A stretch of DNA of 64,000 nt, taken from assembly GCA_035480235.1 (NCBI GenBank), contig DATIHX010000003.1:21514-85513 (forward strand). Reading direction: 5' to 3'. Both the position numbers and the translations under genes were made by a program. Below the pieces are notes generated by a model, which saw only the letters and a program-made list of their open reading frames with translations, searched no databases and was not told where the DNA came from. This document shows positions 1 to 64,000 of this stretch, one piece after another (the stretch's first letter is position 1; the number at the start of each line of letters is the position of its first letter). This stretch comes from Candidatus Saccharimonadales bacterium (GTDB lineage: Bacteria > Patescibacteriota > UBA1384 > 2-12-FULL-50-11).

Positions 1-1215
1 CTCCTCAATCAGTTTTTCGCCTTTCCGAAGGCCCATTACCCGAACTTCTACATCTTGAGTCGGCAACAGGTTCTTGGAGCGAATTAGGCAGAGGGCGACT
101 TCGTAAATATTAATGAGCTCGCCCATATTCAGTACGTGAATCGAATCGGTTTCGCCAGTCGCGGTGCTCTCGATCACTAGTTGAGCTGCCTCGCGAATCG
201 ACATGAAGAAGCGCTCCATTTTTCGGTGGGTGATGGTGACGTAGCGGTGAAGAATAATCTGGCGCTCAAACAACGGCAAAACTGAGCCGTTAGAATTAAT
301 AACGTTACCGAAACGGACGACGTTAAATTTTACTTTGGCTTTATCGAGCGAGTTAATGTAATACTCGCAGAGCTTCTTGGTGGCGCCCATCACACTGGTC
401 GGATTAACTACTTTATCGGTGGAGATAAAGGTTTGGAGCAGGATATTGTTCTTAATGGCCGCGTCGATCGCCCGTTTGGTACCGATGACGTTGTTATGGA
501 CCGACTCGTCGATATTGTCCTGCATCAAATGAACGTGTTTATAGGCGGCGGCGTGAAATACAATGTCCGGTTTGATGGTTTTAAATAGGTGGTCAAGCTT
601 ATCGTCATTTAAAATACTGCCAATAATGAGGTCGCAACGATCACGCTGACCGCGCTCTTTGAGCTGCTGCTCCAGCATAAAAATCAGATACTCCGAGTTG
701 TCGTAAACAACGACTTTTTTCACCTCCAAATCGACCAGCTGCCGAACGATCTCCGAACCGATCGACCCGGCCCCACCCGTCACAAAAACCGTTTTGTCTC
801 GGTAATAGCGCTTCAGCCGATCAACGTTGTTCCGAACGAACGGTCGGCCTAAAAAATCTTCTGGTTGGATGTCTTTCACTTCTTCGTAGCGGACCAAGCT
901 TTTACTGATAACCCGCTGGCTCCGGGGAACAATCCGGATCGGCAGGCGGTTGGTGAGATTGGCCAAAAGAATCGTCCGAATTAGTTTGCCGTCGGCTGAC
1001 GGGACAGCGATAACGATTTCGTCAACAGCGTACTTGTTAACCACTTTTTGGCAATCGCTGATTTTCCCCAAAATTGGTAATTTCGCCTCTTTAATATTGT
1101 CGTCTAAAAAGCCGATCACCTGATACGACCGGTAATTCTTGGCGATATCTCGGCTTAATAGCTGGCCAGCGTCACCCGCCCCAATAATTAAAATGCTTTT
1201 TTCAATTCTCGCCAT
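1..1215 (-). CDS. Polysaccharide biosynthesis protein, CapD/PglF-like NDP-sugar 4,6-dehydratase (C-terminus cut by window edge)
   Basis: Own translation of the minus strand from ATG (1215..1213): MARIEKSILIIGAGDAGQ..., second Rossmann motif VFVTGGAGSIGSE, AAAYKHV motif. The frame stays open to position 1. ATGA overlap with the next gene. Confidence 0.75.
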   Translation of the reverse strand, partial: MARIEKSILIIGAGDAGQLLSRDIAKNYRSYQVIGFLDDNIKEAKLPILGKISDCQKVVNKYAVDEIVIAVPSADGKLIRTILLANLTNRLPIRIVPRSQRVISKSLVRYEEVKDIQPEDFLGRPFVRNNVDRLKRYYRDKTVFVTGGAGSIGSEIVRQLVDLEVKKVVVYDNSEYLIFMLEQQLKERGQRDRCDLIIGSILNDDKLDHLFKTIKPDIVFHAAAYKHVHLMQDNIDESVHNNVIGTKRAIDAAIKNNILLQTFISTDKVVNPTSVMGATKKLCEYYINSLDKAKVKFNVVRFGNVINSNGSVLPLFERQIILHRYVTITHRKMERFFMSIREAAQLVIESTATGETDSIHVLNMGELINIYEVALCLIRSKNLLPTQDVEVRVMGLRKGEKLIEE

Positions 1216-2084
1216 CAGCTGGCCTCTTTCTGGTATCTTTTGAGAGTTATTTTCAGGCCGTCCTCAAGGGTGGTGAAGTGGTGGTAATGATAAACCTTTT
1301 GAAGCTGGTGATTGGAAATAAACACCAGCTCTGGCTCACCCGGTTTGACGGTTGAGAGGACGTGGGGAATTAGTCGACCACTGACCTGCTCCAGGCGCTC
1401 GAGAACCTCGAGCAGCGAGTAGCTTTGGCCAGTGGCAACGTTAACGATGCCGCTCGATTTCTTATCGTTGGCCACTGTTAAGACCGCCCCAACAACGTCG
1501 TCAATTAGGATATAATCGCGTTTCGACCGGCCGTTACTATTCAAGGTAATTGGGGTCGAGTCCGCTTGAGCGAGCCGATTCATGAGCAGGCCGATAAAGC
1601 CTCTGTTCTTACTAGAGCCGTAAACATTGGTCAAACGGAAGATTACCAGGCGTTCGGCGGGAATGGCCTCACCAAGTAACGTTTCGGCGTCACGTTTAAA
1701 AGTTGAGTAAGTGCCGATCGGTCTGATGGCTGAAGTTTCAGTAGCCGGTTTCGATGACTCGCCGTAAACATGCACCGAGGAAAAATAAAAGACTTTTTGT
1801 TGGCCGGTTTGGAGAGTTTTAGTCAGGCGCTGGAGCGTCTTTTTCTCGGTCTCCGCGTCAAAATTTGGGCCAGTTTGGCCGATGAGAATGAAGACCTTCT
1901 CGGCTTGCTTCAGTAAGTCGTCAGGGCAATCGTCGGGGCCGAGGGTGGCCGTAACGTAGGTTACGCCCGATTCCTCACCACCTCGGTCGCTACTAATAAC
2001 CGTTACTGTTTCACCGCGCCGAACCAACTCTTTGGCTAGCGCCGTGCCAATAAAACCAGTGCCGCCAATCAATAAGTTTTTCAT
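1215..2084 (-). CDS. NAD-dependent sugar epimerase/dehydratase (SDR family)
   Basis: N-terminal Rossmann motif MKNLLIGGTGFIGTALA. 289 aa. Sits in the glycan cluster. Confidence 0.8.
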   Translation of the reverse strand: MKNLLIGGTGFIGTALAKELVRRGETVTVISSDRGGEESGVTYVTATLGPDDCPDDLLKQAEKVFILIGQTGPNFDAETEKKTLQRLTKTLQTGQQKVFYFSSVHVYGESSKPATETSAIRPIGTYSTFKRDAETLLGEAIPAERLVIFRLTNVYGSSKNRGFIGLLMNRLAQADSTPITLNSNGRSKRDYILIDDVVGAVLTVANDKKSSGIVNVATGQSYSLLEVLERLEQVSGRLIPHVLSTVKPGEPELVFISNHQLQKVYHYHHFTTLEDGLKITLKRYQKEAS

Positions 2085-2087
2085 TTC

Positions 2088-2471
2088 TTACTTAACCTTT
2101 TTTGTTCGGCGGCGTAATTGACTCTTGACGCGTCCTTGCTTACTGAGCGCCGGATCTTTAAGAGCAAACTGGCGGACAATTTCGTGCATCCGCTTTTCAA
2201 TTCGATCGGCTTTGACGTAAACCCGGTAGAGGACAAAATAAACAAAAACCAACGCGATCCCCAGAAAACTACCGACCCCGAGTCGCCGTTGCCCCAAGAC
2301 TGCCGTAATTACTTCTGGGTAAAAAGCGATAATAATAACCGCCAGCCAGGTGACGCTCCAAAAAAGAAACATCACGAACGTCTCCTGCCGCTGCCGATAA
2401 GCCAAGTAACTTTTAATAATCACCAGTAACGTCAGAGCCAACGCTAGAAATTTAATAATCGTCAATAACAT
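2088..2471 (-). CDS. Small 3-4 TM membrane protein, DUF2304-like, partner of the adjacent GT2
   Basis: 127 aa, hydrophobic N-terminal two thirds and a basic tail. Start/stop abuts the GT2 gene at 2471. This arrangement is typical for DUF2304. Confidence 0.6.
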   Translation of the reverse strand: MLLTIIKFLALALTLLVIIKSYLAYRQRQETFVMFLFWSVTWLAVIIIAFYPEVITAVLGQRRLGVGSFLGIALVFVYFVLYRVYVKADRIEKRMHEIVRQFALKDPALSKQGRVKSQLRRRTKKVK

Positions 2472-3157
2472 CAGCCGGTTACCGCCCGATAAAATAATCG
2501 CAAGAAAATGTTGAGACCGTTCAGCGGGTTTTGACCTTGGCGACCGTCAAAATAAATCGTTTTAATTGGTACTTCACTGATCAGCAAACCATGGCGTTTA
2601 GCACCAATAATCATCTCCGAACAAAATTCGTAACCGGTCATGTTAAACTCATCAATAACTGAGAGCATCCGTTCGCCGATCAGCCGAAAGCCTGATTGGG
2701 AGTCGGAAACCTGTTTACCGCTGAAGGTAAACGTGATGCCGTTCATAATTTTGTTGCCGTACCACTTCAGAGCTGGCATCGTTTCGATGGTTTGCGAGAG
2801 AAAGCGGCTGCCTATAATTAAATCGGCCTTGTCTCGAAAATGGGCGTCAACAAGGGCGTGGATATCGTCGGGATCGTGTTGGCCGTCACCGTCCAGCGTC
2901 ACCACCAAGGCATTACCTAGTTGTCGAGCCGCCTTGATGCCAGTTAAAACGGCCCCGCCTTGGCCAATATTAATTCGGTGGCTCAAGACCAGCGCGCCCG
3001 CTTTTTTCGCTCGAGCGGCAGTTCGGTCGATTGAAGCGTCGTTGATCACTATTCGATTGATCGTACTAATCCCGTCAATCCGCCGAGGGATGCCATCAAT
3101 AACATCGCCGATAGTTTTTTCTTCATTGTGAGCTGGGACGACAACAGCCAAACGCAT
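2471..3157 (-). CDS. Glycosyltransferase family 2 (polyprenyl-phosphate sugar synthase-like)
   Basis: VVVPAHNEE...INDASIDRT...TLDGDGQHDP (DXD-type motif). 228 aa. Confidence 0.85.
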   Translation of the reverse strand: MRLAVVVPAHNEEKTIGDVIDGIPRRIDGISTINRIVINDASIDRTAARAKKAGALVLSHRINIGQGGAVLTGIKAARQLGNALVVTLDGDGQHDPDDIHALVDAHFRDKADLIIGSRFLSQTIETMPALKWYGNKIMNGITFTFSGKQVSDSQSGFRLIGERMLSVIDEFNMTGYEFCSEMIIGAKRHGLLISEVPIKTIYFDGRQGQNPLNGLNIFLRLFYRAVTG

Positions 3158-3225
3158 GAGTGAAAAGTACCATAAACCGAACCAAGAAGAAAGGCCGGAC
3201 CGGTCAGCTCGATTCGGCTTGATGC

Positions 3226-4362
3226 TTAGGTGCTCTTGGGCAGGGGCTGAAAGGCTGATAACGCCACAATCAAAAAGAAAATAATCGACAGGTCGTTTTT
3301 CCAGTAGGGGGTGTCGACGAGGCCGTGGACGATGATGACAACCAGCGCCCCGACGAGCGCCGGCTGGCGGGTTTTAATTTGCTCGTAGAAGAGCGCGCCG
3401 ATTAGCCAAATCAGGCCAACAAAACCAAGTAAGCCACTAGAAAGCCAAGTCGCCAGGTAAAAATTATGCGGCTCGGGGACGCTCCACTCGATTGGATTGG
3501 CGAAAGCCAAGCCGATCCGGGCACCGTAGTAACTTTGGAAAACGCCGGGGCCGATGCCGGTCAGGATGTGGTCGTGAACGGCCGTCCGGGCGATAGTCCA
3601 AATTTGCGCCCGGCCGCCGAGGCGAACCCCAAAAAGCTGGCTGGCCCAATTGGTCAGAATTGGGGTGAGGCTAACTAAGCTAAAAACGCCGAGGGCCCCG
3701 GCCAGGCTACCTGTTAGTATTTTCTCCTGGCGGGTCGTCTGCAGTCGCCCTACAAACCAGTAAACCGCCAGACCGATCGCCAAGGCGCTCAGGCCGCCGA
3801 ACGATTTCGTTAAACCAATCGCCACCACAATCACTAACAGACCGAGCCGTTCAAACCAGCTTCGGCGACCAGGCAGAACCAAAAAGAAGACCGGCACCAG
3901 CCACATCGCCGCCGCGTTGGGTGAGTTGAAAAAGCTGCTTAAGCGAGTCAGGTGCCAGAATTCCTGGCCGATCCCGACTAATGCGACCACGACTGCCGTC
4001 ACGAGCAAGCTTTTTTCAAGAATTGGCCGAGCTTTAGAGGACTTAGCCACTAATTGAATCGTTAGAAACCCAAACAAGGCCGGGAAAAATACCCAGCTTT
4101 TGAGGCCGCCGAAAGCCACCGAACCAGCGCTGACGGTGGAGATGAGCGCGCCGAGCACAAAAACCAATACTGGTAAAAGCACCGTCAGTTTCGGCCAAGA
4201 CACCTGGAGTTGGCCTCGAATTACTAGCGTTAGCCAACATAGCGCCCCAGCGATAATAAAGAGCTCCGGCAAATAAAACGGAACGCCCATCAGCGTCAGC
4301 CGGGTCATGTACAGCGGGGTGCTGGCAAGCGCCCCGGCCAGAAAAATTGTGACTAGTTCCAT
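3226..4362 (-). CDS. O-antigen ligase/polymerase-like polytopic membrane protein
   Basis: 378 aa and about 10 TM segments. Wzy_C-like loop after LTKSFGGLSALAIG. Confidence 0.55.
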   Translation of the reverse strand: MELVTIFLAGALASTPLYMTRLTLMGVPFYLPELFIIAGALCWLTLVIRGQLQVSWPKLTVLLPVLVFVLGALISTVSAGSVAFGGLKSWVFFPALFGFLTIQLVAKSSKARPILEKSLLVTAVVVALVGIGQEFWHLTRLSSFFNSPNAAAMWLVPVFFLVLPGRRSWFERLGLLVIVVAIGLTKSFGGLSALAIGLAVYWFVGRLQTTRQEKILTGSLAGALGVFSLVSLTPILTNWASQLFGVRLGGRAQIWTIARTAVHDHILTGIGPGVFQSYYGARIGLAFANPIEWSVPEPHNFYLATWLSSGLLGFVGLIWLIGALFYEQIKTRQPALVGALVVIIVHGLVDTPYWKNDLSIIFFLIVALSAFQPLPKST

Positions 4363-5666
4363 CAGTTCACCTCGGTGGGAGCAGTGAAACTAACTAAAAT
4401 TCCCGCAAAAAGCAGCCAGTAAATCAGTAGCTGGGGGTAGAGCAGCGAGTTCACAAAGGTGGCGTCGATCCCCAGCGCCAACAGCCCGAAGCCAAAACCG
4501 GCTCGCCAGGCCAAATTCGGGTCGGCGAGAGCTTTTCTGCTAACGAGCAAGCTGCGCCGCAACAATTGCCAGGCAAAAACAAGGAAAACCCCCAGACCGA
4601 TAAGGCCCGTTGTCGCCCAAATATCGAGCAAGCTGCTATCCGAGGCCTGAGCGGCGCCGCTGGCGGCGTCGCCCGCTTTCCGGCCACCGGTTTGGACACT
4701 GGCTGGTCCGAAATTGTTATAGCCAACTCCGTAAAACGGCGAACTTTTAATCACCGCGATAGCCCGTTTCCAGGATAGAATTCGTTGAGCGCCGGTATCT
4801 TGGTCGCCCGAAACTAAGCTAACAATTTTCTTCCCATTTTTATCGGTGATTGTTTCCACTTTGGTGGAAGTAAAGATGCTAATAAACCGGCTACCGGCTC
4901 GGCCCGGCAAAAACATTACCACCGCGAAGATGGCGGCAATGAGGAGCCCGATTTTCCAGTTTTTCCGTAGCCCTAATAAAACCATAGCGATGCCAACGCT
5001 AATGACGCCGCTCCGGGAGAAAGTTAGATAGAGAGCTACCAGTAGAATGAGCCCGAGAGGGTAGTACCACTTCCGCTGATTTTGGCCGCCAAAAAGGATT
5101 TCGGCCGTGGCGCCGATCAACCCTAACCCAAGGTAGATTGCTACAAAGTTCGGATCGTAAAAAGTGGAAAGCAGCCGACCGACGTGGGGATCCCAGCCGA
5201 AAGTAGTCATAAACCGAAAATCGCCAAAAAGCCCGAGCTGAACAAAGCCCAGTACAGCCACGATGACCGCCGACCAGACAAAATACCGCTTCCAAGTGGT
5301 TGGGTCGAGCCGCCGGCCCCAACTCCGGGCCACCCAATAGAGCATTAAGTAGCCTTCGAGGCGCAGTAGATAACCGAAGCCCGTCAGCAGATCGTGGTGG
5401 GTAAACCGGCCGAAATTCAGCAAAAAAGTGATCGGCAGAATAATTTGGAAGGCTAAAAAGAGTTTATCAGCCAGCTGAAGCTGAGCGGTTGGTAGTTTTC
5501 GGGTAATCAGCCAGCGGTAAGCGCTCATTACTAGCCAGCCGATAGTAACGCCTGCCATGACGATATCGGCGGCCCGAAGAGCCAGGTCACTGCCCGGCCG
5601 GATCGGTAGCCGGAAAATTTGGCCGATAACAATCGCCAAGAGCAACCCAATATACGTCAACGTCAT
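4362..5666 (-). CDS. O-antigen ligase/polymerase family membrane protein
   Basis: 434 aa, polytopic. LTFSRSGVISVGIAMVLL motif followed by an extracytoplasmic loop. Shares its boundary nucleotide (4362) with the downstream paralog. Confidence 0.6.
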   Translation of the reverse strand: MTLTYIGLLLAIVIGQIFRLPIRPGSDLALRAADIVMAGVTIGWLVMSAYRWLITRKLPTAQLQLADKLFLAFQIILPITFLLNFGRFTHHDLLTGFGYLLRLEGYLMLYWVARSWGRRLDPTTWKRYFVWSAVIVAVLGFVQLGLFGDFRFMTTFGWDPHVGRLLSTFYDPNFVAIYLGLGLIGATAEILFGGQNQRKWYYPLGLILLVALYLTFSRSGVISVGIAMVLLGLRKNWKIGLLIAAIFAVVMFLPGRAGSRFISIFTSTKVETITDKNGKKIVSLVSGDQDTGAQRILSWKRAIAVIKSSPFYGVGYNNFGPASVQTGGRKAGDAASGAAQASDSSLLDIWATTGLIGLGVFLVFAWQLLRRSLLVSRKALADPNLAWRAGFGFGLLALGIDATFVNSLLYPQLLIYWLLFAGILVSFTAPTEVN

Positions 5667-5676
5667 CTGGTTTAGT

Positions 5677-6765
5677 TTAGGCGATTTCCGCTAAGAGCGC
5701 TAGATAAGCTCGGGCGGCTTTGTCCCAAGAAAAGGCCGGCAATTTGGCCTGACCGGCGGCGGAGAGAGCCTGGCGTTGAGCGCCGTTGGTTAGTAAAACT
5801 TCTAGTCCTCTTCTGAGAGCGCTGACCGAGTAGGGATCGGCCAGCCAAGTTGCCCCCGCCCCGATCTCGGCGGTCGCTGCCACATTGGCCGTTAAAACCG
5901 GTTTATGCCAGTAAAAACCCTCTAAAACCGGGTAGCCGACGCCTTCGTAGAGCGACGGGTAGGCGATGAAGAGAGCTTGGCGGTACAAGGTGGCGAGCGT
6001 GGCGTCGTCCACCCGTCCGACGAACCGAACGCCGGCCGGCGGTTTGGCCAGCCAACGAGCCAGCTCAGCGTCCGGCCAGCCAACCTTGCCGGCGATCACT
6101 AGTTGGTGGCCTTTTTGTAACTCCGGCGGAAGTTGCTGGTAAGCGGTAATTAGCCGGCTGATATTTTTCCGGGGCTCAATCGTGCCGACAAACAAAATGA
6201 AATCCGACCGCAAGCCAAGAGTATTAAGTAGCTGCTTTTGGCGATCAGGGCCGGGCAACTGTTCGCGACTAACAAGGCTGGCGATACCCGGCGAGATGAC
6301 CCGAACCTTACCACCAACAGCGGGCAAAAGCTCGAGCAAATCTTTCTTGATGCTCTCGGTCTGAACGGTAATCGCTGCCGAGCGCTTCATCGCCCTTTTC
6401 AACAACAGCCGCTCGCTGACAACGGTTTTCCAAGGCAGCTTAACCGGCACTTTGTAGATTACTAAATCGTGTAACGTCGTTAACGTCGGGCGATTACTCA
6501 GCAGGGTGGTCAGGTAGCTGCTGGGAGAAAATAAAACGTCTTCTGGCAAGTGGCGAAAAACCCTCACCCGATCAAACCGCGACCGAAACGGTTGAAAACG
6601 CCAATTGTCCGGCCAACTCTCCCCAGCCAGCGGCTGGTAGCCGTAGACCACAAACTGCTGATCCTTGAAGGAACGCCAGGCCGCTAGCACGCTCCGTAGA
6701 TAAACAGCTTTACCGGCCGCGTCGTTTAAAACCGCGCCGTCAACGGCGATCTTTAGACTTCTCAC
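5677..6765 (-). CDS. Glycosyltransferase family 1 (GT4-type, GT-B fold)
   Basis: C-terminal EGVGYPVLEGF motif (the E-x7-E region of GT4 enzymes). 362 aa. Confidence 0.85.
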   Translation of the reverse strand: MRSLKIAVDGAVLNDAAGKAVYLRSVLAAWRSFKDQQFVVYGYQPLAGESWPDNWRFQPFRSRFDRVRVFRHLPEDVLFSPSSYLTTLLSNRPTLTTLHDLVIYKVPVKLPWKTVVSERLLLKRAMKRSAAITVQTESIKKDLLELLPAVGGKVRVISPGIASLVSREQLPGPDRQKQLLNTLGLRSDFILFVGTIEPRKNISRLITAYQQLPPELQKGHQLVIAGKVGWPDAELARWLAKPPAGVRFVGRVDDATLATLYRQALFIAYPSLYEGVGYPVLEGFYWHKPVLTANVAATAEIGAGATWLADPYSVSALRRGLEVLLTNGAQRQALSAAGQAKLPAFSWDKAARAYLALLAEIA

Positions 6766-8378
6766 GGCATCAGTCCTTTTGACCGGCCAACTACCCGAAA
6801 GATATAAACCTCTTCTTGCGGGCTAATATCATCGGTTAATAATTCCAGCGTCTCCGAGCCTTTATAGGTTTCGAGGTTGCTCAAGTTGTTGACGTCGCTG
6901 GTTGGCTGATCAAGCCGGTACTGAAAGTAAACGTACTGCGCCCGGGGAAAAATCCGGGGGATTTCAGTCGGATCGGTAATTTTCAGTTCGTCTTCGGCTG
7001 GGTAGCCAACTAATACCTTCTGATTGTTGAGAAATAACGGCAAATAAATGTCGCCGGGGAAGCTCAGGATGGTTGAGCCAGCCGGTAGGTTAGCGTTCAT
7101 CCAATTAACCACTGCCCGGTCGCCGGCCAGATGATAGACCAGCGGGTTCGGCCGAACCGCTTCGCCGACCCGGGCAAAGAGCGTTAACCAACCGGTCGCA
7201 AAACTCAGAACGATAATCGTGGCGAGTAAAAATCGCGGCAATCGGCGGCTTTGGCAGAAATCAGTGACTGCCTGGATGAAAACCCCGGCGAGTAACGTCA
7301 GCGGGATCGCCAAATCACGCATTAGCCGTGACGGAAAACCCAGATGAGGGTTCCGGGAACCGAGCGCCAAAACCGTCAGCCAAACTAACAGCAGGAGGCT
7401 GACGCGGCCGCGCGGCGAATCGCTTTTTTGCAAGAAATAACCGATCGCCACCGCCAGCCCGCCCAGCCCTAAGTAAACCAAGGACTCACCGAGGGCGTTC
7501 GGGTAGGCGGTAATGTCGAATATTTGATTGGGATCGGCAACTTGGCCGATCAGATGAATAAACGGCCAGCGCCAGTTAATAGCCATAAACATCCGGGCTA
7601 AACTGGCCGCCGAAGTCTCGGTATGGTTAAGGAATAGGCCGCCAATAATCACTGCCGCCGCGTAGGCGCCCAGGCCAATTAATACCAGCTGCCACCAGCG
7701 CCAACCGCGCCGATGTAAAGTAAGTACAAGCTGAATGATTAAGTAAATCGCTAAGAGCGCCACGGCAAAAAGAAACGTTAAATGATGGCTGTAGAGTAAA
7801 ACCAACAAGCTGATCAGCAGCAGGCCGACCGCCCAGCCCTTTCGGCTCGAACCAGAAACGTTTTCTACCGCCATGAGGACTAGCGGCAAAACGGTCGCGC
7901 CGGCCAACACATCCGGGAAGCCGCCGTCGTACAACGTTTGCAGTGGCTGACGAGAAAAAAAGCTAAATAGTATCAGGGCGGTAATCCCGGCCGCCCAACC
8001 GAAGTATTTTTTATTGAAATAATAAAGCGTGACGCCGCCGCTCACTAACAGTAGTGGTCCCAGCCAAGCCATCACCGTGATGCTGCGAGCGTGGGTAATC
8101 AGGGCCAAGCCAGCAATCATCAAATGCCAGACGATATGATAGGTGAACGCTGAACGCCAGTGGCCGGCCAAGATTGAGGTGACGATAATATTATGGTTAA
8201 TCCCGTCGCCGCCGGGAGGGACTTGGTAGCGGTAGATGAGTTGGTTAGCGTAGCTAAAAAGTACCAAGAGACCGAACAGGCTATAGGTAATAATCTTCCT
8301 AATTTTAGCCGGCTTACCGGCTTCGAGGGCGGGAGCGGGCGGGTAAGCAGCGATCGGCAGCGGTGAGGGGAGTTCCAT
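6762..8378 (-). CDS. Large polytopic membrane protein with a C-terminal soluble domain (possible GT-C-type glycosyltransferase)
   Basis: 538 aa, at least 10 hydrophobic segments followed by a roughly 130-aa hydrophilic tail. 4-nt overlap with the GT1 gene. No motif I can name confidently. Confidence 0.45.
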   Translation of the reverse strand: MELPSPLPIAAYPPAPALEAGKPAKIRKIITYSLFGLLVLFSYANQLIYRYQVPPGGDGINHNIIVTSILAGHWRSAFTYHIVWHLMIAGLALITHARSITVMAWLGPLLLVSGGVTLYYFNKKYFGWAAGITALILFSFFSRQPLQTLYDGGFPDVLAGATVLPLVLMAVENVSGSSRKGWAVGLLLISLLVLLYSHHLTFLFAVALLAIYLIIQLVLTLHRRGWRWWQLVLIGLGAYAAAVIIGGLFLNHTETSAASLARMFMAINWRWPFIHLIGQVADPNQIFDITAYPNALGESLVYLGLGGLAVAIGYFLQKSDSPRGRVSLLLLVWLTVLALGSRNPHLGFPSRLMRDLAIPLTLLAGVFIQAVTDFCQSRRLPRFLLATIIVLSFATGWLTLFARVGEAVRPNPLVYHLAGDRAVVNWMNANLPAGSTILSFPGDIYLPLFLNNQKVLVGYPAEDELKITDPTEIPRIFPRAQYVYFQYRLDQPTSDVNNLSNLETYKGSETLELLTDDISPQEEVYIFRVVGRSKGLMP

Positions 8379-8431
8379 GTCTCTCTAGTTTACCGAGGTG
8401 TTCGCGGCCCGTAAACTCGGCGATCGGTCGC

Positions 8432-9439
8432 TTAAGCTAGCTTGGCGCTCCAGCGGCGTTTCTGGGTGATAAGCGAGCGGGCGACAAAGGGCAGCAGCAG
8501 CGTCAGCCAATAGAAAAGCCGAGTCGTTCGGTCGGCCCGACCGCTCCGGATCATAGCTCGATAGATCATTTTCGCTTCGGAGTATCGCCCAACCGAGACG
8601 AAGTAATTGGCGAGACGTTTCCGAAATAAAGTGCGTTCAGTCGCAAAAGCCTCTTTTTCCTCGGCCGTCAGATTCGGCGAAGTGGCGTAGCGCTCAAACA
8701 CGATCTCGGTGTCGCGGCTCGCCCCGACAATCCCGTCTGGACGGTTGGAGATGCTGCTCGGCAGCAGCCGATGATAAACGGTCGGCGTCGACTCGGCCAA
8801 AATATTGTAACGGCCGCTGGCGATCACCCGCAGCGTCAATTCTTTATCGTCGGCGGCGACCAAGCTTTCGTCGATTGGGCCAAACGTGTCGATGACCGCC
8901 CGACGCACGAGCATACACGACGAAGTTAAGAAAAGTGTCCCGGCTAGAGCCAGCTGCCGGAGTTCGGCTTGACCATATTGACTGGCGATCGGCCGATAGG
9001 TTTCGGTTTCATTCGACTGACCAGTTCGGACAACGTAGCCGTTCGAGCCAACCAATCCGATTTTTGGATCGGAGTTAATTAGCTGGACGAGGCGCTCGAG
9101 GTGATCCGGCGTCCACCAGTCGTCGTGATCCATAAAGGCGATCAGCTCGCCGCGACTCCGTTTGATGCCAACGTTCTTACCGACCGATGGTTTGCCGGCG
9201 GCTTTCTCTGGCCGAAAGTAGTCGATCTTGGCCGGGTGACGCTCGGCGAAGTCTTGCGCAATCATTGCACTACCATCGGTGGAGTGGTCGTCGATAATAT
9301 ACAATCGCCAATCGGTGAACGTTTGAGCCAGAATCGAGTTAACCGTTTCCTTGATATACGGCGCGGCGTTGTAGAGCGGAATGATGACGGAGACGGTTTC
9401 GGAGACGGCCATTGGTATAGAGTAGCAGCCCCGAGCCAA
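8432..9439 (-). CDS. Glycosyltransferase family 2
   Basis: VSVIIPLYNAAPYI...IIDDHSTDGS...AFMDHDDWW. An alternative ATG at 9412 is equally possible. Confidence 0.85.
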   Translation of the reverse strand: MARGCYSIPMAVSETVSVIIPLYNAAPYIKETVNSILAQTFTDWRLYIIDDHSTDGSAMIAQDFAERHPAKIDYFRPEKAAGKPSVGKNVGIKRSRGELIAFMDHDDWWTPDHLERLVQLINSDPKIGLVGSNGYVVRTGQSNETETYRPIASQYGQAELRQLALAGTLFLTSSCMLVRRAVIDTFGPIDESLVAADDKELTLRVIASGRYNILAESTPTVYHRLLPSSISNRPDGIVGASRDTEIVFERYATSPNLTAEEKEAFATERTLFRKRLANYFVSVGRYSEAKMIYRAMIRSGRADRTTRLFYWLTLLLPFVARSLITQKRRWSAKLA

Positions 9440-9525
9440 CGCTGAAACTTCTACTGGTTCAATTTATCCAGTAAACTAGCCTTAGATGTATTATTTATTT
9501 ACATTCACTTACTACGTTTCGTGAA

Positions 9526-11022
9526 ATGGATACCAACCGACGGATCGCTTTGAGTAGCGCCGTCCAAATCACCGGCAAGTTTCTGGCCTATGCTGTTTCA
9601 ACGGTCTTACTGATCGTCCTCTCTACTCACTTGGGCACCAGCGGCATCGGGCAATATACCACTATTACCACCTTTGTGAGCTTCTTCGTGACCATCGCCG
9701 ATTTTGGCTTGAGCGCTGTTTTGGTCCGGGAAATCGCCCAAAACCCCGACCGGAAAGAAACGCTGACCGCCCAGTTTATGGGCCTGCGCGTCGCCTACAG
9801 TTTGTTAATCCTCGCCCTAGCACCGCTGGCCAGCTCGCTGATTCCCCAGTACCGCGGCCTGATTACCGAAGGCGTCGTTATCGCAGCGCTGGCCCAGTTT
9901 ATTTTGCTGGTTAATCAAATTTTCGTCAGCGTCCTGCAGACCCGTCTCCGGCTGGATAAGGCGACGTATGCCGATATCACTAACCGCCTCGTCACCTTAG
10001 TTTTTACCGTGGTGGCAGCCAGCTTCTTCCACACCGTCGGCGGCTTTTTAATCGCCGCGCTTTGGGCCACCACCATCGGTTCACTGGTTAACACCGGTCT
10101 TTGCTACGCCTGGGCCAAAAAACATTGGCGGATTCGCTTATCACTGGCCTACCAAGAATGGCCGGCCGTTTTTTTGGTGATTCTGCCGCTGGGCATTTTC
10201 AACACGATCGGCCAGATTTACTTTAAAGTTGACACGATTATTTTGTCACTTTTAAAAAGTAGCCATGATGTGGGAATTTACGGCTACGCCTATAATATCT
10301 TTGCCGTCATCTTCACCATCCCTACTCTTTTTATCGGCGTCGTGTTGCCGAAATTCAGCCAGCTCTGGAAAGAAGATCGGGAGGGCTTGGTGGTTTTTGC
10401 CCAAAAAGTTTTCAGCGTTGTATCGCTGATTATCTTCCCGCTGACGGCGATCATTTTTGTGTTGGCGCCGTTCTTAACCGTTATTTTGGCCCGGCAAAGC
10501 CCAGCCGACGGCATCATCGCCGGCCGGGTTTTAATTATTCTTTGCGCCTCGCTGATTCCGTACGCCTTTCAAGATTTTTTCCAAGCGATTCTGTTCGTTT
10601 CTAACTCGCAAGTTGGCCTGATTAAAAACCTGGTTGTCGCCAGTATCGTTAACTTAGGCCTGAACTTTCTCTTGATCCCGCGCTACGGCTACATGGCGGC
10701 CGCGACCGTGACCTTAATTTCCGAAATAATCATGCTCTACCTGACGGTCCGGTTAAGCAAGCGGGTAATCCAGCTCCGTTTGCGATTTAATAACTACGGT
10801 GCGATTCTGACGGCGACCGTGGCCGCGGCGGTGCTCCTGAAGGTTGGAATGGTTTTAACCGGGCTCGGCATCGACCATTTCGCCAGCCTTCCCCTCTGGC
10901 GCCAGGTGGTAACGGCTGGTAGCCTTGGCTTGATCGGCGTGCTTATCTACGTTGGCATCCTCCTACTGCCAGGCAAGCGCTCGCCGCTGCGAGAACTGGT
11001 AGAATCTATTCAAAGCCGATGA
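9526..11022 (+). CDS. Wzx-like polysaccharide flippase (MOP superfamily)
   Basis: 498 aa and about 14 TM segments. Sits in the glycan-cluster context and overlaps the next GT2 gene by 4 nt. Confidence 0.75.
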   Translation: MDTNRRIALSSAVQITGKFLAYAVSTVLLIVLSTHLGTSGIGQYTTITTFVSFFVTIADFGLSAVLVREIAQNPDRKETLTAQFMGLRVAYSLLILALAPLASSLIPQYRGLITEGVVIAALAQFILLVNQIFVSVLQTRLRLDKATYADITNRLVTLVFTVVAASFFHTVGGFLIAALWATTIGSLVNTGLCYAWAKKHWRIRLSLAYQEWPAVFLVILPLGIFNTIGQIYFKVDTIILSLLKSSHDVGIYGYAYNIFAVIFTIPTLFIGVVLPKFSQLWKEDREGLVVFAQKVFSVVSLIIFPLTAIIFVLAPFLTVILARQSPADGIIAGRVLIILCASLIPYAFQDFFQAILFVSNSQVGLIKNLVVASIVNLGLNFLLIPRYGYMAAATVTLISEIIMLYLTVRLSKRVIQLRLRFNNYGAILTATVAAAVLLKVGMVLTGLGIDHFASLPLWRQVVTAGSLGLIGVLIYVGILLLPGKRSPLRELVESIQSR

Positions 11023-11753
11023 CAACTAAACCAACCCTGTCGGTCGCGATCATCGCCTCCAACGAAGAGAAGAATTTGGCCCGCTCGTTGCCAGCGCTTA
11101 ATTTTGCCGATGAAATAGTGGTGATCGAAAACGACTCAACCGATCAAACAGTGACGGTCGCTAAAAACCACCAGGCTAAAGTTTTCAGCGAGCCTTGGCA
11201 CGGTTACGCCACCCAGCGCAACCTTTCAATCGAACGCACCACCGGCGACTGGATCTTAATTCTCGACGCCGACGAGGTAATTAGTCCAGCGCTGGCCGCC
11301 GAGATTACGGCCGCCATTCAAACCGATCAGTTCGACGGCTTTGAACTACCGTACAAGAACTTCATCGCCGGCCAGGCGTTGCAGCACGGCGGCTGGTCGC
11401 CTGATTATCATCTTCGTCTGGTCCGGCGCTCGTTCGCCCATATTAAAGACAAGGCGATCCACGAGGAGATTGTGGGCGTTACCCGAGTGGGCCGCCTGAA
11501 AAACCCGGTCCTTCATTACACCTATCATTCGCTAGCCGACTGGGTGGCCAAAGCTAATCGCTACACCGAACTCGAGGCGCCGAAAAAACCTTTCTCTTTG
11601 GCCCGGCTGCTCTTCAAACCACTGGCCAGTTTTTTGCGCAGCTATATTTGGTGGTCCGGTTGGCGCGACGGTACGCTCGGCCTGATCGCCTCAGGGATGG
11701 GCGCGTATTACGTTTTCCTGACTGAAGCCAAACGCTGGCTGGCTAAGCATTAG
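11019..11753 (+). CDS. Glycosyltransferase family 2
   Basis: LSVAIIASNEEKNL...IENDSTDQT...ILDADE motifs. 244 aa. Confidence 0.85.
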   Translation: MTTKPTLSVAIIASNEEKNLARSLPALNFADEIVVIENDSTDQTVTVAKNHQAKVFSEPWHGYATQRNLSIERTTGDWILILDADEVISPALAAEITAAIQTDQFDGFELPYKNFIAGQALQHGGWSPDYHLRLVRRSFAHIKDKAIHEEIVGVTRVGRLKNPVLHYTYHSLADWVAKANRYTELEAPKKPFSLARLLFKPLASFLRSYIWWSGWRDGTLGLIASGMGAYYVFLTEAKRWLAKH

Positions 11754-11762
11754 AGTCCTGGC

Positions 11763-13037
11763 TTAAGCCGAGCGGGCTCGCCAGCGCTTGTACCACTGCC
11801 GGCCGAAGTAGGCGGCAAAAGTGACAAGAGCAGCAAAAGCGAGAATAACCAGCGTCAGAAAGCCGATAAATTTGTGGTAAGCGGCCGGGTTTTTGAACGT
11901 CGCCCCGGCGACTTTGACCGAGACGTCCGGTTTGGGGGCGTCGGCCGCGGTAATAATTTTCGCCGTCCCGCCGCTCGCGACCGACAGTTCGACATTGGCA
12001 ACGGTGCTGGGGGCGGTAGCCGTTTTGTCTTTGGTGGCCAGCGCGGTGACCTTATAGAAGCCGGTTGGGATCGGTTGATCAAAAATCACGCTCCAGCTCC
12101 CGTCGGCGGCGATTGGGCTAGTTAATTTTTGCTCGGCCGGGATGGCAGCAGCGGGCGTTAAGGTGAGGATAACGGTGAAATCGGTTAGCCCGGTTGAAGA
12201 GCCACCAATACTAAAACCGCCCAGCGTCCCAGCGGTCAGGTTAGTCTTGAAGCTCGCCAGCTTTTTAACGGTGGTAATCTTTGGGGCTTTGAGGCCGGCG
12301 TCAACGGCAGCAGTCGTCGTGATCTTGAAATGGGTTACCGGCCCCCAGCCGTCGTTGTTGTGACCCTTGATGTGGAAATAATAAACGCCGAGATTCAGGT
12401 TGGGGTAGCTGGCCGTTAGCGCCGTGGTCGTCACAGTTTCGGCCGGGTTAGTGTCGGCCACTTGGTCAAAGGCGACGGCGTAACCGGTGGCGCCGTTGGT
12501 TGGGGCAGTCCAGCTAAACGTCGCAGTCGTCACACCGTAAGCCTGGTTTTGGTCGGGGTTAGTGCTGGAAGTCACCGTCACCGCCCCCGGCACGGTTGGC
12601 GCCCGGTTAACCGTAACGTTCAACGTCCCGCCGCTGGCCGGGATCGAGCTCTCGTTGGACAGCAGCGCGTTACTGACGGTAATTTTGCCGCTGCCCTGAG
12701 CGGTCCCCTTAACCGTTAAGGTGGCGATCGTCAGCGACAATACGGTTTTATTACCGGCCAGCGCCCCGTTGAAGGTTTTATTCGCCCCGGGCGTGCCGAT
12801 CCAAATTAGAGAGGTGTCGTAGCTGACGCCGGTCACGCTGAGGTTACCTGAGACGCCGATCGTCCCGGAGAAAGCGTTAAAGGTCGCACCAGCAGCCACA
12901 ATCTTGACGCTTATAGTCGAACCAGCCGTCACACTTCCCCCGCCGCTCGGGGCGATACTGGCGCCGGCCAAGGCCGCCACCGGCAAAAGGCTGGCTAGCA
13001 CTAGCCCAATCACCGCCAAAAATTTTAGTTTCTTCAT
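11763..13037 (-). CDS. Cell-surface protein: signal peptide, cohesin-like beta domain, FN3-like domain, C-terminal TM anchor
   Basis: Starts MKKLKFLAVIGLVLASLLPVAALA. The N-terminal domain ...GSTISVKIVAAGATFNAFSGTIGVSG...LTIATLTVKGTAQGSGKITVSNA resembles cohesin-type modules. The YYFHIKGHNNDGWGP module follows. A C-terminal hydrophobic helix is followed by a basic tail. Confidence 0.55.
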   Translation of the reverse strand: MKKLKFLAVIGLVLASLLPVAALAGASIAPSGGGSVTAGSTISVKIVAAGATFNAFSGTIGVSGNLSVTGVSYDTSLIWIGTPGANKTFNGALAGNKTVLSLTIATLTVKGTAQGSGKITVSNALLSNESSIPASGGTLNVTVNRAPTVPGAVTVTSSTNPDQNQAYGVTTATFSWTAPTNGATGYAVAFDQVADTNPAETVTTTALTASYPNLNLGVYYFHIKGHNNDGWGPVTHFKITTTAAVDAGLKAPKITTVKKLASFKTNLTAGTLGGFSIGGSSTGLTDFTVILTLTPAAAIPAEQKLTSPIAADGSWSVIFDQPIPTGFYKVTALATKDKTATAPSTVANVELSVASGGTAKIITAADAPKPDVSVKVAGATFKNPAAYHKFIGFLTLVILAFAALVTFAAYFGRQWYKRWRARSA

Positions 13038-13043
13038 CCTGTT

Positions 13044-14207
13044 TTAACTCCCCCAATACTTAGCGAAAATCGAGAGGTCAACCAGATTAACGACGTTGTC
13101 GGTTTCGGGGTTAAAGTTGCTCATCGGGTCACCGGCGTTATTTTGTTGCCAGTTCTTGGCAAAAATCGAGAGGTCAACAACATTAACGCTACCATCTCCA
13201 TTAATATCGCCTAATTTGTGGCGATTTAAAATGATTTGCTTGCTGGCGACGGTCGAGCCGCTGACTTTATAGGCCAGGCTGAGGTCGTTATTGCCGACGT
13301 TCAGCCCTCGATTGCTGATCGTCCACGAAGTGGTGCCGGTGTCGGCGATCAGGCTTGAACCCAAGAAAACTTGGCTGTCGCTCGACTTACTGCCGCTTAA
13401 ACTAACCGAGGCGCTGTAGGTTGGGCCGTTAATGGTGGCGATATCGTTATAGGTGATCACCGCGTCCGGCGTGTAGCCAAAGAATGAATTGAAAATATTG
13501 TAGAAACTCTGATTGCCGGAAATGTGCGGCGTGTAGGCGTACATCACTTTGGTCGGGACGTTAGCGCAAGTGATGCTTTGACCGTCGACGGTAATCGTCA
13601 AACTGGTGCCGACGTAACGGGTGTAAAGGTTGGAAAACTGGTGGGTGGCGTAGGCGATCTGTTGGCCGACGCCGCCGTAATCAATAGCGTTTTGGCGGAT
13701 ACCGGGGTCCGAGCAGCCGCTACCGGAGTTGTAACAGGCGTTAAAACTGTCCGGGTAGCCGTAACCCATCGCCCAGGCGTCGGCCGGGCTGCCCAGAATG
13801 TTCGTTGTCACCGCCGAGCTCTCTTTCTGCAGCGTCGCCAAAATCAGTTGCGGGTTGATGCCGTACTGTTGGGTTTTATTGTAAATCAGTTGCGCTACCG
13901 TCAAGCCGTAAAAGTTTTGCCGGGGATTGCCGGTGTAGGCTTGTTCCACGCTGACGTGGCCGTAAGTGTGTTGGCCGGTCGGGTAGGGGACATCGATAAA
14001 CTGGGGGATGGTGTAGTTGGCGTAGCCGCTGCCCTTCGAGCTTAAGAAGTTGGCGATGTCTCCGGCCGACAAGCTGGCGCTATTGAAGAAAACCGAATTC
14101 GAGATGATATTGCTGGATGAAAAAGCCGCCGCTGGCGTAATCGGACCGATCACCGCAGCGATCAAGCTGACGAGAGCTACCACAAAAAAGCCAAATTTTC
14201 GGCGCAT
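13044..14207 (-). CDS. Secreted putative peptidoglycan hydrolase with C-terminal dockerin repeats
   Basis: Signal peptide. N-terminal region ...LILATLQKESSAV... is lysozyme/transglycosylase-like. The C-terminus has GDINGDGSVNVVDLSIFAKNW plus NLVDLSIFAKYW, an EF-hand-like dockerin duplication. The matching DNA direct repeat is 13063..13082 / 13159..13178 (19/20 identical). Confidence 0.6.
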   Translation of the reverse strand: MRRKFGFFVVALVSLIAAVIGPITPAAAFSSSNIISNSVFFNSASLSAGDIANFLSSKGSGYANYTIPQFIDVPYPTGQHTYGHVSVEQAYTGNPRQNFYGLTVAQLIYNKTQQYGINPQLILATLQKESSAVTTNILGSPADAWAMGYGYPDSFNACYNSGSGCSDPGIRQNAIDYGGVGQQIAYATHQFSNLYTRYVGTSLTITVDGQSITCANVPTKVMYAYTPHISGNQSFYNIFNSFFGYTPDAVITYNDIATINGPTYSASVSLSGSKSSDSQVFLGSSLIADTGTTSWTISNRGLNVGNNDLSLAYKVSGSTVASKQIILNRHKLGDINGDGSVNVVDLSIFAKNWQQNNAGDPMSNFNPETDNVVNLVDLSIFAKYWGS

Positions 14208-14257
14208 TAGTTTTATCCTAGCGGGGCCGCCGGTTTCTTCAAGGGTAAATATGCTAG

Positions 14258-14737
14258 TTAAAGGTGGAGCAACCGGCTCAAGCGGTCGCCGAGTGGCTCG
14301 CCTTTATGGCTATGGTACGGCAGCTGGCTGCCGAGAAAGGCCAACGCCTGGGGAGCTGAGTGATTGGGAATAACAAATGAAATCGCCGGCGATAAATTGA
14401 GCCGCTCTAAATAAAGAGTCGTTTTATCGGCTTGCTCGGCCACCCAAAAGGCCCGGAGTTGGTGATAGCCGAAGAATCGATCGCCCCAGGTGACGCCTTT
14501 GGTGGTAAGTTTAATCGTCCGGGCACCGGGCGTCAGATTGCCGATCCGGATTATCGCCACGCCGACCGCCACGATCACTACGGCCAAAAGATATTGCCCA
14601 AAGACTAGGGCTAACACTAAAAACCCGGCCAACATCAGCCCCATCCCCAGATACCAAAACTGGTTTTTCGGGTGATGATGCCAATCTTTGGCGGTGAATT
14701 CCAGGCTGACTTTGGCGTGTTTTGGCTGATGCGGCAT
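14258..14737 (-). CDS. Hypothetical membrane protein (2 TM plus a small soluble domain)
   Basis: 159-aa ORF with two adjacent hydrophobic helices. No family recognised. Confidence 0.5.
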   Translation of the reverse strand: MPHQPKHAKVSLEFTAKDWHHHPKNQFWYLGMGLMLAGFLVLALVFGQYLLAVVIVAVGVAIIRIGNLTPGARTIKLTTKGVTWGDRFFGYHQLRAFWVAEQADKTTLYLERLNLSPAISFVIPNHSAPQALAFLGSQLPYHSHKGEPLGDRLSRLLHL

Positions 14738-14772
14738 TGATTTTTAGCATAGCAGAAAAGTCAAGTTCGTCG

Positions 14773-14859
14773 CGGAAGGGCAGGGATTCGAACCCTGGGT
14801 ACCCTTACGGGTACAACACATTAGCAGTGTGCTCCATTCGGCCGCTCTGGCACCCTTCC
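14773..14859 (-). tRNA. tRNA-Ser (anticodon GCT)
   Basis: Reverse complement is GGAAGGG...CTGCTAA loop...long variable arm GTACCC-GTAA-GGGTAC...T-arm CAGGGTTCGAATCCCTG...CCCTTCC-G. No encoded CCA. Confidence 0.9.
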
Positions 14860-14921
14860 AAGCTAAATAGTTCCCTTGAATTATACCTCATCGCCTCGGT
14901 TGAAAACAGCCGCCAAACCCC

Positions 14922-14950
14922 TTGACTTTTCAGGCGTCATCTGGTATAGT
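14922..14950 (+). promoter_or_regulatory. Sigma-70-type promoter (TTGACT, 17-nt spacer, TATAGT)
   Basis: TTGACT at 14922..14927, TATAGT at 14945..14950. SD AGAAGGAGG lies at 14981..14989, upstream of the ATG at 14999. Confidence 0.6.
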
Positions 14951-14998
14951 AACCGCAACACTTCAGGGCATCAAAAACCCAGAAGGAGGCACGTTCAC

Positions 14999-15694
14999 AT
15001 GAAAAAAATTACCATTCTCCTTTTCGTCGTTTTGTCGGCCGCTGCCTTGGCGCAGAACGTCGACAAGTTCACCGACCAACTCCCGGTTCACCCGATCTCG
15101 CCGGCTCGCCCGGTGGAGATTGGTATCCGCGATAATGGCTGGGCCCGCTGCGGCGCACCGTTCTCGGATACAACCGTTGAACTGCTGCTCGGTGAGATGG
15201 CCCAGGACAATCACGTCCAGCTGGGCGCCTCGATGGCCTGGTTACTGGCCGAATGTCAGAAACGCGACCAACTCTCCGGCAATCGGTGGGTTAACCAAAA
15301 CTCGCCACGTCTCAAAGAAGGCACGCTTCAAGCGGCTCAAATCGGCTGGGAGATCGTTACTGGCGGCTCCGCCGATTCGCATCGCGACAGTACCAGCATC
15401 TCGATCGGCGGCATCAGTGTCCGTGGTGATGCCGAATCCGGCACCGCCTCAGCCCATATCGCCGTCTATATGATCGACCTGACCACTGGCACCACGCTGG
15501 CTATCGCCGTTGGCCGAAGTACCCACTCTTCTACCAATATTGGCGACGTTCACAGCTGGTTCCAGCGAGCCAATGTTGCGATTGATTGGTCACGGTATAA
15601 CGCCGACCCCGCCTATCGCCGGGGCATGTTGGCCATCGCCGACGCCATCGAGAACCTTCGACCTAAGTTGTCGAAGCTCCTGGCTCGTATCTAA
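14999..15694 (+). CDS. Secreted hypothetical protein (signal peptide MKKITILLFVVLSAAALAQ)
   Basis: ATG with a strong SD. The longer 14876 start in the ORF track runs through the promoter. The gene has its own promoter and terminator. Confidence 0.65.
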   Translation: MKKITILLFVVLSAAALAQNVDKFTDQLPVHPISPARPVEIGIRDNGWARCGAPFSDTTVELLLGEMAQDNHVQLGASMAWLLAECQKRDQLSGNRWVNQNSPRLKEGTLQAAQIGWEIVTGGSADSHRDSTSISIGGISVRGDAESGTASAHIAVYMIDLTTGTTLAIAVGRSTHSSTNIGDVHSWFQRANVAIDWSRYNADPAYRRGMLAIADAIENLRPKLSKLLARI

Positions 15695-15708
15695 CGCTCA
15701 AGTAGCGT

Positions 15709-15737
15709 GCCCCCGTCCACAACGGGGGCTTTTTTAT
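15709..15737 (+). terminator. Rho-independent terminator
   Basis: CCCCCG (15710..15715), 7-nt loop, CGGGGG (15723..15728), then CTTTTTTATT. Confidence 0.75.
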
Positions 15738-15941
15738 TCGATTGTCGAAGTATTATTTGACTCATTGAGCGATTTATCGTTTACTAAAATCCTCGTACAT
15801 TAGATTAAAAAAGCAAAGACTGCCTAGTGTTGGTTCCGAACCGAAGCTTGAATTTATTCGAGCCAAGAAGTAGAAAACTGGCGCTGGGCTTCTTTGTTAC
15901 CCTGGATTTTTCGGGAATAATTAAGTAGAATTATTAGGTTT

Positions 15942-16029
15942 GGAAGGGTCGCATAGTGGGCCGGTTGCGAATTAGCAATCGGCGGGAAGTAAGCAACTTC
16001 CCAGGGGCCACGCCGACGCACATTTTTTT
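15942..16029 (+). pseudogene. tRNA-Ser-derived fragment / tRNA-like element (no T-arm, no 3' acceptor strand)
   Basis: The first 18 nt, GGAAGGGTCGCATAGTGG, are identical to the 5' end of the tRNA-Ser 112 nt downstream. Next come GCCGGTT...AATCGGC and the hairpin GGGAAGT-AAGCA-ACTTCCC (15984..16002), ending in a T7 run. Confidence 0.45.
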
Positions 16030-16053
16030 GATCGAGACTTTGTCGAGAAATAT

Positions 16054-16143
16054 GGAAGGGTCGCATAGTGGCCTAGTGCGCCGGTTTCGAAAACCGGTTG
16101 GCCCGCAAGGGTCTCGTGGGTTCGACTCCCACCCCTTCCGCCA
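16054..16143 (+). tRNA. tRNA-Ser (anticodon CGA), CCA encoded
   Basis: GGAAGGG...anticodon arm CCGGT-TTCGAAA-ACCGG...long variable arm...GTGGGTTCGACTCCCAC...CCCTTCC-G-CCA. Confidence 0.9.
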
Positions 16144-16271
16144 AAGAAAATGCCCAGGTATACCTGGGCTTGGTGTGGCATTTAGTTCCGCTGTCCAGGG
16201 GCGCCCCACCGGGCGTCGAGGGTATTGTAACCGACTAAAGCCCGCCGGGCTAATTCCGCTACAATGGGGCT

Positions 16272-17795
16272 ATGCCGCAAGACTTACGCAGCGTCGTTCA
16301 GCGCTACGATCGGGCTCAAGAAGAAGAGCAAACGGCGACTTTTGCCGCTCAAAAGGGCCTAAATTATGTAAATTTGGTTAACTACCCGTTTACAGCTGAT
16401 ATCTTAGGCCTGATTCCTGAAGCCACGGCCAGACAGTATCAAATTGCCGCGTTTATGCGGTTAGGCAATGTTGTTCGCGTCGCCTCGACGGATCCAACTC
16501 GGCCCGAGCTAGCAGCGGTGATGAACGAAGTGGGCCAAACTAATAACGTCACCTTCGAACCGCTGGTTTGTTCGTTAACGTCACTCGAATACGCCTTGTC
16601 ACGTTATCCGGTTTTGCTGAAGCCAGCACCAACGGTTGCCGCCTCCACCCAGGCCGAAACTGCCGCCCGGACTTTTGACGAACGACTAGCCACCCTGCAA
16701 GGGTTGAAGGCGGCGATCGAGCAAGTGTCGACCACCGAGCTCTTGGACACGATCGTGGCTGGCGGCTTGGCAATGAACGCCTCGGATGTTCACCTCGAAC
16801 CGATGTTGAACGGCGTGGAGATTCGCTTTCGGATTGATGGCAAACTCCTACCAATCGTCGAAATCCCCGAGAAAAACTACAAATATTTACTGGCCCGAAT
16901 TAAAACGGCCGCAAAAATAAAACTCGATGTCACGGCCGCCGCCGGTGACGGCCGCATGAGCATGACCATTGGCGGCGCGCCACTGGACATCAGGGTTAAT
17001 GCCATTCCCAGCGCTTACGGCCAAACGATCGAGATGCGGCTCCTCACCGCCACTAGTTTTATGACGCTCGACCAATTGGGTTTTAACGAAGAAATTAAGG
17101 CCGCGATTCTCCAAGCCATCCAAAAGCCCCAGGGACTGCTGCTTTTCACCGGCCCGACCGGCTCGGGCAAAACCACCAGCCTCTACGCCGTCTTACAGCT
17201 CTTGAACACTTCGGAGCGAAAAATTATTACCATCGAAGACCCGATCGAGTATAAAATTGCCGGGCTCGAGCAAGTGCAGGTGGAGCCAGCCAGCGGCTTT
17301 GATTTTGCCCAAGCCCTGCGAGCAGTGCTCCGCCAAGACCCGAACATTATCATGGTTGGGGAGATTCGCGACAAAGAAACGGCCGAGATCGCCGTTGACG
17401 CCGCCCTAACCGGCCACCTAGTGCTCTCCACCCTTCACACTAATTCCGCCGCCGCTTCGTTCTCCCGGCTCTTACAAATGGGGGTACCGAAATATCTGTT
17501 GGCCGACGCCATCGCTTTAATTGTCGCTCAACGCTTGGTGCGCAAACTCTGTGATAGCTGCGCCGGTAAAGGCTGCGAGCTCTGCCACCAGACCGGCTTC
17601 CGCGGCCGAGTGTTAATCGCTGAAGATTATTTGCCCGACGCCAAAACGATTGAACTAATCCGCCGCGAAGCGACGGTCAGCGAGTTCGAAACCCAGTTCC
17701 GTGATTCTGGCAACCAAACGCTTTTACAAGACGGGCTGAACAAAGCTGCTTCTGGCATCACCACCGAAACGGAAGTTCGGTCAGTGGTCGGTTAG
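16272..17795 (+). CDS. pilB: GspE/PilB-family secretion/pilus assembly ATPase
   Basis: N-terminal GSPII_E_N-like region, Walker A GPTGSGKTT, IMVGEIRD, His box LVLSTLHTN, tetracysteine CDSCAGKGCELCHQTGFRGR. Confidence 0.85.
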   Translation: MPQDLRSVVQRYDRAQEEEQTATFAAQKGLNYVNLVNYPFTADILGLIPEATARQYQIAAFMRLGNVVRVASTDPTRPELAAVMNEVGQTNNVTFEPLVCSLTSLEYALSRYPVLLKPAPTVAASTQAETAARTFDERLATLQGLKAAIEQVSTTELLDTIVAGGLAMNASDVHLEPMLNGVEIRFRIDGKLLPIVEIPEKNYKYLLARIKTAAKIKLDVTAAAGDGRMSMTIGGAPLDIRVNAIPSAYGQTIEMRLLTATSFMTLDQLGFNEEIKAAILQAIQKPQGLLLFTGPTGSGKTTSLYAVLQLLNTSERKIITIEDPIEYKIAGLEQVQVEPASGFDFAQALRAVLRQDPNIIMVGEIRDKETAEIAVDAALTGHLVLSTLHTNSAAASFSRLLQMGVPKYLLADAIALIVAQRLVRKLCDSCAGKGCELCHQTGFRGRVLIAEDYLPDAKTIELIRREATVSEFETQFRDSGNQTLLQDGLNKAASGITTETEVRSVVG

Positions 17796-17804
17796 AACCC
17801 GGCT

Positions 17805-18161
17805 TTAAGAACCCGGGATCAGTGAGGTACCGACGTAGCGCAGAATAACGTAGGCCACCAGAATAACGATAATACCGATGATGGCGTTAATAATGCCGGT
17901 CCGGGCCTTGGTGGCTTTCTCGGCGTCGCCGCCAGCAGTGATGTATTGGAAGCCAGCGATCAACAGATAAATAAAGGCCGTTAAAGCCGCGATGGTTAAG
18001 AGGATGCCGATAATTGTCCCCACTAGAGTGTTCAGGTTAGTAGTTTTGAGCGGATTCAAAAAGTTGAACTGATCGAGATTGAAGTTGCTGCCGTTGGAAT
18101 TAACCACACCGCCTGTACCAATCTGCGCGTGCGCTCTGCCAATAAAGTTGATGAGATTCAT
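17805..18161 (-). CDS. TrbC/VirB2-like (T4SS pilin family) small membrane protein, paralog a
   Basis: 118 aa with two TM helices flanking YITAGGDAEKATKARTGIINAIIG. SD GGAGGG lies upstream. Confidence 0.7.
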   Translation of the reverse strand: MNLINFIGRAHAQIGTGGVVNSNGSNFNLDQFNFLNPLKTTNLNTLVGTIIGILLTIAALTAFIYLLIAGFQYITAGGDAEKATKARTGIINAIIGIIVILVAYVILRYVGTSLIPGS

Positions 18162-18236
18162 TTAATTATTCCGCCCTCCAAATTTGATTACTTACTTATA
18201 TTGAAAACTATTAGGTTGTTCTGTCAAGCCCTATCG

Positions 18237-18788
18237 TCAATTCGGCAAGCTGGCGCCGCCCTGCAATATCGTGTTGACGATGCTAATGATGGTGTAGGCC
18301 AGTGCCGCTAAAACCAAACCAATAATTGCTTGGGTGATGACTTTTTTGGCTTGGGTGGCCTTGCTGTCGTCGCCGAAAGCAGTGATATAAATAAACGCGC
18401 CGTAGAGCAAGTAAAAGAAGGCCACAACGCTAACAATCAACGCCAAAAAGCTCGTATAGAAACTGATACCGGCGCCCAAACAACTAAAATCGGCGTTTTG
18501 AGCGGCGTCGGCGCTGCGCAAAAACGGCGGCAACAGGCCGTCGGCTTTAAAGACTTCGGCCGGGTTAAATTTGCCGTCGCAAGTAGCGGCCGTCCCGGCT
18601 GGGGTGGTGGAGGTTGAGTTGGTTGTCGCCGGCGCAGCTGGGGCTTTGGTCGAGCTATTACTAGATGTGCCCGACGAGCCGTTTAAAAGTGGGTTATCTT
18701 TAAGGGCGCCCAGATCGGCCCGAGCCGCCATCGGCAATGCTAAAAATACTATCACCGCCAAACTCACGATAAGGTCTTTAATCTTCAT
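18237..18788 (-). CDS. TrbC/VirB2-like pilin paralog b with a Ser/Thr-rich N-terminal extension
   Basis: Signal peptide, S/T/A-rich linker and Cys pair, then YITAFGDDSKATQAKKVITQAIIG between two TM helices. ATGA overlap with the upstream gene. Confidence 0.65.
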   Translation of the reverse strand: MKIKDLIVSLAVIVFLALPMAARADLGALKDNPLLNGSSGTSSNSSTKAPAAPATTNSTSTTPAGTAATCDGKFNPAEVFKADGLLPPFLRSADAAQNADFSCLGAGISFYTSFLALIVSVVAFFYLLYGAFIYITAFGDDSKATQAKKVITQAIIGLVLAALAYTIISIVNTILQGGASLPN

Positions 18789-19756
18789 GGGATAACAAAT
18801 TTTATTTCGAGCGTTGAGCCGTCGCTGCCCGTAAAGGTCACCGTCGCCGACTGGCCGGGCTTACCGCCGCCCAAATATTGGATATTGACGCCTTGCGGTT
18901 CACTGTAGTTATCGGCTGAGAAAATTAGCGTCGTGTCGCTGAGACGCAGGGCGAGACTGCCGGCGATACTAGCTCTTACGGTCACCGTGCCAGTTGGTTG
19001 GTTGTTGAGGGTGACGCCGTACGGGTGGTTGAAACTTTCAGCTCGGTTGGTAATGGTGACGGTGTCGCGGCTGGCGGTATTGTCGGGGTCGGCGATCGAC
19101 AAGCCGTATTTGGCGTCGGCTGGTGCCGTCGGGGCGGTGGTATCAGCTGAGGTGACCAGCGTGCCGTCACTTCGGTAACCGGTGAGCAAACCGTCGGAAT
19201 CGACGCAGCCTTGAGGCGTCTCGGAAACGCAAGGGTTATAGTAGCTACCGTCAGGATTTTGGGTGCCGATTTTTGGGTTGGTGGCTTTAGTATTGCCGTT
19301 GCCGGCTTGAGAACTAGCGCTAGTGCCGGAATTGGAAGTTGTGCCAGCCGTCGAAGCGACCTTCGTTACCCAACCGACGATCGCGTAGGACAAGAGGGCA
19401 ACCACCACCCCAATCAGCGTGTAAAGGATGCTTTTGCGGGCTTTTTCGGCTTTGGCGGCGTCGCCACCGGCGGTGATATACATCATCCCCGCCCAAATCA
19501 GGGCGATAAAAGCGGTTAAGGCTAGAGCGATAAAAATGTCTTTAATTATGGTGACAAAGAGTTGATCAAGCGCGATTGGGTTATTGGGCAGCGTCGGCAC
19601 CGGCTGAACGCCACTGGTCGGCGAGGGAGCTGAGTTGGTTGCCCCACTAACGCCGTTGACTACGCCGCTGCCGACATTGGCTTGGGCTAGAGCGGTCGTG
19701 GCTAGCGTCAGGGCGGCTACTAACGCCACGAAAGCCAGGGTGAGTTTCTTCATCAT
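18785..19756 (-). CDS. TrbC/VirB2-like pilin paralog c fused to a roughly 190-aa C-terminal extracellular domain
   Basis: Signal peptide, pilin core YITAGGDAAKAEKARKSILYTLIG, then an S/T-rich linker and a beta-rich domain (...TVTVRASIAGSLALRLSD...TVTFTGSDGSTLEIKFVIP). Confidence 0.65.
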   Translation of the reverse strand: MMKKLTLAFVALVAALTLATTALAQANVGSGVVNGVSGATNSAPSPTSGVQPVPTLPNNPIALDQLFVTIIKDIFIALALTAFIALIWAGMMYITAGGDAAKAEKARKSILYTLIGVVVALLSYAIVGWVTKVASTAGTTSNSGTSASSQAGNGNTKATNPKIGTQNPDGSYYNPCVSETPQGCVDSDGLLTGYRSDGTLVTSADTTAPTAPADAKYGLSIADPDNTASRDTVTITNRAESFNHPYGVTLNNQPTGTVTVRASIAGSLALRLSDTTLIFSADNYSEPQGVNIQYLGGGKPGQSATVTFTGSDGSTLEIKFVIP

Positions 19757-20079
19757 TGGATTTGAAAGAGCGGTAATAAAACTTTAACTAAAACCAGCAG
19801 CGCGAAACCGATCACCGCGCCGACGATGGTGTCTTTGGCGTCTTTAACTTTGCCGTCATCACCACCGGCCGAGAGGTACTTAAAAGCGCCCCACAACACC
19901 ATGAGGATGGCAAGAGCAAAGGCGATGTTGATGGCTTCGCCGAACAGGGCGACTAAATACGCCGAGAAAGAGCCAAAGCAATGAGTGCCGTGAAGTGCTA
20001 GGCCAACGTAAAACTGTTTATCGGTACAACCAGTTGCGGTGTTTTGAGCGAAGACGGTTGGCACTAATAATTGCCACAT
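19753..20079 (-). CDS. TrbC/VirB2-like pilin paralog d
   Basis: 108 aa. YLSAGGDDGKVKDAKDTIVGAVIG between two hydrophobic helices. Start and stop are coupled to both neighbours. Confidence 0.65.
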   Translation of the reverse strand: MWQLLVPTVFAQNTATGCTDKQFYVGLALHGTHCFGSFSAYLVALFGEAINIAFALAILMVLWGAFKYLSAGGDDGKVKDAKDTIVGAVIGFALLVLVKVLLPLFQIQ

Positions 20080-21449
20080 TACTGACCGCTTAAAAATTGG
20101 GTTTTGAAACGGGCAGCAGCGCTGTCCACGGCGGTTTGAGCCGACTGGCCAGAGTTAATCACTAAATTGATCGTATCTTGTAACACTTGGCTAGTGAACT
20201 GCCATTCCGGGTTGGTAAGCTGTTGAACGGTCGCCAACTCCGGGTAGAAGACTTGATTCTTGGCGATAGCGGCTTGAGCGAGGCTGGTACCGAGCTCGGT
20301 GGTGCCTCGGCTAGCTGCCACGGTCAGCCGACCGGTTTGGTTAATGTAGTCGGCCTGGACATCGATGCCCATCAGAAAACCTAAGTAGTTCCAGGCTAAA
20401 CTGGGGCGCGGACTATTTTTTGCCACCAGGTGGCTCCAGGTTACCCCGTAATCGACGCGGTCGATGCCGGGCGTCACCTTCGGCTGAACTAACGGCGCCA
20501 CCCCGATGGTGAAACTGGGGTTTTTATTGACTATTTGCTGGAGAGTTGAGGAATATCCGATCAAGGCGTCGGTTTTTTGGTTCAAGAAAGCGGTCACGGG
20601 GTCGCCGAGGTTAGTTGTCCAAGAAAAGTTCGAGGCGCCGGGCGTGGCGAAGCTGGTGTAAAAACTCAGCGCCTCGATGGCCGGCAGGCTGGTAAGGCCG
20701 GCGTTAACCTTCGGCAAATTAAAGGCAACGCTCTGGTTATCGCTGCTTAAAATGCTAGTAACGCCGTTTTGGACCAGAAAGGCGCCGAGCACATCGCTCG
20801 GGTTAGCGGTATTGGCGGTCGTCCCCAGCGCCAGCGCTGAACGGCTAACAATGCCGTTTTTACTCTGGCTGAAAATAGCGATTTGGTTTTTCAAATCGTC
20901 CCAAGTGGTCGGGAATTTTTGCGACAAAGCCAGCTGGGCGCCACTGAGGCTACTTTGCCACTCGGCTAGGAGGGTTGTGTTGTAGATGATCGCCAGATCG
21001 TCACCGAAGAGCGGCACGCCGTAGAGTTGTTTGTTGAAGGTATTTAAATCGACGACGGCCGGGATGATGGTTTGTTTGGCGGCCTTAACCGCGTCGGTTT
21101 GGCCGGTGACGATGGCCGGCTGGCTTTTGTCGGCGTGCTTGGGCAACCAGTCGCTGCGCACCAACCAGATGTCCGGACCCGTGCCGTTAGCAATCGCGTT
21201 GACCACTTGGGCTTCGTAATCTTTGGCGTCGGTCGCTTGAACGTATTTAAAATCGAGCGTCACCGTTGGGTTAGCGGCCAGCCAGGCTTGGCTAATTTTT
21301 TGGTAAACCTGGCCCTCGTCGAACGGCGACCAAATAGTGAGGGTTGCCTTGGTTGGCGCTACGGTTTTATTGCGACCCAGCAGCAGCACAACCGCCACTA
21401 TAATAATCACCACGCCTGCACCAATACCAATCCAAACCCCTCGCTTCAT
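20079..21449 (-). CDS. Extracellular solute-binding protein (ABC sugar-binding family 1-like), N-terminal TM anchor
   Basis: 456 aa. KATLTIWSPFDEGQVY...GTGPDIWLVRSDWLPK pattern. First gene of the pilin operon. No permease or ATPase genes are adjacent. Confidence 0.7.
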   Translation of the reverse strand: MKRGVWIGIGAGVVIIIVAVVLLLGRNKTVAPTKATLTIWSPFDEGQVYQKISQAWLAANPTVTLDFKYVQATDAKDYEAQVVNAIANGTGPDIWLVRSDWLPKHADKSQPAIVTGQTDAVKAAKQTIIPAVVDLNTFNKQLYGVPLFGDDLAIIYNTTLLAEWQSSLSGAQLALSQKFPTTWDDLKNQIAIFSQSKNGIVSRSALALGTTANTANPSDVLGAFLVQNGVTSILSSDNQSVAFNLPKVNAGLTSLPAIEALSFYTSFATPGASNFSWTTNLGDPVTAFLNQKTDALIGYSSTLQQIVNKNPSFTIGVAPLVQPKVTPGIDRVDYGVTWSHLVAKNSPRPSLAWNYLGFLMGIDVQADYINQTGRLTVAASRGTTELGTSLAQAAIAKNQVFYPELATVQQLTNPEWQFTSQVLQDTINLVINSGQSAQTAVDSAAARFKTQFLSGQ

Positions 21450-21546
21450 GTAAGAATAGCGTCTCGCACTTTGGCTTTTACTTCAAGCCTCTTGATCTTA
21501 GAAGGCCGCTCGCGTACACTTCAGATAACAAAAGGAGTACCTTATC

Positions 21547-21894
21547 ATGATTGATATTGAGGTTCTGCGTCAGCAGATTGCAGAAGAGACTGTGGCACTC
21601 ACCACTAAAAAGGAGTTGCTCTCGACCAGAATCTTGCGTCAGATTCCGCCGCGGTTGCAGCCGCTTTTCCGAAATCATCCGAGTATCTTGAACGACCTGC
21701 TCGTCCATGGCTCCGGTAGTAGCTTTATCGGGATACAGACCCGCCAAAAGTGCGGCTATAAAACTTTTGATGGCCTATACCGAGCCGTTAAGAAGATGGT
21801 GCCAACCGTCTTCGGTGCCAAGGCTAAAGTACTTGGCCACCAGTGGCTAACAGGAAAAGATCGGATGTACTTGGCGATTTCGGTGGAGGAATAG
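21547..21894 (+). CDS. Hypothetical protein
   Basis: ATG preceded by AAAAGGAG and followed by a strong terminator. No family recognised. Confidence 0.55.
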   Translation: MIDIEVLRQQIAEETVALTTKKELLSTRILRQIPPRLQPLFRNHPSILNDLLVHGSGSSFIGIQTRQKCGYKTFDGLYRAVKKMVPTVFGAKAKVLGHQWLTGKDRMYLAISVEE

Positions 21895-21926
21895 TGGCAA
21901 CGCCGGCGTTTTCGAAGTAACAATCC

Positions 21927-21954
21927 GCCGCCAAGGTTTCTTGGCGGCTTTTTT
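21927..21954. terminator. Bidirectional rho-independent terminator between convergent genes
   Basis: GCCGCCAAG (21927..21935), GTTT loop, CTTGGCGGC (21940..21948), then TTTTTT. Lies between 21547..21894 (+) and hsp20 (-). Confidence 0.8.
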
Positions 21955-21955
21955 C

Positions 21956-22336
21956 TTACTCCACCGCCACTTTCAAAACGCGGGTTTTGGTTTTTTCTTG
22001 CTTCGGAATCCGGATCGTGAGGATGCCGTTACGCAAAGAGGCGTCGGCTTTAGCGGCGTCAACCGAGACTGGCAAAATATAGCTGCGCATAAACGAGCCC
22101 CAGTAACACTCTTGCACAAAGTAGCCGGAGCGATCCATTTCGGCTTCGTTGCGACGGGTGCCTTTCACGGTGACGACTTCGTCGGTAATGGAAATCTCTA
22201 AGTCTTCCACGCTCACCCCGGCGATCGGGGCCTTAATAATGACGTTCTCGTCGTCTTGGTAGGCATCGATGGCCAACTGGCCTTCTTCTTCCTCGTCCAA
22301 CCACTCTTGTGTTTGTAGCTCTTCTTTTTTCGCCAT
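21956..22336 (-). CDS. Hsp20/alpha-crystallin small heat-shock protein
   Basis: 126 aa. ...VIIKAPIAGVSVEDLEISITDEVVTVKGTR...ASLRNGILTIRIPK. Confidence 0.85.
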   Translation of the reverse strand: MAKKEELQTQEWLDEEEEGQLAIDAYQDDENVIIKAPIAGVSVEDLEISITDEVVTVKGTRRNEAEMDRSGYFVQECYWGSFMRSYILPVSVDAAKADASLRNGILTIRIPKQEKTKTRVLKVAVE

Positions 22337-22348
22337 AGTGGTTCTATT

Positions 22349-23071
22349 ATGAGCCTCGGATTAAAAGCCGTCAATGTAATGTTGCAAACTCTTACTAAAC
22401 TATTGTTTCCGGCCCAGTGCGCCGGCTGCCGCCTTGAAGGCGATTGGCTCTGCGCTAGTTGCCGAGCGGGGTTGAATGCCACGCCCGCCGAGCGCTGCCG
22501 GGTTTGTGGCAAGGGCCAATTTGGGGGAACCGGTTTGTGCGCGGCTTGCCGAACCAGTACTGGTTTGGAAGGCATTGTTTCGCTGTTTGAGTATCACGAA
22601 CCGGCCGTCGCCCGCTTGATCAAGAACGCTAAGTACCAAAACCAGGCCGACGCTTTGCGGTTTTTCACTGAGACTTACCGGACAAAATTAATGCGAGCGC
22701 TGCCCGATGAAAATTGGGTTTTTAGTTTTGCGCCCTTGAGTCGCGCCCGCTTCGCCGAACGCGGTTTTAACCAGGCCGAGCTGATCGCCCGGATCGTCGC
22801 CGGTAAAGATTTTCCGGTTCGAAGTTTATTCAAAAAAGTTACCGCCACCAGTCATCAGGCTGATTTAGACGGCCAAGAGCGGCGGGCCAACCTCAAAAAA
22901 GCTTTTGTTCTTACTTCAACCCCGCCCTTCGACCAAGCTCAGGGTAAACCAGCGAAATTGGTCATCTGTGACGACGTCATTACCACCGGAACAACTCTTG
23001 GGCGCTTAGCTAAACTGGCTAAGAAAAAAGGCGCCGCAGAAGTTTGGGGAGTCACACTAGCGCACAGCTAA
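22349..23071 (+). CDS. comF: ComF-family phosphoribosyltransferase-like competence protein
   Basis: N-terminal CxxC...CxxC zinc motifs (CAGC, CASC, CRVC, CAAC). C-terminal PRT motif LVICDDVITTGTT. Confidence 0.8.
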   Translation: MSLGLKAVNVMLQTLTKLLFPAQCAGCRLEGDWLCASCRAGLNATPAERCRVCGKGQFGGTGLCAACRTSTGLEGIVSLFEYHEPAVARLIKNAKYQNQADALRFFTETYRTKLMRALPDENWVFSFAPLSRARFAERGFNQAELIARIVAGKDFPVRSLFKKVTATSHQADLDGQERRANLKKAFVLTSTPPFDQAQGKPAKLVICDDVITTGTTLGRLAKLAKKKGAAEVWGVTLAHS

Positions 23072-23124
23072 ACCCTTCAATTTATTGCCAAATAAAGGTA
23101 GAATTGTTGGGTATTGCGTGCTTG

Positions 23125-23207
23125 GGAGGGTTGGCAGAATGGTTAATGCACCAGTCTTGAAAACTGGCGGGCGAAAGCCCTTGTAGGTTCGAGCCCTACA
23201 CCCTCCG
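23125..23207 (+). tRNA. tRNA-Ser (anticodon TGA)
   Basis: GGAGGGT...CCAGT-CTTGAAA-ACTGG...variable arm GGGC-GAAA-GCCC...GTAGGTTCGAGCCCTAC...ACCCTCC-G. Confidence 0.85.
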
Positions 23208-23220
23208 CAATTATTAATAG

Positions 23221-23249
23221 TTGACACGGTTGCCCCTACCGTCAATAAT
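23221..23249 (+). promoter_or_regulatory. Sigma-70-type promoter (TTGACA, 17-nt spacer, AATAAT), probably giving a leaderless transcript
   Basis: TTGACA at 23221..23226, -10 at 23244..23249. The ATG at 23256 follows 6 nt later with no SD. Confidence 0.55.
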
Positions 23250-23255
23250 TAAGTT

Positions 23256-23624
23256 ATGAGGACAACCCAAAGAAAGGGAGATATCGCAGTCTCTCAAGCA
23301 ATTGCCACATTCACAAAGTTGGGTCACGATGTTTCACTCCCTATGACTGAATCGGCCGCCTATGATCTTATTGTGGATGTTGGAGGAAAGCTTCAACGAC
23401 TTCAAGTGAGATATACTAGCGCGAACGAGGTTGACCTAAGGAGGGTTCATTCTAACTCTAAAGGTTACGTTGTTAAGAAAACTAAGCCTCAAGCCTATGA
23501 TTGGCTCTACATCCTAAAGAATACTGGGGAGGAATATTTAATCACCAGCTGCCTAATAGGTCGGCGATCAATTGTTCCCAACCCTATAAATCTACTAAAT
23601 AAAGAGGTAAAATTAGTCAGTTAG
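23256..23624 (+). CDS. Small PD-(D/E)XK endonuclease-like protein (group-I-intron-associated endonuclease family-like)
   Basis: 122 aa. RKGDIAVSQAIATFTKLGHDVSLPM...YDLIVD...RLQVRY pattern matches my recollection of this family. The last motif has R where K is usual. Confidence 0.55.
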   Translation: MRTTQRKGDIAVSQAIATFTKLGHDVSLPMTESAAYDLIVDVGGKLQRLQVRYTSANEVDLRRVHSNSKGYVVKKTKPQAYDWLYILKNTGEEYLITSCLIGRRSIVPNPINLLNKEVKLVS

Positions 23625-23627
23625 TGC

Positions 23628-23700
23628 GCGCCCGTAGCTCAGCGGATAGAGCGTTCGGTTGCGGTCCGAAAGGTCGCTGGTTCGATTCCAGCCGGGCGCA
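23628..23700 (+). tRNA. tRNA-Arg (anticodon GCG)
   Basis: GCGCCCG-TA-GCTCAGCGGATAGAGC-G-TTCGG-TTGCGGT-CCGAA...GCTGGTTCGATTCCAGC-CGGGCGC-A. Confidence 0.85.
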
Positions 23701-23722
23701 CGAAGTGGTTTGATTTTTATTA

Positions 23723-23814
23723 GCGCCCGTAGCTCAGTGGATCAAATCAGGTTTTTGTCCCCTGCGCCACTGGCACTCAGCCAGTTATTGTTTGCCTACG
23801 CTAGTGTAGGCCTC
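23723..23814 (+). pseudogene. Truncated tRNA-Arg 5' copy (23 nt) plus a unique tail
   Basis: Starts GCGCCCGTAGCTCAGTGGATCAA, then hairpin GGA(T)CAAA-TCAGGTT-TTTGTCC. No T-arm or 3' acceptor strand. Further hairpins: ACTGGC/GCCAGT and CCTAC/GTAGG. Confidence 0.5.
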
Positions 23815-23896
23815 GCGCCCGTAGCTCAGTGGATCAAGTTGGTAATCCTTGTCCCCTTCGCTCCGTTCGCTGCATTGTTCGCTTCGCTCACAATTT
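23815..23896 (+). pseudogene. Truncated tRNA-Arg 5' copy (23 nt) plus a unique tail
   Basis: Starts GCGCCCGTAGCTCAGTGGATCAA, then hairpin GGA(T)CAAG-TTGGTAATC-CTTGTCC, which carries a compensatory change relative to the previous copy. The tail contains four TTCGCT motifs. Confidence 0.5.
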
Positions 23897-23969
23897 GCGC
23901 CCGTAGCTCAGTGGATAGAGTATTGGTTTCCGGAACCAAGGGTCGGTGGTTCGAGTCCACCCGGGCGCA
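23897..23969 (+). tRNA. tRNA-Arg (anticodon CCG)
   Basis: GCGCCCG-TA-GCTCAGTGGATAGAGT-A-TTGGT-TTCCGGA-ACCAA...GGTGGTTCGAGTCCACC-CGGGCGC-A. Confidence 0.9.
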
Positions 23970-24125
23970 CAAAAAGAGAATCTCTAACCTGATCCCATTT
24001 CGCGAAGCAATAGCGGAGCGAATGTAAATGTAAAATACATTTCTCATGTGAGAGGGCCCGTAGAGTTAGTTTTCCTAAACGTCGTTATCGGCGCAAATAA
24101 CATAGCGTGCGCGCAACAAAATTTG

Positions 24126-24156
24126 ACAAAAAAGAAGTCCCGCTGGAAGCGGGACT
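24126..24156 (-). terminator. Rho-independent terminator of the small minus-strand gene
   Basis: AGTCCCGC (24136..24143) pairs with GCGGGACT (24149..24156). On the minus strand it is followed by CTTCTTTTTTGT. Confidence 0.7.
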
Positions 24157-24177
24157 CTGCGAGCGATCGGATACGGG

Positions 24178-24411
24178 CTAAGTTTCGGGGTTGGACTTCA
24201 GCAAACCAAAGATCGATTCATAGCCTTCTTTGATCAGAATGGCGCGGATCTGGTCCCTGACCTCTGGGTTTTGGGTGGCCTGTCGTAGCTCCTCTTTCGC
24301 TTCAGGTGTTAGTCCGCATCCGGATTCGTACGCAACGATAATCGCCAACACCCACTCCTCGGCCGTTAATGATTCCGGGTCAACCGGTCCATCACTGGAC
24401 ATTTTGTTCAC
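24178..24411 (-). CDS. Hypothetical small acidic protein (77 aa)
   Basis: The ORF has a terminator immediately downstream. No family recognised. Confidence 0.45.
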   Translation of the reverse strand: MNKMSSDGPVDPESLTAEEWVLAIIVAYESGCGLTPEAKEELRQATQNPEVRDQIRAILIKEGYESIFGLLKSNPET

Positions 24412-24636
24412 CTACCTTGTGAAGATCACTCACACACGATAACAGAGATCGTTTGCACATTCAATGGGCTGGGTAGTAGTCAGGCTTCTCGCAAAGTTGC
24501 TGGATCGACACTGCGGCGTTTCGTCCGCCGAATTTCGGCCTCCATGAGCTGAACCCGTTCTTCATCACCCAGTTTCGCGAACGAAACGTTTCCGTCGCGT
24601 AACAGAGTGCGGATGTGGTCAACCCACGTGCACGAA

Positions 24637-25401
24637 TTAGCCGTTTTTCTTCGATCGAACGGTGACGGCCGCAGTGGCCGCTTTCGACTTGAAGGTCTTA
24701 GCCACGTAAACCTGTTGGGCGAGCGAGAAGAGGCTAGTCATCAGGTAGTAGAGGGCGATACCGGCTGGCAAGGCCCGAACAAAGAAAAAGATCATCACCG
24801 GAAAGAGATACATCATCTGCTTGTTCATCGCGGCCATCGGATCGCCAGCCGCACCGGTGGTTGGATTTAACTGCTGGATATGACGAGTTTGGAAGAATTG
24901 GGCGACCGCTGCGACGGCTGGCAGAATCCAAAAACGATCAGGCTTAAAGAGGTTAATACCGAGGAAAACTGGGTTAACCGGCAACACGTGCGGCGTGAAA
25001 TGGTAGAGCAATTCAGCCGGAAAAGCTTGTTTGGTAATCACAAAGAACAGGTGGTAGAGAATCACCAAAATCGGTAATTGAATGAGGAGCGGCAGGCAGC
25101 CGGAGAGCGGATTGACGCCGTTTTCCTTGTAAAAGGCCATTTGGGCCTGGGCTTGAGCCTGTTTGTCGTCCTTGTATTTCTCCTGGATTTTTTTCAATTC
25201 CGGCGCGTGCTGGCGCAGTTGCAACGGCGCCTGTAAGGCTTTAACGGAAGTGTGCCAGAGTAGCAACCGAACAATTAGGGTGACGCCGATAATCCCCCAG
25301 CCGATTGAATGACCTGGAATTAACCAGGCAAAAAAGATCAATAAGTTGAATAAGGGCTTGTAAAGAATGACCTTAAAGAAAGCTTTGATGGCGGTCCACA
25401 T
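24637..25401 (-). CDS. yidC: Membrane protein insertase YidC (short form)
   Basis: 254 aa. ...LQAPLQLRQHAPELKKIQEKYKDDKQAQAQAQMAFYKENGVNPLSGCLPLLIQLPI... Synteny with yidD, rnpA and rpmH. Confidence 0.9.
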   Translation of the reverse strand: MWTAIKAFFKVILYKPLFNLLIFFAWLIPGHSIGWGIIGVTLIVRLLLWHTSVKALQAPLQLRQHAPELKKIQEKYKDDKQAQAQAQMAFYKENGVNPLSGCLPLLIQLPILVILYHLFFVITKQAFPAELLYHFTPHVLPVNPVFLGINLFKPDRFWILPAVAAVAQFFQTRHIQQLNPTTGAAGDPMAAMNKQMMYLFPVMIFFFVRALPAGIALYYLMTSLFSLAQQVYVAKTFKSKAATAAVTVRSKKNG

Positions 25402-25563
25402 TAGCTCAATCCTCCGGATTGAGAAATCCTAAATACTAAACTCGAAGCGCTAGACAAGCTCAAAATTCTAATTCCCCAATGTTTTAAACATTCGGATTTG
25501 GGTAATTGGGATTTGTTTCGGATTTCGAGCTTAGGACTTAGGGTTTCCCGCATCTTTTTTATC
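25402..25563. repeat. Imperfectly palindromic intergenic element, copy B (arms around the central palindrome AATGTTT-T-AAACATT)
   Basis: Central palindrome at 25478..25492. Left arm 25422..25450 matches the reverse complement of 30323..30348 at about 22/24 positions. Right arm 25496..25547 is homologous to the reverse complement of 30233..30278. Confidence 0.65.
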
Positions 25564-25809
25564 TTACCTTTTCTCTGGTACTGGGTCAAAGCCGCCGGGG
25601 TAGCCGGGATGGCAACGGCCGACCCGCTTTATCCCCAGCCCAAAGCCATTGAGCACTCCGAATCGCTCGATAGCTTGCTTGGTGTATTCCGAACAGCTCG
25701 GGGTATATCGGCAGGCGCCCAGCGGATAAAAAACTCGCAACCACCCGTGGTCGGGCGAAAGGGTTTTCTGGTAAAGGCTGATTAGGAAGATTGCTGCTTT
25801 TTTTGCCAC
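25564..25809 (-). CDS. yidD: Membrane protein insertion efficiency factor YidD
   Basis: 81 aa. ...LISLYQKTLSP...CRYTPSCSEYTKQAIERFG...GIKRVGRCHP. Confidence 0.9.
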   Translation of the reverse strand: MAKKAAIFLISLYQKTLSPDHGWLRVFYPLGACRYTPSCSEYTKQAIERFGVLNGFGLGIKRVGRCHPGYPGGFDPVPEKR

Positions 25810-26111
25810 GTTTCGATCCCTTGTTGATACTGGCTAAATTCGGCCGAGCGTAGAACTAAGAGCACGACATCAAGCGGCGTCTGGAAGTTTTCGGCCACCG
25901 GCCGCAGGAGCTCGGCGATTTGGCGGCGGATCTTGTTGCGCTCGACGGCTTTTTTACTAACTTTTTTGGAAACGACTACCCCGAAACGGGCGGTTTCAGC
26001 CTCGCCCGGAACGCTAAAAACCAAAAGCGGCCCACACAGCGCTTTATTATGACCCGCTAAAACTCGTTGAAAATCGCGATCTTTTTTGAGGCGATGCTTC
26101 GCCGGCAACAT
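25782..26111 (-). CDS. rnpA: Ribonuclease P protein component
   Basis: 109 aa. MLPAKHRLKKDRDFQRV...VSKKVSKKAVERNKIRRQI. Lies downstream of rpmH. Confidence 0.85.
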   Translation of the reverse strand: MLPAKHRLKKDRDFQRVLAGHNKALCGPLLVFSVPGEAETARFGVVVSKKVSKKAVERNKIRRQIAELLRPVAENFQTPLDVVLLVLRSAEFSQYQQGIETWQKKQQSS

Positions 26112-26119
26112 TTGAGTAT

Positions 26120-26260
26120 TTAGACAACGGCCAGCTTGGCCCGGCCTTTTTTGCGCCGGCTAGCGATTTGCTTGCGGCCCTCGGGCGTCGCCATCTTCAC
26201 CAAAAAACCGTGCTTTTTGTGCCGTTTACGATTGTTGGGTTGGAACGTTCTTTTAACCAT
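26120..26260 (-). CDS. rpmH: 50S ribosomal protein L34
   Basis: Own translation (below the ORF-track size cutoff): [46 protein letters not shown]. Confidence 0.9.
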
Positions 26261-26269
26261 CTGTGCGTT

Positions 26270-26417
26270 TATTCTACAACAAATTAACAGAAGCGGCAAG
26301 CGCCAAACACCAACTGGCGAGAAGATTACTGAATTACGAAATTACTTAATTACTAAAACTGTGGATAACTTAGTGATTTAGTTATTCAAGAATTTAGTAA
26401 TTCTTAAGATTTAAGGG
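26270..26417. promoter_or_regulatory. oriC-associated region upstream of dnaA (DnaA box plus AT-rich inverted repeats)
   Basis: Perfect 9-mer TGTGGATAA at 26360..26368, flanked by AATTACTAAA (about 26347) and TTTAGTAATT (about 26392). AT-rich GAATTACGAAATTACTTAATTAC. Confidence 0.6.
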
Positions 26418-27830
26418 TTGCCCCTTGTGGAAAACTCGGCTATCTTCAAGCCGATGCCCGCAACAATCGACGAGAAAACCTGGAGCCATGTCTTAGCGGC
26501 CTTGGAACCGAGCGTCTCGCGGCCCAATTACGTCACCTGGTTGCAGCCGACGCGATTAGTGGAACTAAACGACGGCTTGGTTATTATCGCCGTCCCCAAC
26601 CCGTACGCCAAAAACTGGATCGAGAAAAACATTCTCAAGGATATCCGAAAGTTTTTAGCCACCGAAGTCGGGCCGATCGAGCACATTCAGTTAGTTGTCG
26701 CCGAAAAAGAAGAGAAGCGACCGTTGGATGAGTTACCCCTCCTGCAAAATACCGAGGATTACAGCCCCAGCGCCGTGCCAGTTGTTGACCAAGTCGACTC
26801 AGTAGCTAAGGAAAAACAATTCAATAGCCACTACACCTTTGAGACATTTATTGTTGGTAATAATAACCGCTTGGCTTTCGCCGCCAGCCAGGTGGTGGCC
26901 GAAAAACCCGGCGAGTCGTACAACCCCCTCTTTCTGTACGGCGGCGTTGGCTTGGGGAAAACCCACCTCATGCAAGCGATCGGCAACGAAATTGCCAAGC
27001 GCGACCCGAAAAAGAAAATCATCTACACTTCTTGTGAAATTTTTACCGGCGAATTTATCGAGGCGCTGCAAAACAAAACCATCAACGCTTTCAAGAAAAA
27101 GTACCGAGGGACCGACGTCTTTTTAATCGACGACATTCAATTTTTGGTTAACAAAGAGGGGACACAAGAGGAGTTTTTCCACACCTTTAATATCCTCCAC
27201 CAAGCCAACCGGCAAATTGTGATAACGAGCGACCGCACCCCGAAAGAAATTACCAAACTCGAGGATCGCCTGACTAGCCGGCTGGGTTGGGGGATGGTCG
27301 CCGACATCCAGGCCCCCAATATCGAGACCCGAACGGCGATTCTTCAAGCCAAAGCCAAAGAAAAGGGCGTCGATATCAGCCACGAGGTGCTCGATTACGT
27401 CGCTAGCGCTATTACTTCCAACGTCCGCGAGCTCGAGGGGTCATTGGTGAAGCTAATTACCACCGCCCAGATTGAAAAAGCGCCGATCACCAAAGACTAC
27501 GCCAAAAAGGTTTTGAAAGATTTAGCCTCCAGCCACAGCAGCGGCAAAAAGATTACCGGTAAGCAGCTCTTGAAAGCGGTGGCGACACATTTTGATATCG
27601 AGGTTAGTGACTTACTGGGGAAAAAGCGGCTGAAAGAGTTGGTCTATCCGCGCCACTTGGCAATGTATCTCCTTAAAGAAAACCTCCACCATTCATTCCC
27701 CCAGATCGGCGACGAGCTCAATAAAGACCACACTACGATTATGCACGGCGTCCGGAAAATTGAGGAACAACTCAAGACCAACCAACACATCGAAGCGGAC
27801 CTGCGAGCAATTGAAGGAGTAATTAATTAA
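26418..27830 (+). CDS. dnaA: Chromosomal replication initiator DnaA
   Basis: AAA+ motif GGVGLGKTHLMQAIGNE, box VII, C-terminal DNA-binding helix-turn-helix ...DHTTIMHGVRKIE. The start is uncertain: TTG 26418, GTG 26427 or ATG 26454. Confidence 0.9.
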   Translation: MPLVENSAIFKPMPATIDEKTWSHVLAALEPSVSRPNYVTWLQPTRLVELNDGLVIIAVPNPYAKNWIEKNILKDIRKFLATEVGPIEHIQLVVAEKEEKRPLDELPLLQNTEDYSPSAVPVVDQVDSVAKEKQFNSHYTFETFIVGNNNRLAFAASQVVAEKPGESYNPLFLYGGVGLGKTHLMQAIGNEIAKRDPKKKIIYTSCEIFTGEFIEALQNKTINAFKKKYRGTDVFLIDDIQFLVNKEGTQEEFFHTFNILHQANRQIVITSDRTPKEITKLEDRLTSRLGWGMVADIQAPNIETRTAILQAKAKEKGVDISHEVLDYVASAITSNVRELEGSLVKLITTAQIEKAPITKDYAKKVLKDLASSHSSGKKITGKQLLKAVATHFDIEVSDLLGKKRLKELVYPRHLAMYLLKENLHHSFPQIGDELNKDHTTIMHGVRKIEEQLKTNQHIEADLRAIEGVIN

Positions 27831-28077
27831 TGTGGATAACTTCACTATTTCTGGGGAAAACTCCTCTTGATTCGAAGGAAAAAACCCGGAATTATTCCTG
27901 GTTTACCAGGTTAAATAAATCATCCCCAATTAATTCAGAAGTTATCCACAGCTGGGCGGGTTTTTTCCACCAACCACAACAGATTACCGTCCACTTTTCC
28001 CCGCGCTCAATAGCTACTACTGTATTTCTTTACTACCTAAACTTTAATACAAACCGGAAAGGAACCACCTAATTAAG
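27831..28077. promoter_or_regulatory. dnaA-dnaN intergenic oriC candidate
   Basis: Perfect DnaA boxes TGTGGATAA (27830..27838) and TTATCCACA (27942..27950), plus an AT-rich stretch at 28020..28077. Confidence 0.6.
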
Positions 28078-29166
28078 ATGAAATTTACAACTAAGAAAAG
28101 CGACCTCTTAAAAGCCGTGAGTGTGGTAGGGCGTTTAGCAACTACCCGAGCCAGTTTACCAATTCTCCAAAATATTTATCTCGAAACTGACGGTAATTTA
28201 CTAAAATTACGCTCAACCGATCTAGAACAAACTTTAGAGATGGATATCGAGGGACGAGTTGAAGAAAATGGCGCTATTACCATCCCGGCCCGCCTCCTTA
28301 ACGACTACCTTCAAAATAACACCGACGAACAGGTGACGCTGGCCACCGACGATCTCACCACCCATATCACCTCCACTAATCATCAAGCTCGAATTAAAGG
28401 GATGGACGCTGGCGAGTACCCAACACTACCCAAAACAAAAACCGAAACAGCAATTACCCTCGACCCAATAGTTTTAACTAACGCTATTACAAAAACCCTT
28501 TTCGCAGCGGCTAGTGATGATACTCGGCCAATTCTTACTGGTCTCCTTTTTCAATTTGAAGAAAAGAATCTAACAATTGTTGGTACCGACGGCTACCGGT
28601 TGGCCACGACCCAAATTGAGTTACCAACACCCTTTAGTGGTAGTTTCATCCTACCCAAGCGTTCGCTCCAAGAAGTGATCCGGCTAATTGAAGAAGATGA
28701 GGTTGAGCTAGTTCTCACCCCTGCTCAAGCCCGCTTCACCAGTGGCCCGGTCCGCTTAATTACCAGAGTATTAGACGGGACCTTCCCGGCTTACGAAGCG
28801 ATTATCCCCAAAACAAAAAAACTCGAGATTCGGCTGCGATCCGAGAGCTTACTCCAAAGCCTAAAACTAGCTAGTTTATTCTCCCGCGACTCAGCCTATA
28901 GCACAAAACTCGAACTGGACGGCACTAAACTGCGCCTGAGCGCTATTTCAGCAACGATTGGCGAAAATACCAACGAAATTACCCTAGAAAAAGCCGTTTC
29001 AGAGAATTTAACGATTAGCGCCAACGCTCAGTATTTAATTGACGTTTTAGCGGTGTTGACCGGCGATATTATCCTCTCTTTTGTAGACGATAAGAGCCCG
29101 ATCGTGTTGACGGTGCCGGGCGAAGCTAATTATCTCTACTTGGTGATGCCGCTGCGCAATTCCTAA
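28078..29166 (+). CDS. dnaN: DNA polymerase III beta sliding clamp
   Basis: 362 aa. MKFTTKKSDLLKAVSVVGRLATTRASLPILQNIYLE... Follows dnaA. Confidence 0.9.
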   Translation: MKFTTKKSDLLKAVSVVGRLATTRASLPILQNIYLETDGNLLKLRSTDLEQTLEMDIEGRVEENGAITIPARLLNDYLQNNTDEQVTLATDDLTTHITSTNHQARIKGMDAGEYPTLPKTKTETAITLDPIVLTNAITKTLFAAASDDTRPILTGLLFQFEEKNLTIVGTDGYRLATTQIELPTPFSGSFILPKRSLQEVIRLIEEDEVELVLTPAQARFTSGPVRLITRVLDGTFPAYEAIIPKTKKLEIRLRSESLLQSLKLASLFSRDSAYSTKLELDGTKLRLSAISATIGENTNEITLEKAVSENLTISANAQYLIDVLAVLTGDIILSFVDDKSPIVLTVPGEANYLYLVMPLRNS

Positions 29167-29170
29167 CTGT

Positions 29171-30232
29171 ATGCCCTTAACGACGCTCAAATTAGAGAAC
29201 GTCCGAGCCTTTGAGCGCCAGAGTTGGGAATTTGGCCCCCGTTCGGTTATTCTTGGCGCTAACGGGGTAGGTAAAAGCACAATTATCGAAGCGATCCGCA
29301 TTCTCTCGGTGGGGAAAAGTTTCCGGACCAGTCGGTTCGACGAGCTAATTCGTTTTGAGGCGCCGTATTGTCGGATTATAGGGGAACGCTCGGAAACAGA
29401 GGGTGAAGCCAGCTCTTCGGCTTCGCTCAGAGTGCCTGCGGCAAAAGTTGAGTTTTTCTACGGCCAGCCGTTCGCCGACGCTGCCAAAGAGCGAATTTTA
29501 ACCATTAATAGCAAGCCGGCTGACTGGTTGGGGTTTATCGGCCAATTCCCCAGCGTCCTCTTTGTGCCGAGCGATATCGATTTAGTCATCGGCCCGCCGC
29601 AACTGCGCCGCCGTTACCTCGACAGTATTTTGTGGCAAGTTGACGCCGAGTTTCGCCAGAATTACTTAGATTTCTCACGGGTTTTGCGGGAGCGAGCGGC
29701 GCTGCTTTTTTTACTGAAGATCCGCCGGGCCGGACTGGATGAACTCCAACCCTGGAACGAATTAATTCAACAGCTGAGCGCGGCCATTCAAACTAAGCGG
29801 CAACAGTACATTGAGTACCTGCAAAAGCAGTTGAAGGGGCAGCTCGTGGGCGGCCAAAAAGTGGCCGTGGAGTACCAACCGAATCAAGCTGAGCTAGCCG
29901 CTGTCCAAAACCAAGAAATTCAAAGTAGCCAGAATTTGTACGGCGCTCACCGCGACGAATTGGAAATTTTGCTGGGCGACCGGTCGGCCAGGCGGTTCGC
30001 CTCGCGCGGCCAAACCCGGACGATCGTAGTGATGCTAAAAACCGTTGAGAGCCGGTTTTTAGCCTTCAAGTCCGGCCAGGCACCATTATTACTGCTCGAC
30101 GACATGTTTTCTGAATTAGACGACGAGAATAGCCGCTACCTTTTTGATAGTTTTGAACCAGACTATCAAGTAATCCTAACCTCGATTAAAACGCAACCGC
30201 TCATCAAAGATTGGCAAACCATAAAACTCTAA
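29171..30232 (+). CDS. recF: DNA replication and repair protein RecF
   Basis: Walker A GANGVGKSTIIEAI, signature and Walker B region LLLLDDMFSELD. Follows dnaN. Confidence 0.85.
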   Translation: MPLTTLKLENVRAFERQSWEFGPRSVILGANGVGKSTIIEAIRILSVGKSFRTSRFDELIRFEAPYCRIIGERSETEGEASSSASLRVPAAKVEFFYGQPFADAAKERILTINSKPADWLGFIGQFPSVLFVPSDIDLVIGPPQLRRRYLDSILWQVDAEFRQNYLDFSRVLRERAALLFLLKIRRAGLDELQPWNELIQQLSAAIQTKRQQYIEYLQKQLKGQLVGGQKVAVEYQPNQAELAAVQNQEIQSSQNLYGAHRDELEILLGDRSARRFASRGQTRTIVVMLKTVESRFLAFKSGQAPLLLLDDMFSELDDENSRYLFDSFEPDYQVILTSIKTQPLIKDWQTIKL

Positions 30233-30358
30233 ACACTAAGTTCTAAACTCTAAACAATGCTCCAATTACCAAAATTACAATGTTTAAAACATTCAAAAGT
30301 TATTTTTTTGATTTTGCTTAGAGCTTCGAATTTAGGATTTAGGATTTGTTTTTCCTAA
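30233..30358. repeat. Imperfectly palindromic intergenic element, copy A (central palindrome AATGTTT-A-AAACATT)
   Basis: Central palindrome at 30279..30293. Arms are CTAAGTTCTAAACTCTAAAC... and ...GAGCTTCGAATTTAGGATTTAGGATTTG. Inverted relative to copy B on the + strand, but in the same orientation relative to the flanking transcription. Confidence 0.65.
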
Positions 30359-30643
30359 ATGGAAAAACTTGGTGATTATTTACCAGTTCATCGCCACGGC
30401 ATGTTGGGGCGGATATTCTTGGCCAAACAACTAACCGACGCCGTTCAAGCGCTAGTCCCGGGCGAGTTAAAAGTGGTGATTCGGGCTAAAACCATTACCC
30501 TTAATTGCGCCGAACCGGCCTACGCCAAACGGCTGACGCTGGAACGGCGCAAACTCGAAGCCATCCTCACCCGACTAGCCGGCCAGGGTCATAACTTGAC
30601 GCTGAAAATTCGCACTCACGGCCCGGGAACTACTGATCGCTAA
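30359..30643 (+). CDS. DUF721/DciA-like protein
   Basis: 94 aa in the position after recF that is typical for DUF721. ...VIRAKTITLNCAEPAYAKRLTLERRKL... Confidence 0.6.
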   Translation: MEKLGDYLPVHRHGMLGRIFLAKQLTDAVQALVPGELKVVIRAKTITLNCAEPAYAKRLTLERRKLEAILTRLAGQGHNLTLKIRTHGPGTTDR

Positions 30644-31208
30644 TGAGGAGGGTGGTCTTGGGATCGGCCTGGGCGGTGGCTAAATAGGCCCGGGCGTCGG
30701 TGATCGCTTGGTTATGCTCGGCCTGGTAAGTAGTATTGTCGGTGGACGAGCTTCGGTGATAGATGGTGAGGTTAACGGCTAAAAGCGTGGTTAAGTCGGA
30801 GGAGAACTGGCCCTCGACCCGATAGGTAGCGGTGATGTGAGGGAAAAAGGCCAGCATTGGGTTTTCGGCGGCGCCGCGCGCGCCTGGTAGCTCGCTTTCC
30901 TGAACGTGAACTACTAGCTGCCGGGTAACGAGCGGCCAGATGAAAATTTGCTCATGATCTAAATCGGCTAATAAATCTTTGGGGGCGACGACTAGGCGAT
31001 GATGGCCGGCGTGAAACTTCAGGGTGACCGGCGTGGAGTGACCAGTTTTAAAGTTATCAGCGTCGCTGGTAACTGTGGCCCCGGCTTTCAGGCCGCTATC
31101 AGCGATGGCGGTCACGGTCACACTACCTGGAAAAAATAAGAAAATCAGGACAATAACGACAGCGCCGATGCCGGCCAGGAGCAGGTAGAATTTCAGTTGG
31201 TTTGTCAT
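30630..31208 (-). CDS. Membrane-anchored hypothetical protein (last gene of the T4SS-like operon)
   Basis: 192 aa with an N-terminal TM helix (FYLLLAGIGAVVIVLIFLFF). 1-nt gap to the upstream amidase gene. Confidence 0.5.
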   Translation of the reverse strand: MTNQLKFYLLLAGIGAVVIVLIFLFFPGSVTVTAIADSGLKAGATVTSDADNFKTGHSTPVTLKFHAGHHRLVVAPKDLLADLDHEQIFIWPLVTRQLVVHVQESELPGARGAAENPMLAFFPHITATYRVEGQFSSDLTTLLAVNLTIYHRSSSTDNTTYQAEHNQAITDARAYLATAQADPKTTLLISDQ

Positions 31209-31209
31209 T

Positions 31210-32343
31210 TTAGTGGAGGGCTATCACAACTTCGTTTAAAAAGCGGGTGCCGGGGTCAGAGCGGTGATTTTGGCCGGTCCGTCGGTCGGCCTCTTTATGG
31301 GAAATCACGTTGAACGGTTCCTTGGCCCCCTTATTGCTGGCCAGGATTGTCACGTTGTCTTTGCTGATATTATATTTACCCATCAAGCACTGTACCAGGT
31401 TTATGTTAGCAGTTATTTGAGCCGGCGTTTCCCACTTGTTGGAATCGGAGCTCTCAAAATCGCCTTGGTTTTCAATGCTAATTGAGGTCGCGCCACTACC
31501 ATAGTCTTGGCTGGGCTGGTTATACATGGCAGCGCCGTGGGCAATTTTATTATCAGCCTCATATTGGACGACTTGGCCGGAGTGAAAAACTTCGTACTGA
31601 ACGTCGACGTCCCGGTCGTTGTTATTAAAGTAGTTATATTCGTTATCAATACTGTTCTCATCGGCAGTGTAGTGAAGAATAATCACCTTTGGTGTGCCGG
31701 TGCCGCGGCTTTGGTAGGAAGATTTGGTGAGTATCTTGGGAGTGACGTTCGGGCAAGTCCCGGTGGGTTGCCCGCCCCCGATTATCAAAGTCACATGGGG
31801 GTTTTTCCAGCCGGCTAGAACCTGGCAATCAACAGCTATATCGACATGGTTATAGCCGGCGCCTTGTTTTGACTGAGCGAACGTATCAACAAGCCGGAAT
31901 TCAATCGGTCCATCACTGTTGTACATTTTTTCGAGTTCCGGGATGCGAACGGTAGTGCCGTATGAGTACTGTTTAAAGATGGATTCGTCGATGGCGATGG
32001 AGACGTACGGCGCCTTCTTGGCGATGAAATCAGGCAGAACTTGGACTTTACTGCCCTTCATGTCTTGAGAGCCGCCACCGGTCGGGTCGCAATTCTGACC
32101 CTGCTCATCCTCTTTCCACTTCGGCACGTAAGCAGTGGCTAAGACGTCTGTGATGGTGGTGCCGCCGCTGCCAGTGGCTTTGGCAACGGGCCCGAAATGA
32201 AGCGTGCCAATCAGGATAAACGGCAACGTCAGTGAGAAGATGAAAATCAGCAGCGCCGCAGCGACGACAAAAATAGTCCAGGAGGCGCCCCTTCGCTTCC
32301 CAAGTTTTTTGGGGAACGGCAAGCTGGAAACGGGCAACGGCAT
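31210..32343 (-). CDS. Membrane-anchored peptidoglycan hydrolase: 3D/RlpA-like domain plus N-acetylmuramoyl-L-alanine amidase (Amidase_2)
   Basis: N-terminal TM helix. ...YGTTVRIPELE...FRLVDTF...HVDIAVD resembles a 3D/double-psi barrel. The C-terminal part has VIILHYTA...SISIENQG...ISHKEADRRTGQNHRSDPG. Confidence 0.65.
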   Translation of the reverse strand: MPLPVSSLPFPKKLGKRRGASWTIFVVAAALLIFIFSLTLPFILIGTLHFGPVAKATGSGGTTITDVLATAYVPKWKEDEQGQNCDPTGGGSQDMKGSKVQVLPDFIAKKAPYVSIAIDESIFKQYSYGTTVRIPELEKMYNSDGPIEFRLVDTFAQSKQGAGYNHVDIAVDCQVLAGWKNPHVTLIIGGGQPTGTCPNVTPKILTKSSYQSRGTGTPKVIILHYTADENSIDNEYNYFNNNDRDVDVQYEVFHSGQVVQYEADNKIAHGAAMYNQPSQDYGSGATSISIENQGDFESSDSNKWETPAQITANINLVQCLMGKYNISKDNVTILASNKGAKEPFNVISHKEADRRTGQNHRSDPGTRFLNEVVIALH

Positions 32344-35300
32344 TAGAAGTAGCCTCCGAAGCTAACATAAACGTAGTCAGTTGTTTTAGTCGAGGCCTGG
32401 GTGTAACCCATCCCGACGCGAGGGTTGTTGGCTTCAGCGCTGCCAAAGCCTTCGGCGGCGCGCGGCGCGAAATACTCAACATTGGCCTGACGATAAGTCA
32501 GCACTTGGAGGGGTTTATTAAGATCGGGCACGCCGCCGCCGTAACTCAAAGTGGCGTCGAGCAATTGGCCGGTGAAGTACCGGGCCCAGCCTTCCCAAAC
32601 TTGGGCGTTAGCGTTAACGAACGGCACATTATTATCCCAATCGAACGGGTTTTGGCCGGGCGCCGGGTTGGGGCTAGGCGGGGCGGGGCCGTCAACGCCG
32701 GGCGTGTAACCGTAGCTCAAAGCGTCGCCGCCTTGGTCAAAACTGGGGATAGCGAATTGGTCGACCGGCGGCTGCGGGCACTCGTAAGAAGTACTGTTGA
32801 CACCGAAGAGGTAAATGGCGGCGGCGATGTAAAGGCCGGTCGGCCCAAGACCCAAGGCCGAGGCGATGGCGCCGGCGACGGCGGCGTTAGTGAACCCTGG
32901 CGGAGCGTGAATGGCGGCATCCACTGAGCTGAAAAATTGCTGGCAAGTGGCGCAGACCTGAAGGGCGGTGGTGATGGCCAGCAACGTTAAGCCTGCCTGG
33001 GCTTTGGACAGGGCGGCGACGTTGGCGGCGGTGTGGGCCCCAGCCAAGGCTTCGGAGGCGGCAATTACCGCCTTGCCGCTGGTGTAAAGCTGGTAGACGC
33101 TGCCCGGTGGCAAGTGGAGGGCGCTGTCGGCCCAACCGGTCAGTTTGGCGGCGGCAAAATTGGTGGCCAAGCTATTAACCGACGGGATAATCGTTACCCC
33201 AGCCGGGTTTTTGAGGCTGGCGTCGAAGTTCCAACCGTTTTGGCTGGCGTAAAAAAGCGATTTACCAATGCCGGCTGGCAGCGGCCCGATATTTAAACTG
33301 TGCGATAGCCAGCCGTCGAGGTTACTCCAGGCGCTGACAAATTGATTATCGGTCAAGATGTTTTGATTGGCTTTGGGCAAGGCAAAATAACTAACTAAGT
33401 TGCCAACATCGGCCGAGCTTAAGGGTCCGAGGGTCACGCCCGAACGAGCGATGGCGGCGCTTAAGGCGCTGGCCGAGTCTTTAGTACCAAGAAGTGTTAA
33501 GACCACTTGGGAAGGATCGATCGTGCCGTTATAAAGTTTCTCCAGCGATCCTGGCACGTAAGCCGGATTGATTTTTTTCAACAAGGTGTCCAAGTTATTA
33601 AAGGCGAAAACTTGCAAGACTTGGGCGCGCTCTTGGTCGCTGCCGGTAAACATTGCCTTGGTGAAGCCGGCCGGAATCGTTGGGTCAATCTTGCGGAGGA
33701 ATGAATCGGAAATTTTGTATTGGACAGTTTGACCGGCCTGCTTATTAAGTTCTTGACGGGCCATATCGAGGGTGGCAGGGTCAGGCTTAATACTTGAGGG
33801 GTTGCCGGACGGGTTGAGCAGTAAGTCGGCCTCTTTTTGAACGGCGATCGGGTCGCTGATGCCGAGGGTGTCGCGGAGCTCTTGGTAGGTCAGTTGGCCG
33901 TCGGCCGGTAGATAGGGGTTAATATTTTTTTGCCATTGGCTAAAAGCCAGCGCGCTCAAGCCGGTGCGGTAATCGCCAGTCAGAAACGTCTCGGCGTCTT
34001 GGGTGAATTCTTTGGGCACGCCGGTGGCTTGGACGAAGAAGTTGATCAGTGGTAAGCCTTGGACGACGAAGGCGGGGTTAGTAGGGTTAAGGGCGTCTAG
34101 GCCGGTGTTAAAGAGCCCCTTCACTTGGGTCATTAAGTTGTTGATTTGGGTATCGGTGTAACCGGGGAGCGCACCGCCGATGGCCCGGCCGAAGAGCTTT
34201 AAGCCAGCATCTAGTAGGGCGCCGGTCCGGTCTTTATCATTTTTGGCGGCAATGTATTTAGTGAAGTCGTCAACGGCGAAATTGGCGCCGGCATCGATGC
34301 TGTGACCGGTAATTTTCGTCACCAATTGCAACGCTTGGCCGGCGCCCTGGCCCGTTTTCAGATAATTCAAGAGGCTGGTGAGGTCAGTTTTTTGGTTGCC
34401 GGCGTTGCCGGCATCGGGAATATAGTCGCCGGTTAAGTTGAATTGGGACCAAATTTGGTCGAGCGTCACTTGGCCGAGGTTGGTGTCGCCGACGGTTTTA
34501 ATCAGCCCAGACCCATTTAGGGCGCCCTGCAGGTAGGACTTGATGGTTCCGGTCGGCAAACCAAGGTTAACATCCTGTTCGCTCCAAATTTGGTTGAGGG
34601 CGCCATCGGCCCAGTTGTTGGGGTTGAGATTGGTCAGCCCGAAAAGATCTTTAAATTGGTTTTGGCCGATTTGGGCTAGCAAAGTGGCGGCGCTGGTGTT
34701 ACCGGAAAAACCATTCAGACCAAAGCGCTGCAAGATCAGCGCCAAGCCGTAGTCGTTGCTGGTGCTGCCAGAAACCGAGAAATTACTACCGGTTATGCCT
34801 AGGAGTTGGGCTAGGCCATTGGCGAAAGTTTGTTGGAGCGCTGTCTCGAGTTTTGAGGGGTCGTTAATAACATTTAAGCCGGTGCCTGGCGTCCAATTCA
34901 TCGCCCGATCGATTTCGCCGCCGCCGATTTTCTTCAAGCTGTCGAAATTGCCGGTGAGCATCGACGCAATGTCGGCACCCGAAAGGGCGGTGCCGGCGTT
35001 CAAGCTAAAGAGTGAATTGAGACCACTGGCTGCCAGCGCCGCGACTTGGGTTGAGCCGGCCGTTTTCGGGTTAGCTAGGTAGGTCGCCACCTGGGTGGGG
35101 TCGGCGCCGGCGGCGGCAAAAAGTGAGTGAAGGCCGAGGTTGTTGGTTAAGTCGGTCAAACTGAGGGTGCTGTTGGGGTTAGTTAAGCTGTTAATTAGCT
35201 GTTGAGTGAGGCCGGAGAACTGTGATGGGACGGCCCCGATCACGGCTTTTTGGAAAAGGGTGACGCCGATATTCTTCAGCTCAGTTTCGGCCGTTTTTTG

Positions 35301-41888: not shown

Positions 41889-44287
41889 GCTTCTACCTTA
41901 GGCGGGGGGACGTTTTGGACATGGTCAGCCGGACCACCACCGATAGCCGGCATCTGGTACATTGCTTTTACTAAGTTGCTTTTTTCTTTTTGGTTCATAC
42001 TTTCTATCTTTTTGCCAAGGTCATCCCAATTGGTGGTGGCCGCCGAAATTGTTTGCTCATTTCCGCTGCCATCAAGGTATTTCAGTTCTTGCTTGCCTTG
42101 TTTCACTAAAACCTTTAGCAGGGACTCGATTGAGCCGTTGTAGTTTGGGTTACGGCTACTGCCCAACCAAAACTTAGCGGTATGCATAAATAGCTCAAAA
42201 TCTCTTTGTACTTTAGTGTCTAGGCCAACGGATCGGCCACTAGTAAGCTTTTGCAAGCTAATCGGGTCAATTTTGACAAAGAAGTCTTTATTTTCACGCT
42301 CAAGCTGAGTGATGGAACCGAACTTACGCATTCCTTCTGATTGACCTTCAACACCAGCGTTATAGGCGACGGCTTGCTTCTTCATCTCAGCATCAAAAAG
42401 CTTGCCAGCAACAGAGCCTGAAGCCATGGCCGCCGCCGCCGCACTAATATCAGCATATCCAGCCAAATCGCCATGAGCACCTTTTGCTTCTTGAAATTGG
42501 TCGGCGATCGTCTGTAAATCCGAGGCCGTTTCTTCTCGCAGCTCTTGGAGCGAAGCCTGAACTTGCCAGAAAGCGGGGTTATTGACTCCCAGTCGTGCCC
42601 CTTCGGTTGTTTCTAGGTCGTCAATTTCATCTAACTGCTTGCCGAGATCGTTGTAATCCTTGACTCGCTTCAACACATTAAGCCGCTCGTTGCTGTGATT
42701 ACCAACGATAATACTCTCCTCGGTTTTAAGAGCCTCAGCGTGGGCACCCTCTTCAGAGCTTTCTTTAGCGAAGGCCGCCACAATTCTATTAAGCTCTGGG
42801 TTTTTGAGATTATCGTTAGCGTCTTTTTCGCTGGCTTGAGCTAATAGCCGTAACCGCTCATCATTTTGCTTTTTGCTTTTGCGCTTTTCGGCGGTCGTTT
42901 TTTCGATGTCGCTCATATTAAGACGATTGGCTAATTCTTGGCTAAATGCCTGCGTTGAGCGGTCTGCTTTCATTAAGCCTTCGGCGTTACCGGCGATAGC
43001 CTCATCGTAGCCAAGTTGCCCCTCTCGTAATCCAGCTCGTCCTCCCCGAGCTCGCGTGCCGGCATTTTTGCGGCGGATAGCCAAGTCTTTTTCAAAGTTT
43101 TCTTTACGGAGTTTGTTCCACTCTTGAACTCGGTAAACGCCCGGAATGCGCGCTAAGGCTGCTTTGCCGGTGTTACTGGCCTGTTCGCCAGCAAACTTTT
43201 TAGCGGCGTTGAGGCCGGTGTACTTTTGGAAGCCTTTGGAAACCCTATCAATCACGGCGCCGCCCATTTTGCTTGGTAAGGTCAGGGCCATAAAGAAGAG
43301 CACGTACATTATCAGGACGCTGGCGAAACTTTGGTTGATGGCCGAGGCGTTACCGATGACCAGCATCAACCAGAAGACGGCGCTCATCGCCGGCAGAATA
43401 AACAGCCACTTAATAAATTGCTGCCACCACTGCTTAAAATATTTCTCAAAACCGGGGATACCGTAGGCGATGAAGGCTAACGGCGCCAAAATGGTTAGTA
43501 AGTAAATCGCCACCAACCGAAAATAAAAGAGAAACGATAGCCAGAGCACCAAGATTAAGGCGATCAGTACAAAAATTAGCGCCAAAATCGGCGAAGCGAT
43601 GAAACTCAAACCACCGAGCGTCCCCAGGGTTTTCAAGGTGGTAATACCCAGCCGGCCCAGGACGTCGGCAAAAAAGGCGGCAAACGAGGTGTAGCCCGCG
43701 GCGTTCCCGGCTTTCAGGCCCACGAAAAAGTACGTCGCTACCGAGCTAATATCGGCCATATACTTGACGATTAAGAAGCTAGCGTTGGCTAAAATTACCC
43801 CAATCACCAGGTTGGGCAGGGCTTTTTTGATGGTGTAGGTGTCGATATTGATGCGCAGGATGTTGCTGAAAGAAATCACCAGGAGGGCGATAATCAGCAA
43901 GATATTTATGGCGCCGCGAACTACTCGCCAAGAAATGTACACAAAGCCGTCCGGGTTGCTTAATAGCTGAACCAGCGAGCAGCCTACCTGCGAGGCGCCG
44001 GTGTTATTGGAATTGGGGCAAGTGAAGCCGGGAGCGCCGGGGCTAATTATTGGGCTGGCGCCTCCGATAACACCTGAACCAATATTGCCGCCGGTATTTG
44101 TGTCGGCACCGACACCGCTAGTCACCCCTGAACCGACGCTGCCGCCGGCGCCGCCAGTAACAACACCAGCCCCGCCCGTGACACCAGAACCAAGGCCACT
44201 ACCGGCAGAAGTTTGAGCGCGAGCAGCAGGCACTAAAATTACTAAAAGACTGACCAAAAAACCCAGGAGGATCAAAGCCTTCTTCAT
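41885..44287 (-). CDS. VirB6/TrbL-like polytopic membrane protein with a Gly-rich N-terminus and a roughly 420-aa hydrophilic C-terminal domain
   Basis: Signal peptide, GSG-rich repeats, then about 6-7 TM helices (residues roughly 110-380) and a charged coiled-coil-like tail. Its position next to virB4 and prgI supports the call. Confidence 0.6.
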   Translation of the reverse strand: MKKALILLGFLVSLLVILVPAARAQTSAGSGLGSGVTGGAGVVTGGAGGSVGSGVTSGVGADTNTGGNIGSGVIGGASPIISPGAPGFTCPNSNNTGASQVGCSLVQLLSNPDGFVYISWRVVRGAINILLIIALLVISFSNILRINIDTYTIKKALPNLVIGVILANASFLIVKYMADISSVATYFFVGLKAGNAAGYTSFAAFFADVLGRLGITTLKTLGTLGGLSFIASPILALIFVLIALILVLWLSFLFYFRLVAIYLLTILAPLAFIAYGIPGFEKYFKQWWQQFIKWLFILPAMSAVFWLMLVIGNASAINQSFASVLIMYVLFFMALTLPSKMGGAVIDRVSKGFQKYTGLNAAKKFAGEQASNTGKAALARIPGVYRVQEWNKLRKENFEKDLAIRRKNAGTRARGGRAGLREGQLGYDEAIAGNAEGLMKADRSTQAFSQELANRLNMSDIEKTTAEKRKSKKQNDERLRLLAQASEKDANDNLKNPELNRIVAAFAKESSEEGAHAEALKTEESIIVGNHSNERLNVLKRVKDYNDLGKQLDEIDDLETTEGARLGVNNPAFWQVQASLQELREETASDLQTIADQFQEAKGAHGDLAGYADISAAAAAMASGSVAGKLFDAEMKKQAVAYNAGVEGQSEGMRKFGSITQLERENKDFFVKIDPISLQKLTSGRSVGLDTKVQRDFELFMHTAKFWLGSSRNPNYNGSIESLLKVLVKQGKQELKYLDGSGNEQTISAATTNWDDLGKKIESMNQKEKSNLVKAMYQMPAIGGGPADHVQNVPPPKVEA

Positions 44288-45858
44288 GAGTGAAAATGAT
44301 TAGGCCAACGAGCAGCGAGGGTATCGGGCGGAGGGGCGTAGGAAACACCGGCCGCACTCGTTACTAGTTGCGCCGCCCAAGTAATCGCCGGCTGAAAAAT
44401 TTCAGTAAAAAGGCAGTCGATTAATTGATTAAAGGCTTTACCTAAATCGCCCTGAAAAATTAAATTAAACCCACAGGTGCCGCCGCCGTTACTAATTACC
44501 TGGTTATTAACCTTAATATTCCAATAAGCCGGCCAACCAGCCTTGCTGGCACAGCTACTAGAAAGGTTTGAAGCGGCTCCTTGATCAACAACCGAGTATT
44601 TTTTCTGAATATCTTGGACCGTCTGGCCATCGGGCTTGTCTTTTGGTGGCCCGGTGGTGTAAACACCGCCGTTTAAACAATTCTGGCTGCCATCTTTTGG
44701 TACATCGAGGACATAACCAAAAATCTCGTTGATACTGCCGGGGCCATCATTTGGAATCGCTAGCCCGCCAATATTTGATCCGCCATTACTACCATTAATA
44801 AGAATGGCGCCACCCGGATAAGTATCGTCTTTGAAGACGCCGGTATAGACGCTGGCTTGATCGGTATCGTAAATCAGGTCAAAACAGTCAAAGCTTACAC
44901 TACTACTGGTGCCGCCATTCTTAGCCGAGCAGTCGTTAACCAACAAGTAGAAGTTACTAACAATTTGCGGATTTTTTCCATTACTATCGACTTGATAGGC
45001 TTGAAATATTAACCACTTAACAGTTTTGAATGTAGCCGAGAAACTGGCCGCGACAAGCTTGAAAATTAACGGCGGGCGGCCACTGTCTTTATCGGCGGGA
45101 ACAAAGTTCTTGCCAACAGGTGCAGCGTACGGCGGGTTATTTGGCTGACTTTGATCGGGGATTACTATCCGCAAATTTTTATCGTCGCCGGTAAAAGCAT
45201 CGGTCCATTTCTTGATGTCATCGCCACTTATCGGAGCGGTACTGTTGGGCTGACCATAGTTAGTTACTGGCCGTTCCGGACCACGTGTGAGGCCAGCGAC
45301 CGGGTCTAGGTCGGTGCCGGGGCCGTTACCGTGGGCGGTTTCCCCGCTGCTGCCAAAATGGTCGTATAGGGTGATGGCGTAGCCCTTGAAACTGTTGGCT
45401 TGGCCGACAATAAAACCGTAGCCGGGCGCTGACGGGTTGCTGTAATCATAGGAAATGCTCTCGTTAGCGGCATTAGTAACGGTGATTTTGGAGCTGCCGG
45501 AAAGGGTGACGTGAGCGTTGGCGTTGTCGGTTGACGCCCCCACATTAGAAAAGCTGACGGAACTAATTCCCCAGCGATCTAAATTGCCGGCCGAACCAAC
45601 TTTGTTCAGTGAGATAGAGAGTGTAAATGAGCCTAAGTTATCGTTTTTTAATCCATTTTCGTTAGCCTCCAACCGCCCACTATAAATAATAGTGTTGTCG
45701 TCCGTACGGTTGGCAGAGGGGGTATTAATTGGGGTGAAGAAGTAATCGCCGTGGGCATAAGCTTTTTGAGCCGGCAAAAAAATCGACCAGCTAACCTGAA
45801 GAATAACGGTTAAGGCCACGACAAAACTGGCAAATCTTAGGTAGCCCCCTTTGCGCAT
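44284..45858 (-). CDS. Secreted/membrane-anchored hypothetical protein (first gene of the T4SS-like operon)
   Basis: ATG at 45858 (MRKGGYLRFASFVVALTVILQV...). The ORF track extends to a TTG at 45912. The rest is beta-rich and Cys-containing, with no recognised family. Confidence 0.5.
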   Translation of the reverse strand: MRKGGYLRFASFVVALTVILQVSWSIFLPAQKAYAHGDYFFTPINTPSANRTDDNTIIYSGRLEANENGLKNDNLGSFTLSISLNKVGSAGNLDRWGISSVSFSNVGASTDNANAHVTLSGSSKITVTNAANESISYDYSNPSAPGYGFIVGQANSFKGYAITLYDHFGSSGETAHGNGPGTDLDPVAGLTRGPERPVTNYGQPNSTAPISGDDIKKWTDAFTGDDKNLRIVIPDQSQPNNPPYAAPVGKNFVPADKDSGRPPLIFKLVAASFSATFKTVKWLIFQAYQVDSNGKNPQIVSNFYLLVNDCSAKNGGTSSSVSFDCFDLIYDTDQASVYTGVFKDDTYPGGAILINGSNGGSNIGGLAIPNDGPGSINEIFGYVLDVPKDGSQNCLNGGVYTTGPPKDKPDGQTVQDIQKKYSVVDQGAASNLSSSCASKAGWPAYWNIKVNNQVISNGGGTCGFNLIFQGDLGKAFNQLIDCLFTEIFQPAITWAAQLVTSAAGVSYAPPPDTLAARWPNHFHS

Positions 45859-46006
45859 ACTTTCAGCATACCAGTCGGCGGCGGGGTCGCAATTCCGTTC
45901 AGGTTGACGCAAAACAGCAACGATTTTTTGGCCCTAAAACTAGTGACAAATCGGTGAATTTGTGGTATGGTTGGGGCAATCCAAATTTGTCGGGAGGAAC
46001 GTTAAC

Positions 46007-46666
46007 ATGATTACTACTCAGAAGCCTCGATCAACCTTTAACGCTGTGGCAGGAGGGGCGGTAGTTGGCCTACTCATCCTTCTCGCCTTTGTGAGTATGA
46101 AGGGTACGGCCATGAGGATGGCGGCCGCCAGTCCATACGACCAACCCGAGACTAGCTCGGCACCATTGCCGGCCTCCACCGTGACGTCGGCGGGCACCAC
46201 AACAGGCGGCGCAGCAGCTCAGGTGAGCCTACCTTCCAACCTGCAATTCAGGCCAGAAGGATCAACCCTTCTCGATACCAGTGCGTGGAGTCGGGGCGTC
46301 AACATGGTCGCCTATGGTGGCACAAAGGCTCAACGAAACAACGCCTACAACCAGAATTTCGAAAGTTACTGTTTTGCTGCCGATGGAACGTTTTGGGACG
46401 AGGGCAGATACCTCGACGTCAAAACATCGGGGCAAGGCTTCTATCGAGTTGATGGAAATGTTGTTAAGCTGTTCTTCACTGAGCACTCAACGGGAGACAG
46501 CCCGGACAGCTGGACGCAATATCAGGAGACGAGACTGTATCCGCTCGGCAACGGCTTTACGGCTTTTGACCTTGGGAATACGACGTTCTGCAAGGGGATG
46601 TCGTGGAACCAGCAACATGCTTGTTACCAAAACGATCGCGGCGAGTTATTCGGTCAGACCGATTAG
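46007..46666 (+). CDS. Membrane-anchored/secreted hypothetical protein
   Basis: ATG at 46007 preceded by GGGAGG. One TM helix (AVAGGAVVGLLILLAFVSM). Terminator downstream. Confidence 0.55.
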   Translation: MITTQKPRSTFNAVAGGAVVGLLILLAFVSMKGTAMRMAAASPYDQPETSSAPLPASTVTSAGTTTGGAAAQVSLPSNLQFRPEGSTLLDTSAWSRGVNMVAYGGTKAQRNNAYNQNFESYCFAADGTFWDEGRYLDVKTSGQGFYRVDGNVVKLFFTEHSTGDSPDSWTQYQETRLYPLGNGFTAFDLGNTTFCKGMSWNQQHACYQNDRGELFGQTD

Positions 46667-46686
46667 CTCTAGTGATCATCGACCCA

Positions 46687-46716
46687 GCGGGTTGGAAATC
46701 TCCAACCCGCTTTTTT
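46687..46716 (+). terminator. Rho-independent terminator
   Basis: GCGGGTTGGA (46687..46696), AATC loop, TCCAACCCGC (46701..46710), then TTTTTT. Confidence 0.85.
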
Positions 46717-46810
46717 GATACTTTAGTTTAAGAGCAGTATGACTTGTAGGTCATAACGTGATTTGAATCGAATCGTAGCACGTCACCTATACCGTATGTG
46801 GTTTAGGCTT

Positions 46811-47200
46811 TTACCGCAGTTGCCCGAGCGGCGACGTTGGGTCGATTTTTTGGTCGAGCAGCGGATTCAGCTGTAAGGCCTTGGCTTTTAGTTCGCTGTG
46901 ATAGGCACTAGCCAGGTAGACGGCGTCAGGGTTGGTTGGGGCCAAGGCGTAAGCTTTTTCGACCACTGGCCGCACTAATTCGGGCCGGATTTTGTTGAGG
47001 CGTTTGGCCAGGCTGATCAGGCGCGGCCCGTCGGTTTGGGTGGCTAGGAACGTTTTTAAATCGGCCTGCGTGGCGGCTAAGCTTTTGGTGGTATTGGCGG
47101 CCGCTTGCGCCTGGAAGTCATTCTTTTCCCAATTCCAGAAAGCCAGTAACCCGAGAACAACAATAGCAGCCGGTAAGTAGAGCCAAAAGCGGTTACGCAT
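46811..47200 (-). CDS. Membrane-anchored hypothetical protein
   Basis: 129 aa with an N-terminal TM helix. Overlaps the valS stop by 8 nt. Confidence 0.45.
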   Translation of the reverse strand: MRNRFWLYLPAAIVVLGLLAFWNWEKNDFQAQAAANTTKSLAATQADLKTFLATQTDGPRLISLAKRLNKIRPELVRPVVEKAYALAPTNPDAVYLASAYHSELKAKALQLNPLLDQKIDPTSPLGQLR

Positions 47201-49325
47201 CGAACATCGTTTGGTTAATTTCAGTGACTAAAAACGGTGCGAAGTCGGAGAGGAGCACCAGGAGGCGCTTCAAGCTATCTTGGAGGACGGCTTCGGCTTG
47301 GGCTTTCCGGGTTTCATCGGCCGATTCCAGCAGCACCTTTTTCTCGTATTCCAACAGCTGATCGGCGAAGTCGTGCCAGAAAAATTCGTAGAGTTCCTCA
47401 AGGGCCAAGCCGAGTTTGTAGGTTTTGAAATCTTTGTGATTACTTTCTTCAAGCCTGCTTAATTTTTCCAAGAATTTTTTCTCTGTTTCATCTAGTTGTT
47501 TCGGATTTGGGATTTGGGATTTAGAATTTCCCGTTGAGGCTACGAAACGGGCGGCATTCCAAATTTTTGTCACAAAATTCCGGTATTTGAGCAATTTTGT
47601 CTCGGTATAGCGTTGCGGCAGCCCCGGGCTGTTGCCGCCGATTAAGCTCATCCGCAGGGCGTCGGAGCCGTATTTATCAATTAAAGCTAACGGATCCATC
47701 GTGTTGCCTTTGCTCTTGCTCATTTTTTTGCCTTGATCGTCCAGGATTAGGCCGTGGAAAAGTACCTCTTTGAACGGGATTTCGCCGGTTAGAGCTTGGC
47801 TCATCATGATCATTCGGGCGACCCAAAAAAAGAGAATATCTTGGCCCGTTTCGAGAAAACTCGTCGGATAGTATTCTTTCAGGTCGGGAGCAGTTTTATC
47901 CGGCCAGCCTAAAGTGGCGAGCGGCCACAAGCCGGCCGAAAACCAGGTGTCGAGCGTGTCCGGGTCTTGTTCCATCGCGCACTCGCCGCAGATCGGGCAA
48001 ACTTTTGGTTTTTCCAAAGCAACGATAAATCCTTCATTATTTTTGGGATTTGATTTTTGGGATTTGGTTTTTGCTGACCAGTTCTGGCAGTGCCAGACTG
48101 GCAGCTCGTGTCCCCACCAGAGTTGGCGCGAGATACACCAGTCATGGAGGTTGTTGAGCCAATGGAAATACACTTTCTCCACATTTTTTGGCGTGAATTT
48201 TATATCACCCAATTTAACGGCTTTCAGGGCAGCGTCTTTGAGCTCGGTCGTTTTCATGAACCACTGGGTGGAAATCAGCGGTTCGATAATGGCGCCGGAG
48301 CGCTCCGAAATCGCTACCCGGGCGTTGTAGTCGGTGACTTTTTCTACTAAACCTAATTCCTCGAGCTTTTTGACGATTGGCTCGCGGGCCTCAAGCGCCT
48401 TTAACCCAGCCCACTCGCCAGCTAAGTCGGTCAGCTTGCCGTATTTATCGATCGTTTGAACGACAGGCAGGTTGTGGCGCTGCCCGGCCTCAAAGTCGTT
48501 TTTATCGTGAGCGGGGGTAATTTTAACGGCGCCGGTGCCGAATTCTGGGTCCACAAACTCGTCAGCGATCACGGGTAACTTTTTCTTCTGACCAGTTGCC
48601 AAAACGATTTCAACTTCCTGGCCGACGTATTTTTCGTAGCGCTTATCTTTCGGGTTGACCGCAATGGCGACGTCGCCGAACTGGGTTTCCGGGCGGCTGG
48701 TGGCGACGGTCAGCGGACCGTATTTTAGCCAATACAACTTGGCTGGCCGGTCTTCGTTCAAAACCTCGTCGTCGGAGATGGCGGTTTGCAGTTTTGGGTC
48801 CCAGTTGACCAAGTATTCGCCGCGGTAAATCAGTTTTTTCTCGTACAGCTCCACAAAAGCAGTTTTAACGGCTAGCTGCGAATGCTCGTCCATCGTGAAG
48901 CGGAAATGCCCCCAGTCGGCCGAGAGGCCGAAGCGCTTCAGCGACTCTTTAACCCGTGGCAGATAATGGGCGGTCCAATCCTGAACTTCTTCAAGAAATT
49001 TCTCGCGGCCGAGTTGCGTTCGTGATAAGCCCTTTTCTTTCTGGATTTTCTTTTCCACCAACGCTTGAACGGCAATGGCGGCGTGGTCAGCGCCTGGTAC
49101 CATTAGCACTTTTTTGCCGTGCCGGCGGGCGTGGCGCGCCACGGTATCTTGCAAGCCGTAGGTTAGAGCGTGACCCAGGTGTAAATCACCCGTGACGTTC
49201 GGCGGCGGTATGATAATTGAAAACGGTTCGCCGCTGCCCTTGGGCTTAAATTCGCCAGCCTTTTCCCATTTTTGGTAAATCTCAGCTTCTTTGGTGTGAT
49301 CAAAGCGGGTAGGTATTTCGGTCAT
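47193..49325 (-). CDS. valS: Valyl-tRNA synthetase (short form, 710 aa)
   Basis: Class I motifs HLGHALTYGLQD and KMSKSKGN. Editing-domain motifs TSRPETQFGDVAIAV and GTGAVKITPAHDKNDFE. Confidence 0.85.
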   Translation of the reverse strand: MTEIPTRFDHTKEAEIYQKWEKAGEFKPKGSGEPFSIIIPPPNVTGDLHLGHALTYGLQDTVARHARRHGKKVLMVPGADHAAIAVQALVEKKIQKEKGLSRTQLGREKFLEEVQDWTAHYLPRVKESLKRFGLSADWGHFRFTMDEHSQLAVKTAFVELYEKKLIYRGEYLVNWDPKLQTAISDDEVLNEDRPAKLYWLKYGPLTVATSRPETQFGDVAIAVNPKDKRYEKYVGQEVEIVLATGQKKKLPVIADEFVDPEFGTGAVKITPAHDKNDFEAGQRHNLPVVQTIDKYGKLTDLAGEWAGLKALEAREPIVKKLEELGLVEKVTDYNARVAISERSGAIIEPLISTQWFMKTTELKDAALKAVKLGDIKFTPKNVEKVYFHWLNNLHDWCISRQLWWGHELPVWHCQNWSAKTKSQKSNPKNNEGFIVALEKPKVCPICGECAMEQDPDTLDTWFSAGLWPLATLGWPDKTAPDLKEYYPTSFLETGQDILFFWVARMIMMSQALTGEIPFKEVLFHGLILDDQGKKMSKSKGNTMDPLALIDKYGSDALRMSLIGGNSPGLPQRYTETKLLKYRNFVTKIWNAARFVASTGNSKSQIPNPKQLDETEKKFLEKLSRLEESNHKDFKTYKLGLALEELYEFFWHDFADQLLEYEKKVLLESADETRKAQAEAVLQDSLKRLLVLLSDFAPFLVTEINQTMFDA
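47504..47533. repeat. Element-arm-like tract inside valS, in frame (encodes SKSQIPNPK)
   Basis: GTTTCGGATTTGGGATTTGGGATTTAGAATTTCCCG is collinear with GTTTCGGATTTCGAGCTTAGGACTTAGGGTTTCCCG at 25516..25550. Confidence 0.75.
48040..48074. repeat. Second GGGATTT-type tract inside valS, in frame (encodes KTKSQKSNPKN)
   Basis: TTTTTGGGATTTGATTTTTGGGATTTGGTTTTTGC, located within the Cys-rich insertion WHCQ...CPICGEC. Confidence 0.65.
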
Positions 49326-49386
49326 CTAGGTTTTATTCTATCTGGTTTGGCGGTTTTTTTGAACCCACAAAAACCAGCTGAATCAA

Positions 49387-49415
49387 TTGACTTTTAGCCC
49401 GATTGCTGGTAATAT
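49387..49415 (+). promoter_or_regulatory. Sigma-70-type promoter (TTGACT, 17-nt spacer, TAATAT)
   Basis: TTGACTTTTAGCCCGATTGCTGGTAATAT. Closely resembles the promoter at 53789. Confidence 0.6.
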
Positions 49416-49422
49416 TACTCCC

Positions 49423-50052
49423 GTGAATAGTACCTCACAATCCGAAGCCGCTCTTGCTTCAGTAGAGCTCAATCGTCAATCGACTAACGATACGGAACGG
49501 TACGACAGCCGCTTTCATTCATTGGTCATACAACTTGTTCCGCCAAAACGAGAATGCTTGATGGAGGTGGTCGGCTGGTGTCTGTTTGAAGACGCGCAGC
49601 AGAATGAGATCCGACCAACGGTCGGACGACTTCTCCCTAATCCGCTTCCAATTAGCATAATGGAGTGTGGATCAAGCCTTACATTCCGGGATGAGGAGAT
49701 GCACTGGAATCGAGGGCTGGCGAAGCTTGGTAACGAGGATCAGGGAGAGATTCGGGCTGTTCAGCTATTGTTGAGCTTCCTTGAATCGCTCAAGAAAAGC
49801 CCTGGCCGGGCCCGCCCACTTTATTTGGGCGGCCAAAAGCTGAAAGTCACCTCGGTCTATCAGTTTTCCCACTACCAAGGGCATCGATGGTTTTACATTG
49901 TTGTCCCAGACTGGGAAAACGAAGACTGGGTGGACTACGTCCAAGCTTTAACGACGTTTCAAAACGAAGCACTCCTGACCCGCATCCGTGGCCTAAGTGG
50001 CCGAATGCTGACAGGGATTCGTAACGACCTAAAGCCGCCTGCCAGGCAGTAG
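49423..50052 (+). CDS. Hypothetical protein (start uncertain, possibly leaderless GTG)
   Basis: The TTG start in the ORF track is actually the -35 box. GTG at 49423 lies 7 nt after the -10. An in-frame ATG further downstream (MEVVGW...) is an alternative. Terminator downstream. Confidence 0.45.
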   Translation: MNSTSQSEAALASVELNRQSTNDTERYDSRFHSLVIQLVPPKRECLMEVVGWCLFEDAQQNEIRPTVGRLLPNPLPISIMECGSSLTFRDEEMHWNRGLAKLGNEDQGEIRAVQLLLSFLESLKKSPGRARPLYLGGQKLKVTSVYQFSHYQGHRWFYIVVPDWENEDWVDYVQALTTFQNEALLTRIRGLSGRMLTGIRNDLKPPARQ

Positions 50053-50061
50053 GCAGTGGCT

Positions 50062-50093
50062 GCCCGTTGAACTTCGGTTCGACGGGCTTTTTT
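50062..50093. terminator. Rho-independent terminator between convergent genes
   Basis: GCCCGTTGAAC (50062..50072), TTCG loop, GTTCGACGGGC (50077..50087), then TTTTTT. Confidence 0.8.
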
Positions 50094-51105
50094 ACAAACC
50101 TAGGTTTGGGTCGGCTTCGACATTCTTCCAATCGTCAGGTTGGCCGAAGCGGTGATGGAATAGGGCAGCAGCACCAACCATAGCCGCGTTGTCGGTGCAA
50201 AATTGTTTCGGAGCGACGATGAACTGGCGGCTCGGCTGGTGAAGATGAACAGCTTTTTCTAATTCTGAGCGAAGTCGGTTGTTAGCAGCGACGCCGCCGA
50301 CGAGGCAAACGGTTTTGACTTCCGGGTGTTGATCTAGGGCAGCAACGGTTTTGCGGCAGATTGTATCGGCCACGGTTTGCTCGAAACTAGCGGCGATGTC
50401 TGCCTTAATATGCTCCGGAATATGAGCTGGCTGCTGCACCACGTGGTAAGCGACAGCGGCTTTCAGGCCGGAGAATGAAAACTCCAGGTTGGTTTTTTCC
50501 GGTAAGCCGATCGGGAACTTGAAGGCTTTCGGGTCGCCGTGCTTGGCCAGCTCGGAAATTGCTGGCCCACCGGGATAACCGAGGCCGAGCAGGCGAGCGA
50601 CTTTGTCGAAGGCTTCGCCGGCGGCGTCGTCGCGGGTTCGGCCAAGGTGTTGGTAGCGGAGGTGCCGCGTCATCAAAACTAGGTCGGTGTGCTTGCCAGA
50701 AACGATCACGACCAATGCCGGCAATTCCGGAACCTCGTCGTTCAGCCAGGCCGAATACGTATGGCCTTCCAGGTGGTTGATAGCGTAAAACGGCAAGTCG
50801 CCGGCCATCGCGATAGTTTTAGCGGCCGCTACGCCAACCAGTAAACAACCGACCAGTCCCGGGCCGGCAGTGACGGCAACAGCGTCGAACTTCAGCTTTT
50901 GTTTTTGGGTCACTTCCTCCAAAACTATCGGTAAGTTCTCCGTATGAAGCCGAGCGGCCAAATTGGGAACGACGCCGCCAAAGCCTGTATGCGCCTTCAT
51001 TTGCGAGCTGACGACGTTACTAATAATTACTGGAACGCCGTTTTTTTCTTCAACGATGGCGGCCGCGGTTTCGTCGCAGGAGGTTTCAATCGCTAATATT
51101 TTCAC
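50092..51105 (-). CDS. tsaD: tRNA N6-adenosine threonylcarbamoyltransferase TsaD
   Basis: MKILAIETSCDETAAAIV...NHLEGH... 337 aa. Confidence 0.9.
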   Translation of the reverse strand: MKILAIETSCDETAAAIVEEKNGVPVIISNVVSSQMKAHTGFGGVVPNLAARLHTENLPIVLEEVTQKQKLKFDAVAVTAGPGLVGCLLVGVAAAKTIAMAGDLPFYAINHLEGHTYSAWLNDEVPELPALVVIVSGKHTDLVLMTRHLRYQHLGRTRDDAAGEAFDKVARLLGLGYPGGPAISELAKHGDPKAFKFPIGLPEKTNLEFSFSGLKAAVAYHVVQQPAHIPEHIKADIAASFEQTVADTICRKTVAALDQHPEVKTVCLVGGVAANNRLRSELEKAVHLHQPSRQFIVAPKQFCTDNAAMVGAAALFHHRFGQPDDWKNVEADPNLGL

Positions 51106-51128
51106 CCCCCTATTTTACCTGAGGTTAA

Positions 51129-51156
51129 GAAAAAGCGGGCACGTCGTTGTGCCCGC
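51129..51156 (-). terminator. Rho-independent terminator of the small Arg-rich gene
   Basis: GCGGGCAC (51135..51142) pairs with GTGCCCGC (51149..51156). A T-run follows on the minus strand. Confidence 0.75.
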
Positions 51157-51161
51157 CAGGC

Positions 51162-51398
51162 TCAGAACTCCGGGTAGTCCTCGTACCCGTCGTGTTCGAT
51201 GTCGTGCCGTAGCCGGTGTTGCTCGCGTTCGAGCTGAAGCGGACCCGGCCTTCGCCGCCGCCACGAGCCGAAGAGGCGTGGTTTCGGCTTCCTTATCTCG
51301 ATGGTGGTATTCCCCTTCATCTGCTCGCAGAGTTTGACGTTTCTCCGTGACTCCCGGCGGCTGAAGCGACGACGATCGGCTCGAGTAATGGTGGCCAT
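51162..51398 (-). CDS. Small Arg-rich hypothetical protein (78 aa)
   Basis: ATG at 51398 preceded by GGGAGA. MATITRADRRRFSRRESRRN... with an acidic C-terminus. Has its own terminator. Confidence 0.45.
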   Translation of the reverse strand: MATITRADRRRFSRRESRRNVKLCEQMKGNTTIEIRKPKPRLFGSWRRRRPGPLQLEREQHRLRHDIEHDGYEDYPEF

Positions 51399-51512
51399 AA
51401 TATTTCTCCCGAAAAGTACGCTGGTTTTTAACCAGGTGAGAATAATTATGCGATTCTCTATTGACAGTGTCAAGGCCTTTTCAGGTTGAGATGCGGTATA
51501 CTAGCAATAACG

Positions 51513-52421
51513 ATGGAGTCATTCTTTCAGACCGATGCCTGGGGCGCGTTCAAAGAGAAGCCTGGCTGGTTGCCAAAGCGCTACGACGGCTTGCTGGGTT
51601 TGTGGCGGCAACTGCCGCTGGGCCAGTCGATTCTCTACTTCCCTGAGCTGCCGGTGGACGGAAAAACAGCGACTCGCCTGAAAAAAGTGATCGCCGACCT
51701 GCCACCGAACGGCCAAACCTTCGCTCGCTTCGAGTTTTTAGGTGAATGGCAACCAGCGTTGGCCGCCGCGCTATTAAAACTCGGGCTGAAAAAGTCGTTT
51801 GAAGAGGTGCAGCCGGAGCACCGGCAGTGGGTCGACGTAGGGCCTAGTGAAGAAAAAATCCTGGAGCAAATGAAGCCGAAGGGGCGTTACAACATCCGTT
51901 TAGCCGAGAAGCATAATTTGAAGATTGAGCGGGGGACGTCGCCGGAGCTGGTTCGGCGCTTTAGCAAGCTTTACGCCAATACCGCCCAAAACCAGAAATT
52001 TGCCGGCCGCGACGAGGATTATTTTCAGGATTTGGTGAAGGTTTTGAAGGCCGAGGGGGCGGGCGAGGTGATGGTAGTCAAAAAGGGCAGCGAAGATTTG
52101 GCGGCGGGCGTTTTTCTCTATTTTGGCGGCATCAATAGCTATCTTTACGGCGGCTCGGGCGGCGACCGGAGCTTGATGGCCCCGTATTTACTGCACTGGG
52201 AGGCGATCAAAACGGCCAAAAAGAAAGGCTTGGCGATTTACGATTTGTTAGCGATCGCCCCACCCGACCAACCAAACCATCCGTACGCCAACCTCACCCG
52301 CTTCAAATCCCAATTCGGTGGCCGATCGGTTCGCTTACTCGGCTCCTGGGACTTGGTCTCGAGGCCTTTCTGGTATAGACTGTACCAGTTAGCGGAAACG
52401 CGCCGGCGAGGGAATTTATAA
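51513..52421 (+). CDS. FemAB-family peptidoglycan interpeptide-bridge aminoacyltransferase
   Basis: MESFFQTDAWGAFKE...KPKGRYNIRLAEK...FLYFGGINSYLYGGS. Start/stop is coupled to murE at 52421. Confidence 0.7.
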   Translation: MESFFQTDAWGAFKEKPGWLPKRYDGLLGLWRQLPLGQSILYFPELPVDGKTATRLKKVIADLPPNGQTFARFEFLGEWQPALAAALLKLGLKKSFEEVQPEHRQWVDVGPSEEKILEQMKPKGRYNIRLAEKHNLKIERGTSPELVRRFSKLYANTAQNQKFAGRDEDYFQDLVKVLKAEGAGEVMVVKKGSEDLAAGVFLYFGGINSYLYGGSGGDRSLMAPYLLHWEAIKTAKKKGLAIYDLLAIAPPDQPNHPYANLTRFKSQFGGRSVRLLGSWDLVSRPFWYRLYQLAETRRRGNL

Positions 52422-53788
52422 TGAAAAATTATCTCAAAAAGCTCTTCCCCCAATCCACTATTAATAAATGGCATCTTTTTAACGCTGTCCTGGCGAGTTG
52501 GCGATATGGTCAACCAGGCAAAAAACTCCGCATGATTGGCGTCACCGGCACCAACGGCAAAACCACGACCGCGCACCTGATTACCGCCGTTTTAGAAGCG
52601 GCTAGCCGGAAAGTGGGCATGACAACGACCGTCGATTTTAAGATCGGCGGCTCATTAGTTGAGAACAACCTCAAGATGACCACCGTTAACCCGTGGCTGT
52701 TACAGAAACTCTTGAAGCAAATGGTTGAGGCCGGTTGCGACGACGCGGTGATTGAAGTCACCTCAATCGCCTTGGACCAACACCGTTTATGGGGCTTGAA
52801 ATGGCACGCGGTAGTTTTCACTAACCTCACTCACGACCATTTGGATTACCACGGCAATATGACCGATTACCGGCTGGCTAAAGAAAAACTTTTTGCCAGC
52901 CGCCCAGCGCTTTCAGTGGTGAACGCCGACGACCCGGCTGGAACAAGTTTTGAAAAATACCCCGCCAACCGAACGGTTACCTACGGCGTGAGAAACAACG
53001 CCTCAGTGATGGCTAAAAAACTCTACCAACGACCTGGCGGGACAGACTTTGTGCTGCTGGTCGGCGGTCGCCAAGCTAGCCTCAGCCTGCCGCTACCGGG
53101 TGAGTTTAACGTCTACAACGCCCTGGCGGCCGCCTCGGTGGGCCTGGGCTTAGGCATTCCGCTCGAGACTGTTATTATGGGCCTGCGCTCGGTGGCTGCC
53201 GTTCCGGGGCGCATGGAAGTAGTTGACGCTGGCCAAGGCTTTACCGTGATTGTGGATTACGCCCACACGCCTGACGCGCTGCAAAAAGTCTACGAGACCG
53301 TCAAACCGACCGTTCGCGGCAAATTAATCGTTGTCTTCGGCGCCACCGGCCGCCGCGATAAAGCCAAGCGGCCGCTGATGGGGGCTTTGGCCGGTCGCTT
53401 TGCCGATTTCGCCATTTTAACCAGCGACGACTCTTACGACGAAGACCCTTATAGAATTATTGATGAAGTGGCCGCTGGCGTTCCCCGCGGCCGACCGAAA
53501 AAAGGCCGCTACAAGGTGAAACACGCGGGCGAAGAAGACGGTGACGTTAGCTTCAAATACAAAGAAACCGGCGAAGATTTGTGGTGGTGGCGGATCCCCG
53601 ACCGGCGCGAAGCCATTAGCAAAGCCCTCTCGATGGCTCGGCCGCAGGACGCCGTGTTGGTTCTCGGCAAAGGCGCTGAAAAAGTGATGGTCGTCGGTGA
53701 CCCGCACTCCTCCAAGGGCTATAAATTTATTCCCTGGTCAGATCGGGCAGTCTTGGAAGAGCTGCTGGTCAAATACCAAGTGAAGTAA
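52421..53788 (+). CDS. murE: Mur ligase, MurE-like UDP-MurNAc-tripeptide synthetase
   Basis: GVTGTNGKTTTAHLI, EVTSIALDQHR, FTNLTHDHLDYHG, DYAHTPDAL. Carries a charged C-terminal insertion (PKKGRYKVKHAGEEDGD...). Confidence 0.8.
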   Translation: MKNYLKKLFPQSTINKWHLFNAVLASWRYGQPGKKLRMIGVTGTNGKTTTAHLITAVLEAASRKVGMTTTVDFKIGGSLVENNLKMTTVNPWLLQKLLKQMVEAGCDDAVIEVTSIALDQHRLWGLKWHAVVFTNLTHDHLDYHGNMTDYRLAKEKLFASRPALSVVNADDPAGTSFEKYPANRTVTYGVRNNASVMAKKLYQRPGGTDFVLLVGGRQASLSLPLPGEFNVYNALAAASVGLGLGIPLETVIMGLRSVAAVPGRMEVVDAGQGFTVIVDYAHTPDALQKVYETVKPTVRGKLIVVFGATGRRDKAKRPLMGALAGRFADFAILTSDDSYDEDPYRIIDEVAAGVPRGRPKKGRYKVKHAGEEDGDVSFKYKETGEDLWWWRIPDRREAISKALSMARPQDAVLVLGKGAEKVMVVGDPHSSKGYKFIPWSDRAVLEELLVKYQVK

Positions 53789-53817
53789 TTGACTTTTGGA
53801 CGATTTACGGGTAATAT
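53789..53817 (+). promoter_or_regulatory. Sigma-70-type promoter (TTGACT, 17-nt spacer, TAATAT)
   Basis: TTGACTTTTGGACGATTTACGGGTAATAT. About 23/30 identity with the promoter at 49387. Confidence 0.6.
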
Positions 53818-53857
53818 TCTTTCAGCAAGCAACGGGCTTGAAGGAGAGGTGAGTGAA

Positions 53858-54115
53858 GTGAAACGAGTCAGGTTCTTTAGCACTAGTATTAGTGGTAGCG
53901 ATGCGGCTACGGAGGCAGCAGTAGAAGCCTTTAATAAGAAGGTCGACGATTGGGTCAATTCTAATCTGGAACGTGAATCCTTTAAGCTTGACCAGATCGA
54001 CTGGCAAACTCGTCCCAACGGCGGCCGCAGTTACGGCTACAACCTGACCGCCTGCGCCCATTACGTCGACGAATCCTTAGATTCGGACATCCGAACAGGT
54101 ATTCCAAGAATCTAA
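53858..54115 (+). CDS. Small hypothetical protein (about 85 aa)
   Basis: GTG at 53858, 10 nt after AAGGAGAG (53841..53848). Has its own promoter and terminator. The TTG start in the ORF track is the -35 box. Confidence 0.5.
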   Translation: MKRVRFFSTSISGSDAATEAAVEAFNKKVDDWVNSNLERESFKLDQIDWQTRPNGGRSYGYNLTACAHYVDESLDSDIRTGIPRI

Positions 54116-54134
54116 CAACTAGCTGGGACCGATA

Positions 54135-54159
54135 CCTCGCATTCACAGCGAGGTTTTTT
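54135..54159 (+). terminator. Rho-independent terminator
   Basis: CCTCGC (54135..54140), ATTCACA loop, GCGAGG (54148..54153), then TTTTTT. Confidence 0.8.
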
Positions 54160-54176
54160 CTTACCAAACCTGTTAT

Positions 54177-54256
54177 ATCCCTACTCTTGCCAGAAAGCCT
54201 AGAGTAGGGATAAGTTCTTAACAGAATGTCTTATGGTCAGCTTCTCTGTTAAGAAC
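54177..54256 (+). other. Two consecutive perfect hairpins directly upstream of polA
   Basis: ATCCCTACTCT (54177..54187) pairs with AGAGTAGGGAT (54201..54211). GTTCTTAACAG (54214..54224) pairs with CTGTTAAGAAC (54246..54256). Confidence 0.7.
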
Positions 54257-54269
54257 TATACTGGTAAAA

Positions 54270-56966
54270 ATGTCCAAGGCGATGCCAAAGATTTTACTAC
54301 TTGATTCGAACGCCCTGATTCACCGGTCGTACCACGCGTTGCCACCGCTGACCTCGCCCAAAGGCGAGCAGGTCAACGCCGTTTTTGGCTTTGCGTCATC
54401 ACTTTTAAAGGCGATCAAAGACGAAAAACCGGATTACGTGGTGGCCTGTTTTGACGTCGGTGGCGACCGCGGCACCTTCCGGAGCGAAATGTACCCCGAG
54501 TACAAAGCCCACCGAAAGGAAAGCGACGAGTCGCTCTACTCGCAAATCCCGCGGGTCAAAGAAATTGTGGAAGTGCTGAATATTCCGCTCTTTGCCCAAC
54601 AAGGTTTTGAGGCTGATGACCTGATCGGTTCGCTGGCCCAAATCGCTAAGAAAAAAGGCCTCCAAACGGTAATTGTGACCGGTGACAACGACGCGTTGCA
54701 GCTGGTGGGCGACTCGGTGACGGTTTACTCCTTGCGCCGCGGCGTCACTGACACCCTTACTTACAACCGCAACGCCGTTAAAGAAAAACTCGGCATTTAC
54801 CCCGAGCAAGTGGTGGATTACAAAGCTCTGGCTGGCGATTCCTCGGACAATATTCCTGGCGCCCCCGGCATCGGCCCGAAAACGGCGGTGGATTGGCTGA
54901 ATAAATACGAAAACCTCGACGGTGTTTACGCTCATTTAGACGAGCTCAAAGACCGGCCGAAGCAGATTCTAGCCGACAACAAAGAGCTGGTTTACCTGTC
55001 GCAGAAACTGGCGACGATCAAAAAGGATATCGATATCGACCTGGATTTGAAAGCGGCCGACGTTAGTAATTTTGACTTTGCCAAAGTTGTTACCCTGTTT
55101 CACGAACTCGATTTCAAATCGTTGCTGGCAAAATTGCCCCAAAACACCAACGGCAGCCAGGCTTCACTTTTTGATTCGCCCGACCAGAAAAACCTCGAGG
55201 AAAAGATTGTTCCCCAACTGCCGTTTGAAGCGGTGACGACCAAAGAACGCTGGTTACAGCTAAAAACACTACTACTGGAGCAAGAAAAGCTGGTGATCGA
55301 CACCGAAACCGTCGACTTTGACCAAGAACTGATCGGTGTTGGTATCGCTTGGGGGCCGAACGACGCCGCTTACCTGCCGGTGACGCCGGCCTATTCTGAG
55401 GGTTTGCCGCTTGATGATGTCCGGGCTGATCTGAACGAAATTCTCGGCGATCCCGATCGCAAAATCATTGGTCATAACATTAAATTCGACATCCACGCCT
55501 TAAACATGGCTGGTATAAGCGTAAAGAACGTTTGGTTCGACACGATGATCGCTTCGCAACTGGTTCACTCGCAATTATTTAGCCACGGCCTAGACGCCCT
55601 GGCCTTTAGCGAGCTCGGGTTCAAAAAAATCCCAACCGTTCAATTACTCGGCAAGAAATCTAATAAAATGACCAGCATCCCGCTCCAAGACTTGGCGGCC
55701 TATTGTTGCGAAGACGTGCTGATTACTTGGCGCTTGTTTGAAAAACTCTACCCCGAAACCCAGGAAAAAGACGCCAAGCGGGTGTTTTACGAAATTGAGA
55801 TGCCGCTTTTACCCGTCTTGGTCAAGATGGAAGCGCGCGGCATCGAGTTGGACGGGCCGTATTTGGAAAAGCTCGGCGTCAAACTGAAAGCCGAACTGAA
55901 GAAAATCGAGGCCAGGGTTATTAAGGCCGCCGGCCAGGAATTTAATATTGCCTCGCCAGCCCAACTCCAAAAAATCCTCTTCGAGAAACTGAATTTGCCG
56001 GTGATCGGCATTAAAAAAACCTTGAGCGGTTACTCTACCGATGCCGATTCGCTCGGGAAACTGAAAGGTAAGCACCCGATCGTGGACGACGTTATTCAAT
56101 ATCGCGAAATGGCCAAGCTCCTGAACACCTACGTGGAGACGCTACCGAAGCAAGTCGATAAAAATAGCCGGCTGCACACTTCGTATATGCAACTCGGCGC
56201 CGCCACCGGCCGGCTGGCTTCCACTAACCCAAACCTGCAAAATATCCCGATCAAAACTGAGCTGGGCAACGAAGTCCGACGAGCCTTTGTGGCACCGAAG
56301 GGCAAGGTGCTGCTGGGCGCCGACTACTCGCAAATCGAGCTGCGGATTTTGGCCCATTTATCTGAGGACCCGGACTTGATTGCCGCTTTTCATAAGGGAG
56401 ATGACTTTCACGCAGCAGTGGCCGAACAATTAAAGGTGGACCGCCGGGCGGCTAAAGCCATTAACTTCGGCATTATTTATGGCCTCGGCCCGAACGCTCT
56501 GGCTAACGATTTAGGCATCACCAATATCGAAGCCAAAGAATTTATCGACGTCTATTTCAAGAATTTCCCCGGCGTGGCCTCTTTTATAGAAAAGATGAAG
56601 CGCCAAGCCCGCGAGCAGGGTTTTGTGAGCACGATGTTCGGGCGCAAACGCTATCTGCCAGACATTCACTCGCCCAATATGATGATGCGCTCCGGCGCCG
56701 AGCGAATGGCCGTCAACATGCCGTGCCAAGGCACCGTGGCCGATTTAATGAAACTGGCGATGGTGGAGATTGACCGGCAGTTGCCGGAAGCGCTGATGCT
56801 GTTGCAGATTCACGACGAGCTATTGTTTGAAGTCGATTCCCCCGGCGTCGAAGCTCTGGCCAGCAAAATTCAGGAAATTATGAACGGCGTGGTAGAGCTA
56901 AAAGTCCCGTTACTAGTTGACGTTAAAGCCGGCCCGAATTGGGCGGATATGACCGAAATTAAGTAA
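54270..56966 (+). CDS. polA: DNA polymerase I (5'-3' exonuclease, 3'-5' exonuclease-like and polymerase domains)
   Basis: 898 aa. N-terminal ILLLDSNALIHRSYHA. Polymerase motifs DYSQIELRILAH, RRAAKAINFGIIYG and QIHDELLFE. Confidence 0.95.
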   Translation: MSKAMPKILLLDSNALIHRSYHALPPLTSPKGEQVNAVFGFASSLLKAIKDEKPDYVVACFDVGGDRGTFRSEMYPEYKAHRKESDESLYSQIPRVKEIVEVLNIPLFAQQGFEADDLIGSLAQIAKKKGLQTVIVTGDNDALQLVGDSVTVYSLRRGVTDTLTYNRNAVKEKLGIYPEQVVDYKALAGDSSDNIPGAPGIGPKTAVDWLNKYENLDGVYAHLDELKDRPKQILADNKELVYLSQKLATIKKDIDIDLDLKAADVSNFDFAKVVTLFHELDFKSLLAKLPQNTNGSQASLFDSPDQKNLEEKIVPQLPFEAVTTKERWLQLKTLLLEQEKLVIDTETVDFDQELIGVGIAWGPNDAAYLPVTPAYSEGLPLDDVRADLNEILGDPDRKIIGHNIKFDIHALNMAGISVKNVWFDTMIASQLVHSQLFSHGLDALAFSELGFKKIPTVQLLGKKSNKMTSIPLQDLAAYCCEDVLITWRLFEKLYPETQEKDAKRVFYEIEMPLLPVLVKMEARGIELDGPYLEKLGVKLKAELKKIEARVIKAAGQEFNIASPAQLQKILFEKLNLPVIGIKKTLSGYSTDADSLGKLKGKHPIVDDVIQYREMAKLLNTYVETLPKQVDKNSRLHTSYMQLGAATGRLASTNPNLQNIPIKTELGNEVRRAFVAPKGKVLLGADYSQIELRILAHLSEDPDLIAAFHKGDDFHAAVAEQLKVDRRAAKAINFGIIYGLGPNALANDLGITNIEAKEFIDVYFKNFPGVASFIEKMKRQAREQGFVSTMFGRKRYLPDIHSPNMMMRSGAERMAVNMPCQGTVADLMKLAMVEIDRQLPEALMLLQIHDELLFEVDSPGVEALASKIQEIMNGVVELKVPLLVDVKAGPNWADMTEIK

Positions 56967-57056
56967 TTTTTTACTCGACAAAAACTGGCCGGCGAAGTAC
57001 GGTAAGCCCATGCTATCTGCGAGCCAAAGCCGAGAAGTAAAAATGAGCGAAGCGAA

Positions 57057-57917
57057 ATGTTAATCTACGTTACTGGCAGCGACGCTTATCTGGCGAAACA
57101 GGCGATCGACCAATTAAAGGCCAAATATTTAGCTAAAAACGACGGCGCTGAGCTGATTGAAATTAACGCCGATGAAACGTTACCAAACTTCGCCGACTTG
57201 CAGGCGGTGCCGCTCTTTGCCACTTCGCGACTGGCGATTATTAAAAAGGTGGGCGTGCTTGATGGCGCAACGCAAGACAGTTTGGCCAGCGTTTTAGGCA
57301 GTTTGCCGCCAACCACCGTCGCCGCGGTCTGGGACCAGAAACCGCTCGCGGCTAAATCAGCGTTAGCGACAACGCTAAGCGGGGCAGCGAAAAAAATTGT
57401 CGCCGAAGCTTTAGACGAACCGGCCACCCGCCGCTGGATTCGAGCCCGCTCCCAAGAGCTCGGCCTGCAACTGGACGAGGCAGTTGTGAGTAGTTTGTTA
57501 AGCGCCGGTGGCAACGACCTCTGGTTTTTGGAAACCGAGTTACGATTCTTGGCGACGACAGCGGGTGGAAAAAACGACGACCGGCCCCGCCAAACCGCCA
57601 GACCCGACGATTATTTTGTTTACTACCGCTTGGTGCGCCAAAAAGCTTGGGCAAAAATCGGCCGGCAGTTGGCCGCGGATTTTCAGGGCGGTACGCCGTT
57701 TGAATTGCTGCTCGGCAGCCTGGCCGCCGCCGTCCGCAAAGAAGCCGTCGACCAGCCCGAGAATCGGCCGGTAGTGGAGCTGCTGGGCGATGTCGATTTC
57801 GGCACTAAAACCGGCTTGCTTGAGCCCGGCGCCGCGATCGCCCTGCTGGCCCACCGCCTTTCCAACCCGGCCGGTAACCGGGTACACTGGGAAGCGATGT
57901 GGGAGGGGTTAGTTTGA
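57057..57917 (+). CDS. holA: DNA polymerase III delta subunit-like
   Basis: 286 aa. The N-terminal MLIYVTGSDAYLAKQAIDQLKAKY... pattern is typical of short HolA proteins. Confidence 0.55.
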   Translation: MLIYVTGSDAYLAKQAIDQLKAKYLAKNDGAELIEINADETLPNFADLQAVPLFATSRLAIIKKVGVLDGATQDSLASVLGSLPPTTVAAVWDQKPLAAKSALATTLSGAAKKIVAEALDEPATRRWIRARSQELGLQLDEAVVSSLLSAGGNDLWFLETELRFLATTAGGKNDDRPRQTARPDDYFVYYRLVRQKAWAKIGRQLAADFQGGTPFELLLGSLAAAVRKEAVDQPENRPVVELLGDVDFGTKTGLLEPGAAIALLAHRLSNPAGNRVHWEAMWEGLV

Positions 57918-59407
57918 AAAAACATCAGTCGAATTGGCATGAGTTATTCTCTACTGTCCAGCTCAGTAAAAAGAGCCTGGGTTTTTTCGTCGCAGTCGCT
58001 TTGGTGGCTGGCGGGTTGTATTACCTCTGGCACTCGCCGCTTTTGGCTGAGGCGCCGATTAACCCGACGGGTACTGGAGTGGCGCCGAACGTCATCGACA
58101 TCACCCTGAAAAGCAACGGTAATTTGTATCTAGGATCGGTCAAATTGCCGGCCGAGATTTTTAAAGGCTTCAACACCTACCGCTACCGTTACCAAGTTAT
58201 CAACCAGCCCACCGATTTCATCGACCAATTAGTGGTTGACGTGACGCTGCCCCAAGCCGGCACCGAGCAAACCGTCGGCCACGCTTTGGTGAGTAATGGC
58301 GGCGCTAGCGAAGTGAACAGCCAGCTCATTAACCCGACGACGGTCGAGTTCACGGCGCTGGGGATCTCTAACCAAGCCCAATTGGCAATCGAGCTGGAAG
58401 TGCCGCAGAGCTTCGTTCAACAATCGTTTTTATTCCAGGCTCAGCAGTATCTGGCCGAGCTCCCGACCACGATTTGGCTGGGGATCTCGATTGGTTTGCC
58501 ACTCCTCACGGTTTTACTTTTGTTATTTGTGGGCCTGGGCCGGAACCGCAACGTGCCGACGCCAACCGCTCAAGCCATCGAATTACCGAGCCGCCTGCCG
58601 CCAGCGATCTTGGGGATTCTCTGGAAGGGCCGGCTGACCAGCCGCGAACTAGCAGCGACGCTCCTAGATCTGGCCAGACGGGGCCATTTGATTATTCGGC
58701 AGGTCTCGGCCGACGATTTTCGTTTTCGTCTCCTGTCGGGCGGCGATACCTTAAACGACTACGAACAGTCACTGATCGAGCAGATTTTTGGCGCTGATGC
58801 CGATAGAGCCAATACCGAAGAAATCAGCTTCGGTCTGGCCCAAGAAGTCTTCAGTAAACGGGTTTCGCAGGCCTTTTTGCTCGCTTACAAGAAAGTCAGC
58901 GATCTTGGGTATTTTTATACTAATCCGTTGGCCCTCCACCGCCGCTACCAAATCATTGGTATTCTTTTGTTTATTCTCGGGGCAGCCGGCTTCGGCGCCA
59001 ATTTGTTATTTATCACCACTGTTCGCTACAGTCTCTTCTTTTGGGTGGGGATGATGGCAGCGGCATTAGCCGTAACCTATTTGGCTAAATCGCTGCCGGT
59101 CCGGACCGTTTACGGCGACCGGGAGATCGGCCGCTGGCTGGCTTTCCGCAGCTACTTAACTGCCAAAGAGCCGATTAACTATGTCGCTCACAGCCAGGAG
59201 CAGTTTCTGGCCTACCTCCCCTACGCCGTCGTTTTGGACGTGGAACGCGAGTGGACGCGCCGCTTTTTCCACTTGCCGTTTGCTCAGCCTTCGTGGTACG
59301 TAGCGCCAAACGTTAGCACCATTGACGACTTTACGAACCAGATTTTCCCGCTTTTTGGCTACCTGTCGCACGCTTTAGCGCTGACGGCCCAACCAGCAGC
59401 GCAATAG
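57899..59407 (+). CDS. DUF2207-like membrane protein
   Basis: N-terminal TM helix, a roughly 170-aa extracytoplasmic domain, then TM plus RELAATLLDLARRGHLIIRQV and C-terminal TM helices. Confidence 0.55.
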   Translation: MGGVSLKKHQSNWHELFSTVQLSKKSLGFFVAVALVAGGLYYLWHSPLLAEAPINPTGTGVAPNVIDITLKSNGNLYLGSVKLPAEIFKGFNTYRYRYQVINQPTDFIDQLVVDVTLPQAGTEQTVGHALVSNGGASEVNSQLINPTTVEFTALGISNQAQLAIELEVPQSFVQQSFLFQAQQYLAELPTTIWLGISIGLPLLTVLLLLFVGLGRNRNVPTPTAQAIELPSRLPPAILGILWKGRLTSRELAATLLDLARRGHLIIRQVSADDFRFRLLSGGDTLNDYEQSLIEQIFGADADRANTEEISFGLAQEVFSKRVSQAFLLAYKKVSDLGYFYTNPLALHRRYQIIGILLFILGAAGFGANLLFITTVRYSLFFWVGMMAAALAVTYLAKSLPVRTVYGDREIGRWLAFRSYLTAKEPINYVAHSQEQFLAYLPYAVVLDVEREWTRRFFHLPFAQPSWYVAPNVSTIDDFTNQIFPLFGYLSHALALTAQPAAQ

Positions 59408-59467
59408 CGAAAAATTCCAAAACTCAAGCACCGAATACCAAACAAATAACAATTACTAAATCTTAAA
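59408..59467. repeat. Left flank of the four-helix-bundle gene, resembling the left arm of the intergenic element
   Basis: AAAATTCCAAAACTCAAGCACCGAATACCAAACAAATAACAATTACTAAATCTTAAAC contains CCAAAx/CTAAAT-type repeats like those at 30233..30278. Confidence 0.45.
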
Positions 59468-59812
59468 CTACTTTTCAGAACTAGTAATAATTGCCGAGAA
59501 TATTTTTATCAATTCGGTTGCTTCACGAATTAATTTGCTGGGGTCTGCTGAAGATTGACTATTACTTTCCAAGAGCTCAAGCCAGTATCGACTTTCTCGG
59601 GCCTCTTTACGAGAAATTTTCAGTCGCATAATGAAATCTTTCTTACTTAGCGACTCATTTGCTTCAATGTAATTCGCCCCAATAGAGCCTGATGAGCGAA
59701 CCAGCTGTTTACTATCCTCGTTGACCGTTGCAGATTTTGTTAGCTCATTACAGAAAATCCTCACATCTTTTGCGAACTTCATCGTGCGCTCCTCAAGGTC
59801 GTATCGTTTCAT
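59468..59812 (-). CDS. Four-helix-bundle protein (23S rRNA intervening-sequence protein family-like)
   Basis: 114 aa. MKRYDLEERTMKFAKDVRIFC...GSIGANYIEANESLSKKDFIMRLKISRKEARESRYWLELL. Confidence 0.75.
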   Translation of the reverse strand: MKRYDLEERTMKFAKDVRIFCNELTKSATVNEDSKQLVRSSGSIGANYIEANESLSKKDFIMRLKISRKEARESRYWLELLESNSQSSADPSKLIREATELIKIFSAIITSSEK

Positions 59813-59869
59813 AGGTTTGATACTCGGAATTTATGATTTGTTTGTTTTTTGTTATTTGGAGCTTGGTAT
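59813..59869. repeat. Right flank of the four-helix-bundle gene, resembling the right arm of the intergenic element
   Basis: ...GATTTGTTTGTTTTTTGTTATTTGGAGCTTGGTATTTAGTAAG. GAGCTTGGTATTTAG matches GAGCTTCGAATTTAG (30321..30335) at 12/15 positions. Confidence 0.45.
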
Positions 59870-60427
59870 TTAGTAAGTTACGTGATTAATATAACTTAGC
59901 TTGCCCAGCGGCCAGACGATAAAGCTAATTCGGCCTTGAATGTCGCTGGCTTGAACGGGGCCCCAAAGGCGGGAGTCGCTGGAACCCGGCCGGTTGTCGC
60001 CGCAGAGGAAGTATTCTTTACTGCCTAGCTTTAGGTTGGTGACTTCCTGGTACGGCGGGGCGGCAATGATCGGCCCGTAGGCGCTTTCATCAAGAATCTG
60101 GCCGTTGACGGTAATAACGCCGGCCTTAGCGCTAACGGTATCGCCGGGTAAGCCGATTACCCGTTTAATCAGCCGGGTGTGGCTGGCATCGGCCGGGAAT
60201 TTGGCGGCTACCACGTCGCCACGCTGGAGTTTTGAGGCGTTAAAGTTGACGCGTTGAACCAGCACTAGTTCGCCGGTGGCGAAATTGGGGTCCATGCTGT
60301 GGCCGTCTACCGGTAGTGGCACGCCCAAAAAGACGATCGCCATCACGGCCAGCACAATTAAAACCGCCGCCACCTTAATGAGGTTGAAGAAGTTAATTAA
60401 CCCACTCGAAAAACGTGAACCGGGCAT
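59870..60427 (-). CDS. lepB: Signal peptidase I
   Basis: VDGHSMDPNF (catalytic Ser), RGDVV, KRVIGLPGD (catalytic Lys), GDNRPGSSDSR. Confidence 0.9.
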   Translation of the reverse strand: MPGSRFSSGLINFFNLIKVAAVLIVLAVMAIVFLGVPLPVDGHSMDPNFATGELVLVQRVNFNASKLQRGDVVAAKFPADASHTRLIKRVIGLPGDTVSAKAGVITVNGQILDESAYGPIIAAPPYQEVTNLKLGSKEYFLCGDNRPGSSDSRLWGPVQASDIQGRISFIVWPLGKLSYINHVTY

Positions 60428-60436
60428 AGGTTCACG
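60409..60436 (-). terminator. Hairpin plus U-run after rpsT that contains the lepB start codon
   Basis: The minus strand reads CGTGAACC-TATGCCC-GGTTCACG-TTTTT. The lepB ATG (60427..60425) lies in the loop. Confidence 0.55.
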
Positions 60437-60463
60437 TTACGTTTTTTTAGCCCAACCGGCTAG

Positions 60464-60811
60464 TTACTTTTTGGTAGTTTTCTTAGCAGCAACCTTTTTT
60501 GGAGCGGCTTTCCCGCCCTGAGCTTGTCGAACGGGTTTAGTAGTGGCTTTAGCTTTAACGCTCTCGCCTTTGGTCGTTTTCGGTTTAATAGTGCCAACTT
60601 TTTTAGCGATCTGGCCTTTCAGGCGAGCGGCTTTGTTGGGGTGGAAGATCCCCCATTTAGCGCCTTTATCGATCATCGAGATGGCGCCAGCAGCGCTGTC
60701 GGCCGAGACATTTTTCAGCGCTTCTTTAATTACCGCCTTGCGGTGGCGGTTGACGGCGGTTTTGCGCACGGAGACGCGCCAGGATTTTTTAGCAGATTTC
60801 GAAATTGGCAT
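60464..60811 (-). CDS. rpsT: 30S ribosomal protein S20 with a Lys-rich C-terminal extension
   Basis: MPISKSAKKSWRVSVRKTAVNRHRKAVIKEALK... 115 aa, against about 87 aa typically. Confidence 0.85.
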   Translation of the reverse strand: MPISKSAKKSWRVSVRKTAVNRHRKAVIKEALKNVSADSAAGAISMIDKGAKWGIFHPNKAARLKGQIAKKVGTIKPKTTKGESVKAKATTKPVRQAQGGKAAPKKVAAKKTTKK

Positions 60812-60921
60812 TCTCCGACAAGCTTACCTGAAATTTGGAAAAGTGTAAATAACCCGCTTGTCGAATTTTCAATTATCAATAATCAATTTTCAAATAATAT
60901 CCAATGTATCAATATTCAATC

Positions 60922-60957
60922 AAAAGAAAAAGCCCGCGGCCGGTGAAGGCTGCGGGC
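60922..60957 (-). terminator. Rho-independent terminator
   Basis: GCCCGC (60932..60937) pairs with GCGGGC (60952..60957). The minus strand continues TTTTTCTTTT. Confidence 0.7.
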
Positions 60958-60965
60958 AATGAAGA

Positions 60966-61424
60966 CTAGATAAGCTGAAGGTAGTAAAGCGAAAGACCTC
61001 CAGATCCAACTGTGACGGGGGTGATGAATCGCGGCTTTTTTTCAGTCGCATCCCACTCCACGATCGCTGCGAAAGGGCTTACGGTGAATTGACCATCTTC
61101 ACCCCTCTCTAAACGTTTCTGACGGACTTCCGCCACCTCATCGATTACTCGGGCCCTTAGATAAAGTACCGTCCCAATTCGGCCTCTGTAAACAGTGTCG
61201 CCACTAGCGCAATAAACTCGTTTACCAACAAACTTCTCAATGTACGTTCTCGAGATTGCTGCTCGCTCAGCGGGTGTCTTGCCTAGCGTACCATTGCCGG
61301 ACTTAATATAGGTTATTAGCCTTCCGGCGGCGTTTTTGGTTAGGGACCGTGGCGGAACCTTGACGCCAAGTTGTCTTAGCATCTCCCACTGACCATCCGT
61401 AATCATCTGAGTCATTGATGCCAT
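60966..61424 (-). CDS. Hypothetical protein (152 aa)
   Basis: ATG at 61424 preceded by GGAGGAAGG. Terminator downstream. No family recognised. Confidence 0.55.
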   Translation of the reverse strand: MASMTQMITDGQWEMLRQLGVKVPPRSLTKNAAGRLITYIKSGNGTLGKTPAERAAISRTYIEKFVGKRVYCASGDTVYRGRIGTVLYLRARVIDEVAEVRQKRLERGEDGQFTVSPFAAIVEWDATEKKPRFITPVTVGSGGLSLYYLQLI

Positions 61425-61518
61425 TTTCCTTCCTCCTGTGAAGAACAATTACTGCCGAAACTATACCTGATTTCTTGGTTAAGGTCAAGGGGTTTTGGCC
61501 GTTTCGGAAACTTAAGCC

Positions 61519-61546
61519 TTGAAGCGAATATTTTTTTCTCTATACT
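61519..61546 (+). promoter_or_regulatory. Putative promoter (TTGAAG, 16-nt spacer, TATACT) giving a leaderless or near-leaderless mRNA
   Basis: The -10 is at 61541..61546 and the ATG at 61555. No SD lies between them. Confidence 0.5.
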
Positions 61547-61554
61547 GACTTCAG

Positions 61555-62769
61555 ATGGAATTAACGCCGAAAGCCCAAGCCGCCGAACTAATCCGCGCCT
61601 CAAACAAGGTTTTAATTCTGACCCACTCGAACCCAGACGGCGACGCCGTCGGCAGCTCGCTCGCTCTCTCGCTCGCCCTCAAAAAACTCAACAAAGAACC
61701 GGAAGTCGCCTTTTTCGGCGAAATCCCAGAAGTTGTCAGCTTCCTCCCCGCTTTCGACCAAGCTAAAACCGAACTCTCGGCTTCTAATGAAGTGGTGATC
61801 ACCATCGATACGCGCCAAACCGGCGAGGATTTACGTTTGGGCCAGAAAAAACTAGCCGATAAACATCAGCTGATGATTGTGGTCACGCCGCAAAAAGGCG
61901 TGCTGCTGCCCGAGGACGTCACCGTTACCCGTTCCCGGCCAAAGTACGACTTGGTGATTATTTTAGATACCAGCTCGGTCGAGCTGCTCGGCGATATCTA
62001 TAAAGATGTGCCGGAGCTGTTTTTCGAGACGCCGACGGTTAACATCGACCACCACGCCACTAACTCGTATTTCGGCAAAGTGAACTGGGTGGATATGACG
62101 GCTACTTCGACCGCTGAGATGATGGTCTCGCTGATCGAATCGCTCGGTCGCAGCGAAGTATTGCTCGACGCCGATATTGCCACCGCCTTACTAACCGGCT
62201 TACTGACCGATACTAACAGCTTCCAAAACCAAAATACGACGCCGAAATCCCTGACCGTGGCCGCCCAACTCGTGGCTGCCGGCGCCCGCCAGCAAGAAAT
62301 TATTGAGAAAATTTTCAAAACCAAAAAACTGGCGACGCTCAAACTTTGGGGCAAAATTCTGTCGAATCTAAAAGAAGAGCCGGAACTAAAGTTCGCTTGG
62401 ACGACCGTTGACGAAGCCGAGATGAAAGCGGCTGGGGTGGAAGATCACTCGACCGGCGGCTTTATCGATGATTTGCTCCGAACGGCCGCTGGGCTCGATT
62501 TTGTTTTACTTCTGAAAGAGAAAAACGGCGCCATTCGCGGTTCGCTGCGAGCCGTTAGCCAAGACTACAACGTTGCCGAGATCGCTCAGGTTTTTGGCGG
62601 CGGCGGGCACGTGGCGGCGGCCGGTTTTGGTGTGGAGGGAACGCTGGAGGAGAAAAAAGCCGAAATTATCGAGAAAGTGCGAGGACACGTCCGCCCCGGT
62701 CAAGCAGCTTCGGCTGAGCCAACCAAAGAAGAACCCGTCTCAATCGCCGCCTTGGCCGACGAACACTAA
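61555..62769 (+). CDS. DHH/DHHA1 phosphoesterase (NrnA-like oligoribonuclease/pAp phosphatase)
   Basis: ILTHSNPDGDAVGSSLAL, NIDHH, DTNSF, GGGHVAAAGF. 404 aa. Confidence 0.8.
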   Translation: MELTPKAQAAELIRASNKVLILTHSNPDGDAVGSSLALSLALKKLNKEPEVAFFGEIPEVVSFLPAFDQAKTELSASNEVVITIDTRQTGEDLRLGQKKLADKHQLMIVVTPQKGVLLPEDVTVTRSRPKYDLVIILDTSSVELLGDIYKDVPELFFETPTVNIDHHATNSYFGKVNWVDMTATSTAEMMVSLIESLGRSEVLLDADIATALLTGLLTDTNSFQNQNTTPKSLTVAAQLVAAGARQQEIIEKIFKTKKLATLKLWGKILSNLKEEPELKFAWTTVDEAEMKAAGVEDHSTGGFIDDLLRTAAGLDFVLLLKEKNGAIRGSLRAVSQDYNVAEIAQVFGGGGHVAAAGFGVEGTLEEKKAEIIEKVRGHVRPGQAASAEPTKEEPVSIAALADEH

Positions 62770-62774
62770 TACCT

Positions 62775-62796
62775 GTTGAAGCCGTTCAACTTTTTT
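62775..62796 (+). terminator. Rho-independent terminator
   Basis: GTTGAA-GCCG-TTCAAC followed by TTTTTT. Confidence 0.65.
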
Positions 62797-62815
62797 GCTA
62801 AGATTACGAGTATCA

Positions 62816-63181
62816 ATGCCAAAGAAAACTACTAAAGCTGCCCCGGAAGAGACGCCGGCAATCAAAAAAGAAGCCAAAGCCGAGAAGGCCACTAAACCAA
62901 CTATTAAAGCTGTTGGCCCCGGCGACAAAAAGAAGGCTGGCGCCATCAAGAAATTCCAGAACCACGCTAACGACACCGGCTCCACCGATGTCCAAGTGGC
63001 GGTTTTAACTGAGAAAATCAATCAGCTCTCGCAGCACTTGGCCGAGCACAAAAAAGATAACGACTCGCGCTCCGGTCTTTTAAAAATGATCTCCCATCGC
63101 CGCTCGCTCCTCACCTACCTCGAGAAACGTCACCCGGACCAGTACAAGAAAGTCATTGCCCAGCTCGGTCTGCGTAAGTAA
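62816..63181 (+). CDS. rpsO: 30S ribosomal protein S15 with a Lys-rich N-terminal extension
   Basis: ATG at 62816. MPKKTTKAAPEE...(about 32 extra aa)...NDTGSTDVQVAVLTEKINQLSQHLAEHKKDNDSRSGLLKMISHRRSLLTYL. Confidence 0.85.
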   Translation: MPKKTTKAAPEETPAIKKEAKAEKATKPTIKAVGPGDKKKAGAIKKFQNHANDTGSTDVQVAVLTEKINQLSQHLAEHKKDNDSRSGLLKMISHRRSLLTYLEKRHPDQYKKVIAQLGLRK

Positions 63182-63227
63182 CCATTGACGGGTGGGTGTA
63201 AAATGGGTACTATTAAGGTACTAAAAC

Positions 63228-63262
63228 GCCCTGTGAGGCCTCTGGCATTTGCAGGGCTTTTT
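63228..63262 (+). terminator. Probable terminator after rpsO
   Basis: GCCCTG (63228..63233) pairs with CAGGGC (63252..63257), followed by TTTTT. The loop is long (18 nt). Confidence 0.5.
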
Positions 63263-63281
63263 ACGTACTCTAGTGCTATTA

Positions 63282-64000
63282 ATGTCACGAGTCGCAATCT
63301 TGATTGATGGTAGTAACTTTTATTTCAAGTTAAAAGACTTGAAGCTAAACAAACAACTAAATTTTGACTTTCGCGCTTTCGGTCAATTTCTTGCCGGCTC
63401 AGATAAAATTGTCGACGCCTGCTATTACGTTGGTCGTATCAAACAAGATGGCACCAAAAGAACGGAAGAGTTGTTTGCCAGTCAGCAACGACTAATGGCA
63501 CTACTCAAAAAATCTGGCTTTCGTTACAGCCTTGGTTACCTGATGAAAAACGACGGGAAATACCATGAGAAGGGCGTAGACGTTCAAATTGCGACTGATT
63601 TGTTAGTTGCCGCCTATGAAAACCAATGCGACAAAATTATTTTAGTTTCCTCGGACACTGATTTGGCGCCAGCAATTAAAAAAGCTCGGCAAAAAGGCAA
63701 GCAGGTTGAATATATCGGTTTTTCTCATCAGCCTAGCGTGGCGATGGTCAGTTTCTGCTCGACAACTCGTCTGTTGACCGAGGAAGATGTGAGAGGGCTA
63801 ATGCTTATTACCGGAATAGTATTGGACGAAAGTTTAAAGACCGTCCCGGTCACGATAAGGGTGGTAAAAAAAGAGAAGTGGTTGGTTACTAACGCCACCA
63901 AGAGTCAATCCAACCAATGGACGGCGCTACATTTTGAGGGCAGTGAAAAAAAGGCGAAAGAGATAGTAGAGTCTTTCAGTCAGTCGCTCAAGCCCGGCCC
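63282..64000 (+). CDS. NYN-domain (LabA/DUF88-like) protein, C-terminus beyond the window
   Basis: Own translation: MSRVAILIDGSNFYFKLKD...KGVDVQIATDLLVAAYENQCDKIILVSSDTDLAPAIKKARQKGKQVEYIGF. The frame is open to position 64000. Confidence 0.75.
   Translation, partial: MSRVAILIDGSNFYFKLKDLKLNKQLNFDFRAFGQFLAGSDKIVDACYYVGRIKQDGTKRTEELFASQQRLMALLKKSGFRYSLGYLMKNDGKYHEKGVDVQIATDLLVAAYENQCDKIILVSSDTDLAPAIKKARQKGKQVEYIGFSHQPSVAMVSFCSTTRLLTEEDVRGLMLITGIVLDESLKTVPVTIRVVKKEKWLVTNATKSQSNQWTALHFEGSEKKAKEIVESFSQSLKPG

Follow-up and report, generated by a model that had tools for sequence, protein, structure and literature searches.

The spacer between a DUF2207 gene and lepB in a Candidatus Saccharimonadales bacterium contains a small gene bordered by repeats, and the question raised by this locus is whether it is an ordinary gene in an AT-rich spacer or the cargo of an inserted unit akin to the intervening sequences (IVSs) of 23S rRNA. 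A preliminary description of the window (the whole stretch of 64,000 nucleotides analysed here), made from the sequence alone, had proposed the latter, with short palindromic elements elsewhere in the window as cargo-less derivatives of such a unit. Our analysis confirmed the underlying observation and supported the interpretation; taken as a whole, the explanation that we favour with moderate confidence is a mobile PF05635 cassette within a long, imperfect palindrome of heptamer arms, IVS-like in layout and lying in the spacer of an mRNA operon.

The four-helix-bundle gene and its place between DUF2207 and lepB

The gene at 59468..59812 on the minus strand, carried as cargo in the cassette loop, encodes a protein of 114 amino acids that scored 55.1 bits against Pfam PF05635 (cut-off 33.8) and 77.4 bits against TIGR02436 (cut-off 24). 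Its AF2 model consisted of four helices (residues 7-22, 28-53, 57-84 and 92-113; pLDDT 93) and had 2RLD and 2GSC as top Foldseek matches (TM 0.78-0.85), with Avd well below; 2RLD was also matched by phmmer at 1e-12. The gene is a member of the PF05635/TIGR02436 "23S rRNA IVS" protein family, as the preliminary description had recognised. The conserved motif of the family is GxxRxxxSxxxNxxE (PMC3936711), of which R39, S43, N47 and E50 were present in the 114-aa protein and invariant across the homologue alignment; the first motif position is Q36, not G. Because the homologue alignments begin at residue 2, the start at 59812 is correct, and the 104-aa NCBI prediction falls short. The protein is mildly basic (pI 9.0), the GC content of its ORF is 40.6% compared to 54-55% in the neighbouring genes, and dN/dS among homologues was 0.06-0.15, indicating purifying selection. 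With regard to quaternary structure, the solved relative Xcc0516 is a toroidal homopentamer (PMC4990558), the 2RLD structure has five chains and is a homopentamer, 2GSC is likewise a homopentameric relative, and the Avd pentamer in 8UB7 is part of an RNA-protein complex.

The position of the gene, described earlier as between DUF2207 and lepB on the opposite strand, proved to be opposite to DUF2207 (57899..59407, plus strand, stop codon 59405-59407) and on the same strand as the two host genes upstream of the cassette, lepB (59870..60427, minus strand) and, upstream of lepB, rpsT (60464..60811, minus strand). The spacer (59408-59869, 462 bp) runs exactly from the DUF2207 stop to the lepB stop, and the whole of it is taken up by the ORF, two inverted heptamer arrays and a 13-bp inner stem. 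Read on the sense strand of the gene, the 5' arm (59813..59872, minus strand) begins with the array AAATACC AAGCTCC AAATAAC AAAAAAC (59844-59871), whose outermost repeat unit shares bases with the lepB stop codon (59870-59872), continues with AAACAAA and ends with the inner stem half CCGAGTATCAAAC (59815-59827), which stops 2 nt short of the ATG. This order matches the homologue consensus, in which AAATCCG AAGCACG AAATTCG AAATTCG AAACAAA precede the ATG. The 3' arm (59408..59467, minus strand) comprises the other inner stem half, GTTTGGTATTCGG in the sense direction (plus strand 59431-59443), and an array antisense to the gene (59412-59439), and the arm as a whole reaches to within 1-2 nt of the stop codon of DUF2207.

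Searching the window with an nhmmer profile for the 5' arm yielded nothing, as the arm is too short and of low complexity, and its place was taken by a heptamer scan (four in-phase AAATnXY units with a score of at least 19/24; 0.3 matches expected per block-shuffled window) and a motif-free period scan. The heptamer scan matched 59412-59439 on the plus strand and 59844-59871 on the minus strand, inverted with respect to each other, and also the arms of two gene-less palindromes, elements A and B, in line with the earlier remark that the repeats of the left flank are like those of the left arm of the short element. In the period scan, 7 was the best repeat period of both flanks (0.68 for the 5' arm). 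The two arms were complementary at 28/37 positions in one register, and the inner stem pairs 59815-59827 with 59431-59443, with two G.U pairs on the sense strand. When folded as RNA, the flank pair gave z=-2.3 (8/300 shuffles equally good) and the whole unit was no better than its shuffles (z=-0.9). No Rfam family was found for the unit, element A or element B, even at E<=1. The ORF lies in the sense of rpsT-lepB transcription; no promoter-like site was found between lepB and its ATG, and the only sigma-70-like sites on the minus strand here were upstream of rpsT. Within the window alone the statistical support was modest, and the decisive support came from other genomes.

Heptamer arms at homologous loci

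Both arms were found at 49 of the 68 evaluable homologue loci, compared to 1 of 77 non-IVP ORFs on the same contigs (Fisher 1e-21), with an upstream sense array at 57/68 and a downstream antisense array at 58/68 loci. A period of 7 was the best in 61/69 and 57/69 homologue flanks versus 12/96 controls. Comparing the flanks of other four-helix-bundle genes had been suggested by the preliminary description, which named genes lacking such flanks and a similarity common to AT-rich spacers as the dangers to its hypothesis; both outcomes favour that hypothesis, the period-7 arm signal being specific to PF05635 genes and not general to AT-rich spacers. Beyond CPR bacteria, period-7 arrays were present in 23/24 flanks of PF05635 genes at 12 loci (Cyanobacteriota, Chloroflexota, Bacteroidota, Spirochaetota and Bacillota), with repeat numbers ranging widely from 4 to 12 or more. 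These data showed that the arm architecture is conserved around PF05635 genes in CPR and at least five other phyla.

An anchored profile revealed about five heptamers per arm at a fixed distance to the ATG, and the heptamer flavour was common to both arms of a locus (CG/CG 24, CT/CT 8, AC/AC 5). Units were co-directional with the upstream gene at a ratio of 63:6 and with the downstream gene at 56:7, with a modal gap of 38-46 nt from the upstream stop to the ATG, showing that insertion between co-directional genes is nearly always sense-oriented and that the 5' arm bridges the distance between the ATG and the preceding stop codon. Between related units the arms were 78-87% identical where pS was 0.61-0.65; the arms are more conserved than synonymous sites, and protein and arms are both under purifying selection.

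Mismatched upstream/downstream flank pairs were unusable as an inverted-repeat control, which was confounded because arms are alike between loci. In-register matches at variable heptamer positions were no better than those between loci or after a 7-nt shift, and G.U-compatible mismatches numbered 112 in the sense and 108 in the antisense direction, with transversions commoner (257), so that nothing in the mismatch pattern singled out a sense-strand RNA stem. Folding the flank pair as RNA, as had been suggested, gave a result only slightly better than shuffles for the pair in the window (z=-2.3), and covariation did not support the paired arms as an RNase III substrate. As the arms are without pair-specific complementarity, an RNase III stem is something that we infer and do not observe. 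The search for a copy inside 23S rRNA, also put forward earlier, came back empty: neither the window nor any of the 80 homologue loci contained an rRNA gene, and no rRNA-borne copy was seen there.

The same arms allow another reading. The heptamer arrays may primarily be cognate sites that the encoded toroidal pentamer reads as single-stranded RNA or DNA, each subunit taking one heptamer, while the inverted second array just masks or mirrors the first; the cassette would then be a module of a protein and the repeats that it recognises as its own, and not an RNase III stem. We hold this to be possible but doubtful, and it is compatible with the best explanation. It would suit arms in which the motif array is conserved but not the base pairing and which are more constrained than synonymous sites, a flavour that is locus-specific and common to both arms, and about five heptamers per arm in the anchored profile, next to the homopentameric state of the solved relatives (2RLD, 2GSC and Xcc0516) and the Avd pentamer of the RNA-protein complex 8UB7. 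The 7-nt period would also be mismatched to the helical repeat of duplex DNA, and C-terminal columns of the protein tracked the heptamer flavour, a correlation that may, however, reflect nucleotide overlap between the 3' end of the ORF and the arm and is confounded by ancestry. Weighing further against a heptamer-per-subunit reading are the repeat numbers of other phyla and a protein that is just mildly basic.

Probable mobility of the unit and its gene-less relatives

A contig search with DUF2207 had as its sole match one 31%-identical, non-syntenic locus, and the synteny of the DUF2207-lepB site was recovered via protein homologues and their contigs. In relatives with a 56-84% identical DUF2207 the spacer was empty, or held a solo array (as in the L090/L091 spacer) or unrelated small ORFs, and the closest relatives had about 31 kb without any heptamer array. 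Units 80-89% identical sat in unrelated flanks; the homology between loci L018 and L064, and that among L017, L023 and L024, ended at the outer arm tips, with flanks unrelated even by tblastx. This showed that close relatives lack the cassette at this site and that near-identical units occur in unrelated flanks. A phage collection contained only two partial matches. Taking identity, architecture and mobility jointly, the unit is very probably a copy of a widespread, horizontally moving cassette.

Such movement might be that of a DNA-level mobile element, the arms being terminal or subterminal inverted repeats that a transposase or recombinase would recognise in trans, with the four-helix-bundle gene as a passenger or accessory factor and the short elements as MITE-like derivatives. 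Homology that ends sharply at the arm tips of units in unrelated flanks, a site that carries the unit in the window genome and lacks it in relatives, the existence of internal-deletion derivatives (see below) and mismatches as symmetric as a DNA palindrome would give are all in keeping with this reading, as are the short-motif arrays at both ends, since transposon ends typically carry arrays of short motifs. We nevertheless consider it rather unlikely: neither the window nor any of the 80 loci had a transposase within 3 kb, a tblastn search of both with an RVT_1 query gave no reverse transcriptase match, and no target-site duplication was visible at five aligned unit ends, nor at A, B or the window unit. 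The 63:6 sense bias is unexpected for cut-and-paste transposition, although single-strand, replication-linked insertion could give it; the window unit, situated right of dnaA on the minus strand, is sense to its operon, a weak argument, as GC skew failed to place the replication origin and the orientations relative to transcription and to replication are not separable.

The gene-less elements connect the mobile cassette with the short palindromes of the window. Element A (25424..25546, minus strand) lies between yidD and yidC in the rpmH-rnpA-yidD-yidC operon, and element B (30224..30354, plus strand) between recF and a 94-aa ORF, with its left arm beginning at the recF stop codon. Both are canonical in orientation to host transcription, element A showing an AAAT-type arm, then AAACAAA, then ATG, with CCGAATGTTTAAAACATTGG as its central palindrome. 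The two matched at 78% over 86 nt and folded as RNA with z=-5.2/-4.3 (A) and z=-3.0/-4.3 (B); small, multi-copy and with inverted terminal repeats, they have MITE-like traits. The 5' arm of the unit aligned collinearly with element A over the left half of A, matching at 16/20 positions and then at 9/9 (AAACAAATC), and in this comparison the central palindrome of A and B appears split in the unit. A 15-mer of the right flank, said earlier to match the right arm at 12/15 positions, is indeed similar to it, the actual count being 13/15. The earlier caveat that flank similarity is imperfect was a fair one, with p~0.015 and 0.0065 for the unit flanks versus the halves of A and B (616 AT-rich windows as background) and z~2.3 in a gapped comparison. 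As gene-less relatives, A and B belong to this cassette family, and neither has an ORF remnant beyond the ATG.

About 15 ORF-less elements with the same arms occurred in the contigs of homologue loci. One of them, at locus L051, is the adjacent full unit with 331 nt of the ORF body cleanly deleted, leaving the ATG, 11 codons and the stop codon; other ORF-less elements retain ATGACCAAAA followed by further sequence. These elements showed that ORF-less copies arise by internal deletion. By collinearity and by analogy with them, A and B are probably deletion derivatives of a gene-bearing unit, so the proposal that short elements are cargo-less derivatives of an IVS-like unit holds directly at L051 and extends to A and B through collinearity and analogy only.

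Heptamer arrays were also present inside ORFs of the window, with related arrays in frame within genes, and generic, slippage-prone heptamer hairpins might arise independently, with PF05635 genes preferentially inserting into or surviving at such places. Solo arrays such as these and that of the L090/L091 spacer, the commonness of gene-less hairpins and the cyanobacterial STRR 7-bp repeats, which form hairpins between co-transcribed genes (PMC2670836), fit this account, but we judge it improbable, as the arms move along with the gene and are anchored at a fixed distance to its ATG, the gene-less element at L051 retains the ORF ends, and some 31 kb of the closest relatives are without any array. 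A chance likeness (an ordinary small gene in an AT-rich spacer) or an Avd of a diversity-generating retroelement is barely credible, for although the window-only statistics are modest and the fold is related to that of Avd, the cross-genome enrichment is overwhelming, and the retroelement reading was rejected on the absence of reverse transcriptase from the window and the 80 loci.

A possible mechanism and comparison with known systems

The mobile PF05635 cassette with its heptamer arms would have no promoter of its own and would depend on read-through transcription of rpsT-lepB. Once transcribed, the arms may fold back on each other in any heptamer register around the start codon; RNase III might then cut the arm stem as in rRNA IVSs, and/or the pentameric protein might bind the repeats, and either or both could set the expression of the gene and end the host transcript. 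We put forward this fold-back and RNase III mechanism tentatively. A broader idea, which is speculative, is that PF05635 proteins and heptamer hairpins form one self-recognising module across Bacteria, in which the pentamer would read its own 7-nt repeats and of which IVSs, STRRs and CPR palindromes would be the footprints; such a module would spread not only into operon spacers but also into rRNA, RNase P RNA and even coding sequences.

No prior description of a PF05635 cassette with inverted heptamer arms was found in the literature searched. To our knowledge, the ORF of rRNA IVSs has been without a function, and the IVSs without a known route of spread, since 1993; the heptanucleotide STRR sequences of cyanobacteria, reportedly the subject of work by Mazel in 1990 and Vioque in 1997, have as far as we know been unexplained since 1990. 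If gene and inverted arrays are indeed one cross-phylum cassette, the IVS and STRR puzzles would become a single testable problem, and the short palindromes and odd in-frame peptide repeats of CPR genomes would be accounted for. The rule for annotation would be that a PF05635 gene and its two arms are one inserted unit.

Elements A and B resemble MITEs, REP/BIME sequences and Rickettsia palindromic elements in being short, multi-copy, palindromic and intergenic; in related genomes, such short elements come from a longer gene-bearing unit by internal deletion. They differ from these repeats in that the parent unit encodes no transposase and shows no target-site duplication, in the strongly sense orientation of the cassette to host transcription, and in arms that are periodic arrays and not unique terminal inverted repeats. 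Avd (4DWL, 8UB7) has a homologous four-helix-bundle fold and forms pentamers and a nucleic-acid complex (PMC10053308), whereas neither a reverse transcriptase nor a template/variable repeat pair lies near the window gene.

The rRNA IVSs of Leptospira and Coxiella, like the window unit, have an S23p/PF05635 gene between terminal inverted repeats, which form a stem in the IVSs and a putative one in the window unit, and are of similar size (428-444 nt versus 462 nt); in both, the ORF is sense to the host transcript and a good Shine-Dalgarno sequence is absent, and the distribution is patchy, as for horizontally moving elements. The 23S IVS of Coxiella, 428 nt long with a 28-bp terminal stem, has 3-4 tandem heptamers directly before the S23p ATG, as does the unit before its own, and its ORF lies in the sense of the host transcript, in which RNase III cleaves the IVS (PMC4990558); a 23S_rRNA_IVP is at times encoded in rRNA insertions of CPR bacteria (PMC11270868). 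Unlike these, the window unit is flanked by protein genes instead of being inserted in an rRNA helix, and RNase III excision, known in rRNA IVSs, is putative for it. Where Coxiella has a near-perfect 28-bp stem and a decaying ORF, the unit has 4-5 heptamers per side with approximately 65-80% complementarity and an ORF family under strong purifying selection.

STRRs are defined as 7-bp units in tandem whose hairpins lie between genes that are transcribed together (PMC2670836), a definition that the window arrays and elements A and B fit. A structured RNA gene, that of RNase P RNA, contains STRRs as well. The literature searched held no description of STRRs as arms of a gene cassette or as tied to PF05635. 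The window comes from a CPR bacterium, not from a cyanobacterium; in the cyanobacteria Nostoc, Planktothrix and Euhalothece, the arrays flanking PF05635 genes look STRR-like.

The four-helix-bundle gene and its flanking arrays

Between the DUF2207 gene (57899..59407, plus strand) and lepB (59870..60427, minus strand), a gene at 59468..59812 on the minus strand encodes a 114-aa protein that scores above the cut-offs of two profiles: 55.1 bits against 33.8 for Pfam PF05635, and 77.4 bits against 24 for TIGR02436 'four helix bundle protein'. This agrees with the preliminary description, which had reported an opposite-strand four-helix-bundle gene of the intervening sequence (IVS) family within 59408-59869, exactly the stop-to-stop DUF2207-lepB spacer. 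The protein matched PDB 2RLD (1e-12), and AlphaFold models it with four helices (pLDDT 93); 2RLD and 2GSC are the structures closest to this model, and the DGR protein Avd comes next. Homologues number in the thousands at 56-70% identity (6854 representative clusters at E<=1e-3) and, because they align from residue 2, the ATG at 59812 is the true start and the deposited 104-aa call, which begins at an internal Met (59783-59812), is too short. Most homologues carry an extra 6-7 N-terminal residues (MTEIQNS), from heptamer-like DNA, that are lost in the window copy.

Scanning for four in-phase AAATnXY units, with 19 or more of the 24 specified positions matching, gave 10 matches in the window, with 0.3 expected in block-shuffled sequence: the arms of two gene-less short palindromic elements, A (25424-25546) and B (30224-30354), three intra-ORF arrays, an AT repeat upstream of rpsT, and both flanks of the gene. 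The flanking arrays, at 59412-39 (plus strand, DUF2207 side) and 59844-71 (minus strand, lepB side), are inverted relative to each other, and with the gene they form what we call the unit, the outermost heptamer of which overlaps the stop codon of lepB. The upstream flank, on the sense strand of the gene, reads CTAAATACC AAGCTCC AAATAAC AAAAAAC AAACAAA TCATAAATT CCGAGTATCAAAC CT ATG, and an inner stem is formed by the 13-mer CCGAGUAUCAAAC pairing, with two G.U pairs, to GUUUGGUAUUCGG, 24 nt past the stop codon. Period 7 was the best repeat period in both flanks by a motif-free scan. Similarity of the flanks to halves of A and B gave p~0.015 and 0.0065 relative to 616 AT-rich windows; the 15-mer singled out earlier matches the arm of B at 13/15 positions rather than the 12/15 first reported. 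Folding of the flank pair, a check proposed at that stage, was only modestly significant (z=-2.3 sense strand, -1.65 antisense strand), the whole unit gave z=-0.9, and the significance of the window locus alone is only modest.

Several other features were seen in the window. The intra-ORF arrays are in-frame heptamer runs (AAATCCC on the coding strand) at 39922-39970, 47495-47536 and 48038-48072, in minus-strand ORFs for a VirB4-like ATPase (38089..40704) and a class I aminoacyl-tRNA synthetase (47193..49325). The peptides encoded are of the KSQIPNPKSQ type, and each run is a single arm in the gene's sense orientation with no inverted partner. The short AT-rich repeat AATTTTCAATTATCAATAATCAATTTTC upstream of rpsT (60862-60896), which overlaps promoter-like hexamers and scored on both strands in the heptamer scan, has a different, unrelated motif. 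Two tRNA-Arg genes (GCG and CCG anticodons; 23628-23970) flank two 23-nt copies of a tRNA 5' end (GCGCCCGTAGCTCAGTGGATCAA at 23723 and 23815), which gave no tRNA call by ARAGORN or Rfam. A weak Rfam match to AsdA, the antisense RNA of dnaA mRNA, inside dnaA (26937-27017, minus strand; 28.6 bits, gathering 52, E=0.007) is probably chance.

Conservation and mobility of the unit

The same architecture recurs around homologues, for which 80 metagenome loci were retrieved, 68 of them evaluable for arrays. Nearly all loci display AAATCCG AAGCACG AAATTCG AAATTCG AAACAAA TTCAA-ATG upstream and stop-(GTTTTGAACATTTGAATT)-TGTTTCG GATTTCG ATATTCG AATTTCG AATTT downstream. An upstream sense array was present in 57/68 loci, a downstream antisense array in 58/68 and both in 49/68, compared to 1/77 other ORFs on the same contigs (Fisher 1e-21), and period 7 was best in 61/69 upstream and 57/69 downstream flanks relative to 12/96 control windows (motif-free scan). 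The arms thus recur beside other four-helix-bundle genes, the comparison that the preliminary description had proposed, and its alternative of chance resemblance among AT-rich spacers is contradicted. The heptamer's final two bases, here termed its flavour (CG, CT, CC or AC), vary by lineage but are shared by both arms within a unit (24 CG/CG, 8 CT/CT, 5 AC/AC). In the protein alignment, C-terminal columns 121, 128 and 131 track this flavour, for example with R in CG-type and E in CT/AC-type units (43 homologues, loci L005-L084); this could reflect recognition of the repeats by the protein, and could equally reflect overlap of the ORF 3' end with repeat-like DNA or shared ancestry.

Outside CPR, tblastn located PF05635 genes on plasmids of Nostoc, Anabaena, Planktothrix, Gloeocapsa, Pseudanabaena, Euhalothece, Chlorohelix (Chloroflexota), Bernardetia and Chondrinema (Bacteroidota), Treponema and Monoglobus (Bacillota). 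Period 7 was best in 23/24 flanks of the twelve non-CPR loci examined, with lineage-specific heptamers (such as GTAAAAA, AATCCCC/AAATCGT, GAAGGAT, GGAAAGT/CTCTCCG, ACTGGTC) in mostly inverted orientation. These genes (L094-L105) lie in operon spacers of defence and transport loci: cas2/cas1, drmD/MmeI, hsdS/hsdR, DUF1156/Swt1 (a HEPN gene; a site shared by Gloeocapsa and Chlorohelix) and RND adaptor/permease, in agreement with PF05635-type genes noted earlier inside cas loci (PMC3936711).

The window comes from a CPR/Patescibacteria genome, its DUF2207 protein being named 'Candidatus Saccharimonadales bacterium' in one source and more distant relatives carrying the label Berkelbacteria. The order polA-holA-DUF2207-lepB-rpsT is kept in genomes with 56-84% identical DUF2207, and what occupies the DUF2207-lepB site varies. 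One relative (L089) has a 92-nt spacer without arrays; three have a plain GC-rich terminator hairpin followed by an unrelated 65-67-aa ORF (L086 5540-5740, L088 5510-5707, L092 4515-4718), and another has a 135-aa ORF (L087 5510-5917), none of these ORFs having a Pfam match. In a relative with 60% identical DUF2207 (L090 4487-4521, L091 3746-3780), the 28-nt spacer is a solo CTAAA-type heptamer array matching the window unit's DUF2207-side arm in site and orientation, which may be what is left of a lost unit or may mark a preferred target. Across about 31 kb of the four closest relatives, no other arrays were found. The relative with the solo array has an RVT_1 reverse transcriptase gene (353-368 aa; L090 1050-2156, L091 317-1415) directly upstream of holA-DUF2207, in place of the polA of other relatives; it is absent from the window.

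Related units share similarity only from arm outer end to arm outer end (89% identity for L018/L064, 80% for L017/L023/L024); beyond the arms identity is 16-51%, tblastx of the sequence outside them gave no matches, and no target-site duplication was seen at these units. The GC content of the window ORF is 40.6%, compared to 54-55% in the genes either side. On the evidence of orthologous sites, GC composition and related units in unrelated contexts, the unit appears to move. Pairs of related ORFs have dN/dS of 0.06-0.15, and the arms are 78-87% identical in the trio L017/L023/L024, whose synonymous sites differ at 61-65%, evidence that gene and arms are both functional.

Gene-less derivatives

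Elements A, in the yidD-yidC spacer, and B, in the recF-ORF spacer, are strong hairpins (z -3.0 to -5.2) in canonical orientation relative to host transcription. By gap-tolerant alignment, the 5' flank of the unit and the left half of A are collinear (16/20, then AAACAAATC 9/9, then AAAT(T)CCGA), and the inner stem of the unit corresponds to the central palindrome of A, CCGAATGTTT/AAACATTCGG, so that the gene occupies the loop of the central palindrome of A and B, where it had been placed originally. Among the 80 loci, about 15 distinct ORF-less elements have matching arms and flavour, several retaining ATGACCAAAAtTCAAAA, the first codons (MTKIQNSK) of the PF05635 family. At one locus (L051), a short element aligns to three consecutive stretches of the adjacent full unit: ACA-ATG plus 11 codons (33/37), directly followed by the ORF's final 4 nt plus 18 nt (21/22), and the 3' arm (40/45). 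Judged from this alignment, it is a clean 331-nt internal deletion of a full unit, and the collinearity of A and B suggests that they were likely derived from gene-bearing units by similar deletion. These data support the original proposal that the short palindromes are cargo-less derivatives of an IVS-like unit.

Transcription, pairing and known systems

Units are co-directional with their upstream neighbour in 63:6 cases and with their downstream neighbour in 56:7, and the modal distance from upstream stop codon to ATG is 38-46 nt, the length of an arm. As no promoter-like site precedes the gene in the window, the nearest being upstream of rpsT, its mRNA would likely arise by read-through from rpsT-lepB, like that of an rRNA IVS. 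The region through the ATG and first codons is complementary to the arms and post-stop motif. A precisely paired stem as the selected feature is disfavoured by two tests. Mismatches that would form G.U pairs were balanced between sense (112) and antisense (108) strands, with 257 transversions. Among 32 units in which both arms could be anchored, in-register matching at variable heptamer positions (0.55, 0.41 and 0.27) was no better than between loci (0.61, 0.49 and 0.35) or after a one-heptamer shift (0.49, 0.40 and 0.35), only the flavour positions being unit-specific. The arms therefore behave as inverted arrays of one motif, pairing loosely in any register.

We tentatively rank first a model of RNA fold-back and processing, in which loosely folded arms would be recognised by RNase III or another factor. 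That the protein itself reads the heptamer repeats is a somewhat less probable, overlapping explanation; it fits any-register arrays at least as well, and toroidal pentamers are formed by the encoded family (2RLD, 2GSC, Avd) and CPR arms have about five heptamers, though heptamer number varies outside CPR. A DNA-level transposon-like element is less likely still. A DGR cassette was rejected, with no RT in the window or the 80 loci, as was an rRNA-borne IVS, since the unit is not in rRNA and the copy within 23S rRNA that the preliminary description had suggested looking for was not found in the window or the 80 loci. No Rfam family or PADLOC model matches the unit.

The original observation is confirmed. 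The window locus belongs, as a somewhat decayed copy, to a very large family made up of IVS-type cassettes, each a PF05635 gene with inverted heptamer arms, and of gene-less derivatives. As far as we found, such a family outside rRNA has no earlier description; in full-text literature, where subscription journals are thinly covered and an earlier account is possible, no paper ties heptamer repeats to PF05635 beyond that on Coxiella burnetii. Cyanobacterial STRR are tandem repeats of 7 bp that fold into hairpins between genes transcribed together, with function unknown (PMC2670836), and, going by the title of one paper, also occur within the gene for RNase P RNA. Among CPR bacteria, 23S_rRNA_IVP ORFs occur in some insertions of 16S and 23S rRNA genes (PMC11270868). 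The 23S IVS of Coxiella burnetii is 428 nt long with a 28-bp terminal stem. Three to four tandem copies of a heptamer (GACAGAT) lie immediately before the ATG of its S23p ORF, which is in the sense of the rRNA transcript and has a poor Shine-Dalgarno sequence, and RNase III cuts at the first repeat (PMC4990558).
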